The translations under genes were made by a program, and so were the position numbers. From positions 11,284,001 through 11,348,000 of the forward strand of contig CP075495.1 of the NCBI GenBank assembly GCA_021613535.1: 64,000 nucleotides of DNA. The letters run 5' to 3'. The stretch comes from Adineta vaga (lineage: Eukaryota; Animalia; Rotifera). Below are positions 1-64,000 of this stretch, in pieces; position 1 is the first letter of the stretch; each line of letters begins with the position of its first letter. The notes under the pieces are model-generated. The model made no database searches and was not told the DNA's origin. It saw only the letters and a list, made by a program, of their open reading frames with translations.

Positions 1-323
1 TAATTGTTTATCATAATGTGTTGCACATGGACATTCATTTCGAAAGATCATATGACGATCAGCTGATGAAGATCGTGTATTTAAACTATATTGACTATCA
101 AGTTGTACGAATTGATTTTGTTTCTTTTTATCGTTTTTAGACTTATTTGATTTTCTTGAATTGTGAAGAACTTCATCCAATGGATTGCCTTCATCATCAC
201 TAACTGTAGCTATCTAAATAATTCAAATGAAAAATAAGTTCGACAATGATTCGCTATTGAAGCGAAAGAAACAAATCTCACATTTCGTTTTGATTTTACA
301 CGTTTCTTTATTGAAAAAGCCAT
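1..323 (-). CDS. 5' part of an unknown protein gene, truncated by the window edge
   Basis: Putative exon 323-300 (MAFSIKKR, phase-0 GT donor), then TTTAG acceptor and exon 213-1, open for 71 codons (IATVSDDEGNPLDEVLH...NECPCATHYDKQL). No family recognised. Confidence 0.5.
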
Positions 324-951
324 GTTGTTGAAAAACAAATTCTATTTGTTTGCTAGGCTGCTTGTTATTCAACAGATATTCACATACACCAGTGCTCACT
401 CTTTTATACGAGACTTCTTTTATTTCCCTACTCTCCGTTCTTTTTCGTCGTCAATAGTAAGAAGAGAAAAGAAGAAAAAAAGAAAGAGAGGTAGAAAATG
501 TCGCTAAGCGTGTCATACAACGATTGTATTCGAAATATTTTATAGAATAAAATAAAAGGAAATCAATTTCTATCGAATAGAATATATAAAATAAATATGT
601 ATCATATTGATTGTTTGATATGCGACTGTCATGGAGAAGTTTTCTGGTTATAGTTAGTTAATGAATTTATATGAATGAAGTAAAAGATTCATAGTAGATG
701 CTCTATAGATGTTATGTAAAATTTGAAATGTTGCAAGAATAAGTATTGTCGCACTCTTTTAACTCTTAGAAAAAGAAACTCAAGGTTATATTGTTCCCGA
801 TTTCCATATTATTTTATAGAAACAATGATAGAAAAACAGAACACACAAAGATTATTGTTATTCTTAGAGTATTTTCATTCCGTACCTTAAAAATCATACA
901 TAAAAACATATATGAATATTCAAGTTTTTTCTCTCTCTCTCGTAAGTAATT

Positions 952-2515
952 CTATTTGAGTGTATTCAACAGATTCCATATTTTTTGACGCATAACACTT
1001 GTCGCACCATTATAATTATTTGTTATAATTGAAAAAACCTGGTCATTAATATACCCAGAATACGAGAGTACATTACTAATGAAACCACTTTTCATTCGAA
1101 TTCCATTTATTATTGGCAATGCACGTTCAAACGATGAAAACCATGATGCACGTTCTCGAACATTATGTAGAACACGAACGATTGCCCATGTTGTTATACG
1201 ATTTTGTGGCGATAAACCTGATCCATCTCTAGTAGCAACTGCTGTTGGTTCAATACCATGTTCACTATTACAGTATGTCGGTAGAACACGATTCATACTT
1301 GTATTCATCATATTAGCAATAGTTTTTATCAACACCTCACCATACATATTGATGCTTATTTGTTCAAACCAATAGACTATCTCACTCATCGGTGGTGATT
1401 CATATACATCGAGCATTATTCGGTTATTAGTTACGCCTTCATTAGTACGATAGCTAATTTTAATTGGCATGGATTTTGACCATTGCATACTTTGACGAAG
1501 TTCATCAGCAATGAATAATGCTGAATTCGGTACAGCACCTCCAATAGAGAAATTTTGTGGGGAATCAATACCTAAAGATCCACGTAAATAACCATGATTA
1601 CTATCAGGACCTAAATAAACATCAGCAAGATCTCCGCTACCAACAGAACCCGTGATCAGCTCATTTGTAAATGTTACTGATGGTGGTAAATTTTGATAGC
1701 CAACAAGAGTAACAGGACTTCCAACAGTTGAGCCGGGTGAAAGAAAAAGACGAAATTGATTTTCTCTCCAGTTCAGTGCACTACTGCCAGCTGCATAATA
1801 GTTTCTAAAATAAAATGCATTCTGTTAAAAACGACATAGCATTAAATTAGTTTTTTTACCCTAAGCCACCCCATGGATATCCATCCGGTACCGATTGTGT
1901 TTGGCCTGGCCACACACTTAGATCTACAATGATACCTCGACATTCTTTAATTCCTTTCCTTCTTATAGCATTTAGCCAACGTTCCATGATAATTTCACCT
2001 TTCGTCTCATTCCATCGCCAACTTCCTAAACTAGGATCACCACTTCCTATACATTCACAAAATATAAATCTTTCTCAAATCATCACTTCTATAAAAGAAT
2101 TCTTTCTCACCGACAATATAGATATAGCCATTGAGAATACCAAGTGAGTTAATATTACCTGAATATTGTAATAAAGTTTTGTATCGGTAATCCGTTCCCA
2201 AGTAATGGAGAGCAGCTGCGCCAGTCACACTTTTCATTGTTGACGCTGGTGAAAGTCCGAGATCTTTATTAAATGAAAATGTAATACTGCCAGTTGAGTT
2301 ATCAAAAATCGTTATTGAATAGGCTGCATTGAACAATTGCGGATCTTGCGTAAAATTTGTCCAGACGGCTGTGAAATTTAAATTTTCGATGGCATGTGTG
2401 CATCGTTGAATAAAAGACAGCGCAATAATAATAGTAAGAAATTGTATCTGAATATCAGTTCTATAAAATCTTTCTTGTTAGGATATCTTTTACTTACCTT
2501 CAGTCTTGATCCCAT
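952..2515 (-). CDS. dacB: Secreted D-Ala-D-Ala carboxypeptidase/endopeptidase (PBP4/DacB, peptidase S13), copy A, ~464 aa
   Basis: Exons 2515-2498, 2447-2111, 2046-1860 and 1804-952 join in frame via GT-AG introns. Signal-like N-terminus (MGSRLKIQFLTIIIALSFIQRCTHA); SxxK (PASTMK), GSGDPSLGS, SxN (SINMYGE), DGSGLSPQN and KSG motifs. Confidence 0.92.
1914..2219. repeat. 306-bp near-identical direct repeat, copy 1 (copy 2 at 3809-4114)
   Basis: By eye identical at offset 1895 except 2108 C / 4003 T. Spans intron 2 of both dacB paralogs. Confidence 0.9.
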
Positions 2516-2849
2516 CGTCAAATATAACGAATGAAATCATCACATAAAAATATGATGCAGTTTTGTAATCTCTTATCGAAATCATTTATTTGCTTATAAC
2601 AAAGGCCATACAAATCTTATACTTGTCAATATTGTGAGAATGCTAAGACTATATATTATTGCGTTTGATAAAAGAAAACCAAAAGAAGTATTACTTTGAT
2701 CTAGTTATCACTATGCGTTTATTAAAATATATATCGATAGAAATATGAAAACTCTTATGTTCTTTTTTCTTCACAACATAAATGGGAATATTACATCAAT
2801 GTAAATTTTATGTACATGTATATTGAACTTCTGATAGTACTTTTAAAAA

Positions 2850-4419
2850 CTAGTTGAGTTTATCTAATAGGTCAAATATTTTTTGTCGCATAAGATTTCG
2901 TTGTCCATTAAAATTATTAGTAATGATTGAAAATACTTGATTATTAACATAGCCAGCGTATGAAAGGGCGTTATGAATATATCCACTTTTCATACGAATT
3001 CCATTGATAGTTGGTAATGCACGTTCAAATATTGGAAACCATGATGCATACTTTCGCACATTATACAAAACACGTGCGATTGCTCGAGTTGTGATGTGAT
3101 TTTCCGGTGATAAACCTGATCCATCTATGGTTGCTACTTCTGCCTGTACAATACCATGTTCTTTTTCGCAATATGTTGGTAATATTCTATCGATACTGGA
3201 GTTTATTTCATGAGCAATCGTTTTTACTAATACTTCACCATACATGTTAATGCTTACTTGTTCAAACCAATAGACTATCTCACTCATCGGTGGTGATTCA
3301 TACAAATCGAGTAGTATTCGATTACTGGTTACATCTTCATTAGTACGATAGATAGTTTTAATTGGCATAGATTTTGACCATTGCATACTTTGACGAAGTT
3401 CGTCACCGATATACAATCCTGAATTCGGTATAGCACCTCCAATAGAGAAATTTTTCGCTGTATCGATGCTTAATGTACCACGTAAATAACCATGTGTACC
3501 ATCAGGTGCTAAATATAAATTTGTACGATCTCCGGTACCTGTAGGACCAGTTACGATTTCATTAATTAATTCTACTGTTGGAGGTGAACGATCAACGTAA
3601 ACAAGAGTAACAGAACTTCCAACAGTTGGGCCGGGTGAAAGAAAAAGACGAAATTGATTTTCACGCCAGTTTACTGCACTATAACCCGTGCCATAATGAT
3701 TTCTGTATAGATGTAACAATACAATATTAAAAACAAATAGGTTTTGGAGCTCACCCTAGATCTCCCCATGGATATCCACTTGGTATTGTTTGTGTTTGAC
3801 CTGACCATACACTTAGATCTACAATGATACCTCGACATTCTTTAATTCCTTTCCTTCTTATAGCATTTAGCCAACGTTCCATGATAATTTCACCTTTCGT
3901 CTCATTCCATCGCCAACTTCCTAAACTAGGATCACCACTTCCTATACATTCACAAAATATAAATCTTTCTCAAATCATCACTTCTATAAAAGAATTCTTT
4001 CTTACCGACAATATAGATATAGCCATTGAGAATACCAAGTGAGTTAATATTACCTGAATATTGTAATAAAGTTTTGTATCGGTAATCCGTTCCCAAGTAA
4101 TGGAGAGCAGCTGCACCTGTTACAGTTTTTAGAGTCGATGCAGGTGCAAGACCGAGATTTTCATTGTAGGAAAATATACTATTGCCAGTTGAATTATCAA
4201 GAATAGTAATTGAAAATGTAGCATATGATAATTGAGGATCCTGTGTAAAATTAATCCATGCGGCTGAAAAGTTCGTATTTACTGCAGCATACGTCTGATA
4301 TTCAATAAATAGAGTATTGACAAGAATGAAAAGAATTTTCTAGAAAGCAAAGAGAGATCTTTTAATATATAAACTGATTTCTGAAAGTTTCGTTTCTTTA
4401 CCATTGCATATTGCTCCAT
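2850..4419 (-). CDS. dacB: Secreted D-Ala-D-Ala carboxypeptidase/endopeptidase (PBP4/DacB, peptidase S13), copy B, ~463 aa
   Basis: Exons 4419-4402, 4339-4006, 3941-3755 and 3702-2850, with the same three intron positions as copy A. Motifs PASTLK, SINMYGE, DGSGLSPEN and RMKSGY. Confidence 0.92.
3809..4114. repeat. 306-bp near-identical direct repeat, copy 2
   Basis: Matches 1914-2219. The shadow ORFs 1929-2147 and 3824-4042 translate identically. Confidence 0.9.
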
Positions 4420-4939
4420 TCGTATTGAATAATGTTGATATAGACACCTCGCTTGAAAGAAAGTTTTCTATTCTTTTTCTTATCAAGTGTACATATGATA
4501 AAGATTATTGAAAAGAGGCAAACGGATTAAATCATACTGAATAAATATCACCTGGTCACCTAAAACATGTAGGAAAGCAAATACTACTCTCCTTTTCTTT
4601 CACTCACTCATTCTTTGTTTTTCTTCATACACTCAGTAAAATATCGAATTGTTTTCAATCTATTTTTTTTCCATATTTACTTTGGAATTTCTCGCGACCA
4701 TTTACATTCATTTGTATATATATATATAGATAAGTGGACATGATCTTTTTATTTTTATTGCCAGTGTGAAAAGAGTTATACGTTTATGTTCAGTCTAGTC
4801 TCCTACTAACGAATGTTTAACAAGAAAATTATCCATTAAAGTGGTATCATATGACTTTATTTATCAAGAACATCACAAATGATCACCATTAACAAAAGAA
4901 AAACTATATAGCAGAATAATTTTAATAAAAACACATTTT

Positions 4940-6786
4940 TCAGACTAATTTCAAAGTTGATTTTTTTTCTGTATTCTCATCTAGAGAATTTGGCGCATTT
5001 TGAACATATGTATATGATTGAACGTTTTGTTGATGTTGTCTTTGAGCATAAACAGCTTCACGAAAGAAACGAAATACATTGGAATCTGTATGACCAATTG
5101 TAAAAGCTGAATGTTGGATTAAAAATCGCATACTAACAAGAAATTGTTCAAAGCCAATTCGATGAAATGGATCAAAACATTGTTGTGGTGCTAAGACATT
5201 GTAGAGAATATCTCTTCCACGTAGATGTTCTCGTGCATATGGCTCATCTTTACCTTTCGAATTTGGATCTGCATAATCTCGAAATGATTGCATAACAGAT
5301 GTATCATCTGTCATTATAAAAATATAGTCAAATTTTTTCTTTTGACGCTGTTCTTCGTCAACAATGCCTTTAACATATAAGGAGAGATTACGCCAATGTT
5401 GATGTTTAGCCCAAAATGAATCTTCACTTGATTTATCACCTCGACGAATATATAAGCCAGCCAGTTTATCAAATACATTTTTATTCGACGAAATCGTATG
5501 TTTATCCGTTAAATAACTTGACCAATATTGAGCTAATACGCGTGTACCAAATTCAATACGTGGTGCATTTTGTGAACCAAAAAATAATACAAACATATAA
5601 CGAAGAAACGAACCAAAAACATAATCTTGCCAAGTTAATTTGTAATTTTTTTTTGTTACTAAGAGATCCGAAGAAAATGCATCAGGTTTATTCGTATTAA
5701 CCCATTCACCAATCGGAACATCTTTGGCACCTTTTGGAGCATAAATATGTTCATCAGAATGATCAGTGAGGATTTTAAAAGAAGAATCATAAGCAACCGA
5801 TGTTTTTTTTCGATCAAATAACCATTTTCGTATCGGTACATGATGATAGTCCATTTTCCAGAATTCGCTCGACGATAAAACACGATCTTCTGTATTATTT
5901 CTATTTTCCCACAAACCCTTGGTTGTTGCAATTTGTATTGCATTATTTTCTGTGTCAATAAGGTTTTTCATACTGATCATTTCAGGTTCGTTTTCGTATG
6001 CTGAACAAATTGAAATCGGAAGAAAATAACGTTTGATACCTTCACTTAAGAAATCGTCTTTTTCACCACGTTCACTACTGAATCGAGTACCACGTGGTAC
6101 ACCAATACGTGAACTATACAGTGTCTGACCGAATTGAGCAATAAAGCAAAGAACACGACTAAAGAATCCTGACCAATGTTGATGTAAAACAAACATAGAT
6201 CGTGCACGACAAATTTTTAATATTTCTTCTTTCTTCATTGATCCATGTTGGATTTCATCAACATGTGGAAATTGTTTTTCCGAAAGATATTTTAGCATTT
6301 CATCTTCAGCAATTTTATTCCATCGAATATCACCTTGTTCATCAAGCCAGAGAATAGGAGCATTTGACTGACGAAATGTTTGTTCATTATATGTTAAAGT
6401 TTCACTTATGTATTCACGTTTCACTCTCGATTTAACAAGTTCAGTAGGAGAAATCCTAGAATAATCAAATAACTTTCAATAAATTAGAGTTTAATATTCT
6501 GTAGAAAAATACATTGAATTGAAGTTAGTCTTAAAATGAAAAATATTTTCACTTACCTCACTGTACGAAATTGCAATTCAATAAGTTCATCGTACATTGG
6601 GGTATCTTTGAGTGGTAATGATGAAGTTGTTAATCGTTCATCTTTTATTGATGAAGAAGGATATACTCTATCGTCTGTAAGATATGGTTGATCGGCTGAA
6701 GAGGCCCATTTTCGGAATATATAGATGATAACTAGTGTACCAACTAGAAATGTAAAACCTCGAATAGCTGAGACACGAATGAGCAT
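4940..6786 (-). CDS. Type II membrane GDP-fucose-dependent fucosyltransferase (GT23/FUT8-NodZ-like clan), ~581 aa
   Basis: Exons 6786-6557 and 6455-4940. N-terminal TM (GFTFLVGTLVIIYIF); motif I GLYIRRGDK, motif II IFIMTDD, motif III SAFTIGHTDSNVFR. Confidence 0.75.
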
Positions 6787-7865
6787 GATGTTTTTGTATA
6801 GGAACCACCTACAAAAGAAAATGGCAAGAAAAGTTTACTTTATTTTTTAACTATTCTGCCATGTTACACATAATTTAAAAAGAGAAGAAAGAGAACGTCT
6901 ATTTCTATTTCTCCTTCGTCAGCATTGGTACCGTATGATGGATATAGAAAGAACAGAACAGAAAGAAGAATTCAGATCAACATGGCAACAGTAAAAAGAG
7001 TTATTGACAATTCATACAACACCAATAGAATTTCTTAACAAAGATCATGATTGATTGAATATGAGATGACATTTGTTGGATTATAGACTGTGAAAAAGAA
7101 ATTTTTATTGTCCACAATTATTAAATAGAAAGGTTTTACTATTTTTTGCGTTCACATATGTTAATTACGACAATAAACGTTGTTTTTCTCTTTCCGTGTT
7201 ATAAGTTTATTTCCTTCCTTTTCTACTTACAAAGAAATGATGAAATACAGAATGGTGCCTTTACTTCATATCTATCTGCATTGCTCTGTAGTAAAGTGTA
7301 TTTGATTGTCACATAAATATATTTTCCAAAAACAAAAAAGAAGAAAGAATTATCTTTTCTATTTGTATTCTATGTGAAAATGGAATTGCGTAACGAGAGT
7401 TGATTAACTAAATAACTATAATTTCGTATTTGTACAAGAGTTCTTTTTTGTCACATAATGTACCTAGCATTGGAACTAATGTTCAAGATATTTGAAATCC
7501 ATATCTTATAATGAGACTTCAATCCATTGACAATCGACTAAATATTCTCGCAGAAGAAATCACTAGTTATCAAATGTGAAATAACAGTTCAGGTCAACAT
7601 CTTTATTGAACAAAAGAAAGAAAAAGATAAATTGATCAAAACAATATCGTGACTTTATATCCATCGGATTTCAGTCAATCTTTCGCATAACAAAGTGAAT
7701 GATTTGCGTTCCATATGATAGGTTTGTTTGTCTTTTTGTATAATATACACAATAAAATCAAGGAAAGAAACAAAATCTAATGTAAGACATAAACACTCAT
7801 GCATACAAGAAATGAAAAAATCTGACAAATAAAGAGGTAGAAAAAAGAAGAGGACGAATCTCAAT

Positions 7866-10483
7866 CTACTGCTCATAAACGAATACTTCACAAAGAACAG
7901 CAGTAAATAGTTTATTCCAACGATCAGTAATACCATCGGCTTCAATATAAACGAAACGGCCACGTAATGGACGTTGACATTGAAAATGAAGACGAGATGA
8001 AGAAGTCAATGCTTGATCAGTACGAGTTATAAAAGAACATAAATTAGCATTTTTGAAACGATATCGACGTGGACGATAATCAACATAGACATTATATCGA
8101 TCTAAATTTGCTAGATAATCACGATAAATCGACGATGACATCGAAGAATTAGTCGCTAAAATATATCAATAAAATTCTCATCTTATACATGTGTGTTAGT
8201 TTTTATTTAATACCTTTATTATTTGCATGCCATGTTCGTAACATGACACCAGCTATATTGGTAACATGACCTAAATCGACCATCCAAATTGGTTTACGAA
8301 CAAAATAATTATCAATTGTTGCACATTTCGACCAATCTAAGGATTCTTCTAAGCCATCAACAGCTAATGATGGATCACCATTGGTTTCTCTTGCACTACG
8401 AAATTTTAATTCACTCGTTCCACTCGATTGATGTTGACGATTTCGATCATTTGTCCAAGTTTGTTTTTTATAAGCCATATTTTCCACTATGAATAGAAAA
8501 AAGTATAAGAACGTTTGTTAAATATTAAGTTCATCTCTTAAATGTTTAGACATAAAAAGTATACTTACCACATTGAGCTTCACTATTAACGCGAAAATAA
8601 CCAGGAAAACAAGCACCTAAGAGAATCCGATATTATAGTGAGTATTTTTCTTTTTTATATAACAATCGATATACCTTGATGTGGACATCCTAGAATGGCT
8701 GCTCGCATACTAACATGATTGTGCCATTCCGTTGGATGTAGACGAACATAACGAGCAAAAAATGGTTCATTAAGAAAATGAATACGTTCACTATCACGAT
8801 CATTATTAGCAGAAAATTCCTAGATAAATAAAATTCATTATCAATATAAATTTCTTTCATATGAACGATTGAAAGAGAACAAACTTTTGGTTCAATTTGT
8901 GATTTATCTTTATAATAAAGCCATAAACGAGTATCATTTGAAAACGAAACTTTATATTTTGTAACCCATTGTTCTTGAGTTGTGTCACCTCGACCTTTCG
9001 TAATCAATGATGTTACTGTCGATGGATGACCCAAATCAAATTCAAGCCATTGATCATGTTCTAAACAATAATGTATAGATATTTAGAAAAACAAACATTT
9101 TCTTCTTTCAAACTAACTATATCGTTTTCTTGAACACCAGCCTTTGTTACTCATTAAATAGCCATCTTCTGGTTGACACGATGCACGACGACGATATGGC
9201 CATGATGTTGATGCACTAATTTTTCCGTATGGTGGTAAACCCAAGTATTGCTTACATTCTAAAATATGTGTTTATAAAAAATAAATTAGATAAAGAAATG
9301 AGTTAGAAATAAGACCTTGACAACCAACAATTTCTACACGTAATGATGGATGCGAATACCATTGAATTGGATGAAATTTAATGAAACGAGCAACGATAGG
9401 TTCGTCAAAATAGTTATGACGAACAGCATATGAGTCAGTATTAGCAGCAAAGACCTAATAAAATAAAATAAAATAAAATGAAACATCATTTTTCTTTATT
9501 CTTAAAGCAGATCAAAAAAATATAAATAGCATTAGTCATCTTTGATACCTGGGATTATATTTTATTTCCCTACGTCGACTAAAGACACCTCAAACTTTAC
9601 AAGGATACTAGATAATATTTTGTTCAAAGTCAAATAAGTCAAGGACAGTGCATCTCAACCATCTGTGTCTTTCGATTGGAGGTCAAAGAAATCAGAAGAA
9701 AATGTTGTACATAAAATTTAATACGTCTTCGTAACTGCTGGTTTTTATGTGCAATACAATTATTTCCGCTTTCTTTTATTGATAGATAATAATGAGAGAT
9801 ACATTTTTTTTCTGTAAGAAACATTTATGTTCGAGTATATGAATTCAAAATGGTGAGCTTTCTGAGTATTAGTATCCATCGAAGGTTCTCTTTCATTCTT
9901 TGATTAATATATATATATACAGCAATCATAAATACTAATTACTAAAACAATTTAAACTAAGAACTATCTTCTCATTATCATATCATACCTTTTGATTTCC
10001 ATATCGATCAACTAAATATTGCCATCGATAGGCATCAGTACTATAAGAGACCATAAAGGATATAACATATTCTTCTTTATTCGCTCGACCTTGAGTTAAT
10101 ACACCTGATATCTACATGAATGAAATATTTTTTTCAAAAAATGACCAATTGATTTTAAAAAGTTTCTTCTACACACTTTCGCTGCAATGCCCAAATCAAT
10201 TTGTAACCATTCTGAATCTGATTTATGTCGTGCACACCAAGCACGATCAGTAGGTTGATATAATCGAGCATTTTTTTCGTGACAATCTGAATCCCAAAGT
10301 GTTGACGATGCTGTTATTTGCCAATCACGTATTTCACCACTGATCATACCCAGTGGACCATTACATACTAAAATAAATCATGATTTTAATTACTGAAATT
10401 AATGTATAACAATTTCATCTACCTTGGGTACTAGCATCAATCGACTGAAACAGAACAATAAAATAGAAACTTAGCCAAATCAT
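7866..10483 (-). CDS. Secreted protein with two discoidin (F5/8 type C) domains and a C-terminal F-type-lectin-like domain; multi-exon
   Basis: Signal peptide MIWLSFYFIVLFQSIDAS. Discoidin motifs CNGPLGMISGEIRDWQITASS, WLQIDLG, LTQGR, LRVEIVGC, then WLEFDLG...MRAAILGC. Lectin-like motifs NMAYKKQT, PSLAVDG, WMVDLG, LRGRFVYI, LCEVFVY. Confidence 0.85.
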
Positions 10484-13400
10484 TTTTAATCTTGAACAGT
10501 ATGTAAAATATTTAAATATCTAAATACAAAAATAAAGATAGAAACAACAAATCATGACTAGACTTCTTTAGTAATTACAGTCAACAAACAACTGGCATAT
10601 GAAATAAAATAAACTTAAAGAAAAGTATAGAGACACTGTAATTAGACACAAGGCGTGTCCAATTTCGATAGAAAAAATAGTGGCATACTGATCAATAGAA
10701 CAACTATTATCATCATTGTCGAGACGTCTGGCAAATGCGAATCGCATTGAGTCCATCGTTTTCTTTCTTTATGTACGTATAAAAAAAAGCACGAGATCTT
10801 TCTTTTTTTGTTTTCAAATATTAGAAGTATCGATTGTCTCTCTAAGGACACAAGCAGAAGAAGGAGAAGAAGAAGAAGAACTGCAAATGTCAGGGTCAAG
10901 GTGAATCGATCTATATTCTCGTCTTTTTTTGTTTGTCCATTCTTTCCAATGCACATGCCGAGTGTCCAATTTCAATTCATCTTAGTACTAATATGAGCAA
11001 CAAGGTTAACAAGACGGCTTTTTTCCTTCATCACTAATCATAGAATTCAATACAATACCTTTCGTTTTAATTTCTATCAAATCTCAACAAATTTTCTTTT
11101 TATTCCTATGAAAATAAAAACAAATCATCTATCATCCATTTATATGTTCGTTCATCACTCGACAAGAGATACATTAGCTAGAATTGATACAATATTCATT
11201 CGATTTCCCTTGATACAATCAATGTATGATCACATTCCGATAATGTTACGAAAAGAAAAAGAATAACATCTAATTCAATCCCAAGAAACATATACAGGTA
11301 GTAAAGTGTCATACAGCTTGCTGTGCCATTATGATCAGAATCGTGTATTCACCAACAAGATTACATCATCAGAATTCAATACAAAATAGAGAGAAAGAGA
11401 GAAAGCGAGGCAACGATATGCATAATCATTAAAGTGAATTATACTATACAAGATGCTTTTAAAAGAAGGCAAGTACATACAAGAAAACGGAGCAAAAGTG
11501 GTTATGAATATGATGAAAAAAATAAATGATAAATTGATTTCAAAATGGACAAAAAAAATGATTTGTTCATATACATATATACATGTATGAATGTATAGAT
11601 TTGAATAAAAGATATGTTCATGGCCTTTTTAACGAATTTAAGCTCTTACTTTGTATTTATTATAGATGTTTGAAGGCGGGATAAAAAGACAAGTAGTTTA
11701 GTCTTGATTTTATGCAAAAAAAAACAGATTGTCATCGTAGTTCCTAATCGTCTTATATATTCTCATACGGTCTATTATAAAAAGGTCAATTTTATCTGGT
11801 ATTTGTCACATATTGACCGCCTTCGAGTCTATGTCTCCTACCATCCATATGGTCCATTCGATTTTAAAAGTTAAAAGCTCGTTGACAACATCGGTGATAA
11901 TAGACGACAACGACAGGATAGATCTTTTGATTAATGTAGTAAATGAAGATATACGAAAAGAGAGAAGAAAAGAAAACGACAGACATTATAAAGGGAAGAT
12001 ATATATATGTTTAATGATGATTGTTCACGTAGAATAAGCGAAGAGAAGAGAAAAAAAGGCGAGATAATTATATAAAAACGAATAATAAGCAGCTACTAGC
12101 GATCTCAGAGACATGCGATTTAGTTATTCAAGGTTAATCATCGAAAGAGATTTGACTTTTATGAATCTTGGCACGTACTTACGTCATTGACTGTACGTTT
12201 GTTATCAGTACAATCACCCGTCATATGAATAGACTTGTTCATAAATTATTTTCGAATCAATGAGGAAGAACCTTGACACATACACTCTTCAACATTTATG
12301 TTTAATACGAAAATGTATTTGAATCTGATCGAAATGAAGAGAAAAAAATTAGATGCGACATTGATCAAGGTAGGCAGTCTCGTATACTACTATGTGCAAT
12401 CATCTTAGCAGAAAAGATGTGAACATAAAATCTCAAGCTGTGTCTATAGAGATGTATAGATTTGAAAGTTCAATTATCGGTTGACGAATATGTATAGAGA
12501 TGGTTCAAAGAAAGAAATCAATGAAGTACAAATGATTATATTTCAAACCAAATGCGAGGTGATGTACCGAAGAAAAAAAGGATATATTTACAATATAGAA
12601 AATAGTTATAGAGTACTCTATGAAATAAAATAACAAAACTTACTTCATAGTTCTTGGTTCTAGTAGAAAATCAATTGAATGAAATATATTAATAATAATA
12701 ATATAGAGAGAGATATGAAACGATGGATACTACTATATAATAATGTGTGAACGTATGTATAGTCTCTTTTCGTATGATTTGCTATGTGAAATGAAAGAGA
12801 ATGAAAGAGATTAGGTTTCTTTCTTTTTCTCCTCCCTTTTCTTTCTCTCTAGAGAAAATAAAGAACGAATATGTTCAATCAGTGATTTGCTTTGCTTACT
12901 ATAGTATAGTATGGCGTCATCAATGTTCTTATAGTGTTAGTGATGACTAGGTCTTCTAAAGTGAGTGGAAGTCATAGTTATACCGATGAGAAATATCAAA
13001 AAAGTATCGATCACTGACAACTTATGATCAAAATAGGCAATGAAAGAAAATGTTAAGTTATACACGATAATATTTGTGTAATCGATTTTTTTCTCTTCAT
13101 GACGATCAATGAATCAGCTATATATTGTATTCATGTGGATCAAACTGTTTTGAACTCTTTTGTTTTCATGTTCAATTAAGAAGAAAACAAGAAAAAAAAT
13201 AAAGACTTAAAGATATGAAAGTATTAAACAAAATAAAATCTTTCATTATGTTATACATTTACAGATAAGTACAACACTTAATGACGACAACGACAAGCGA
13301 TTATTATTGTTGTTGTTCACTTTACTATTGTATTTTATTTTGTGACGACATACTGTTCACTTGGTCATTCAACGCGCTTAAACGATAGTTAAGAGAGAAG

Positions 13401-15296
13401 GGGAGAGAAAGACAGCAAAAAAACGAAGTAAGAGACGCGTAAAAAGCTTAGACATCATTTAACGACAAACGTACATATATATATATATATATTCGTTTAT
13501 TCACACGAAAAAAGTGCGAAAAGTGTTAACAGATTTATTTCAATCAAAAACAAAAGGCTATGACGACAACGACGACGACGATGACTATGACATACATTCG
13601 AGTTGATGATCATCATTAGTGTAGCAAGCATCAATATGTACATATAGATGGTCGAATAATGAACGATGACGGTGACTAAAAGTATTTCTCACTGAAAAGA
13701 GAAGAGTCGAAATAAATCCCAACGTTGTTGTTATTGTGTCAGATGTGACATAATCAAATGAGCCATAGAAAGTCAAACTATGATGTCTACGATGTATGAA
13801 ATGCATGTATCAGTATAAGTTTTGATCTTGAAAACAAATCAGAACAAGAACAAATAAATATGACTATTGGATTGAAAAGAAGACTAGTAATCAAATGACA
13901 AAAGGAAACTAAACAACAACCATCTTGTGTATGATAACAAAGAAGACTAAGAAATGGAACGAATAAGACAGGATTGTGTCATATACACTTATCTGTAGTA
14001 CCAATTGCATAATGATACCGACCAAAAACAACTTGACGATTCGATACGTACGTTTTTGTCTGCTACAGCAGTTCGTAGTTATAAAGAAATATGCGAATCA
14101 TTTGAATTAATGGTTAAAAATTCATCAAAAATATGTTTGGTTGATATATGTTTATTGATGATTTTACGGTAATTGTTACCGTGAAATAGTTCTAATATAT
14201 CAAATTTTATTTATTCAACACTAATTTGACCTAATTCAAATTCATTAGAATTTCTTTTTCTACGAAGAATATTCGACTAGCTAGTGAGATTCGTAGAATT
14301 TCACAACAGTCTTTTCTCATGGATTACAATAGTTGAGATACGAACGTTCGCAATTTTAAGTGTAGAAATGTGTGTGTGTGTGAATCGTATGTTGTATTTA
14401 AATTACAATATTAGTAAATATCGAAGATCACAACAAAAAAATTATTTTTCAAACTACTTCAAAAGCATCGAGCTCTCATAGGAATTGTATTTTGCTGCTC
14501 CTCTAGTAATCTAATTGCTCTATCAGCGCAAGAGGTCTATTAAACCGATATAATCTGAAATGAAAGGTCATATAAAGTTCTTGCGAAAACAAAACTATTT
14601 TTGTACGACTGATTAGTAAATATCTACTTGAAACTATATAGTGTAACACTAGAAATTTCACGCTATCCTAATATATCTAGTCAGAAACACATTTTCAGAG
14701 GTATGAAGAGTCTAGACTATTTGAAAGTCTATTATTCTCAGTTGAATATTTCTTTATATTTAACGATAAAGAAAAATTGGTGAACAATTTCAACCATATA
14801 CAAATGATTATACAAATTGATATTCAAACGAGGATGATTATTTTAGCATAATAACAAGTCATCTATTGATATGAAGAAAACAATGTATCTGTTTATCTTA
14901 ACGAACTTGTTCGCTACAACACAAAAAAATAAATTATCATTTCTTAGATTTTTGTCATTAAACTCACTGTATCTCAATATATAATTTCAGCATTTGTTCT
15001 GTTGTATTTCAAGTACTTGTCATAAATAATTTCTTTTATCGTGATGTGTTCAAAAATCACTTTCATTCCAGGTACACTTGTTTGTAGAAAAAATTTGAAT
15101 TGTGAATTAGCGTCATCTACTGAGCACGTTAAATCATAGGTGCGAATGGCATATATCATCATAGTTAACTTAGAGAAAAACAAGACAAGAGAGAGAAAGA
15201 AATAACTCATAGACAAACTTTACTAAGAGTGACTCGTTATTATCAGATGCAGATATTGTTATATTTATATATAAATACTATGGTTGTTTCTATTCA

Positions 15297-15952
15297 ATGA
15301 GCAAAAACTCTCGAACTTCTGTAAACATGTATGCAGATCGTTCGATCAGTACAAATTCAACTTCATCATCATCTGTTCCAATGAATAAAAAACGAGTGAA
15401 TGAACCAGTAATGGATCCGTCAAATCTCTTATATAATGACCATCAAAACTATCAGATTATCTTCACGAATGATTCTCGATTTTTTGATACAAGTCTTCAT
15501 TTATTTAAATCCTATTGTGATCTTGGTTACATTCAATCAAATCAAAAGAAATCAAAAAAAAGTTTACAATCTTCGTCATCAAATGCATTCGAATTGCAGA
15601 CGAATGGTTTTAATAGTCGTTGGCGACCTAAACCAGCTGGATTCAGTAGCAATCACGATAACAACAGAAACATTAACGCAACCTTGAAACCATCGTTTGT
15701 AAGACATCATGGTAAAATTCTTTCTTTTGACATTGAATTGACAAATTTATATATTTCATGTATTATTTAGATCATTCTATTAGTCATCGATCCGATCCAG
15801 GTACTTCCAAAATCATTACTTCAAAAATTACACAACATAATTCACCTTTGATTGTTTCATCTCAACGTCAATCAATGCCAGTATGGAATCATTCGTCTCC
15901 AAATGATGAAGATGATTCTGATGATCCTGATATAATCGTAACTAGATTGTGA
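15297..15952 (+). CDS. Uncharacterised Ser/Asn-rich, probably disordered protein; two exons
   Basis: Exon 15297-15711, intron 15712-15770 (GT..AG), exon 15771-15952 join in frame (RHH-D-HSISH). No domain recognised. Confidence 0.6.
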
Positions 15953-18221
15953 TTTCATATGTCTCCATCACATCTACATTCCATTTTTCAAGTATATTAT
16001 CAGTTTCTTTTTACTTTTGCATTCCTTTTTCTTTCTAAATACATACCCATCAGTCTTTCTTCATTTCTCACTTGTGTTGTTTTCTTTTAACTACATCATC
16101 TATTCTGTCCGAATGTGCGTTGTGAACAAATATATGAATTACTTCATTCCTTTTTATTCTTATTCAGTATAGTTTTTATCTTTCATGTCTGCGTGTTCTT
16201 GTCAATGCATTTGATTTTTGTTCTAATTCTCAAATGAACTCGTGTGTGTGTGTGTATAGTTTGTTTCCTGTCGTTTTTTTTCTATCGCTTGTTACACACA
16301 AAAACAGTTTTATGATAATAAACAGAAAAAGCAATATAACTCATGACTATTTTTCATTGTTTTCGGCATTCTTTTGTGTCAATATAAATACATATAGAAA
16401 TAATGTGAGAATTTGCATAATATGTAGTGATAAGCATTAATGAATTAGATTATAATTGATAATATTGAAGAGTAAGAAGTGATTGGCATGTTTCATAGAT
16501 TGAAACTTTAGCAGCAATCAGAAGAAGATATGTTGTGTTGATAGCAACTACAAGTTTTGTACTCTTCATCAACATTTCATCAGAATAAAGTAACAGCTGC
16601 AAGTTACATTTCAGTGAGTTTGATAGAAAAAAGTATCAAATAGACATCACGTCTATGTCAATATTTTTACTGCACCATATTTATGGTGTATCGATCGATT
16701 TCTTTCGAACTTGATTCAAAAGACTTTCTCATTCACTCTTATCACAGTTCTATTACATATGTCGGAATTTCTTCAACAGTAAAATCGACATTGTAATTCA
16801 AATTGTTTCAATCATAGACAGTTTTCGAATTGAGCCTGCTAAACTAAAATCTTTGCTTGCTGTTTATTATGATATGTCAAAAACACAGATTCATTTGTAC
16901 TGTTGTGTGTTACTGTTAAACATATTATATGAAAAGAAAGAGAAAAACGTAATCCTTGATATTTCAATGTTGTTGTTGATAAAAAGATTAAGAATAATAT
17001 GAATACAAATAAAGGTTAATACGACAAGAAATAGAATGCAGTAACGTATAATACCTATTAAAATGTGTGCTGTCATGGTAGGATGAACATGAAAGTATTT
17101 TTAAAATAATGAGCATAGAAAAAAGAAACTTTCTGTCTTGCTCTCCTTGATACTAATCCGAACCAAGTTTATAGATTTTTCTTTAACGAAAAACAAATAA
17201 TTGACTATGGAATGAAGTGAAAATGCTAGTTTGCTGTATGATGCATCACTCAACTGACGTTTATTTCGTTGAATGTAATCGAATCATCTCAAACTTTGAC
17301 GTACAATGAAAAGATCAATTGTATCGCAAAAATCACTATAATTCGAAGATATCCACTCCGATCTCCTTTGAATTACTATTCTAACGAATCTAATACTTTT
17401 GAATCAAAATTTTAACTTTCATAGATCATCAAAAACTTTTCTTTTCAAATTCTTCGTCGACAAAAGTTTTATGACTACTGAGATATCCGTACGAAATCAT
17501 TAGATTAGACCTTTCATAATCAACAAAAACATTCCTATTCATACATGATTTCATTCTTTTCGATTTCATTTTTTTTTCGTCGAAACAAACAAATCTAGAA
17601 TAAAGAATTATTTTGTCAATTTTTGTCTTGCTTATCATCACAAGCATAAATAAAAAATTCAATGATAAAAGTAGAAAATATTGTATATTTGCTATGCATA
17701 ATTATCGATTTTATTATTATAAAATAGGTTTTTGCATGTGTGCATGTCTTGTATCGAGATAAACGTTTTTTACATTAGTGCAAGTATTATTCGACACGTA
17801 CGAATATTTTATTTCTGACGTCTTTCATATGTATAAAGTTTTTTTTTGGTTATTGTCAATAGCAGGATAGAAAAATATGCGAGTTAGATTCATGGTATTT
17901 TATATACAATCATTGGACGCCTCGTTTCGATCAAATAAGCACAAATATTTGATGAGAAAAGCGAAGGACTAATCATAAATGTTATGGCGCTTTATTATCG
18001 ATATTTTTATCGTTGACAGATAGTTACCTATACTAAAGGAAATTGAAACTTCATTCATGATTTGGATGGTTAATTTTGCAAATATTTTTTGTGAATAGAG
18101 TATTACAAAAAAATATAACTATTTTTATGCGTGGTGACTGAAGGGTAAATTTTTGTTCGTCCGCCGTTTTCAGCGATACAAGATACAAAAAATAAGAAAA
18201 ATAAGTAAGCACCTGATGTAG

Positions 18222-18229
18222 TATAAATA
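18222..18229 (+). promoter_or_regulatory. Putative TATA box of the Gly-rich precursor gene
   Basis: TATAAATA about 90 bp upstream of ATG 18315. The AT-rich background weakens the inference. Confidence 0.4.
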
Positions 18230-18314
18230 CTTGAGGTAATTGGACATATTCACAAGAGAAGAAAGAGTAGTGCTATACTTTATCTCATTGTATCACACAT
18301 TATCATCATCGAAC

Positions 18315-19016
18315 ATGTCGATTGTTTGTAACTCAATCGCAGTTATTTTCGTTTGTTTCCTGGCCTTTCATGGTTTCAGCAATAATGGTGTTGATGGTCG
18401 AGCTGCAAGAAAAAGTTTTGATGCTGACCTTACTGAATTAGATAGACGTGCTCTCGAAGATGCTTTGATCGAAGCTCTATATAGTCGAAGTCAACGCAAA
18501 CGTGGATCTGGAGATGGTTCAAACTATTGGCCTAGTGGACTAGATGATTTGTCAACCTATTTGTCTAGTGGATTTAGTGGACGTAGAAGAGGTATGCATA
18601 GTGGATTTGGTGGAAGTTCAAGCGGTTACAATGGTGGATATGATGGAAGTTCAAGTGGTTACAATGGTGGAAGTTCAGGCGATTACAATGGTGGAAGTTC
18701 AGGCGATTCCAATGGTGGAAGTTCAGGCGATTACAATGGTGGATATGATGGAAGTTCAAGTGGTTTGTATGGTGGAGGTTCAAGTGGTTACAATGGTGGA
18801 TATGATGGAAGTTCAAGTGGTCACAACAGTGGATTTGGTGGAAGTTCAAGTGGTCACAACAGTGGATTTGGTGGAAGTTCAAGCGGTTACAAGAAACGAT
18901 TTGGAAGACGCCGTTTCCAAGAATCTAATGACAATGATGATAGTGACGAACAATATTACAATAAAAGAAACTACGATGATGGATATCATGGAAAACGAGC
19001 ATTTTCAAGATTTTAA
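18315..19016 (+). CDS. Secreted prepro-polypeptide with convertase sites and a Gly/Ser/Tyr-rich repeat (neuropeptide-like or antimicrobial-like precursor), 233 aa
   Basis: Signal peptide MSIVCNSIAVIFVCFLAFHGFS; RK, RR, RKR, G-RRR, KKR, KR and G-KR sites; intronless. Confidence 0.8.
   Translation: MSIVCNSIAVIFVCFLAFHGFSNNGVDGRAARKSFDADLTELDRRALEDALIEALYSRSQRKRGSGDGSNYWPSGLDDLSTYLSSGFSGRRRGMHSGFGGSSSGYNGGYDGSSSGYNGGSSGDYNGGSSGDSNGGSSGDYNGGYDGSSSGLYGGGSSGYNGGYDGSSSGHNSGFGGSSSGHNSGFGGSSSGYKKRFGRRRFQESNDNDDSDEQYYNKRNYDDGYHGKRAFSRF
18596..18890 (+). repeat. Coding minisatellite of mixed 24-bp and 33-bp units
   Basis: Recurrent GGAAGTTCA core encoding GGSSSGYN / GGSSGDYN (8 aa) and GGYDGSSSGYN / SGFGGSSSGHN (11 aa). 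Confidence 0.9.
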
Positions 19017-19703
19017 ACAAATCAAACTTCTCAATACTATCAAAAACATTCCAAAATCAGACCATTCACTAACACTCTCTTTCTTCTAGATAATCATTTC
19101 TATATTATCTCATTTTATTTTTGATCAATTTATTTTCTATCTTTCTTTTTTTCACACGAATTAGAATATTCGAAAGCCACCAATAGTCATATTCTTATTA
19201 TAACTGACACACTTTGAGCTAACATCATTTTCTCGAAACAACTCATAGATTTTTGATACAAATAAAGGTGATTGAATCGTATGGAATATTATCTTCAGTC
19301 ATTTCTTTTAGTTCAGTTAGTTTTGAGAAGCATTTTAGAATAGTTGATCCTAGGATTGAATTTTGTTTGATCGAGAGCAATGAGATTGTTTTGTTTTCGA
19401 ATTCCTAAGTCAACAGATTGACTCCTACAAAGTTTCATTCAGTTTGTCATTTAAAAGATTCACGATCTTCTAATGGATGTGAGACGCTTATTCTATCGTG
19501 TTCAATGCACAACTAATCAGTTTGTGTTATACTTTGAAAGATTGATAAGAGACGTGAACAAGTCATTTCGTTTATTTTTGATTTCTTCAGATTTTATTTA
19601 TTAACGAAATGCACAACTACACTATTGAAACTATGAAAAGATTAGTACACACACACACACACACTCGCATATACATACAGAGAGAAGAAAGATAAGACAC
19701 TTA

Positions 19704-22700
19704 TTACCAAGCAATACGTTCTAACCAACAGTTAGGATATCGTCGAATGTATAGTTTTCTTAGTTCATCCATAATAAACATCAATGAGCCGAAACCAAGT
19801 GCTGGCAAAACATATAATATTGGTACTCGTTCTGTTTTAAATTGATGTTGCATAAATGGAACTTGTGTAACTAGAACACATGTTAATGTTGATGCAATAA
19901 TACCAACAATCAACCAAAGATTTCGAGAATGACGAGACCAAAATGGATTATGTGTAAAAAATGATGCATAACGTGTACGAGTTGTTAATAGATTAAAACA
20001 TTGCATAATACAGAGAGCAACATAATAAATACATTGACCTGTTTGATTAATCGATGCCAGTTGTTGTTGTTTCTCGACTGAGAATTGTTCTTCAAAATGA
20101 TTAAATTTGAAAAAGATCATTGATAATGGAATACCATTAGCATGATACCACCAGAAAAAACAAAAGAATGAACTGAAACATTCAATATTACCAATAATCA
20201 TATAAGCATGGAAGAGTAGTTTTAAATTTAATAAATGTGATTTATTTCGAATTGTTGGTGGACGATGCATAATATCTTTTTCAGCTTTTTCCGATACCAT
20301 TGCCAATGACATAAAGACATCTACAATACAGGAAAATTTTTAAAATATATATTTATGCTTAAATAAATAGAGATGGAAAACAAATACAATACCATTAAGC
20401 ATGCAAAATATTGTCGCTTGAAAAGCTGATAATGCCAAAGGAATACCAAGCCATGTATTAAAAAAGACAGGCCAAATTTCTGACCAAGAACCTAAAATAA
20501 AATATCGAAAGAATAAAACTAAATTTTCTTATCGGATTCTTGTATTTTCTCTTTACCTCCTGGTAATAAATAAATTGCTACTTTCTTCAAATTATCACTT
20601 AATAATCGACCTGTTTCAATTGCTTTAACAATTGATGAAAAATCATTATCTATTAAAACCATGTCACCTGCTTCTTTCGAAACATCTGAACCAGATTGCA
20701 TTGCAACACCAAGATCAGCACGTTTCAATGCTGGTGCATCATTTGTTCCATCACCTGTGACAGCAACAACTTCTCCACGTCTTTGACATTCCATGACAAT
20801 ACGTAGTTTATGTTCAGGAGATGTGCGAGCAAAGATCAATTCTTGATGTGATAATACCCATGTCCATATATATTCATCCACTAAATATACAATATTTCAT
20901 TAAATTAAGCCAAATACGAATCTGTCAATACATACTGTAAGCAAAATCACTTCCTTTGACAACCATAGCATATGGGATTAAAACTTGTTTTGCACTTCGT
21001 TCTGTTGTCTCTTTTGGATCAGAAAAATAGAAATTTATATATTCCCATGTACGTTTTATCCATGAAACAGGTGTTTTGTTTTCATCATCAGTAGTTAAAC
21101 GAATTTTTGTTGTTTTTTTCTTTGTTTCTTCAAGACGATTTATCGTTCCTAATATATGTGTATCAAGTAAATTTCCATTACGCAATAATTGAACTATTGG
21201 TCGACCTGTTGGTACATCTACACCCACCAATTGAAATGTATCAACACCATTTGCCTGATAAATTTCTGGAGTAAGAATATTCACCTGTGTGCCTATCGCT
21301 ATGGACGTTGTCGGATGATCACCTGTAACCATGGCAATACGAATTTTGGCTTCTCGAGCTTTATGAACTGCATCAGGTACTTCAACTCTAGGCGGATCGA
21401 GTAAACAAAAAAGACCAATAAATGTATAACCTTCTTTTGGAAAACCATTATATGGATCATCAGATACAGCATTCATTAACGATTGATCAAATACATTCTT
21501 ATCAAGTTTTTGTTGAAGCATAGCAATAATACGATAACCACATTTACCCATTTGTTCTTGTCGTTGAATAATTCGCTGACGAATATTATCCGTTAATTCT
21601 CGAATATCACCTGAACTTGTTTTATATGTTGAACATTTGTCATTTGTTAAAACAACATCAGTGGCACCTTTTAATGTGATCAGAATTTCATTTGTTTTAT
21701 GATTTATTATGGATTGATGTTCAGATGATGATATTTGATTGGCCACAATCATGAATTTATTTGTTGAATTAAATGGTAAACAGTGAACTCGACGATACCG
21801 TTGTCGAATATGTTCAACATCGATGCTAAACTTTGTTTCACACAGATCATAAAGAGCTATATCAGCTGCATCACCACTAAGCGTTAAATGTTGAGCATTT
21901 TCTTGTAAACGTTTTTCGGCATTATTACATAAGCATGCACCTATAATTACGAATAGAAGAAAATAAGTTTATGAATCTTAATTTTAAGATAATTTACTCA
22001 TGAATATCATTCTGACTGACAGATGAGAACAATATTTCTCTTAAAAATCTTTCTATTTAATTACCTAAAATTAATTCTCTATGTGGTGTTGCTTGTATAT
22101 TAATTTCATCGAGACCTAATCGTTTTGTTTGAAATGAATCACTAGCATTTAAACTATCAGCTGGTGTTGCTGATCTAGATCCTGATGCAGTCGATAAATG
22201 TCTCATAAGTGTACCAAATATTGATTTCCATTCTCTTTTATCTTGTGAAACAATTGTTGTTGACGGTACTTGATATTCATCATTGATATCCCATAATAAA
22301 TGTGTACAAGTCATTTTATTTTGTGTTAACGTTCCAGTCTTATCTGTACATATGATAGAAACAGAATTGAATGTTTCAACTGTCTGAAGACTTTTTACTA
22401 AGACTTGTTGTGCTGACATGTATTTCTACAAGAGGAAATCAAGTATACTTTTTCATCGAAAATCAATTTTCATCTTAGAACACTTACAGCAACAATAACT
22501 AGAACCAATGTCACTGCCGACGGCAATCCAACAGGTAAAAATCCAACAATCATTCCAACTGAATTTATAACATTTGCATTGAATGATATGTAATTTGGAT
22601 AAACTGGATTCAACCAGACAATCCATGATATCCATATAATAATTATCGATGTAATAGTACAGCATAGAACAAATAAAATGAATCGATTGACTTCACGATG

Positions 22701-23632
22701 AAGACCAGTTATCTCATCTGTATTCGATGAACGTGTTAATTTGCTAACACGACCTATGAAATGGCAATAGTCATATTTATATACAAGAAAAATAAGGTTA
22801 TATATATATTCTACCTAAGATTGTTTGATCTCCTGTAGCAACAACAATAGCTTCACCTTTTCCTTCGACAACTAATGCAGAATAAAATGCCATATTCGTT
22901 GCTTCTAAAAGATTATCATTAGTTGCATCAATTGTACATTTAACTGGTTTAGATTCTCCGGTTAATTCTGCATTATTAACTTTAAGATTGTTACATGATA
23001 TGATACGACAATCGGCAGGTACTTTATCACCAATCTGTAATAGAATAATATCACCTGGAACTAAATTCACTGTAGGAATTTGTTGTTCACAACCCTTATT
23101 ACGGCGAACAGTTGTTAATTTAGGTAAAATTTGAGTGAATGAACGAATTATTTTAACTGATTTCATTTTCTGATAAACATTCAAAACAGCATTGGCAATA
23201 ATAACAATAGTTAAAACAACACCAAGACCTAGACTGTAAAAAGAGAAACAGAAATGTTTTTTTTTGTAGAATTTTTGCTATACTATGGTTTTACTTTGTT
23301 GAATCTGGATTTGGTCTTCCAAATGGTTCATAAGCTAAAAACGCAAAGATTGCCGCAATCCACAATAATGCATTAAAACCAGTAAAGGCTTGAATGAAAA
23401 ACAATCGTATATATCCAGGTTGTGTGGCAGGAGTTGTTTGATTAGGACCATATTTTGTTAATGCTTCATTAACTTGATCCGTTGTTAAACCAGAACGTGT
23501 GTCAAAAAGATTCAATTGAAGACATAATTCATTTAAAGATATTTTGTGTGGTTGATTTAAACAAACATCAATGATTACAGGTCGTTGTTTCGACATGTCA
23601 TCTAGTTGTATTGATGGATTATTCGATGCCAT
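19704..23632 (-). CDS. P-type ATPase, Na+/K+-ATPase alpha-like (type IIC), non-metazoan/fungal-like, with M4 PVGL; multi-exon
   Basis: [34 protein letters not shown] and [16 protein letters not shown] motifs all intact. M5-M6 read [21 protein letters not shown]...IFCMLND after splicing. Confidence 0.9.
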
Positions 23633-25122
23633 AATAGAGGACAACTATGAAAACGAAAATTTTCATATGCATAAATGATACATGTATGATGACTTACTGT
23701 AAGATTATTAAACAGTGACCGAAGTATGTGTCGACTACCGTACGGTCAACTGATGTAAAATTCACTCCGGTATATGCATATATATATATGTACACTCATA
23801 TCCAGGTACTTTTCTATCTTTCTCTCTATTATTCTTTGTCGTCGAAAGTTCAATGACTTAGTATAGACAAAAGAAGAAAAAAAACGTTTGTGTGTGTATT
23901 CTCTTCGAATCGTACCAGTTCATTTGATTTATTCATATGATGGTGCTTTTGTACAGTATCCATTGTATTGATTTTGAGTACAAATGGAATAATGAACCAA
24001 AGAATTGAAACTTCAGACAGAATAAACCATTCATTTTCTGTTTTTGATTACAATGAATTATTATTTTTTCTCTTACCTAATGTATATTCTATGCACAATG
24101 TTCGATTCTCATAATAACTACTCTTGACTTATTGTATAATATATATTTTTAGATCGACAACTTTGTAGGAATATAGATAAAATTGTTCAGTTGTATCAGT
24201 AGAAAAACTAAGTTTTGATTATTATGCCCTGAAGTATGGATATAATTGGTCAATTATTTTTTTCTACTGTTATCATTTCTTTCTCTCTATATATTGACCT
24301 TTCTAGTTCAAAATAAATCAGGTACAATAGTATAACGATTTAGATACATTTTATGTTTAGGTTCGATATTAGTATGAGCTTTGTCTTTTCACCGTATGCT
24401 TGTTCATCTTTCTTTCTTTCTTTGTTAAGTAAACTTGTATAGACCTCGATGGTCGATCTGATAACAAATAACAAATCATGTCTTTTTCTTCATAATATTC
24501 ACTGTATCAAAATTAATTTATTTTCTATTCAACATTATACACAATTCTAATAGAAGTACAGAAATCTCTCTGGATGCATTCAATCGACTCAAATCAAAGA
24601 AACAAGATATCTGACCAGTTATATTGTACTCAGCAATAGTTCCAAATGATATCATTGGTATTTTTATTAGAGAAGAATATATAATACAGAAACGTTGGGT
24701 TATGAATTATCTCTCTATTAAACAGATGAATGAATATGCTCTAAATATCATTTGGAAGGAGAGAAAGAAAATTTGACATTGTATTTATCGATTTGTTTTT
24801 GTATGTGATTGTTACTTTAATGACAAAGTAAAACATCACTTTTAATCTCTTAGTAAACAAACAAATCTATCGCTATTTATCATATTTCTACTACATAACT
24901 TTTCGATAATACACAATATTGACAAGAAGGGCGTAACACGAATAGAATAATCTATACGATCGATTACATTTCATTCTTTTCGTTCACAAGAGAGCAAGAA
25001 AAAGACGAGAATGTTTATTTCTTCTTCTTTTCGATAGAGTCGTCATAACGAGGATAGTTTTATCCGTAGCGATACATATTTCTATTTTACTCGTTTACCT
25101 ACGATTTTAACGCGAAAATAAG

Positions 25123-26178
25123 ATGAGCAAAACACAAGATTCCGTCATTGTCATGCAACAGACTGATTTGGATAATCCTCGAAATGATTCTCCAACATCT
25201 CAAACGGAATCCATGACATTTCGAATTTATTTGTATACATTTTGGATGGATTATTTGCTCATGGCTATTATGGGTGGACTTGGTCTTGGTATTTATTTCC
25301 TTCGACCAATACCCAATCGTGTTTTTCCTGTTTATTTTTCAAATGGTCAAATTGTTAATCCAGATTTAAGTTATCCATATCAAAAAGATATTATTCCAAT
25401 TTGGTTAGCTGCACTTTTAGCATTTATTATTCCATTTATATTTATTATGTTAATGCAAATACGTCTTCGTAGTTTCAATGATGCTAATACAGCAATCATG
25501 GGTCTTCTTTTTTCATTAATATCGGCAGCTGTCTTTCAAGTATTTATTAAATGGCTTATTGGTGGATTACGACCGCATTTTTTTTCAGTCTGTAAACCGT
25601 ATATTAATCCATCAAGTTATGGTACTGGAACTGGATTTGATGGTATCATGTTTGATCGGTCAATTTGTACAGGTGATAAGAAACAAATCAATGATGCACT
25701 CGAATCTATGCCATCAGGTCATTCCACAGCAGCATTTGCTGGTCTTCTATATTGTTCATTATATTTAAATGGTAAATTAAAAATTTTTGCAAATTATCGT
25801 CCACAATATTGGAAATTAATTCTATTCTATGCACCTATACTTGGTGCTGTACTTATTGCAGCATCATTAACAATTGATCATTATCATCATTGGTATGATA
25901 TTTTAGCAGGTTCGATTATTGGAACAATATTTGCCTTTGGATCATATCGTTTTCAATATGCAAGCATTTGGGATTATCGATTCAATCATATTCCATTACC
26001 ACGAATCAATTCAGATGAAGGATTTGATTATCATCTTGATCGTATAAAACATCATTTAAGTGCATCAAAAAAAGGTGGATGGACTAATGAACGTATCTAT
26101 GGTGCTCCATTTGATGCTTCAGGTACATTATCAATTCTCAAATCATCTGGTTCAATTATTACTGACGTCAGATTATAA
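25123..26178 (+). CDS. PAP2-family lipid phosphate phosphatase (DPP1/LPP1-like), intronless, fungal-like, 351 aa
   Basis: C1 KWLIGGLRP, C2 PSGH, C3 variant SLTIDHYHHWYD; about six TM segments. Confidence 0.92.
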   Translation: MSKTQDSVIVMQQTDLDNPRNDSPTSQTESMTFRIYLYTFWMDYLLMAIMGGLGLGIYFLRPIPNRVFPVYFSNGQIVNPDLSYPYQKDIIPIWLAALLAFIIPFIFIMLMQIRLRSFNDANTAIMGLLFSLISAAVFQVFIKWLIGGLRPHFFSVCKPYINPSSYGTGTGFDGIMFDRSICTGDKKQINDALESMPSGHSTAAFAGLLYCSLYLNGKLKIFANYRPQYWKLILFYAPILGAVLIAASLTIDHYHHWYDILAGSIIGTIFAFGSYRFQYASIWDYRFNHIPLPRINSDEGFDYHLDRIKHHLSASKKGGWTNERIYGAPFDASGTLSILKSSGSIITDVRL

Positions 26179-28337
26179 CTAATTTATTTGTAATATAATA
26201 CATATATATATATAAATAGAATGTAAAATTTTAATCAATATATTATATAAATAAAGTAATAAAGAAAATATCAAAATTCTATTGTATAAATTAGATACAT
26301 CTATATATAAATGCAAAAAACAAGGTGAAGTTGTTGATGAAGAACATTGTCGTAATTTATTATTTATTTGAAGAGAAAAAAGTAAAAAACGATCTGAGTA
26401 GCATTGTTGTTATTATTATTGACAAATGTATTAGTGTCAAAAAAAGATTAACATTGTGAAAATAAGACAAAAAAGAATATCATTAATTCTATGAATCTGA
26501 ATATTGTTTAACAGTAGAAGAGTTCGTCATTAGTTTAAGAGAAACAAAACGAGTACAATATCATTGAATTCATTCAAATGAATTTATCATGTGAGATAAG
26601 TATTAATTTCAATTCTATCTAGATTTCAAACTTCAGGCGTTATCCGTTAATACTAACCTCAATAATAATGATAAGCATCTTTTTATTTCTATTATTAGAA
26701 TTTCGATAGATAGACATACTCTTTTGATCTTTTCTTCATAGAATAATTTATATTAATAATAAACTGAAAAGTATTTAAAAAAAATAAAGTATTCACAAAA
26801 TAGAAATAAATCTATTCTTTAATGTATTATAAAAGAAAATGATTAAGAACAAATAGAAGTTGACAGACATCAATATTAAATTACTCAACAATTGCACTTT
26901 TCAAAAAAAAAGAAGAAGTGTCAGAAAAGAAAAGGTAGATATAATACGTAGGTAAATAAAAATAGAGCTTTTCGCTAATATATTCTATGAAAATAAGAAT
27001 AATAAGAACATTTTTTTTCTTCATTTCTCTTCATAATTAGATCGTCGGTTTTTTAGACCATCTATGTCATCAGTCAGTTTTTTTTCTTTTTTCTTCTCTA
27101 ATTCTATATTCATTAGAATAGTGTTTTCTTTTTCTATTTTGAGACCTATTTCTTTATTCTAATGATAACTTGATTAATGCAAGAGAGATAGAGAGAGAAA
27201 AAGAAGATTTTTTTCTTGGTGGCAAAAAGCATTCATTGTGTTGTATTAAGTAACAAATTGATAGTATTAGTTGAACTGTATGTCATCAATGATAGACGAT
27301 ATAATAAGGTTCGATTTATTCTTCGAATTACAGTCGTTATCTTCCAAACGATGATGAGAAGACAAGAAAAAGAAAAGCGAAGGCGGCTTCTTCCGTTTCT
27401 TTTTCCGCTACGAACTAATTGTGGGTGCATGCTACAACCAGAGAAGAAGGCAGAGAAAGAACGTCAATATTAAGAACAAACACGCTTTCTTATACCGAGT
27501 TATGTAGTAGTAGTAGTCGTCGTCTGCTTGTCTTTGAGAATCTAACATAAAGCAGAAGAAAAATGTTCATTTCTTTCTTCTCTTTTTTTCCCCTTCTCTC
27601 ATCTACAACTACTGTTAATAAAAGCAGAGATTAGATAGGAAGAGACAAACATCATTGCTTTTACTTCTTATGCAAACCTACTGTGATCTCTGTCATTACA
27701 CTTACTTCTTCATGCAGACTTTTCTCTCAACGTTGAGCATAACTTAAACACTAAATTTATCAAGTTCTATTCTAATATCTTGAATAACTATCATTACAGT
27801 TGATCATTTGATTATAACTAAGTCCATATGGTTTTAAAAAGTAATTATTAGATCAAAGTAATAGCAGAAAACTGTTTGATGCGTAATTTTTATCTGCGAA
27901 AAGGCATTTTTTGTCTTCACACTCATGATTATGAATATGAGGAAGTATAATTATCATTAATCATTTTCTCATATTTTTTCCTTTGCTCTCTCGCTCTCTC
28001 TCTCTTCGACGATTCTTTTTTAATCTACATTTTTTTTTCTATATGTCAGCCTGGTGGAATCCATGATCTTTCTATTTATCACTGAGAAAAGTTGAAATTA
28101 CATTCTTCTTTTCCTCTTTCAAAATCAATAAAGAGAACCAACAAAAACCATAGTTTAACCTTCGTAGTCATATTCAATAGAAAACGACAGCAGCCATATT
28201 TTACTAAGGAACAAATAAGTATAGAAAGATTAAGAGTCAATAGAGAAAAATGTTAAATAGGATTGTTTTTTCAGTTCTAGTCATTATCATTTTTATTTCT
28301 AATTCTTATACTCTATTTTAAAGATAAAATTAACATT

Positions 28338-31322
<2,985 letters not shown>

Positions 31323-32783
31323 AATATCTTCATAGAAAACCAATATCAAGAAGAAAAAAAACAGTGAAGACATTCCTTATTTTGTTTTATATCTATTTCT
31401 TTCTTTCTATCTTCATAATGTGCAATATCGGTACATTTATTGTTGTTCGTTTTTGTTAAAGACTAATCAATATTTACTTGCATTGTAATTTTTATAATTG
31501 TTGTTCGAGACATTGGTATATATTGTTCTATCAACGGTTATTAATGTAAGTTAGTCAAAGCTTGATTGTTCGTCTTGTTCGTTCTTTTTTCGTTGGAAAC
31601 AACTGTAGTTGGTTTTTGTGGAAAAGTTTATTTATTGATATGAATGTATATATATGGACGAAATCAATTCGATGATATATATTTAAGATACAAAAAAAAC
31701 AGAAAAATTATGTTCTGAATGTAAATGATTTATTTATAATAAAAAATAAATACATTATTGTAACTCATAATTATGAAACATTGATATGTACTCATCAAAC
31801 TGACACAAGATTATTAAAACGTTGATTTTATTCGGCATCAAAAATATCTTCAAATGATTTACAAACGAAATACTGTATTTTTTTTTCTCTTTTTAATCTG
31901 TGATAAAAAGAATTCTCTAAAAACTAATCCTTTAGCAGAAGTTAAATGCTTGATTACCTATTCAATCAAATAAAACAATCATGCGATGCGACATATAAAC
32001 AATGGCAGGTTCTTCAATATATATTCAATAGTTTATCAAAGATAAAACAATTCTTGTACTGATAAACATAGAATACGGTATTATAATTCGTGCTTATATT
32101 TTTTTAAAGAAATATTTGTAATCCAAATATATCTTATGAATATTCACTATGAGAATTTCCATCGTCTGATATTAGAATCATAAAAACAAATTCTATATAT
32201 ATATATATGTATTTGAATGAAAACAACAGATTTAAGACTTTGCATTCTTGAGATTGGAGGTACTGCTTTTGTTATGAACGAACAATTTTAAATATGTACG
32301 ATTATAAGTAGTGAGTCTTAGTATAATACTTATTCCATAGTATTTGGTTAATGTTTATCTGTAACATTAATAACAAATCGAGAATCTTAGATAAAACTTT
32401 ATAACAAAAAAAAACGGATTTTTTCTCTTTATGAATGTAACCAAAAGGTTCAACTTGATCTTTTTCTTCTTATATCATTGCTAAAATAAAAAAATCACAT
32501 TCATGATATAATTAGTGAAGTAAAATGAAACGTTAAGCAACTTTTGTGTAGGTAAGATTGATCATTATAGTTTAGGTATCAATACTTAAATATATATAAT
32601 CTATTTTCTTCGTCTATATCAAAAAATAATCTACAAGTGATATTCAAATTCTATCATATAGATTTCTAATCATCGTCAATAAACAATTATTCGATATTTT
32701 CATCTAAATTGTAAAGATTAATGATGTATACGAATGTATTGTTTTTATGTAATTCAAATCATTCAGAAAATCTCAAACAAAAT

Positions 32784-33781
32784 ATGAGCAATGGATTTAT
32801 AACTACTTATAATTCAATAAAGTTGGCTATTCTATTACCTTGTCAAGTTTTATCAATTTTCTTTTCATTATTTCTATGGATCTTTATCATACGTAGTTCA
32901 TTTAAATTAGTTAAATCAATTCGAAATCATTTTATATTAATTCTATTAATAATAAGTTTTATTCAAGTTTTAATTGAATTATCAATGGTAGAGAATTATT
33001 TATTTATAGGTGTTGTTCGACCATCAACATATAATTATTGTCTATTTTTTAATTGGTTTGAATTGACATTACATGGCACTAGTTTATATGTCAGTAAGTT
33101 GATTTTGTCAAATGTTTGATAATAAGAAAGATTCATTCTTATTTATATTTAGTGTTCTGGACATCCATTGAACGACATATTCTGATTTTTTCTTATTCAA
33201 TCTTTCAAAGTCAATGGAAACGTATTATATTTCATTATATCCCATTGACTATTGTTACTATCTATCCAACGGTGATCTACAGTTATTTAATTTTGATTTA
33301 TAATTGTGTTAATAATTGGAATTATAATGAATTATTATGTACAGTACCTTGTTTTTATCAAAATAAAACGCTTCGTACAATAAATTGTTTCGCTAATATA
33401 ATTATTCCCGTATTTTCAATTGCAATAGTAAATATCGCATTAATTATTCGTGTTACATTTCATTCAATCAAAATGTCAGCAAATCTTCGACGAAGAAGAA
33501 AGTATCGAAAAATAACTTTACAATTACTTCCTATTTCTTCACTCTTTCTTGCATGTTGGTTACCCATATCGATCATTGATTTAATACAACAATTTTTCTG
33601 TCCAACATTTTTAATTGATATACAATTTGATGTGTTTTTGTATTTAATTTATTTTATTCAAATTCTTCTTCCATTTCTATGCTTATTTTCTTTAGTAAAA
33701 TTTAAGAAACAAATCATCATATTCTTGCAACGTGTACGAAGAAGAAATGTGGTTGACATTGTTCCAACAATTCAGCAATAA
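32784..33781 (+). CDS. Rhodopsin-like orphan GPCR; two exons
   Basis: Seven hydrophobic segments. Spliced TM3 YVMFWTSIERH (DRY-equivalent), TM3/ECL2 cysteines, TM6 CWLP. Intron 33094-33152. Confidence 0.85.
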
Positions 33782-34339
33782 ATTACAGTGTATATTTCGA
33801 TTATAATATTATAAAATCATGCAAAATGGTTGCAGATGAATGATGTAGACATTCGTCAAGAGAGAAAGACTTTATAATGAATGCATGAATTTGATTAATG
33901 TGACTTTGATCTCGGAATTCTCGGAACTTTTCTTCTTGATAATAAAAGTTTTGTCAAAAATAATACATTATACATGGAGATAAAATTTTATATATATGAG
34001 GCAAGAAAATCTAGTTCACGTGATAATGACAGATCTGCGACACATAAGATTCTATTTTTATGTGTTCGAAGTAGTAGGAAAAAAATGTCCCCAACGTACA
34101 TTTCACTCATAACGAGTTGTAACCTTTTCTGCTTAGTGCAAATTTATTATTTCAAAGAGAATATTATGATTTGTGAGATTGTAGACTATTGATACCATCG
34201 ATCGAACTTATTCCTTGTACTATAATTCATAAAAAATGAGATTTTCAGGATATTATTTCGAAATTTATTTCAAAATCAATTATTAAACAGTATGCAATTC
34301 TTTTCACCCATTAAATCCCTGTCTTTCGAAACGTAGAAT

Positions 34340-34678
34340 TTATCCACGAGCCACGCAGTAACGGCCTCGTTTAGCATTGCCATCGTAACACATGAGACCA
34401 GAACAACATGGTGGTAAACCAGGACCACAAGTCCATATATGTGGGAGGCACATTTGTTGAAATTGTGGTAGTTGTTGTTGCATAAGTGGAAAAGGATACA
34501 TATTTTGTCGACGAACTACATGTTCATTATTTAAACTTCCATGATGCATTGAATCTGTATTTGCTAATCGTTCTTTAACATACATATCCAAAAAACGATC
34601 ATGATCATTTGTTGGAGGATTTGGATAAGCAAATATTAAAGGTAATAATAGAAGAATACAATAATAATATGAATTCAT
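34340..34678 (-). CDS. Secreted inhibitor-cystine-knot (knottin/conotoxin-like) prepropeptide, 112 aa
   Basis: Signal MNSYYYCILLLLPLIFA, propeptide, RR site, then a C-x6-C-x6-CC-x4-C-x10-C domain and a terminal Gly. Confidence 0.82.
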   Translation of the reverse strand: MNSYYYCILLLLPLIFAYPNPPTNDHDRFLDMYVKERLANTDSMHHGSLNNEHVVRRQNMYPFPLMQQQLPQFQQMCLPHIWTCGPGLPPCCSGLMCYDGNAKRGRYCVARG

Positions 34679-36063
34679 TTTTTTTATCAATATTTCAATG
34701 CTAAAAAGAAACCGTTTTGAAAATTGATTATTCTAATCGGATCAAAATATATGTACTACTTTGCCACAGACAATCAACAATATAGTCGTATGATAATCTA
34801 TGTGTGCGTACGTGCATTACTTATATGCATCTACTATGAATCGACGACGAAGGACAGGAAAGAGAGATAACATATTTATTCAGCATTCAGATTTTTATCT
34901 CAAACAAGAGAAGATTGACGCTTATGTAAAGTGATACTATTAAAAAAGATTTCTCAAAACAAAAACAAACATAGAATCACCGATGTCGTCAATTGGAAAC
35001 TATGTCTACTATAGTCATCCTATCAGGTCAAACCCTCCTTAACTCTAAACAAAGTATTGTAAAACTTTCCAACACGTCGAAAAACTATAATTATAATTAT
35101 CTTGATTTGCTCATTTGATCATGCGTAAAATTTTAGAAAAAGAGAAAATAATTTTTTTTGTTAATGACAGAATAGTTGACGTCAGCATAACAAGTATTTA
35201 AATATTTATTTTCTGTCTGAAACATTGTCACTTTGAATAGGTAACAATTGTACATGACTAAATATAAAATTGAATCTATATAAAGACGACAACATCTCGT
35301 TTAAAATATCGCAAAAGAAAACGTGATTTAAATGTATACTAGATTACAAGCATGAAAATAAATAATTACTACATATATGTTTGCAGAAAAATGTTATTTA
35401 GGTAATCGGAAATAAATAAAAATATATCATAGAGAAAACTTCATGATGTTATTAAATCTAGAGGATCAAACGCAAGGTATCGCACTCGTTCATAGTGATA
35501 TGATTGCACTAAATTCTTTGAACAATAGATACTGTTCTGTGATATCTGCTCGAATGTATTGAAAGAAAAGAAGATTGTACTTTTTGGGTATATTATAATA
35601 ATATGTTCTATTGGAAAATGTGTTATATCATAGTATGATATTACTCATTTGGTACAAATAAATATAAATTACAAAGATGTCTTGTGGCATTTCTTTTCGA
35701 AAATGTCAACGAGATAGTATAAGAAAATTGTTTGGCATTGAGTTTTGAATTGTTTTTCTTTTACTACAGAATAATATTCAATGACATAATAAATAAGTCA
35801 TTAACCAAAAGAAAAGAATAATTATCATTTAGTAATAGGAAGTCAGTTTTTTCTTTATTATTTATTACAATAAGACTTAAATTTCACAAAAAATCTGTTT
35901 GAAGTTTCATATCAATGATAAAAAATGTATTCAAATACGTAAAATGTGATTCAATGAAAAAAATAAATAGTACGTAGGAGATTTCAAACATGACAAAATG
36001 TTAAATACATCAGATCGAAAAGAAAAAGAAAATATATATATGTAAGCTCTATTGATCAAAATC

Positions 36064-39000
36064 TTAGACATTTTGAGAAACACTAGTTGTTGTTGATGTT
36101 CCAGTGGCTGATGATGAAATACTCGATGCATTTTCTTGTGTAATACCAAGAATACTTTCAATATCATTGATCGCTAACTAAATAAAGCCAATAGGAAAAA
36201 AAACGAAAAGATTTTCTTGGTATGTTTTCATATGAAAATGAATACAAAAAACAACTAACCATAAAATTACTTCTTCCTTGCATATTTGTTGTTGTAATTT
36301 CTTGATTAATTGAATTTAGATTATAAGCAAAATTTGATAATGTATTTTGTAATGAATCACCAATTGCTACCATGCCAAGATTTTCATGACGATCACTTTC
36401 TAATAATGCAAAAATACTACCTTGTCTTTCTCGAATATCAAAACCAACACCATGAGCACGACACATTTGAAAGAAGACGCTCAATTGAAGAACAGGAAGA
36501 TTTGAATGATACAATCGAGATGTCCAAACAGCAAAACGATTTTTTTCAACAATCTGTAAGAAAAGAAACATTGAATATATCAATAAATAGTCAACGATGT
36601 TTTTACTTGTTGTTCAGGTGCATCCGTTTGCCAATTTCTCATTCGTTGTTTGACTTGTTTAACTTTAACAGTATATGAATGTGTTTGAGAATCAAAATGA
36701 CCTTGTGTAAGAAAATGCATCATTCGATAGAGTGCTAAATGCTCTGAATATCCAATAGATAAATCAACTGCCCATAAATGTTGCTTATCAGTTTTTGCAT
36801 CAATAAATGTAACAAAATCAATATCAACATAACCATAGATATCTCGTTGTTTACATTGTTCAGCAATTTGATTACAATATTGATTTAAATCATTTGGTTC
36901 AACACTTGATTGAGGAAATGATACACCCCAACAAGAAAATTGAGATTCAGCATGTAAATGATCACCTGAATAAATAATTCTATGATGACCATTTGGTTCA
37001 ATCGAAAGACAAACAGTAATTGATGTAACTGAATCAGATGGAGGATATGCTTCAATAATACCACCTTGAGCAAGGAAAACTTTCGAATAACTTTGCCAAT
37101 TATTATATAAAGTTTTATTTACACAAATAGTATGTTTTTCAAGAACGTCAAGTAATTCAGAAAGAATTTTTGCATATGAATGTTCCTAGAAAATCCATAT
37201 ATATACATGGGTCTTTATTCGGTTTAATTTTAATCTTACTTGTGCCCATCGTTGTGACCATTTATCACCAAATCTAGCTGCTTCTTTTAAGACACTTTTA
37301 TAGCACGGAAGATGCTTTACAACATCACAATATGCAATACCTAATCCATCAAAATCATCATCAATTTTAAATAACCATCGTTGAATATCCAAATGTTCAA
37401 TAATCAATTGTGATAAAGATTCGAGAAAATGATGTTCATTATAAATATCAAATTCACCAAATGGAACAGGAACTTTACTTGCATCAAAAATTCGTTTTGA
37501 ACCTGATTTTGTTGAAAGTAAATCAGAAATTTCCGGTTCACAACCTAAACAATTTAGATAACAAATCGATCTTTGAAAAATGAATCTTAACAAACCAAAT
37601 ATTGGAATTTTCAAAAATTCAGCTATATAAAGATCATCAGTATGTGAAACACTCGTAACCATATACGCTTCACGACCTTTGATTAAATTTCTAATTCTAA
37701 ATTTGAATAAGAACAAATTAAAGATGTTTTTCATCTACATGAAATTTATTACCGTTTCAAAGCTTTCGGACTATATTTAAGTAATGTAGCTAAACACATA
37801 TTATGAGTCTAAATATTTTCGAATAAAAATATTTTCCAATACATTTCAAGATAATGATATACATACTGGAAAACTATGTAAAGCTTCAGGTACAACAATC
37901 ATATATCGATCACAATTATAATCCGATGCCGATGACGATGCTACATGTTCACTATCTTGTTGAATATTGACTCGTAAATTGATCTAAATGAAAAATGGAA
38001 AAAAATAAACAAATTTGTTCAACAATGTCTTACTAATTTATTATAATATTGTAAAAATTCTTCATTAACAGACATAGGTGATACATAAATAATATCAACA
38101 TTTGGATCATCTAATTCACATAAACGACCTATTTGATGATTTTCTCTAATGGGCAATGTATTTAATTTTCGTCTAACACGGTGTGGTAAGCCTAATGATG
38201 GAATATGAACAATAACACGACGATTAGTTGATATTGTTGACCAACGTTGTTTTAGATCTTTTTGTTTAGTTCTAAAGAATTCAATTTGACGTTGACGACT
38301 AAGTTTTAATTGAAATCGTGCTTTAGCTAATTTCACCATCATTAACCATGATAAAGCGATAACACCCGCTGCCCATTTACGTTTTCGTAAACGAATATAA
38401 GCTCGACGATCACGAAAACGACGCCAATAAGATTGAATTGCAATCGCTGCACGATCTTTTCCACCACTACCAACAAATCGACGTCCCTAATTTATAAGAT
38501 TATTTATAGATAAAAGAAAAAAGAATAAAAATCAATTTTAACTTACAATTCGTTTTACTAATTCTTCAACTTCTTCTCGATTAAGAACAGCACTTAGAAG
38601 TTCATCCAGAGTAGGTTTATGTTCAAGTTCAATAGTTTGTGCCAATTCAACAACTCTAAGTAATTCAAATGAATATTTGTTAGACAAAGTAGAATTCTCT
38701 TACCTTTCGCTATTAATAAATGCAACTGGTATAGCGTAATCGTACATAATTTTTTCTAACATTCGAAATACAGTTACAATATTTCCCCACATTAAACAAT
38801 GCAATTGTCGAAATTGTAAGAATTCGTCTGTTTGATCTTTTGTTAAACCATTTTGTATGATTAAACGAGCTGATTTTTTATAATCAACATTCGATGCTGG
38901 CGTTGATACTGTACGACCAGCAATACCACTATCTGTTGCTGCTGTTGTTAAAACATTTTTTTGTGTTCGATTTGCCGATGATTTTCGTGATTCAATTAGT

Positions 39001-40343
39001 GTAGGTGCATGAAATTTAGCTGATGATCCTGTTAGATTAACATTTTGTTCACTTGGGTCAGTTAATAATCCACTTGAAGTATGTTCTGCAATGGCAGGAT
39101 GTAATGTAGGTTTATCAGTTATAGCTAGTTGTTGACCAGTCGTTGGTTGAAGATGGTAAACAGATATATTTGAATCATCTAATACAAATGTTTTCTTAGG
39201 TATTTTACAAGGAAAACAGTTATAGTTTACCTCTAGTAAATGCTCGCATACGTGAATATGGATCATTTAAACTTGATTTTTTAGGTTGAATAGCAGGAGG
39301 GTCTAATGTAATATTAGCACCTTGTGGAATAATACCACGTTCTACTAAACTTATAATTCCTCGTTTGGCATCTTCAGATGTAAGTGGAACTGGATAATCC
39401 TATAAAAGATCGATTATATTTCAAAATAATGATGAAAAATAACTATTTCTTACAATTGGATTACGTCGAGTTTTATATGGTAAAATACCAGCTGGCTCAG
39501 TTGTTTTTCCTGACAAAACATTTCTCGATATTGGCTATATATATATATATAGAATACTATGATAAATAGAAGACAAATAAAATATATCAACTGATTACTG
39601 TTCGATTTTGCTGTTGTTTTTCAATTGATGGTAATTGAATACCATAATTATCATTTAAAACTTGCCGATTACGTTTATTAAATGGATTTCGTATAATTTT
39701 CGATTGATATTCATGACGAGCAACAGCACCTGGTGCAACTGGTCGATGTTGTTGAGCACCAATAGATATAACTGGTATACTTTCAGCATATCTTTGACGA
39801 CTAAGAAAATCAATGATAACAAGTTAGTCGAAAGAGAAAAAAACCAAGATTTTATTTACGATGCGCCTACTGCTGTATTAACATGTAATCTTCCTCGTGA
39901 AGTAACAGCACTATCAATTCGATGTTGATATTGATCAAATGTAGAATTCTTTTGATAATGTTGTTGAGCATTCTGTACTTGATTAAAAGATAATGTTGTA
40001 ACTGTATTTCCATTAAGCATATTTAAAACATCATCAGTTCTTTCCTTGAAATATTCATTTGAAATCTTATTTAAATTATAAATAATTAATTAAAATATAC
40101 TTTTATATTATGTTCTGCTCGAGCAAGCATGTCTGATAAATCATTCATATCAGAAGCTTTGTCTTGCTGTTGTTTAGAAACATATGTTTTCAACGTACGA
40201 AATTCATCACGAATCTTTAATCGAAATATAAAATCATAAAAATAAATGACAGTTCTTCTTACTTCTTGAAGCATATCGCACACTTTCTCTGCACCAGAAT
40301 TTCCATTTCTATTACTATTCGATGTAGGTACCAAGGCCATCAT
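36064..40343 (-). CDS. IQCH: IQ motif-containing protein H; multi-exon
   Basis: GIISLVERGIIPQGA, IQ motif (AAIAIQSYWRRFRDR), VIVHIPSLG, IGRLCELDDPNVDIIYVSP, STKSGSKRIF, WLFKIDD, GVSFPQSSV and FFQMCRAHGVGFD match my recollection of IQCH. Confidence 0.85.
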
Positions 40344-40497
40344 TTTGATTACTACTTATATATATTCTAGAATCATACAAGATTTTTCTAGTTTGATTTC
40401 TAAATATCAATGAATGATCACGCGCGTAAATCATTCATCTTCATTCTTGTTTTCTTTTTTGTTAGTGATAGAGTGCGCCAAAAAGATAATAAACGTA
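40344..40497. promoter_or_regulatory. Probable bidirectional promoter between IQCH and the MGST1-like gene
   Basis: Only 154 bp separate the divergent start codons. TCACGCGCGTAAA lies centrally at 40418-40430. Confidence 0.6.
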
Positions 40498-41068
40498 ATG
40501 CAATACGGAGGTGGTGGACATACATTAAACAATCTTATTTCCAATGGATCCTATTCATTTTCTAATCCAATCTTTGCATCGTTAGCTGGCTATTCATCTT
40601 TGGCACTTTTGAAAATGTTAGGTATGTCAACATACACAATTATTCAACGTTTTCGTACAGGAAATTTTACAACACCTGAAGATAATATTTACAAACAATT
40701 AATGAATCATATAGGCTTATCTAATAATAGTATGATGGGAAATAAGAACGATCTTATTGAACGTGCACGAGAAAATCATTTAAATGATTTGGAAAATATC
40801 ATTCCATTTGTCTTAGTTGGTCTGTTTTATGTTGGAACACAACCTAAAGTTGATTGTGCTCTATGGCATTTTCGAATATTTCTTCTTTCTCGTCTTTTTC
40901 ATACTATTGCTTATCAAGTATGTCGAATCTCGCTCTTCTTTCTATCAAGTCATATTTGTCAATATCTAGGTTCCGTTACCTCAACCAACTCGAACAATTT
41001 CATGGCTATTAGGTTATTCAAGTATAATTTCAATGACAATACCAATCCTTCGTTCGATTCAATTATGA
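40498..41068 (+). CDS. MGST1: Microsomal glutathione S-transferase 1-like (MAPEG family); two exons
   Basis: FTTPED, IERARENHLNDLENIIPF and RLFHTIAY motifs. Intron 40918-40969; second exon VPLPQPTR... Confidence 0.88.
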
Positions 41069-44000
41069 ATGAATTAATTAATTTGAACTTCTTACCTGTA
41101 TCATAGAAATATTCAACCTATAAAGGATAGAAATAAAATAGAAAAAAGTTTCATCGAGAATTCTTTTTTTTTCGCTCTTTTTATTAAAATTTTCAAAACC
41201 ATTTGAATTGTTCGATGTCTCGGTAATAGACCTCTATAAAAGAGAAATTTTTCTTATGAAAATGGAAGAACAGATAAAAAGTCCGGTAAATGAATTATTG
41301 AAATATTTTTCGTTTTATCTATTTGTCTCCCTTATCTATCATTTGGCATAACATAATCTTTTCTGGTTTAGAATTCGTTTAATATAATATTATATTTGTA
41401 CTGTTCGGACTCATTGGTCGTGCTCGATTTTTCCTTTCTATCTTCTCAGTTGATTGGTTGTCAAACAAAAGAACGGTATGTATTTTTATGTTGTCTTCCT
41501 GTTCGTTGATTCCCTTCTTCATCAAACTTCTCATTTCTCTATCGTGTTTCAAAATAAAGATGTGGCTATGGTTGAAGTATTTTTTCTCGTGAAAACTCAT
41601 GAAACAAACATCATATAGTATTAAATTTGTCTTTTATAGAACTAAAGCGAATCTGAACGTATCAAAAGTTTGATCAAAATTGTTGCACTCAATGCTGTTG
41701 AACCCCGCATGTTGTCTATTGTTCAACGGCTACGACGCATTTTGATCGCAATAGAAAACATGAGACCTAAAACTACTTTAGATATCAGTACATAAAAAAA
41801 ATCCATCAATAAGGTAGTATTGATCAATATTTTTCATTGTATCTGTGTTCAAGAATGAACTATGATGTCGTTACTATCGATTCGATTGATCATTCAGTAG
41901 AAATTATCTATTGAGTAAATATTGTAGATATCGGTTTTGATTTAATAAATATTATATTCTTTACACAATAGGAAGTAGGTTTACATTATAAAATCATCCA
42001 ATATTTGAATGATTGTAAGTTCATTGAAAATTATTTATTTTCCTTCAAAATACAGCATTTGTCATTATAGTGTAAATGGTCATCGTTCATATCAGAAAAC
42101 AACAATTAATAAAAATATCTTTCTTTTGAAAATTATATCGTTTGTATGCATATGAATCTATTTGATTCTAAAAAGATATTATAACAAGGAAATTAAAATA
42201 TCAATACTATGGGTAGTTGATTATTTGATATGTATTAATGCGAGTAAATAACTGACAATGGTTGATTAAGTGAAGCAAAAATTATTAAAAGATATTGTTT
42301 TTAGATCTTTATTTTGGTTTAAGAACGAGAAAGAGATTCATTTCAATATTCTTCTTCTAAACTACGCTTCTCTCTTTTCTAAACAGTTTTCCATGAGTTT
42401 GAAGTACTACTAGTACATTAACTGACTGAAAGAATACAAAAAATATTACAAAAACATCAAATCTTTTTAAATTTCAGCGAATATAGATTTTCAAACAACA
42501 TTAGACATAAAAAATATTTTTCTCAATTTATTAATTTAGTTTGTAAAAATTATTTTTTTTAATATTTGGAAGATAAATTGTGTAAGAACGATCATTTTGA
42601 TAATAAATTTTTCTCACTGGATATTGAAATACTTCTAACATGTGTTAAATAAAGAAAAGAAACCATTTGTTTGCTTTTACATTCCTCAATTAAACTTACA
42701 AGTATATTATTCATTTATCAACTGTTATAAGAGAGAGAGAAACGATATAGACATGTGCAATAGAATTCCTATGTAAGATAATACGCAGCAAAGAATGCTA
42801 AGAATATTTGATCGTTCATAGTCTTTTTTAATCATGTGTATAAACGTATATATATCATCCTTTTTCTCTATACAAAGTCTCAATCATCATTTAACTTAGA
42901 TATGTCTGTTATGGATTCGATACTCATACTACAATTTCTGAATACTTAAAAGCTACGCTAGAGAAATAGAACTAAAGTCAACTTTTTATGGTACTGTCAG
43001 TGTAAATTTATTTATACATTGTCAACTACTCCAAAAAAATTTCGTCTAAATCAGAAGTACATTTCACAAGTTCATTTCTGAGAAGTGATTGAGTTCTTTT
43101 TCAATGAAATATATTTGATTTAATATCGAAATCAAACAATTTTATGTGCAGTTCAATCCCTACTGGAAAACAATCAAAAGGATTTTCAATAAACTTCTAT
43201 ATTATGTATACCGTCAAAAATATCGTTGATGAAATTAAAATTAAACAGCAAATTGCTCATTTTATTCATAATAAACGAGAAAATTTGTAGACGGCATGAC
43301 AGAATAGGAAAAGGTATAGTATGGAATGCATTCTGATTGATTTAAATTGAAAAAGATAAGTTACATACAATATTGTATGTAATGTCAGAATGTAGCTTAT
43401 CTCGACCTATGAAAGTCGAATGAGTTAATTCAAATGGTACGTTTAATCAACCAATAAATTGATTTATATCTGAACACAAAGAACAAGAACGTTGTCGATA
43501 CTCGATACATTATTTGGTGTGTTTTTCTTTTCTAAATCTTATTTTTACATTCAAGGTCTTGTATCATCTTGATTTAAATAACCATATGGTACTTGAATTG
43601 ATCGATAGAAGAGAAGAATATATTCGTCTACTTCAATAAAAGAAGAAAGACAGAGAATTTGTTCGATATGTTTTACAACCTCATTCGATTAGATATATAG
43701 AGATTGTTATGCAATAGAAATGAATAATAGGAATATATATATACATAGTAGACAGTTCGAGGTTGACACAAGTTTCTAACTATTATGACATATAAGATTA
43801 CAAGTCCGTTAGCATCATTGTCGTGCTTGTTACCTTCATTATGTCAGTGGAAATAAGGTCATTCTCTCAGATTAAGATTTGTTTATACAAATGATCTTGT
43901 CTATTTTGTCATGTCATTAATAAGCTTTCAATATGCCTTTATCCATTTGATATATAGATATATACATGTGTATATTACTTGAATCAAAAGAAAAAAGATC

Positions 44001-44506
44001 TAATATTAAACGATATGATTATACACTTGTTTCATCATTGTCTGGCTTATTATTCTAATCAAAGTTTTATATTAATGAATTTAGTACATGATTGTCTTTA
44101 TTCCCGTCATTGTCGATCAATTTATCTTAATCTAATTATGCTGATTACTTTTCTGTCCAGACACCGAGGATGAACAAAGGATGATCACCATCATCATTGG
44201 TCATCCGATGTCTACAACATACACTTGTATCGTAGTGATCAATCATCATTAAAGACCCGCGAAGATAGTTTGATTGCATCATGCAAACATGAGAGGTCAG
44301 GTCACAGATAGAGATCGAACTAATGGTTATTAGATGAACAGAGTGTAACAGCTGTTGCACTCTTCCGACCCTGAGACACTTTTTTGCTCTTTTTTTCTCT
44401 TTTCCTCCTTTCTCTCTCTCTCTCCTCTCTGTGTCTCTGTAGTACGCTTTACAACCATCGATAAATATACGATATGCGCATTTGCTTGTAGATCAATATT
44501 TTGTCA

Positions 44507-47090
44507 ATGAAAATGTTTGGCTCTTGTGAACATCCACATCTTTCACCTACATCTTCTTCATGTGATATGGAATTAATGGATGAAATGCCACCACCATCAG
44601 CATCTTCAATTCTTTCACTTAATGATGATCTAACAATTTCAAATCGATTGAGTACAACAACGACACCATCAAATTCGGTTTCACTTCGATTTAAAGTATG
44701 TATTAATCGGAGAAGTTTCATTTCAATTCTTCGTTTTTTTTTCTTTTATTTTATTAAGAAAAAACGAAAACGTAAACTTGATTCTGATACTGTTTCACTT
44801 CGTTCACTTGAAGATATTGTTGGCGATCATTTTCAACGAAAAAAACGTCTTTCTCTTCCACGTTTATCCTCAGTATCTGAATTAATAAGTCCAATGTGCG
44901 ATCGTGTCATAAATATGCTTCAAACAACCAAACAATCTTCATCAGCTAATTTATTAAATCTTATTAATCATAATACTCATACAAATTCTCATGTACATCG
45001 TAAAACATCCTCACAACAACCGTCATATCATGTTTCATCACCGAATACAATCAAAAAATTTCGTGCAGCCTGGTCAGAAACATGTGACGGAGAAAAATTA
45101 AAACAAACGATGACAGCTACAGAAATTGAACGACAAAATGTTCTTTATGAATTATTTTCCGAAGAACAACAAATGATCGAAAATTTAGGTTTAGCTCAAC
45201 GAGTATGAAGGATTTGATTAATTTCATATGTGACAAAAAAAGAAATATTTATTCTTCTAGTTCTATCGTAATGGAATGAAAACATTGCATATTTTAACTG
45301 ATTTAGAATTAAAACAAATATTTGGACCACTTGAAGATATTTTACCCTTGCATGAAGGTAACTTACTTTTCAAGGATTGGATAAGGATACTGATTTGGTT
45401 TATGATTGAATAGATCTTCTGTATCGTTTGAAACCAAAAGGTAATTCATCCATTGATGCTGTTGGTCAGATCTATCTTGAATGGGTATGAGTTTTCTAAT
45501 GAATTTCTTATTTTGATTTACAAATGAATCTTTTTTTATTGATATAGTTTCAACGTATTCGTTCATCCTATGTATCTTATTGTTCAAATTTAATAAATGC
45601 CAAAGAATTATTAGATGCTAAACGATGTGAAGAAAATGGGCGTGTTGATGATTATCTGAAACGTTGTACAGATTCAGGTTTTAGTCGAAAACTTGATCTT
45701 TGGGATTTTCTAGGTATATAAATATCTTTTCGTTAGATTTTCTAAATAATCATTACATCAATATAGATCAACCACGAAGTCGTCTGATGAAATATCCAAT
45801 TCTATTTAAACGTATCCAAAAACGAGTAAGTCCTTCGATTTCTTTTTCGTACTATTCGTTTTCAATATAAAATAGATTTCACAGAGAATTTTCATTTGAG
45901 AATATAAATAAATGTATTGATATGTTCTCATATAATCGTTCGATAGATAATTAAGATTTTACAGGGTCAATATTGATTTTAGACAACCAAGAAATCCGTA
46001 TCACAGCATGTAAAATTCAATGTCAAACCATATCGAACAAAAAAGTTGATATCTGTAACAATAAATTTTTCTATATCTATGTTCATTTGATTTCATAACA
46101 CAAATATTTCATTTCTAAATTAACCGGAAAAAAGCGTATCTACAATCAACATAAAATCTTGAAATATAGTTATATCATCTATATTGATTAATTGACATTG
46201 TATACTTCATTAAAGAAAATATCATGATAGAAAAAAATGTGAGAGTAACAATTAATTATCGATGAATGGAGAGTTTTACAATAATATTTTTACTTTGTTT
46301 TATATTTAGACGAAAGATTGTCATGAAGATAAACGAATCTTACTTGATACTGTAAATAAATAATGAACAATTCTGATTGAAGAAAAAATTGTTTTCTTTC
46401 TTCTTGTTAGATTAATTTTGTTGAAGAACTTATCAATGATGTTAGTCAAGCAACATCAGCACAATTATGTTCTAATGTTCTTGCACGACTTGTTTATACG
46501 AATGAAGATCAAGTAAGTAAATGGAAGATATTTTTCTTTTAATCTATGAAATAACTCATCATTCTTTTAGAAACATCCATCGATTGAAAGACAAACACGA
46601 ATATTATGTCAAGGTGAACTGAAAAATAATCGTGGTCAGGTAAGACATAATCGATTTCATTTGAGATAAAGTTAAATGAATTTTCAATAGAAATTATATG
46701 TATTTTTATTCGATGAAATACTTGTTTTTACACGTTTTGCTACAAGAAACGGTTTTAAATCGTATCAACTAACAAATTATCCTATACCAGTTCTATCTTT
46801 AATTGTTGAAGATATTGAAGATGGCGTTAAAATACCTGAATTATCATCTGGTAGTTTTTCACGTACATTATCTGGATCAAAACCTGGTTAGTATTCATGC
46901 CTCTACGAAGAAGAACGAAAATTTTCTTGTTTTTGTTTTAGCTCGAAATGTATTTCGATGTTCGTCATCGTCATCACTAGATCATAATAATAGTCGTAAT
47001 ACGTCTATGTTATTGCAAGCTCGTGATATGTATGATAAACAACAATGGCTTAGTGCATTTCGATCCATACCAACAATGAATAAAGTTTAA
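44507..47090 (+). CDS. DH-PH Rho guanine nucleotide exchange factor, NET1/ARHGEF3-like; multi-exon
   Basis: EIERQNVLYEL, IFGPLEDILPLHE, YVSYCSN, FSRKLDLWDFLDQPRSRLMKYP; PH domain KLYVFLFDEILVFTR...DKQQWL. Confidence 0.88.
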
Positions 47091-47519
47091 TAATTTGTGT
47101 GTTTTTTATATATCTCATTTCGACGAAATAGCAACACTTGTTCTGATACAATTTCTTTATGTTTGTGTTCTCTATGTATAGAATTTTTTGTTTTTCCTTT
47201 CTTCTCTCTCTCTCTCTAATACGCTGTTTCATTTCTGATAATATTGATGAACAAAATAATATAGTAGAATTATGTTTTACGTCTGTTTTGTTGTTTTTAA
47301 CAAAGAGAATTTATTATGTGATTCTAAGAACAATTATTTAGGTAAGGATGAATTTGTTTTTCTATGTTATTGTAATTTGAAAAAGAACAAAAAATAATCA
47401 TTTCATATTTCATTAAGTTTGTTATTTTATAAACAAAGCTTTATGTCTTTGAAGAATGTTACTAGCATGAAAGAGACTTAGATTATATCTTCTTAATAGA
47501 ATAAATTCATATTTTAGAT

Positions 47520-48227
47520 ATGTCTTCATCTTCAACATATAAATTGATTTATTTTGCTGGCCGCGGTTTGGCTGAAACATCACGGATGTTATTGAAAGCT
47601 GCTGGTCAAGAATTTGAAGATTATCGTTATCCAATAACAATGAAAGATGGTCAATATATTCGAGCTGAATGGGATGCTGATAAAACGAAATATACCTATG
47701 AAAAAATTCCAGTACTTGAAATTGATGGTGGTAAATATACAATTGCTCAATCAAAAGCAATTGAACGATTTCTAGCACGTCGCTTTAATATGTTAGGTAG
47801 TAATGATATTGAGGCAGCTTTGATCGGTAAGATTAATCTTTTGTGTTCTTTTTGTTTATAAATCGCTTTTTTTTATTTCTTGTAAATAGATGCAGCTGGT
47901 GAACAAATTACTGACGTTAAACAAGCATATAACAAAGCTAAAACAGCCGGTGGTGATAATGTGAAACAATTTTTTGAAAATGATTTGAAAAAAGCATTTA
48001 CATCATTTGAAAAACAAGCAGATAAAAAAAATTCTGGCTATTGGATGGGCTCACGTTTATCTCTATTCGATATTCAACTTTATAATTTGATACATTTTTT
48101 TGATGATCAACAAAGTGTTCAAAAAGCTTTGGAAGAATGTCCAACATTGAAAGCAATACATGATAAGGTTGAACAAACACCAGAAATTAAAAAATGGCTT
48201 AGTGAACGACCTGAAACAATGTTTTAG
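47520..48227 (+). CDS. Cytosolic glutathione S-transferase, sigma-like; two exons
   Basis: YKLIYFAGRGLAETSRMLL, KIPVLEIDG, AQSKAIERFLA, LSLFD, WLSERPET; one short intron near 47827-47889. Confidence 0.92.
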
Positions 48228-48673
48228 TGGTTACATAACTCACAATTTCATTTTGAACAATTGATTAAAACTTTGTTTTATTATAGTAGTTAGATTTTTT
48301 TTTCTATAACAGCAGGAAATAAACATTAAGTCCAGTGATATTTTAAATACAAAGTGGTTAAGAGAATTCTGCAACTGTCACCTCTGATCTTTGTTCAATA
48401 TGATTGAAAAAAACAGTAACAAAACGAAATATGAAGCATTCATTTCACATTATTAAGTCAGAATATTTCTATTCTAGTTTATGTATGAACTGTAACGAAA
48501 ACTTAGCCTCTTCTATCGAATGATAGATGTCACTAACTGATATTTAATATATGTGCATGTATTTCTTCTGTTTTGTTGAAAATATCGTCCAATAAATTTG
48601 TATTGTATTGAGGTGTCTACTCTGAACCCACTTATTCCATTGATTTTCTCACGCGATAGAACATACTAACATC

Positions 48674-50172
48674 ATGAGTTCACGTAAGTTGCTGCTTGAC
48701 AATTTCATTCAAGAATATATCTAATTTATCTTTCATAGGTGGTCCAATGCGACTTCCAAAACCCTATTCTCATCCACAACAGCAACAACAGCCGCCACAT
48801 CATCAGCAACAACAACAACAACAGCAGCAATCATCTCAATTCTATCAACCGTCAGCTCCCTATCGTTCGTATCTTTTCTATTTCTAAATTATCTTTATTT
48901 GTATTTTACTTGATTTAGCTCCAATGCAACCAACAAATGATTATGGTAATGATTTTGGTATGCCACAACCACAAATGCCTCCATCATATGGCGGTGATTT
49001 TAATATACCACAACCCCCACCTCCACCAGCTCCTTCTCATAATGCATATTTCTCACCACAAACTGCTTTCTATGCACCGTCAACTCAACAACAAATGCCT
49101 TCTAATCAAGGAATGCCGGGAATGGAATATCTTTCTAACAATCCACTTTTTAATGTTGGTTTAAATGTTGTTGAGCAAGGCATGAAAGATTTTACTGGTA
49201 AAACTGTCAATATGTTACCAAATGAAGTAATACTTGTTTATTTTTCTCTTCATATTCATTTTCTTATTTAATATTAATATTTAGATGAAGAAATCAATCT
49301 CATCAATAAAATATTATTTTGCCGTTGATCAAGCTTATGTTTTCAAGAAACTTTGTTTAATTCTGTTTCCATTTCGACCACGCGTAATAATAAATATAAA
49401 TTCATCAAAACAGATTCATTCAAATTCTTGTCTCTGTATCTAGAATTGGTCTTTAGGTTACAGTGCAGATGAACCCGTACCACCACGTGTTGATACTAAT
49501 GCACCGGATTATTATATTCCATGTAAAAATAAACTTTTTCTTATTTATCTTTTTAAACTCATTCTTTCATATAAAATTTAGTAATGGGTGCTATTACATA
49601 TGTTCTTGTTGCTGGTCTAGTCTTAGGTACACAAGATAGGTAAATAAAAATTGTTTGTTAAACTTTATTTTTATTCATTACTTCGAAAATATTCATATTC
49701 CATAGATTTACACCTGAGCAATTGGGTATGCATGCATCATCGGTTTTGATTTGGAATATAATTGAGATATGCGTTTTATGTTTTACATTTTACATCTTTA
49801 ATGTCCAATCGAAATTGCGAACACTTGATTTAATTGCTTATTGTGGTTATAAATATGTTGGAATGATTACAGCATTATCATCCTATTTATTAACTCATTC
49901 ATTATTTGTTTATCGTTGTTCTTTACTTTACGTTAGTTTATCATTATCATATTTTCTCGTATGTAATTCGATTGAATTTCTATGTTGTTCACATATCCAT
50001 CCTATTTATTTACTAGGTTAAATGTCTTCGTTTACAAATCTTACCTGATACAGGTGGATCTCAACCATATGGTTCCAATGGAAGTAAACGTCGTATATAT
50101 TTACTTCTTCTTGTTGTTATTCTTCAACCATTATTTATTTGGTATTTAACACGACATTTAATTGTTGATTAA
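48674..50172 (+). CDS. YIF1: Protein YIF1 (ER-Golgi trafficking); multi-exon
   Basis: KYYFAVDQAYVFKKL, PPRVDTNAPDYYIP, MGAITYVLVAG, FTPEQLG, DLIAYCGYKYVG; Gln/Pro-rich N-terminus. Confidence 0.92.
48777..48830 (+). repeat. CAA/CAG poly-Gln tract in YIF1
   Basis: Encodes QQQQQPPHHQQQQQQQQQ. Confidence 0.8.
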
Positions 50173-50275
50173 AACGGGAAAAAAGAAAATTTTTCTATCT
50201 TTTTTTTTCTGTTCTGTTTTGTGTTCTTTTATTCAACTTATACAAGGTATGCGTTTTAGATAATAAAAAGGAAAA

Positions 50276-50873
50276 ATGTGGACAAATATATTAAAAACTT
50301 TTGTCTCAACGACAAATCCGATAATATCATCGTTTTCTATTCGTCGTTCATTTAATACTCTTTGGCATATGCATATGAATACTCTATGGATAACAGGTGT
50401 ACGTCCCCTAAAAAAAAGTAAAATGGATGAACAACCAACGATGCGTGGTAAGTATTCAAGTGTTACTTGTTAGACAGATCGAGAAATGTCAATAGAAAAA
50501 TTCAGATATCGTCGTCTGGTCAATATTGTTCTGTTGGTTTTGATGTCTAATCATTTAGTTTCATAGGAAGGGAAATTATATCCTATCTTCTAATATTTTA
50601 GGTATTGTACTTAAAACGTTGATACGAAAGCCAAGAAAACCAAATTCAGCTAATCGTAAATGTTGTCGTGTTCGTCTAGCTAATGGTCTCGAAATTATTG
50701 CACATATTCCTGGTGAAGGACATAATCTTCAAGAACATCACAGTGTAATGATACGAGGTGGACGAACAAAAGATTTACCTGGTGTGCATTATAAAGTAGT
50801 TCGTGGTAAATTGGATTGTAATATGCCAGTCAAAAGACAAACAACATTACCTTCTAGTGCTACTACTAAATAA
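50276..50873 (+). CDS. MRPS12: Mitochondrial ribosomal protein S12; two exons
   Basis: Transit-peptide-like N-terminus, QPTMRG|[47 protein letters not shown]. Confidence 0.93.
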
Positions 50874-50958
50874 TGACTCAATTCTGTTTTGTTTGTTCGT
50901 TTTTTTTATTGATACTAGGAAGAAAAAACTTAACTGTTTACATGAACAAAATTTTTCT

Positions 50959-51255
50959 TCATCCTGGTCCTGCAATAATGAGTGGAAATTCAATAGTTTT
51001 TAAACATTCTTCTTGTAATCGAAATTGTTCGAGACTTTGCCTCAATTTATTTCTGTCTATGCGGTAGCGATGAGCATTGTCTCGGAGATATTCTAATACG
51101 AAGAGTTGCAGCTTCCATGTGGAATAATCATGAATATTACAGTTTGATAATGCTGAATGTTTTAAAATATCTGGTTGAATTTGATCAGAATTCACTTGAC
51201 TAATAATTGAGACGGACATTAGAAAACAAGTTATAACGAAAGCAACGTAGTGCAT
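50959..51255 (-). CDS. Small secreted protein, 98 aa, three Cys (two in the mature part), C-terminal AGPG
   Basis: Signal peptide MHYVAFVITCFLMSVSIISQVNS; intronless ORF; no family recognised. Confidence 0.65.
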   Translation of the reverse strand: MHYVAFVITCFLMSVSIISQVNSDQIQPDILKHSALSNCNIHDYSTWKLQLFVLEYLRDNAHRYRIDRNKLRQSLEQFRLQEECLKTIEFPLIIAGPG

Positions 51256-51368
51256 TTATTGTGGTTTATTGACTAAAACAATACTCGAGATATGAATATA
51301 GATCTAAATAAGAACATATCCGATTTTAGAAACGCCAAGATAAATCTTACATTAGAAACATAAATGTG

Positions 51369-51391
51369 TATATATATATATATATATATAT
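51369..51391. repeat. (TA)n microsatellite
   Basis: About 11 TA units. Similar short tracts occur near 13475 and 53275. Confidence 0.8.
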
Positions 51392-53345
51392 GCTCTAGAA
51401 TAGTAACTAGAAGATCAAAGTTTTACCAGGGTTTAGTAGTTGAGATACTTCTCATATTCTATTATATCAATATTGTAAAGAAGAGATACTGTGAGAAAAT
51501 TTAGTAAAATACTAAGCCTGGTAGAAACTATTCGTTATTCTAACTAACTCTTAATATTTTCGTATTCAATCATCTCAGTTTCTTGCTTTCCTGTTTATAC
51601 TTAAATTAGACAATGTGACATGTGATCTTCTTCCCTGGATATATTTACGCAGTTCATATTACTGTCTTCGAGGTTAAAATAATAAGATGATGTTCTTTAA
51701 AAATGTGTTCTCAAGTCTAATTTAGTATTTATAAACGATTGCTTAACGAATATTTCGTTTGTATCTACGATACTGAACTCCATCTATCCAATAGCTTTTC
51801 TCTGATGGGGACAGTAAGAAAGAAAAACATCTCTAGCAAAAAAATATTTGATGATCATCGATTTAATACATAGTGATGGAGAAAACTGTTCAGTTCAAAA
51901 TTAGCTCATCTCGTGGGAACTGTCTTTGAGAATGGAAAACTAAGAAAGAAATTATTTCCGGATATCCTAAAACAATATAGAGAGAAAAGTGTAATGAATT
52001 GTATTACTAATGCTCCTGTGCATTGTTTCAATGAAACTATTGTTCCACAAACAAACTTCATAAATTGGATGATAGGATGAACAACAAAGAAATAGTAATG
52101 AAAGAAAGAATGAATTTATCCTATCTTTTAATATTAAAAAATTTATGACTAAAAAGAAATTTCCTATATTGTGACATTTTCCTCTCTTATCTACATCTCT
52201 GCATTAAACTTTAAGTTTGTTGGAAGATACCAATACAGGTAAAAATGAAATTTCATTGATTATAAATCATGCATATATATATTCTCCATATTAGTTATAC
52301 ATGGAAGAATGTGATAAAATATCATCTGACATACAGAAGAGAAAATAAAAAATCAATCAATGATGTTAAATAATAATGAAGTCTTCGATTAAAATAGATA
52401 GAAATTACAAATGTTTCTGTTTTTGCTCATCGTGATAAGTCAGTTGTGTTGGAAAATGTTGTGAATATAAAATCTAATGTGTTGTTACAAATGAATGCAT
52501 TCTTGAATATCACGCAAAAATGACGACAGCTCACCAGCATCGTTCTTATTTTGATAATTGTACTTTCTCATTCGTTGATTTCATATAACCTTAAAATATT
52601 TGACAATCATTGAGATTAATTACAAGAAACTTCTTATGTTTCTTTTCTTTATTTTATGTGCAATAATCTCTGCACTATCATTATCAATCGTTTTTACTTC
52701 TTCGAAAATAAAATACAATTGGTTATTTAAAATCTACGTAGTTTACATATAATTTTCGTTTCTTTATCAATGACTGATCAGTAATTACCAACTGAAATCT
52801 ATTAATACATTTTGCTATTTTTTCTTTATATAATATTCATGACCCAATCAATCAAATGATTGAATATGTTTGTAATCAAATATTAATTAATGATTCATCT
52901 GCATTCATACTTTTCTATCTAATATATAGAAATATGCAAATGTACACAGATGTTTGTTGAATTAGGCAAAAAACAGAACAGGAAATTATTCTTTTTTTAT
53001 GACGATTGTAGGATTCTCTTCTAACATATAACTCATCCACCTCCACATAGTGCATATGATGAATCAGTCGTTTTGCTCATACTTGTTTTTTTTCTTCTTC
53101 TTCTTCTTCTTCGTTCTCGTCTCTTCTTTTTTCGACAGCGAATGACTCGTCCGAAAGGAACGAACAATCGAGTGGGCGCGGAAAAGAGCGACTGACTCGT
53201 TTCTGTTTATCTATTTTGTTTTTCTACATATGTGATTCACGCATGTACACTAAGGATTTAAACACACATGTATTTATATATATATATATATATGAAAACT
53301 GTTTTTTTTCTTACATAAATCAAAAACTATATTTCTATTTTAAAG

Positions 53346-54505
53346 ATGAATTTATTCAGTCGTAAAAGTGTTATTCCACCTCCATCACTTAGTCCACAGC
53401 CATCGATTCCCAATGCAGCTACAGCTGGACCAGAAGCATTTGCAAATAATTCGGCGTATGGTCGAGGCTTTTATGAACCAGGTGCTTATTCAGTTGCATT
53501 AAAACGATGTGAAAATGGTCATGATTTAGCTCAACAACTTGCAGATATGTTAGAAGAACGTGCACAACTTGAATCAGTTTATACTAATCAACTACGTGCC
53601 TGGTCACGAAAATGGCATGGAGAATTAACTAAATCTCAAGAATATGGAACAAATAAAAAAGTTTGGGATCAATCAGTAACAACAGGTAATTCATATTTCC
53701 TTTTTTACCTTTAGAAAAAGATTATTTTCAATGCTATTAATATGATTAGGAGAACAAATGGCTGAAGTTCATGGAGCTTTATCATCGTCATTAACTGATT
53801 CTTTGATACCTAAACTTCGACAATGGCGTAAAGATAACTATGAAAAATCACTTATTCATTATAGAAAGACAAAAGAATTTGAAAAAGATTTCATTGATGC
53901 TCAAAAATCGTGGAATAAATTATTAGATAAAATCTCCGAATACAAAGCTGCTTATTATACGGCGTGTAAAACAGCTAAAGCAACTGATGATGCAGAACGT
54001 GTAGCTACAGACGAACAACAACGAAGAAAATTAGCGGATAAAGCTGAAGTTGCCAGACGTGAAGTTGGATCCGTTAAAGCTAAATATGAACAAACAGTGA
54101 ATGAAGCAAAAGAACAAAGACCACGTTATGAAGCTGCAATGAAAGATGTTTTTGAACGAACACAAACATTCGAAAGAAAACGTCTTGACTTTTTCAAAGA
54201 AACTTTTGAGGAATTCTCCAAAGTATTAGAAACAGCTACACAAGACAAGTATGTTTATTTTGATAATAATGAAAGAAAAGTAAAAATTAATTTTTCTATT
54301 GATTTGTTAGTGGAACATTGAAAAAGATGAATGAAGATTTCAAAACAAGTTTATCTGCACATGATTCTAGTGAAGATTTAGCGTGGTGGGATCAAAATTA
54401 TGGTATATTTTCTATATTGTATGTAAAACGATATATCGTCTGTATTTTCTTCTAGGTACTCAAACAAATAATCGATGGCCTGAATTTGAAGACTATCGTG
54501 ATTGA
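53346..54505 (+). CDS. PACSIN/syndapin-like F-BAR protein lacking an SH3 domain; four exons
   Basis: FYEPGAYSVALKRCENGHDL, ERAQLE, EYGT, FIDAQKSW, FERKRLDFFKE, DLAWWDQNYG, WPEFEDYRD-stop. Confidence 0.85.
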
Positions 54506-55603
54506 TCATGGGTGTCGTGCATTTTATCTTATGATAATCAGACAACTGCTTTTCCCCTTACCTTCAACTTGTTTAACTTTCTTGTGCACTAAAATTTTTT
54601 TGTTGTTGTTTTTTTTATATGCGTCAAACAATGGGACTTAGATCATTTTTGTTAGATAGATATTTGCTGATATCTTTTGTATATGTATTTTGGTCTCTTA
54701 ATTGAAATATTAATAGACATAAATATACATATGTTTGATCAGGCTGATGAATTTGTTTAATCAAGAGATATAGAATTTGATTGAATGTTATACATAATTC
54801 AAAACTAAATAAGTTTATCGTATGTTATCAGATTGTGATTTATGATTCTCTTTATGCGTCCATCATCACGTATCCTTTACTGTTTTGATTGATATTCTAT
54901 CTTATCGGTTCTTATGTACTGAAGTGATTGTAAAATACCATAGATATGTTAGAGTAGATGATTAATTAAAAACTAAGTAGGATTGTATTTTTTGTTGTAC
55001 ACAGAAATAAAAAAAGAATTCATCTAAATCATTCTGTCAACCGATCATAGAATATGAGTCTTTTTTTTTATTAGAAAACATCTGATCTTTCAAATAAAAA
55101 TAAATTTTCACTCAAACACATTATACAAATACACTAGTACTTTATTTATTTATCTAAAGGTGTTATAAAATATTCCTTTGTCATCTGGTATTGCTTGAAC
55201 AATCTTTTCTATGAAATGTACTCAGATCAGCAACTACATCTATAGCAATAATTAATCAATACCATAAAGATTATTCAATTGATTGTTTTCTTCTATTGCT
55301 CTTGTTTTTCGTGATACTACCATTATCATTGATGGTCAGTATTGCTACTCATTATAAGCAAAACATCTATCCAATAACACTTGAAAAAATAATAACGTCG
55401 AATACATATACGTATCTACAATGTACATTCCATTGTTATCTCTATGCCTTTTGTCATGTTCGTATCAGTATTTGCTTCCAGCTTTCTGTTCTCAGACATA
55501 CTTGATTCACTATTCGCGTACATAGCTATTGTTGTCTATCTTTTACATATTTGTACATCAGTCATCTTCATTTCACTTGTATACATCGTATTCGATATAT
55601 AGG

Positions 55604-56149
55604 ATGGGTGCTAAACTGACTAGAAACAGAAGTCTTATAATCTCAAGAAAAAACGACGATCAGCAAGAAATCACAGCAGCAACAAATGTTGAAAATATCA
55701 CCGATCATCTCGACGTAATAGCAACAACGGAAGATAATAAATCAAAACAAAAGAAGATGAAAAAGAAACAAGAATTCAAGTTAGAAAAAACAAAGGTCGA
55801 CAAGAGTACAAATACAGAAAATTGTGTATTACCTGTTTCATTATTCAGTGAACAACTAGTTGATGATAAATTATCCACAGGAGACACCAATGACGTCTTA
55901 TTAAAAACAAGTACAGCGCAAATAAATGTTGCTTATCAAACTGAAGTAGTAACAAGTAAACATGAACAACAAATTTCGAATGCTTCTACTCAAAATCGTA
56001 TCATTTCAAGTGATTTTCATATTAGTAATCAAGAAATTTCCAATGTACAAGATTATCATACCAGTATTCTGAATAATTTAACCGACGCAACAGCTGGTGC
56101 TTCTTCGACAATCATTGTCAATACAGATGAAGTTCTTAATAGCAAATAA
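55604..56149 (+). CDS. Uncharacterised hydrophilic protein with a putative N-myristoylation signal, 181 aa
   Basis: MGAKLT start (MGxxxS/T) directly after an AG acceptor-like site; Lys cluster KSKQKKMKKK; Thr/Ser/Asn-rich. Confidence 0.6.
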   Translation: MGAKLTRNRSLIISRKNDDQQEITAATNVENITDHLDVIATTEDNKSKQKKMKKKQEFKLEKTKVDKSTNTENCVLPVSLFSEQLVDDKLSTGDTNDVLLKTSTAQINVAYQTEVVTSKHEQQISNASTQNRIISSDFHISNQEISNVQDYHTSILNNLTDATAGASSTIIVNTDEVLNSK

Positions 56150-57565
56150 TTATCATCATTATCTCGTGAAATTTATAGAAAAAAAAAGGACTTTTTCGTT
56201 TTTTTTTCTCTTATATTTTAAACATTTATACATTTTTCATATTCAATTTATTTGTTTATATTCTAATAGGATATGCTTAGAATCGTTGTTTACTTCATGT
56301 TATTTAATATTTTAGATAGTAAATTCTTTCCTTTCAAAATCAAAATAGAGAAATCATTTTCAATAATTTTCGTACTAAGATTGAATGTCAATGCATCGAA
56401 ACATTGTGTCCAGCAAAGAAACATATTGAACCTTCAAGAATTGAGTTTTGTTTCAATTTCAATTTAGATATTGTATTACCAAGTATACAGTATCTATGTT
56501 TTACTAACACTCGTAGTATACCAATAGTGGATTATTTCATGATCATTTTTCTTAAATAAGTAACATGAATGAAATAGTGATCTAATCTGTATTTATAGCA
56601 TTGAATTTCTCAATTTAATTTAGAATAAAACAAAATACTTGAAAGATATCCATTGTATGTCTCTAATCCAAACTATAGTCACGTAGATGCATTTGTAGTT
56701 TCTTTTTTGTTTGTTTGTTTTACTTGCTTATTCTATGTTTAACTAATGATTTCCTCTTCCTGTCTTTTCAGTGTTGTCATTGAACATTGCATTGGAACAA
56801 GGTTAACAAAGATACGAAGAAAGAAAAATCATTATAGGTTTAGAAAATGTATGAACAAAGAATGTGTAAGCAATGAATAGAATTCGTTTCATAAAGTGTA
56901 TTGATTAAATACAAATGACATTGAAACAAAATAGTTTTCTCAAATAGGATATTTGATAAAATCATTGACGTTTTATATATCTGGTAGTTGATGACGAACA
57001 ATCTATTTGATTTGAATTAGTTATAAATCTATTGATTCGTATGAAATATGTAAATGAATTTGCCTTTTTTCTTTATTTGTTCTGAATCAGTTCTCATTTA
57101 ATCAGCAGTGATTCTTAATGTTCAGTACTCCATTCTTCTTTACTTTTTTTTCTGCATATAACAACAATCAAACACTAGACAGACAAAGACCTAGAAAAAA
57201 AGGGAGCAAAGTAGATGAGGCCGATATGGAAAGGGGAAAATGACAAGGACAAACAAGTAAACAAGCACGAATCATTCTTATAGGCAAGAGAAAAACAAAC
57301 AAATGAGAGAAGTAGATAAAGAATAGCAGAAGAAGCCAAACAAAACACTGTTAGATTGATAGTAAATGCTAAACTGATGATGGAAATCTCGGTTTAAATC
57401 ATCGGCTCCAGAGAATAAGCGTTCGAATAATATCTTCATCATTAGTTTTAACGACGTGAGCAAAACATGACCGGCACGTAATTGAGAAAAATCGAAAAAA
57501 ACGACCACAAAAAAACAAACGTTGTGAGAGAAAGACATTTGAAAACGAAATAGAAGAATATTTTT

Positions 57566-60500
57566 TTAGACAAGTTGAGAAGGTTGTTTCATAGACAAAG
57601 ATGATGAAAGAATATGTGGTCCAGCCACGGGCGTTATTGAATTAGATGAGGGCGAAGAGGAAGAGGAAGAAGAAGTGGAGGACGAAGACGATGATGATGA
57701 CATAGATGATAAAGATGATTCGACAAGAAGTGATGGGGCAGGTGGTGGTAAAGGCGAAGCAAATAATTCTTCAGCTCGTGTTCCAGAACCAAGACGATAT
57801 TCTTTTCCACGCCATTTGACAGTAGATGAACCCGTGAATGCTTTAAAATAGATGTAAAATGACGAGAATTCCCTCACAAGCCATGCTATTGCAAATTCAA
57901 ATTTTGAAAATGGTAATGCACCACCCTAGAGAAAACAAAACGCAATATTTTAATTTCATATCAAATCGATGTCTTATTCTAAAAACTTACTTGAGTTATT
58001 CTAAGCATTAAATAATCAAGAATAAACCATATAAGAATATGACAAGCCGCAACAACAAGAGCATTCCATTCAAATAAATAATTTGTTACCACACCCGCTA
58101 AGATAGCCGATGAGAAACATTCTTGTAAAGGTTCTAAATATGCTAATGGACTTAAACGCATTCGTAATTTACACCACCGAATCATTCGATCAGTCCATGT
58201 TGATACAGAATATTCGCCCGAATTCTGTTGAGCAGGTGTTGATGCAACACGTAATTTCCAACCTTGTTTAGCTACTTCATAGGCAATATAATAATCTTCT
58301 GCTATATAATGACCAAATGCACGAAGACCGCCTACACGATCAATACATTCTTTACGTATTAAACACGACATTCCAGTAACACAATTGATCCCAATTAAAT
58401 TGATTGTCATATACATACGAGCATGTTGGGTACCGAAATAAACCTAAAATCCAAAGGTGAACTTCGATTCTTTGTCATTCCTCATTTCCAATTATGAAAA
58501 GAAAACGAAAGTTGAAAGTACATATTTGTCTTTTAATGACAAAAAAAAATCCTCTCCTCTCATTTTTCATATTTCAAATCAAATATTTTGATGCAAAGAT
58601 TTGATGATGATGATGAAATCTAATATTATTTTTCATGACACATACTTTTTCAACAGATGCAGCAAAACCTTTTCTATCACAAGTAAATGGCATTTGATGA
58701 ACAAGACCGACAGTATCAGTCATACACGTAACCATATCATATAAGGTATTTTCTTGCATCATTAAACCACTATCTGATATTAATATATATGGATATTGAG
58801 CTTTTTCATAAGCCGGCAGCATATTGAATATTTTTGGATTTCTTATATCCATTGCAGCATTTTTGGATGATTTATCACCGGAAAATAATTTTAGTGAACC
58901 TATATTAAAAAGAAAACGAAAATTGAAATACAATCAAGGTAAAAAAGAACGAACTACAAAAAATCATTGTTAATCGGCGAATTAGTGAAAAAAGGACGGC
59001 TCTCTATTTCTTTATTTTCATTATTAATCGATAAAACTATTACCATTTGTTAGATATTCTCTTGCGAGCAATTATTGGCATGTCAGTTTAAAAAGAAAAT
59101 ATATACCACAACAAAAGATTCGTTTCCATAGAGAAATTTGTTTTCGCCGTAATACAGTCTCTTTTACACCTGTTACCAATGGTGTATGATCATTTCCTTG
59201 TTCTTCATCAATATCATTTTCCTGTTTTTTCTCTTCGAATTTACTTCCTGTTATTCAAATTCACAAATATGAAATACTTATTCGAGAACGAAAACAACCG
59301 AATATCAATTGAAATATTCATTTCACTTACCAATAAATAATTGTGATTCAACATGTGGATATTGTTCTCGTAATCTTTCGAGTAAATCAATCAGTTCATT
59401 ATCGTGTTCTTGAACACAGAAAAGTATTTCATACTAGATGAATTAAGAAAAGAAAAACAAGTAGATTCATAGAAATTGACTTTAGTTTTAGTCATCATAC
59501 CCGTGGATATTGAAGATTAAAAAATGTTTTTAAATTTTCATATAGATTTGTATCAATACCTGTCAATGGTTTAATTATTGAGACACCTGGTAATTCTTTG
59601 AGATTACTGTGTAATGGTTTTCGATGGAATTTATATAAACTAAATGAGAGAAGAAAAATGTACTTCAATGAGTTCTAGATGAAAATTGTTCTCTTCAATC
59701 AATGTCAAGTTGTTCTCCAGTCGACTTTATTTGACATTCTATTTTTTCTATGATTTGATAAAACAACAATAGCAATAATCAATCAAGTCATTTGAATAAC
59801 AGATGTGCATTTTGTTTTGAAGAAATCAAATTGTTTGTTACTGATTTGATTGAAATAAGCTTTTCTATTGATTTTAGCAGCCTATTCTTATTACTGTTGT
59901 TGTTTTTCTTGTAGGAAAAAAAATAAAAGAACGAAGCAATTAGGTTTTTTTAGTCTTCATTTTAAGCCTCTTTACTTTCTTTAAATACACGAGACGATAA
60001 TATGGAAACAAAAAAACGAAAGGAAAATGTGCATATTTTATTAACATCTATTGTTAGTTTCTATAATCCAATGACTTTATCATTGTTTTGATATGTCTGA
60101 TTGGTTTCTTTACTTGTTATTGTAATGCTGATGAATATCCCCTGAGAGATGAGAAAAAAGGCAAAGATGCAAGCAAGTTATTATCATCGACCGTCTGATA
60201 ATCTCGTCTCGTCTTATATTCTAACAAATCATCAATTTATACATATGAATAAACAGATGTACATGAAAAGCAGAAAAGAAACATTGGCTTAAGGCCAAAC
60301 GGAAACGGTCAACCATCAGTATGAACAAAAACGATAGAAAAAAAGGGGAAGAAAATGTTTCTGTATCTCTAATGTTTACCTATTAAGGTAGCATATAAAC
60401 ATGTGGACATGGTTCTCGTTAAACGTCTCATTAACAATCATGTTATCGACACACTTCATCGAGACGACGGTAAAAAACAACGTGGGAATATTTTCATACC

Positions 60501-60723
60501 GTGCGTAATAGAATAATAAAGAAAATTGGAGAAACTTAGAAAAAGTAAAACAACACGCAGCTTAATTTGCTTCGATGCAAATTTTGAATAAAAAACATAA
60601 AAATTAATCTTACCTATAACTCATTCCACTAATATGAAACAGCCAGACGAGAGTTACAACTAATATTGCTAAAACCAGAGTTATGGAGAGGGCGATTGTG
60701 TATACAATATGTAAGAAGAACAT
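57566..60723 (-). CDS. UGCG: Ceramide glucosyltransferase (GT21), isoform using proximal first exon 60723-60614
   Basis: N-terminal [71 protein letters not shown]; Ser-rich tail. Confidence 0.93.
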
Positions 60724-62009
60724 GACCGGCAATAATCGTAGCAGATGGCACTCGAATAAAGTTTGTCATCGACACTGCATTTTACGTTCGACTGTTTGTC
60801 TGTACTTTTACGAATACAGAGGCGTATAAGGATAAAGAAGCAAAAGAAAAGAAAGATGACACACACACACACGAAAGAATGAATGAATGAATGAATGACG
60901 AAGTGTATTGATGAAGAGCAGGGCGAACAAAACTGAGCAAAAGAACGAAGTAAAAACAGCGAGTGGCGATTTCTTAATAATCGATAGAAAGAAACGAGCA
61001 AAAGAAAAATAGAGGTAGAGGAAGAGAAAAGAAAGAAGAATAAGTAGTACACCTCCGTCTCAATTGAATGGAGTGAAAAAATGAGAGCAAGAGAAGAAGA
61101 AGAAGAAGAGAAAGAGGAAGAAACTAGCCATGTCAACTGTCGTTTTATTCTACAATCTGATTTCTTTCAACAGTTATAGTTTAAAACAATTTCTTTTTTG
61201 ACATTCATTCTATTGGAATTTCAATAGGGATAACTATAACGTGATACTTCCAATATTTTTTCGAGCAAACTGTGTTATTCGTGATGAGCCATAAATGTCA
61301 AAATATTTCGGTATGTGTGATTATTTTTTTTTGCACAAAAACTAGAGACTATCAGACTGTTTTTCTTCCAAAATACATTACTGCTAGAAGGCAAAAAACA
61401 AAATTAACAGTATCAACACGTTTTCATCTTTATTCGCATTACTAGAACGTTATCATTAACAAATGAAATATATGTTTCATTGGTTGAAGTAAAATTTCCC
61501 AGGGGAATTCGTCAAACAAGAAATCTCTAGAGCCTTTTCTCTCTGCTTCTTGCGGTTTAGTCAGCATCAATATATGCAGTTTTTTAATCATATCGAATAA
61601 GAATTTAAAAAAAACGAAAGTATCGTCTTCCTACTAAGAAGCTTATTGTTAACTGAAGCATAACGATGAAAGAAATTTTCTAACTATCTGATGGTTACTA
61701 GAATTTGAACGGGAACAATTACTCGAAAGTTTATTCGAGCTATTATGGATTATGAATAGTTTGTTTGATTATTTTCTTATGAGATATATAAATATGTTTA
61801 TCTAATAATATTTTAACACATGAATATCATATGGCTGTAAATGTCTTGATTATAGACGCTTATATTTATCGTTTCTTTTTCTTTTTTAATTATTTTACAT
61901 ATCTACCTTCTTATTCAGCCGTATTTTACCTTTCTCATACAGATAAGTAAACGTTATGCTCGACTAAACCGTCTCTATAGTTTATCTTTTCATATATAAA
62001 TTATCTTAC

Positions 62010-62125
62010 CCGTAAAACAGACCAAGGATATGGAATGTAGCAAGAAGAGCCCAACCAAGAATAAGTACATAACCAAAAACATGTAGAATCATATCAAGAC
62101 TGCTGTTGTGATTAATGCCTAACAT
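62010..62125 (-). CDS. UGCG: Alternative distal first coding exon of UGCG
   Basis: MLGINHNSSLDMILHVFGYVLILGWALLATFHILGLFY-GG|gtaag. The phase-2 donor matches the exon-2 acceptor, and the FHI-x-G-x-x-Y ending is shared with the proximal exon. Confidence 0.75.
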
Positions 62126-63349
62126 TGATTAACGAGAATTATTTAATAATACTAAGTAGATGTTGATGATAATGCAAATAAGAATATCTTAAAAGCCACC
62201 GTACAAACAAAATCACCAAGAAAAATAGCAGTACTTGAAAGAACAACAATGAATTTTTTTTATTTTATTTGCTTATTCTCATTGTCTTCAAGCTGTGGCC
62301 ATAGAAAAGATGATGAATAAGTACACATAATATATATACACAATGGTATGCGTCATCGTTGATGCCATGATACTTTATCTTGGGTCTCATTCTATCACAT
62401 ATCTTTTCTGTTCTTTCTAACGATAGAGGGAACTCTTGACTGGTTAGTTAATCTATATAGATATAGGACGAGTCGAAAGTCTACGAACGAATGAGAAATT
62501 GAAAAAGACAAATATGTATCTTGCCCTCTTCTTATCAATTCAATGTCATCTGTTGTTATTATTATTCTTTTTATCAAATAAAATTAAACAATTATTCAAT
62601 AAATACGGATATTATATAATTGAACAATTATTTTCTTCCGAAAATAATTGCAATTCTATATTTGCTTCATATCAATAAAAGATGAAAATAAAAAAGAAGG
62701 GATTCTGTTTACTTGAATCAGATTTAGAATCATTTTGATACTTCTATGATGTATGAAAAGACAATGAATCAATATTGATCGTTGATGAATGATAAAGTAA
62801 AGAAATCTTTTGTTAATTCATTTGACTTAAGAAATCTGATGAGTTTCTATCGTTCATATACAAATAGAATTGACAAAAAATATCAAATTGCATAGTAACT
62901 CACTATTTCTATCTCTTGAAATCGTAAAAAAACGACGTAATATAATTCCTCACATGTAAATTCAAGATCTATTTCAAAAATATTTTTCTAATGATGTCAA
63001 ACCAATTGAAAATCGAGACAGAAAAGCGAGCATTATTTATGTACGTATTATTTCAATATCAAATAGAATTCTAAAGAAAAACTAGAGCAAAAAGCCTTCA
63101 TTAATATACAAACAACAGAAAGTATAAAAGATTTCTCATTGCATTGTTCAAGGATACAAATGAAAGATTTGACTTCGATAGAGTGAACAATTTAATTTTG
63201 AATAAATGGAAATATATTGCTAATTAAAGATCTAATAAAGATTAATTATCATTATTCGATATTTAATCTTTCGCATTATCCTCAGGACAAACTTAAATGT
63301 CGTGTAATAATTTTATTTGATTCTGGTACGATCTTCATCGCTGGTTCTT

Positions 63350-64000
63350 TTATTGTTTATTAAATTCTTGATGATTGATCATCGTTACTGCGCGAGATAA
63401 ATCTTCTTTTCTTTTGAATAAATTTTTTCGAACTTCTTTTGATATTTGTCGAAAGATTGCTGACGATAAATAATTGACGTAAAACATTGAAATATAATTG
63501 AAATAAAAAGCTAAACGAGCTATTTGAAGAAATAAATATTCTTGTGCTTGACGATAGGCACTTTTATCAATTGTTTGTGTTAAACTATAATAAACACTTT
63601 GAGTACAAAATGGAATCGATGATAGAATACAAATAATTATTTGTAAATATAACATGGATGCTAATTGATCATCAATACGTGCTTTACGTGTTTGAATTGT
63701 TGAAGATGTATGACCTATTCGACGATGATGAATTTGACAAAGATTTTTCCATGTTAAAAAACCGAATAAACTCATTAAAATCCATGGAAACATTCCATAA
63801 CAACATAGATTAAAGACGAAAGTGATAATCATTCCCCAAATAACGGATGTATTTTGACACGCATATTGATTCGATGTTATTTGAATTGATTTTGGATAGA
63901 TTAAAGTTGGAATTGCTAGGATCATCCAGAATAGATTAGTAAATAGACAAATACGTTTTGCAACAAAAACGGAATTTAATCGACGCCATTTTATTTCATC
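63350..64000 (-). CDS. Rhodopsin-like orphan GPCR, 3' part (TM4-TM7), truncated by the window edge
   Basis: Hydrophobic TM4-7 pattern, ECL2 Cys, TM6 SSIPF, TM7 FYVNYLSSAIFR. Confidence 0.8.
   Translation of the reverse strand, partial: DEIKWRRLNSVFVAKRICLFTNLFWMILAIPTLIYPKSIQITSNQYACQNTSVIWGMIITFVFNLCCYGMFPWILMSLFGFLTWKNLCQIHHRRIGHTSSTIQTRKARIDDQLASMLYLQIIICILSSIPFCTQSVYYSLTQTIDKSAYRQAQEYLFLQIARLAFYFNYISMFYVNYLSSAIFRQISKEVRKNLFKRKEDLSRAVTMINHQEFNKQ

What the first reader, a model, noticed from the sequence alone, without database searches (positions are those of the whole stretch)
952..4419. Tandem pair of domesticated, secreted bacterial penicillin-binding proteins (DacB/PBP4) in an animal genome
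Seen: two complete S13 peptidase genes with intact SxxK, SxN and KSG motifs. Each has three spliceosomal introns at identical positions, a signal-like N-terminus and N-glycosylation sequons (NFT, NST). Established: PBP4/DacB trims D-Ala-D-Ala and cleaves peptidoglycan cross-links, and animals make no peptidoglycan. Inference: an old bacterial gene transfer, intronised before duplication and repurposed as a secreted wall-degrading digestive or immune enzyme (or a beta-lactam sink). The GLAPASTLK/GSGDPSLGSW context recalls Bacteroidota DacB from memory only.
Basis: partly seen in the sequence, partly recalled or inferred. Interest (0 to 1): 0.8.

Follow-up and report, generated by a model that had tools for sequence, protein, structure and literature searches.

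The report
Rotifer genes for bacterial PBP4 peptidases
The bdelloid rotifer Adineta vaga carries two adjacent, expressed, intron-bearing genes for secreted penicillin-binding-protein-4-type peptidases, taken long ago from Bacteroidota bacteria; they most likely cut bacterial cell-wall peptides, which makes them a clean but unsurprising example of the gene transfer these animals are known for.

Summary
Window 952-2515 (copy A, 464 aa) and 2850-4419 (copy B, 463 aa), both on the minus strand, each have four exons and three GT-AG introns at the same codons and phases. Both encode complete Peptidase_S13 (PBP4/DacB) proteins with SxxK, SxN and KSG boxes and a signal-peptide-like N-terminus.

The genome is Adineta vaga; copy B equals the public protein I4U23_009283. 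Transcript-like assemblies carry the spliced forms, and a DNA assembly does not.

The same gene order occurs in A. ricciae (tandem pair) and Rotaria sordida (one intact gene plus a decayed fragment).

All 17 bdelloid S13 proteins form one clade (100/99) inside a Sphingobacteriaceae + Chitinophagaceae group. Introns 2 and 3 are shared by all three bdelloid paralogue clades. This points to one ancient transfer that acquired introns before duplication.

Selection is purifying (dN/dS 0.08-0.09 between species). Six N-glycosylation sequons are conserved. A 315-bp gene-conversion tract links the two copies.

Function is inferred, not shown: a secreted DD-carboxy/endopeptidase acting on bacterial peptidoglycan.

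I rate it a new member of a known kind; no paper found names it. Other first-reader notes of this scan cover the same stretch, and one covers the region holding the third paralogue.

The parts
952..2515 (-). Copy A gene (ATG to stop), 464 aa Peptidase_S13; exons 2515-2498, 2447-2111, 2046-1860, 1804-952
   Evidence: Model. Pfam hits. Junctions of introns 2 and 3 plus a loose end for intron 1. The orthologue A. ricciae P0011 has the same introns.
2850..4419 (-). Copy B gene (ATG to stop), 463 aa Peptidase_S13; exons 4419-4402, 4339-4006, 3941-3755, 3702-2850
   Evidence: Model, identical to public protein P0001, I4U23_009283 of Adineta vaga. Junctions of introns 1 and 3. TIGR00666 scores 125.9 bits against a cut-off of 107.8.
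2448..2497 (-). Copy A intron 1 (50 nt, phase 0, after codon 6, inside the signal peptide)
   Evidence: GT..AG. The X1 contig ends at 2449 and continues with TCAGTCTTG, which is exon 1.
2047..2110 (-). Copy A intron 2 (64 nt, phase 1, YIYIV|G)
   Evidence: Joint skipping 64 nt in X1. Same position in all bdelloid paralogues.
1805..1859 (-). Copy A intron 3 (55 nt, phase 2)
   Evidence: Joint 1804->1860 in X1 and X4; absent from the DNA-like run X10.
4340..4401 (-). Copy B intron 1 (62 nt, phase 0, after codon 6)
   Evidence: Joint 4339->4402 in X4.
3942..4005 (-). Copy B intron 2 (64 nt, phase 1)
   Evidence: GT..AG. Differs from A's intron 2 at one base. The X4 contig joins B exon 3 to A exon 2, a spliced form that is chimeric between the paralogues.
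3703..3754 (-). Copy B intron 3 (52 nt, phase 2)
   Evidence: Joint 3702->3755 in X1 and X4.
1905..2219 (-). Gene-conversion tract, copy A side (end of exon 2, intron 2, most of exon 3)
   Evidence: 315 aligned bases with 3 mismatches against B 3800-4114. Identity is about 70-80% in other exons and about 45% in other introns.
3800..4114 (-). Gene-conversion tract, copy B side
2232..2243 (-). Copy A SxxK box (S75-T-M-K78), predicted nucleophile serine
   Evidence: Invariant S and K in alignment A1. Aligns to PASSLK of B. subtilis PBP4a.
4127..4138 (-). Copy B SxxK box (S74-T-L-K77)
1348..1356 (-). Copy A SxN box (S331-I-N333)
   Evidence: Invariant in A1. Aligns to SNN of PBP4a.
3246..3254 (-). 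Copy B SxN box (S330-I-N332)
1084..1092 (-). Copy A KSG box (K419-S-G421), equivalent of the KTG box
   Evidence: K and G are invariant and S nearly invariant in A1. In the copy B model the equivalent box sits on a strand that is followed by two more strands and a C-terminal helix.
2982..2990 (-). Copy B KSG box (K418-S-G420)
2391..2447 (-). Copy A signal-peptide-like segment, exon-2 part (with exon 1 gives MGSRLKIQFLTIIIALSFIQRCTHA)
   Evidence: Read directly from the sequence: charged start, hydrophobic core, small residues at -3/-1. Orthologues keep the pattern. No predictor was run.
4286..4339 (-). Copy B signal-peptide-like segment, exon-2 part (with exon 1 gives MEQYAMKILFILVNTLFIEYQTYA)
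   Evidence: Read from the sequence; orthologues.
2516..2849 (-). Intergenic spacer between B's stop and A's ATG (334 bp): B's 3' UTR and A's promoter/5' UTR
   Evidence: Transcript-like runs have no depth across 2451-2704. X1 and X4 contigs of B begin at 2782-2794 and an X5 contig at 2707.

Best explanation
These are two tandem paralogues of a bacterial class-C type-4 penicillin-binding protein (PBP4/DacB, MEROPS S13). A stem-lineage bdelloid rotifer acquired the gene once from a Bacteroidota bacterium of the Sphingobacteriia/Chitinophagia kind. The gene then gained a eukaryotic signal peptide and spliceosomal introns. It duplicated into at least three clades (1a, 1b and C), and clade 1a duplicated in tandem in Adineta. 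Both window genes are transcribed, spliced and under purifying selection, and they exchange sequence by gene conversion. Inferred mechanism: the proteins enter the secretory pathway, are N-glycosylated and are released, probably into the gut lumen or onto surfaces. There the serine of SxxK, with the SxN and KSG boxes, attacks D-Ala-D-Ala termini and D-Ala-(meso-DAP) cross-links of peptidoglycan from ingested or invading bacteria. This would loosen the sacculus alongside the genome's other acquired wall peptidases. Shown here: gene structure, expression, origin, conservation and fold. Inferred: secretion, glycosylation, substrate and physiological role.
For: Family and fold:
- PF02113 scores 149 bits and TIGR00666 scores 125.9 against a cut-off of 107.8.
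- The AF2 model (pLDDT 86) matches PBP4a, R39 and E. coli PBP4 over its full length, TM 0.72-0.76.
- The catalytic boxes are invariant.

Expression and integration:
- Spliced joints appear only in transcript-like runs, while the DNA-like run reads through the introns.
- GC is about 33%, like the rest of the window.
- Eukaryote-type genes lie on the same chromosome-scale contig.
- The 575-aa gene -> S13 -> VASt gene order is conserved in A. ricciae and R. sordida.

Origin:
- All 80 loci kept, the best of 523 bacterial relatives, are Bacteroidota at 36-42% identity.
- The bdelloid clade has 100/99 support, is a single origin in 100% of bootstrap trees, and sits inside a 100/100 Sphingobacteriaceae + Chitinophagaceae group.
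- Introns 2 and 3 are shared by all paralogue clades and both genera.

Selection and secretion:
- dN/dS is 0.078 and 0.093 between A. vaga and A. ricciae orthologues, and 0.26-0.28 between A and B.
- Signal-like N-termini occur in every clade-1 orthologue.
- Clade 1 has 6.8 sequons per protein against 2.4 in bacteria, six of them at conserved positions.

Context:
- The same genome holds VanY/M15 (3 loci) and Amidase_2 (7 loci) wall-peptide enzymes.
- Eyres 2015 (PMC4632278) lists peptidoglycan catabolism among ancestral bdelloid foreign genes.
- Bdellovibrio uses secreted PBP4 homologues as predatory endopeptidases (PDB 3v39, 5cer).
Against: - No enzyme activity, localisation or tissue expression was tested.
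- The signal peptide was judged by eye, not by a predictor.
- The RNA nature of runs X1 and X4 is the tool's guess, although the joints and the empty intergenic region support it.
- dS between species is saturated (about 1.2), so the omega values are approximate.
- The proteins keep the full three-domain housekeeping architecture and do not have the domain-III-less, open active site of the Bdellovibrio predatory enzymes (TM only 0.48). An offensive role is therefore not indicated by structure.
- The HMMs do not align the KSG region, so its equivalence to KTG rests on alignment A1 and on the topology of the model.
- The donor lineage is unresolved between Sphingobacteriaceae and Chitinophagaceae (86/56).
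Confidence: 0.8

Rival explanations
1. The enzymes act on an endogenous substrate rather than on bacterial walls. They would trim or cross-link D-Ala-D-Ala-ending peptides made by the rotifer's own acquired D-Ala-D-Ala ligase, alanine racemase or non-ribosomal peptide machinery.
For: The genome has a strong Dala_Dala_lig_C match (143 bits, G000:C3:13762311) and further ATP-grasp hits. An alanine racemase transfer in A. vaga is cited in PMC5169069. Paralogue C in Adineta has no signal peptide and only 2 sequons, which fits an intracellular enzyme. PBP4-class enzymes such as R39 can also transpeptidate (established knowledge).
Against: No D-Ala-D-Ala-bearing rotifer molecule is known. The window copies A and B have signal peptides and conserved sequons, so they would meet extracellular substrates. 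The Ddl locus is unlinked, on another chromosome. This was not tested here.
Confidence: 0.08
2. They serve as beta-lactam binders or weak beta-lactamases that protect the animal's food bacteria or microbiota from environmental beta-lactams, or that sense them.
For: All PBPs are acylated by beta-lactams. Solved PBP4 structures with penicillins are the fold's nearest neighbours (2ex9, 2ex6). Soil and moss habitats contain beta-lactam producers (general knowledge).
Against: Animals have no beta-lactam target, so a sink brings no obvious benefit. PBP4-type enzymes deacylate slowly. Strong purifying selection across the whole three-domain protein fits a peptide substrate better.
Confidence: 0.04
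3. They are catalytically retained but work mainly in immunity, by processing peptidoglycan fragments (removing terminal D-Ala or cutting dimers). This would create or destroy the ligands of peptidoglycan-recognition receptors rather than digest food.
For: The genome has seven Amidase_2 (PGRP-type) loci. DD-carboxypeptidase trimming changes muropeptide stem length, which matters for recognition in other animals (established for insect PGRPs and mammalian NODs).
Against: The 2021 preprint on the bdelloid response to a fungal pathogen reports little up-regulation of classical immune families and does not mention these genes. No expression data under bacterial challenge were available here.
Confidence: 0.06
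4. Bacterial contamination or an assembly artefact rather than rotifer genes.
For: The nearest non-rotifer relatives are all bacterial. Metagenome gene callers label the rotifer exon-4 fragments as bacterial PBP4.
Against: There are three spliceosomal introns per gene, and the spliced forms occur in transcript-like runs only. GC matches the host. The locus lies at 11.28 Mb of a 16.3-Mb chromosome between rotifer genes. Synteny is conserved in two other bdelloid genera. Identity to any bacterium is only about 40%.
Confidence: 0.01

Closest known systems
Bacteroidota PBP4/DacB (D-alanyl-D-alanine carboxypeptidase/endopeptidase; Chitinophagaceae and Sphingobacteriaceae, e.g. Niastella, Olivibacter, Sphingobacterium)
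   Same: Same length (about 460-480 aa) and the same three boxes, including KSG in place of KTG. The GSGDPSLGSW and DGSGLSP motifs are shared. Identity is 36-43% end to end.
   Different: The rotifer genes have three introns, a eukaryote-style signal peptide split by intron 1, about three times as many N-glycosylation sequons, host-like AT-rich composition, and a chromosomal setting between animal genes.
Solved class-C type-4 PBPs: B. subtilis PBP4a (1W5D), Actinomadura R39 DD-peptidase (1W79), E. coli and H. influenzae PBP4 (2EX2, 3A3D)
   Same: Three-domain fold over the full length, TM 0.72-0.76. SxxK and SxN align by sequence.
   Different: Identity is only 18-21%. The segment before the third box is about 20 residues shorter, so the sequence HMMs stop before KSG.
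Bdellovibrio predatory DD-endopeptidases Bd0816/Bd3459 (PBP4 homologues secreted into prey; PDB 3V39, 5CER)
   Same: A PBP4-family enzyme exported by a bacterivore to act on another organism's wall. This is the best functional analogy.
   Different: Those enzymes lack domain III and match the model only at TM 0.48. They are bacterial and are paired with an immunity protein, and none is evident next to the rotifer genes.
Other bacterial wall-hydrolase genes domesticated by eukaryotes: tick/mite dae (Tae amidases), GH25 lysozymes (PMC4241558), Trichomonas NlpC/P60 (bioRxiv 10.1101/320382), and bdelloid foreign genes for peptidoglycan catabolism (PMC4632278)
   Same: Horizontal acquisition of a peptidoglycan-active enzyme by a eukaryote, with added secretion signals and retained catalytic residues.
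   Different: The enzyme family differs: here a serine S13 DD-peptidase, which is a penicillin-binding protein, rather than an amidase, a muramidase or a cysteine peptidase. No paper found in the library names an S13 or PBP4 gene in rotifers.

Membership tests
Peptidase S13 / PBP4 (Pfam PF02113; NCBIfam TIGR00666) | Profile score above the curated cut-off | tested here: met
   P0001 (= copy B): PF02113 149.1 bits against a cut-off of 22.8, and TIGR00666 125.9 against 107.8. Copy A exons 2 and 4 score 45.7 and 66.8 bits. A's orthologue P0011 scores 147.3 and 113.4 bits.
Peptidase S13 / PBP4 | Catalytic boxes SxxK, SxN and K(T/S)G | tested here: met
   STMK/STLK, SIN and KSG are present in both copies. 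The S and K of the first box, the S and N of the second, and the K and G of the third are invariant in A1. The first two boxes align to PBP4a.
Peptidase S13 / PBP4 | Three-domain fold, with domains II and III inserted into the penicillin-binding domain | tested here: met
   The AF2 model (pLDDT 86.4, pTM 0.85) aligns over about 470-480 columns to 1W5D, 1W79 and 2EX2 at TM 0.72-0.76.
Peptidase S13 / PBP4 | DD-carboxypeptidase/endopeptidase activity and acylation by beta-lactams | not testable with these tools
   Needs recombinant protein, Bocillin-FL labelling and muropeptide assays.
E. coli-type DacB (NCBIfam NF008322, PRK11113) | Score above the equivalog cut-off (527 bits) | tested here: not met
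   92.4 bits for P0001, and 148.5 for the Niastella homologue P0089. The genes belong to the Bacteroidota branch of S13, not the enterobacterial one.
Horizontally acquired, domesticated gene of bdelloid rotifers | Nested within a non-metazoan clade, monophyletic in bdelloids | tested here: met
   No named non-bdelloid eukaryote is among the 120 hits listed. The remaining 77 hits, and eukaryotes in general, were not checked by name.
Horizontally acquired, domesticated gene of bdelloid rotifers | Integrated in the host genome: introns, host composition, host neighbours, synteny across species | tested here: met
Horizontally acquired, domesticated gene of bdelloid rotifers | Expressed and under purifying selection | tested here: met
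   Spliced contigs; dN/dS 0.08-0.28.
Secreted N-glycoprotein | Cleavable signal peptide, no retention signal, used sequons | tested here: inconclusive
   The N-termini look like signal peptides in all clade-1 orthologues, and six sequons are conserved. No signal-peptide predictor was run and no protein data exist.

The most novel reading that the evidence does not exclude
Bdelloid rotifers have assembled, from separate bacterial transfers, the pieces of a D-Ala-D-Ala peptide metabolism of their own: a D-Ala-D-Ala ligase, an alanine racemase, and VanY-type and PBP4-type DD-peptidases. On this reading the S13 family does not merely digest food. The secreted pair A/B and the signal-less paralogue C would build, trim or cross-link an endogenous D-amino-acid-containing peptide or matrix, for example a protective extracellular material or a self-made antimicrobial.
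Probability: 0.07. Interest if true: 0.75.

Novelty: new member of a known kind. Interest (0 to 1): 0.38.

Why it matters
This is a well-documented case of an animal keeping, expressing and duplicating a true penicillin-binding protein for tens of millions of years. Origin, intron gain, signal-peptide gain, sequon gain, tandem duplication and ongoing gene conversion can all be read from the sequences.

It adds a serine DD-peptidase to the amidases, muramidases and metallopeptidases that eukaryotes are known to have taken from bacteria.

It also gives a tractable test of how a bacterivorous animal dismantles peptidoglycan cross-links. One practical point: exon-4 fragments of these rotifer genes sit in metagenome catalogues labelled as bacterial PBP4, which can mislead surveys of environmental resistance and wall enzymes.

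It does not change the picture of bdelloid gene transfer, which is already known to be massive.

Tried and rejected
- Contamination was rejected on introns, splicing, composition and synteny.
- Two independent transfers for clades 1 and C were rejected. The bdelloids form one clade in all bootstrap trees, and the clades share introns 2 and 3.
- An alternative acceptor for copy A intron 1 (TATAG|AAC) was rejected. It puts a stop in frame, and the X1 loose end supports the TTCAG|ATA acceptor.
- An upstream signal-peptide exon for paralogue C in A. vaga was sought and not found. The Rotaria-like hydrophobic segment upstream lies in another frame relative to the donor site.
- Literature searches for bdelloid or rotifer with D-Ala-D-Ala carboxypeptidase or penicillin-binding protein gave no relevant paper. 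The supplements of PMC12220480 hold no S13 entry.
- GH25 lysozyme and S11 peptidase families were not found in this genome with these profile searches.
- Kinship labels for the outgroup genomes were not available, so the outgroups are unnamed and the donor cannot be narrowed beyond Sphingobacteriia/Chitinophagia.
- Joined spliced models were never typed into a search tool. Copy B was searched whole only through the identical public protein P0001. Copy A was searched exon by exon by reference, and its joined protein was used only in local scripts built from window.fa. A whole-protein database search of copy A was therefore left out.
Full report
**What is there**

The window is AT-rich throughout, with GC about 0.25-0.34. 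On the minus strand between 952 and 4419 lie two head-to-tail genes. Reading the three frames and placing GT-AG introns gave two complete models:

| Copy | Exons | Protein | Introns (nt) |
|---|---|---|---|
| A | 2515-2498, 2447-2111, 2046-1860, 1804-952 | 464 aa | 50, 64, 55 |
| B | 4419-4402, 4339-4006, 3941-3755, 3702-2850 | 463 aa | 62, 64, 52 |

In both copies the introns fall after codon 6 (phase 0), inside the glycine codon after YIYIV (phase 1), and inside the glycine codon before N-[YH]-Y (phase 2).

Searched exon by exon by reference, exons 2 and 4 of both copies match Pfam Peptidase_S13 and NCBIfam PBP4. The short exon 3 matches nothing on its own.

The word search with copy B's exon 4 returned 'hypothetical protein I4U23_009283 [Adineta vaga]' at 100% identity. 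That 463-aa public protein (P0001) is letter for letter my spliced model of copy B. The window is G000:C2:11284001-11348000 of a six-contig, 100.8-Mb assembly.

**How the spliced models were searched**

- Copy B was searched whole only through P0001, which is a stored public protein.
- Copy A was searched exon by exon.
- A's joined protein was built from window.fa inside scripts, for local alignments, trees and dN/dS only. A whole-protein database search of copy A was therefore left out.
- A's close orthologue P0011 stands in for it where a whole protein was needed.

**Family, fold and catalytic residues**

Full-length P0001 scores 149 bits on PF02113. It scores 125.9 bits on TIGR00666, above that equivalog's cut-off of 107.8. 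It falls far below the enterobacterial DacB model NF008322, as does a Niastella homologue.

By sequence, the nearest solved proteins are B. subtilis PBP4a (1e-24), Actinomadura R39, and E. coli and H. influenzae PBP4. ASTLK aligns to PASSLK and SIN aligns to SNN.

An AlphaFold2 model built on a 16-sequence alignment has pLDDT 86.4 and pTM 0.85. It superposes on those same structures over its full length at TM 0.72-0.76, so all three domains are kept.

In alignment A1, S74, K77, S330, N332, K418 and G420 are invariant. A1 holds six bdelloid proteins and ten other hits, five of which carry Bacteroidota names. The third box is KSG in the bacteria too. The sequence HMMs stop just before it, because this branch has a shorter preceding segment. 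Its equivalence to KTG therefore rests on the alignment and on its place in the model: a strand followed by two further strands and the C-terminal helix.

**Expression and splicing**

Fifteen of the 18 listed public runs, from six studies, hold at least part of the stretch. I laid three transcript-like contig sets (X1, X4, X5) and one DNA-like set (X10, depth about 100) on window 800-4600.
- X1 and X4 carry joints that skip exactly A intron 3 (both runs), A intron 2 (X1), B intron 3 (both runs) and B intron 1 (X4).
- A intron 1 is supported by an X1 contig that runs to 2449 and continues with the letters of exon 1.
- One X4 contig joins B exon 3 to A exon 2. This is a spliced form, but chimeric, which is expected because this part is nearly identical in the two copies.
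- X10 reads straight through introns and intergenic DNA with no joints.
- X1 and X4 have no depth across 2451-2704.

The tool only guesses that X1 and X4 are RNA. The pattern fits transcripts and not DNA.

**Integration in the rotifer genome**

Other ORFs in the window carry Cation_ATPase_C, PAP2 and MAPEG domains.

In A. ricciae, two contigs show the same order: a 575-aa gene, the B orthologue (P0002, 458 aa), the A orthologue (P0011, 464 aa), then a VASt-domain gene. tblastx shows the window's first 8 kb to be collinear with this.

In Rotaria sordida the same flanking genes enclose one intact S13 gene (P0004). About 470 bp downstream lies an exon-2-like remnant with four in-frame stops, a frameshift and a ruined SxxK box (L105:7029-7357).

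**Origin**

A pattern scan of about 186,000 species genomes found at least 523 relatives. The best 80 are all Bacteroidota, mostly Chitinophagaceae and Sphingobacteriaceae, at 36-42% identity.

I built two IQ-TREE trees under LG+C20, one quick with 69 rows and one careful with 55 rows.
- All bdelloid sequences form one clade. These come from A. vaga A, B and C, A. ricciae, A. steineri, four Rotaria species and Didymodactylos. Support is 100/99, and 100% of bootstrap trees give a single origin.
- That clade sits inside a 100/100 group with Sphingobacteriaceae and Chitinophagaceae.
- Which of the two families is nearer is not resolved (86/56).

Within bdelloids there are three clades:
- 1a: A, B and the Rotaria syntenic gene.
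- 1b: A. steineri and Rotaria sp.; not found in A. vaga.
- C: a third A. vaga gene at G000:C2:14824451-14826011, 3.5 Mb away.

Exact spliced alignment of five annotated genes, plus my model of C, shows introns 2 and 3 at the same codon and phase in every clade and in both genera. The simplest history is one transfer on the bdelloid stem, then intron gain, then duplication.

A and B group together at 97/87, which suggests an Adineta-specific tandem duplication. Two things leave an older duplication possible: the conversion tract and the Rotaria remnant.

**Selection, secretion signals and conversion**

dN/dS by the Nei-Gojobori method:

| Comparison | dN/dS |
|---|---|
| A. vaga A vs A. ricciae A | 0.078 |
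| A. vaga B vs A. ricciae B | 0.093 |
| A vs B | 0.28 |
| A vs B, outside the conversion tract | 0.26 |

dS between species is about 1.2, so it is saturated and these omega values are approximate.

Every clade-1 protein begins with a charged start, a hydrophobic core and small residues at -3/-1. Intron 1 splits this segment.

Clade-1 proteins carry 6.8 N-x-S/T sequons on average, against 2.4 in the bacterial homologues. Six positions are conserved in 7-10 of the 10 sequences: 29, 36, 55, 130, 264 and 347 of copy B. This fits passage through the secretory pathway but does not prove it.

A 315-bp stretch (A 2219-1905, B 4114-3800) differs at three bases and includes intron 2. The rest of the exons are 70-80% identical and the other introns about 45%. 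This is a recent gene-conversion tract.

**Function**

Function is inferred. PBP4-class enzymes remove terminal D-Ala and cut D-Ala-(meso-DAP) cross-links, and animals have no such polymer (established knowledge). A secreted copy in a bacterivore most plausibly works on bacterial walls.

Several observations fit this:
- The genome also holds three VanY/M15 loci and seven Amidase_2 loci.
- Eyres et al. 2015 list peptidoglycan catabolism among ancestral bdelloid foreign genes.
- Bdellovibrio exports PBP4 homologues to attack prey walls (PDB titles).

Against a specialised offensive role, the rotifer proteins keep domain III and resemble housekeeping PBP4s far more than the Bdellovibrio enzymes (TM 0.75 against 0.48).

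A minority reading is an endogenous D-Ala-D-Ala substrate. It is prompted by a strong D-Ala-D-Ala-ligase match elsewhere in the genome and by the signal-less paralogue C.

**Novelty**

Bdelloid gene transfer is well known, and other bdelloid copies are machine-named D-Ala-D-Ala carboxypeptidase in UniRef. No paper in the searchable library names an S13 or PBP4 gene in rotifers.

The scan's own notes hold two other first-reader entries on this same stretch and one on the region that contains paralogue C. They also hold unverified notes on other wall enzymes in this genome.

I class this as a new member of a known kind, of moderate interest.

Noticed in passing
G000:C2:14824451-14826011 (+) = L001:1125-2685: Third S13 paralogue (copy C, 450 aa by my model, boxes SSMK/SIN/KSG intact). 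Introns 2 and 3 are at the same positions as in A and B. There is no signal peptide (starts MNHIQQFTQAW) and there are only 2 sequons. A. steineri's orthologues also start without one, while Rotaria orthologues have an extra 5' exon and a hydrophobic N-terminus. In A. vaga a similar hydrophobic segment lies upstream in another frame. Expression was not checked.
   Followed up: partly
L001:191-913 (+), just upstream of copy C: A 240-aa ORF that looks to me like an ADP-ribosyltransferase (an R...S-T-S...E-x-E pattern, from memory; no family scan was run).
   Followed up: no
L105:7029-7357 (Rotaria sordida CAJNOO010000126.1): Decayed exon-2-like S13 fragment downstream of the intact gene. It has four in-frame stops and a frameshift, and ASTLK has become VST*K. 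It is a pseudogene remnant of a second tandem copy, so the tandem duplication may be older than Adineta.
   Followed up: partly
window 4940-6680 (-): Upstream neighbour: a 494-aa open frame plus upstream exon(s). It has no Pfam hit at E <= 0.01. It is conserved in the same position in A. ricciae (575 aa) and R. sordida (587 aa). From memory only, its RRGDK...TDD...HTDSN motifs recall GT23-type fucosyltransferases; this was not tested.
   Followed up: no
P0003, P0005, P0007-P0010, P0013-P0044: Dozens of 250-340-aa 'proteins' from JGI/ENA/Logan metagenome contigs, 57-74% identical to exon 4, many labelled bacterial PBP4. They look like exon-4 ORFs of environmental bdelloid rotifers called by prokaryotic gene finders.
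   Followed up: no
L103:4527-4596 and L103:6406-6475 (A. ricciae): Intron 2 is 70 nt with the same ends (GTTAGT...GTATAG) in both A. ricciae tandem copies. This hints that the same stretch is also homogenised by conversion in that species. Identity of the tract was not measured.
   Followed up: no
G000:C3:13762311-13762814 (-) and seven further loci: Dala_Dala_lig_C matches in the rotifer genome (best 143 bits). Together with three VanY and seven Amidase_2 loci, this shows several D-Ala and peptidoglycan-peptide enzymes of bacterial type in one animal genome.
   Followed up: partly

Follow-up and report, generated by a model that had tools for sequence, protein, structure and literature searches.

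What does a type II P-type ATPase transport when the glutamate of its PEGL motif has been replaced by valine? In P2 pumps this glutamate is both an ion ligand and a gate, and what is known of it comes nearly all from mutants of SERCA and of the sodium pump. The question is raised by a gene in a stretch of 64,000 nucleotides of the Adineta vaga genome (contig CP075495.1, positions 11,284,001 to 11,348,000), the whole of which is here called the window and is numbered from its first letter. A sequence-only reading of this DNA had proposed an active type IIC pump with an altered stoichiometry or an unusual, possibly organic or lipid, substrate.

The gene has eight exons encoding 1142 amino acids (CDS of 3429 nt with the stop codon) and seven introns of 55–124 nt, all GT-AG; the 1142-codon frame, built from open frames and splice sites, is intact. 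Searches and family scans were run exon by exon, while the concatenated exons served for the stop count, residue numbering and strain differences. Its features are the following.

19704..23632, minus strand: whole gene, divergent type IIC-like P-type ATPase (open frames, splice sites, spliced contigs of three runs)
23295..23632, minus strand: exon 1, start codon at 23632 and Cation_ATPase_N domain (Pfam PF00690, E 1.4e-12)
22815..23233, minus strand: exon 2, M2 and actuator domain with TGES at residue 204 (Pfam PF00122, E 3.3e-26; TIGR01106, 135 bits)
22488..22753, minus strand: exon 3, M3-M4, bearing the motif (translation)
22524..22535, minus strand: PVGL in place of the M4 PEGL (sequence; alignment onto PEGL of solved P2 pumps)
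22530..22532, minus strand: Val327 codon GTT, replacing the ion-binding and gating Glu (sequence; same in DNA and RNA-derived contigs)
22065..22425, minus strand: exon 4, M4 end, DKTGT phosphorylation site (22330-22344) and a Ser/Thr-rich insert specific to the lineage (sequence, translation, family models)
20936..21940, minus strand: exon 5, nucleotide-binding domain and beginning of the P domain, with FNSTNKF, KGA, DPPR and MVTGD (Pfam PF13246, E 1.1e-17)
20557..20880, minus strand: exon 6, P domain with TGDGTNDAP, then the start of M5 (Pfam, translation, family models)
20393..20491, minus strand: exon 7, M5 with SWSE (20478-20489), then the first part of M6, FCMLN (splice sites, paralogue alignment, residue numbering)
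19704..20320, minus strand: exon 8, M6 Asp (D808 equivalent) to M10 and stop codon (Pfam PF00689, E 3.4e-32; residue-by-residue alignment to ATP12A)

On the minus strand the codons CCT (22535-22533), GTT (22532-22530), GGA (22529-22527) and TTG (22526-22524) read P-V-G-L in agreement with the exon translation, so the motif first noticed in the M4 exon stands, and GTT does differ from both GAA and GAG at two positions, as had been claimed. Exon 3 is the most divergent portion of the protein: it matched no solved structure at E<=0.001 and no NCBIfam family, and the M5 exon likewise matched no solved structure. At E<=10, LPVGLP aligns on the IPEGLP or VPEGLP of solved P2 pumps; these alignments are weak but consistent, involve Ca pumps only and were used solely to place the valine on the PEGL glutamate. 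The catalytic motifs are all in frame (TGES at residue 204, DKTGT at 369, DPPR at 643, MVTGD at 665 and GDGTND at 839), as are SWSE in M5 (residues 906–909) and CMLND in M6 (934–938), which bears out the earlier description of an intact catalytic core with the M5 Glu (WSE) and one M6 Asp (LND) kept. Pfam matches comprise E1-E2_ATPase, Cation_ATPase, Hydrolase, Cation_ATPase_N and Cation_ATPase_C.

The valine codon is not a single-base error, the same GTT being present in an independent DNA assembly as well as in three spliced assemblies derived from RNA. A DNA contig of run X2 spans 21645-23700 and the spliced contigs of X10, X12 and X17 span 22488-22751 (X12 to 22617 only); 22530-22532 are identical throughout, and every covering contig thus encodes Val. 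The nearest difference in these contigs lies at 22512 and is synonymous. The evidence consists of Logan contigs rather than raw reads, in which rare variants would stay hidden. All seven predicted introns are spliced out in the contigs of X10, X12 and X17, including the joint of exons 1 and 2 (23233/23295), whereas splicing is absent from the DNA run X2. Against the orthologue L037 dN/dS is 0.02–0.25 per exon with dS of about 0.9–1.1, which gives no sign of relaxed selection, and the strain or allele differences within the gene number 26 synonymous versus 10 non-synonymous. The gene is transcribed, spliced and under purifying selection.

The assignment to type IIC holds in part. The IIC model TIGR01106 is the top family for every exon that matches anything (43, 135.3, 0, 48.7, 119, 134.3, 0 and 87.1 bits for exons 1–8), but the rough sum of these separate exon scores, about 567 bits, lies below the whole-protein cut-off of 946.1 bits. 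The best solved-structure matches of exon 5 are the H,K- and Na,K-ATPase alpha subunits (E 4e-27, compared with 6e-11 for Ca pumps), and M6-M10 match the Na,K/H,K-ATPase alpha at E 1e-19. The likeness to these alpha subunits extends to domain order, catalytic motifs, the M5 Glu (SWSE, equivalent to E779 of Na,K-ATPase) and the M6 Asp (D808). The protein differs from them in having one extra M5 residue, and of the cation-site carboxylates E327, E779, D804, D808 and D926 it reads V, E, C, D and N, the cysteine of FCMLN standing at the D804 position and the asparagine of the M8 Q-C-F-N at that of D926. Neither SYGQ, the motif for beta-subunit assembly in the M7-M8 loop, nor the C-terminal KETYY is present in the window protein, which ends in ...ERIAW; together with the D804 and D926 equivalents, these are four features that Na,K-ATPase requires. 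Canonical Na,K-ATPase alpha genes, with NVPEGL, NIPEITPF, DLGTDM, QWADL and a terminal ETYY, exist separately in A. vaga, and an altered copy of the animal sodium pump was ruled out. An ENA-type Na/K efflux pump (IID) was also rejected, since TIGR01523, at 75, 30, 70 and 97 bits and with no match in exon 8, is outscored by IIC on every exon; the P3A model TIGR01647 gives 37–88 bits per exon, again always below IIC. Membership of the P4 phospholipid flippases was discarded as well: TIGR01652 reaches 20 and 28.6 bits on the exons where IIC reaches 48.7 and 119, and the protein has both the M5 Glu and the M6 Asp. With the flippases (PISL) and the P3A proton pumps it shares a hydrophobic residue where PEGL has its Glu, but the kinship is limited to the P-type core, and this likeness is one of a single site and not of membership.

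By clade and by signature the window gene groups with the fungal/protist type IIC lineage (NK/PAT, group II), and it represents a type II pump with IIC as the nearest curated family but of a distinct lineage, and not a Na,K-ATPase changed in one residue. In single-exon quick trees of exons 8 and 5, which contain many long branches and in which the Na,K/H,K pumps come from sponge, fly, fish, lamprey, bird and reptile, the bdelloid family forms one clade (96* for exon 8, 94 for exon 5) nested in a fungal/protist clade, and the branch separating the family from the Na,K/H,K-ATPases has SH-aLRT values of 100 and 98, respectively. Among the relatives, Racocetra, Cetraspora, Dispira, Tieghemiomyces, Thoreauomyces and Physarum could be named. 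P0032, a close non-rotifer relative, retrieved Glomeromycota and Zoopagomycota at 32–35% identity in a word search; cluster and contig look-ups with the nearest non-rotifer relatives (P0015, P0023, P0024, P0032 and P0238) returned environmental contigs only, and an ESM Atlas look-up with exon 8 returned generic Cation_ATPase_C clusters only. The rotifer protein shares with the fungal/protist IIC pumps (BePAT1/2 of Blastocladiella, Glomeromycota IIC, Beauveria NK1/NK2) the M5 sequence YLLP(A/G)GSWSE, a Cys or other non-acidic residue at the D804 position of M6 followed by T/N-D, the M8 Q..(G/F)N, a C-terminus in ...AW and the same clade in both trees; kinship with BePAT, whose sequences lay outside the tree and signature data set, is drawn through the literature clade. 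This lineage has been described as the fungal IIC/NK clade (PMC1479386) and as 'group II' (PMC9609216), its definition in both being phylogenetic, and its members are without the alpha/beta assembly motif (PMC9609216), while the function of the fungal proteins is poorly known (PMC7588218, PMC1479386). The suggestion of an undescribed P2C subtype consequently fails for the lineage and applies at most to the rotifer subclade with a hydrophobic M4. The C. elegans proteins CATP-1/2/3 are similar by literature description: these divergent alpha subunits, whose published placement is close to fungi and stramenopiles, are invertebrate and IIC-like, lie outside the main animal Na,K-ATPase clade and lack SYGQ (PMC9609216), and their pump function is debated (PMC11631496).

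Within this lineage the M4 glutamate is less strict than the word 'invariant', used in the sequence-only reading, would imply. Glutamate occupies the position in 87 of 125 representatives, threonine in 14, valine in 6, methionine in 5 and aspartate in 4, while the other nine have S, C, L, A, N or Q; replacements elsewhere in the clade include the PVGL of Dispira and a run of PTGL proteins. Most fungal/protist pumps nevertheless keep PEGL or PEGM, whereas in the rotifer genes, which are also distinguished by their own clade, GG in M5 and N-D in M6, a hydrophobic M4 is in the majority. The A. vaga family numbers 13 paralogues; apart from this animal set, the lineage is known from protists and early-diverging fungi. 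Nine carry P[V/M/F]GL or PFNL and four PEGL, and in eight of the former the residue is aliphatic (V, L, M or I), L024 being the exception. Common to all 13 are YLLPGGSWS(E/Q), FCM(L/F/V)ND and the ...AW end, and all of them, the four PEGL members included, are without the D804 and D926 equivalents, SYGQ and KETYY. In several the M5 Glu is replaced by Gln (SWSQ), which leaves the Asp alone. Bdelloids withstand drying and osmotic extremes, and it may be speculated that an expanded set of unusual cation pumps bears on this tolerance.

Other bdelloids (Rotaria, Didymodactylos, A. ricciae and A. steineri; the A. ricciae model P0151, a chimeric gene prediction, was left out as a query) have P[V/L/M/I]GL counterparts, and orthologues with 87–92% identity in exon 3 retain PVGL, which answers in the affirmative whether the motif is conserved in homologues. 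Its recurrence in paralogues and orthologues indicates that the hydrophobic M4 residue is not a chance feature. The glutamate appears to have been replaced in one or two old bdelloid subclades, the orthogroup of the window gene included: the exon 8 tree groups the window gene with PEGL genes (support 87), the exon 5 tree with the other hydrophobic clade (support 76), and an AU test of one versus two losses of the Glu in bdelloids rejected neither grouping (p 0.80).

We lean, with some reservation, towards the reading that the window gene encodes a working, beta-independent pump of a bdelloid IIC-like family, one whose site has lost charge and whose ion or stoichiometry has changed. The phosphoenzyme cycle would still run without a beta subunit. 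As the M5 Glu and the M6 Asp are the sole remaining carboxylates, each cycle would probably move fewer charges than the 3 Na+/2 K+ exchange: it might, for instance, carry one small cation or a proton, perhaps with no counter-transport. The aliphatic M4 residue (V, L, M or I) that took the place of the Glu has been retained across the Bdelloidea. P3A pumps operate with one M6 Asp. In the bdelloid family V, L, M or I stands in place of the PEGL Glu in natural pumps that are old, expressed and under constraint, and PEGL sister genes of the same genome, which are nearly identical to the hydrophobic-M4 genes in M5, M6 and M8 and little different in the rest of the ion path, provide a natural pair for residue swaps.

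The foremost alternative is that the catalytic cycle has been retained but coupled ion transport lost, the hydrophobic M4 marking a dead transport site in a protein that acts as a regulator, sensor or scaffold. In SERCA-type pumps the M4 Glu is required for ion-dependent phosphorylation, and because of this requirement valine in its place could mean the loss of coupled transport. Along with the gating Glu, the D804 and D926 equivalents are absent, the SWSQ paralogues have given up the M5 Glu as well, and M3-M4 and M5 are too divergent for any curated model; for CATP-1, itself divergent and IIC-like, pump-independent roles have been reported and discussed (PMC11631496). We nevertheless consider this alternative unlikely. 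The tightest constraint falls on the transmembrane exons 6, 7 and 3 (dN/dS 0.02–0.11), across the family the M6 Asp shows no variation and the M5 Glu/Gln is conserved, and the window gene keeps all catalytic motifs; a pure scaffold could do without part of these features.

A bolder proposal, which seems to us decidedly doubtful, is that the hydrophobic-M4 clade constitutes a type of P2 pump with a new function. Bdelloids would have derived it from a IIC gene of fungal/protist type, perhaps obtained by horizontal transfer, and its copies would then have multiplied. Its members would have given up Na+/K+ exchange to carry a proton, one cation with no counter-ion or a substrate other than a metal; as in P3 and P4 pumps, a cytoplasmic ion would no longer gate phosphorylation.

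P4 flippases (PISL) and P5 pumps carry hydrophobic residues where PEGL has its Glu, and by analogy with them one might imagine a switch to something other than a metal ion, for instance a lipid, a polyamine or an organic cation. The aliphatic residue conserved across the Bdelloidea and the family-wide reduction of charge in the site are consistent with such a switch, and a large gene family could serve several substrates. However, two residues that typically bind cations in P2 pumps, the M5 Glu and the M6 Asp, are kept, the flippase model stays at 20–29 bits where IIC has 49–119 and the P5 model at 37–52, the other part of M4 (GLPxAVTL) is P2-like, the PEGL sisters are nearly the same in M5, M6 and M8, and the sequence bears no apparent likeness to the features of the P4 substrate-entry groove. 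The lipid or organic substrate entertained in the sequence-only reading is accordingly very unlikely. An assembly or sequencing error in the codon, or a pseudogene decaying under relaxed selection, for which one might cite the single genome assembly and the missing ohnologue of the window gene on the partner chromosome, is rejected: independent assemblies of several studies, DNA- as well as RNA-derived, show the same codon, the frame is intact with its seven canonical introns, dN/dS is far below 1, and orthologues in other species have PVGL.

Certain copies depart from the rest of the paralogue family. In L024 the M4 motif reads PFNL (PFNLAS), and L021-L024 have IGDG for TGDG, the sole departure from the catalytic motifs seen across the 13 paralogues; together these changes suggest functional drift of some copies.

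Direct reading of the minus strand confirms the presence of PVGL in place of PEGL in M4 of the P-type ATPase: positions 22535-22524 read CCT GTT GGA TTG (Pro-Val-Gly-Leu), and both the location and the translation of this exon (...[26 protein letters not shown]) in the sequence-only reading were correct. The Val codon GTT is two changes from either Glu codon, and 22530-22532 are identical to the window in all four runs (X2, X10, X12 and X17; assembled contigs, in which rare variants would not show), as DNA and in spliced form, so the codon is real and not a single-base error. In the alignments obtained between exon 3 and solved P2 pumps, all of them weak, LPVGLP falls on IPEGLP or VPEGLP, and the Val thus occupies the place of E327 in Na,K-ATPase and E309 in SERCA. 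The gene extends on the minus strand from an ATG at 23632 to a stop at 19704-19706 and encodes 1142 residues, Val being residue 327, with no internal stop and seven GT-AG introns of 55-124 nt.

Exons of the gene model (window positions)
23632-23295, minus strand, exon 1
23233-22815, minus strand, exon 2
22753-22488, minus strand, exon 3 (M4 motif)
22425-22065, minus strand, exon 4
21940-20936, minus strand, exon 5
20880-20557, minus strand, exon 6
20491-20393, minus strand, exon 7
20320-19704, minus strand, exon 8

Contigs of X10, X12 and X17, three runs from three separate studies, omit the predicted introns at the expected places, jointly all seven, and in the DNA run X2 one contig is continuous over 21645-23700 with no splice joint, which shows that the gene is transcribed and that its splicing follows the model. 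An apparent 3-nt mismatch with the model at the 22422/22488 joint is due to a synonymous AAA/AAG difference at 22423. Searches and family scans were run exon by exon, the joined sequence serving for frame bookkeeping only. Directly downstream of the stop, in the 3' UTR region, lies a (GT)n microsatellite (~19650-19680), and some 0.8 kb past the 3' end of the gene there is a tandem array of 24/33/57-nt units (18568-18892), Gly/Ser/Tyr-rich on the plus strand and His-rich on the minus strand, which is probably a gene for a low-complexity protein.

A search of the A. vaga genome (100.8 Mb, six contigs) with exon 3 as the query yielded 12 further loci (L018-L029), each of which proved to be complete on inspection of its individual exons, which brings the paralogues to 13.

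M4 motifs of the A. vaga paralogues
PVGL (hydrophobic group): window gene, L018, L020, L021, L022, L023, L025
PMGL (hydrophobic group): L019
PFNL (hydrophobic group): L024
PEGL (Glu kept): L026-L029

All 13, including the four PEGL genes, have [16 protein letters not shown](E/Q) in M5, FCM(L/F/V)ND in M6, Q-x-F-N in M8 and a C-terminus ending in ...AW; the M5 Glu is replaced by Gln in L018, L019, L020 and L025. With site equivalences taken from alignment to ATP12A and Na,K-ATPase, the D808 equivalent is present throughout, whereas that of D804 is Cys and that of D926 is Asn in every paralogue. Unlike Na,K-ATPase, none of the 13 possesses the SYGQ beta-assembly motif or the KETYY tail, and their M5 contains one additional residue relative to Na,K-ATPase and ATP12A. 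L018 and L019 stand in tandem, ~6.4 kb apart, on C1 (G000:C1:9432500-9445500), with L020 as the counterpart on C4; the window gene sits on C2 with no partner copy on another contig. L024 (G000:C1:11848500-11855300) reads LPFNLAS against LPVGLPS, so that Gly and the second Pro are gone too. Its TGDGTND motif is changed as well, to IGDGTND, and the copy may be drifting away from a role as a pump.

The window gene is under purifying selection. Compared with L037, its orthologue on an environmental bdelloid contig, dS lies at 0.86-1.16 and the dN/dS of the individual exons at 0.02-0.25, with transmembrane exons among the most constrained (exon 6, 0.02; exon 7, 0.05; exon 3, 0.11), and selection on this copy is thus not relaxed; against L036, the other environmental orthologue, dS is saturated. 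Differences between the A. vaga runs comprise 26 synonymous, 10 non-synonymous and 4 intronic changes. In L037 (293-3148, matching window 20557-23632) exons 1-6 form a single open frame without introns 1-5, and L036 retains the introns between exons 1/2 and 5/6; intron presence thus varies among close bdelloid species.

The catalytic machinery is intact, the transmembrane helices are constrained, two carboxylates are left (M5 Glu and M6 Asp) and the beta-subunit motif is absent. Such a protein would run the phosphoenzyme cycle on its own, moving fewer charges than the sodium pump. In Na,K-ATPase, replacement of the equivalent Glu by Gln or Leu costs affinity but not transport. ENA pumps, which read PSSL, and P3A proton pumps, with their hydrophobic M4 and single M6 Asp, function without an M4 Glu. 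The most economical reading is therefore a pump for a cation or for protons whose stoichiometry is altered; an active pump of altered stoichiometry was also one of the options in the sequence-only reading. A non-transporting, regulatory role is also conceivable by analogy with CATP-1 (PMC11631496). The lipid substrate suggested earlier on the strength of the hydrophobic M4 residue is unlikely, given that M5 and M6 keep their acidic ligands and that nothing else in the protein resembles P4 pumps.

That the gene is an animal Na,K-ATPase with a mutated site is ruled out by separate canonical loci in the genome; it belongs to a second, distinct lineage. A scan with TIGR01106, the IIC alpha-subunit model, revealed four other, far higher-scoring loci (405-753 bits on single pieces). 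Three of them (L030-L032) together carry NVPEGL, NIPEITPF, DLGTDM and ...ETYY, with QWADL in L031 and L032. In the fourth, L033 (G000:C4:715000-722000), the motif scan detected TGES, DKTGT, GDGVND and DLGTDM and no NVPEGL, NIPEITPF, QWADL or ETYY; this locus may be divergent or incomplete. TIGR01106 is also the best NCBIfam model for each window-gene exon with any match, above the flippase, ENA, SERCA, PMCA and proton-pump models, but added up over the exons it reaches only ~567 bits, short of the cut-off of 946, and no NCBIfam model matches the M3-M4 and M5 exons.

An exon 3 profile search of 1.84 billion representatives gave 255 matches, of which seven, all rotifer-like exon fragments, were below 1e-30. 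The orthologues carry PVGL and not PEGL: they are 87-92% identical in exon 3 and end at the same ...VIVA point before the intron, and the motif is found in L036 and L037 as well. Rotaria sordida, R. socialis, R. magnacalcarata, Didymodactylos carnosus, Adineta ricciae and A. steineri have one set with PVGL/PLGL/PMGL/PIGL and another with PEGL. The position is thus constrained to aliphatic residues rather than to Val specifically, and the split is older than the bdelloid radiation; the window gene's own orthogroup includes a protein of Didymodactylos (98*, exon 5 tree). Non-rotifer matches show the family signatures: YLLPAGSWSE, a non-acidic residue in place of D804, Asn in place of D926, and ...AW. 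The named ones come from early-diverging fungi (Racocetra, Cetraspora, Dispira, Tieghemiomyces, Thoreauomyces) and from Physarum. Of the 125 representatives with a readable M4 motif, 87 have E at this position, 14 T, 6 V, 5 M, 4 D, 3 S and 2 C, and L, A, N and Q occur once each; the fungus Dispira has PVGL. The Glu has thus been lost repeatedly in this wider clade.

In single-exon trees (LG+C20, quick search; SH-aLRT support) of exon 8 (M6-M10) and exon 5 (N/P domain), respectively, the Na,K/H,K-ATPases are set apart from all else (100* and 98*), and the rotifer family is one clade (96* and 94) within a fungal/protist clade. Within this family the window orthogroup joins the PEGL genes in the exon 8 tree (support 87) and the other hydrophobic clade in the exon 5 tree (76), and an AU test rejects neither grouping (p 0.80); the M4 Glu may have been lost once or twice. 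The nearest neighbours are environmental sequences and the closer matches include no named non-bdelloid animal, which would be in keeping with either a gene gained horizontally or an ancient paralogue that most animals have lost. C. elegans CATP proteins are likewise placed near fungi and stramenopiles (PMC9609216). The "undescribed P2C subtype" of the sequence-only reading needs narrowing: a fungal IIC lineage distinct from the animal one is already recognised (PMC1479386), as is a "group II" without SYGQ, made up of sequences from fungi, protists and some invertebrates (PMC9609216), and the role of the fungal "NK1/NK2" genes is unclear (PMC7588218). In literature outside the subscription journals, neither this family of rotifer pumps nor the residue change in its M4 was found mentioned. 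What is new is the rotifer-wide hydrophobic-M4 subclade; fungal/protist-type IIC pumps, functionally uncharacterised, were known. The environmental contigs with the nearest non-named relatives also bear piggyBac- and hAT-type transposases and bacterial-type acetyltransferase genes (L034, contig of the protein P0008) and a Laminin_G_3 gene and an NRPS-like reductase (L035, contig of P0023).
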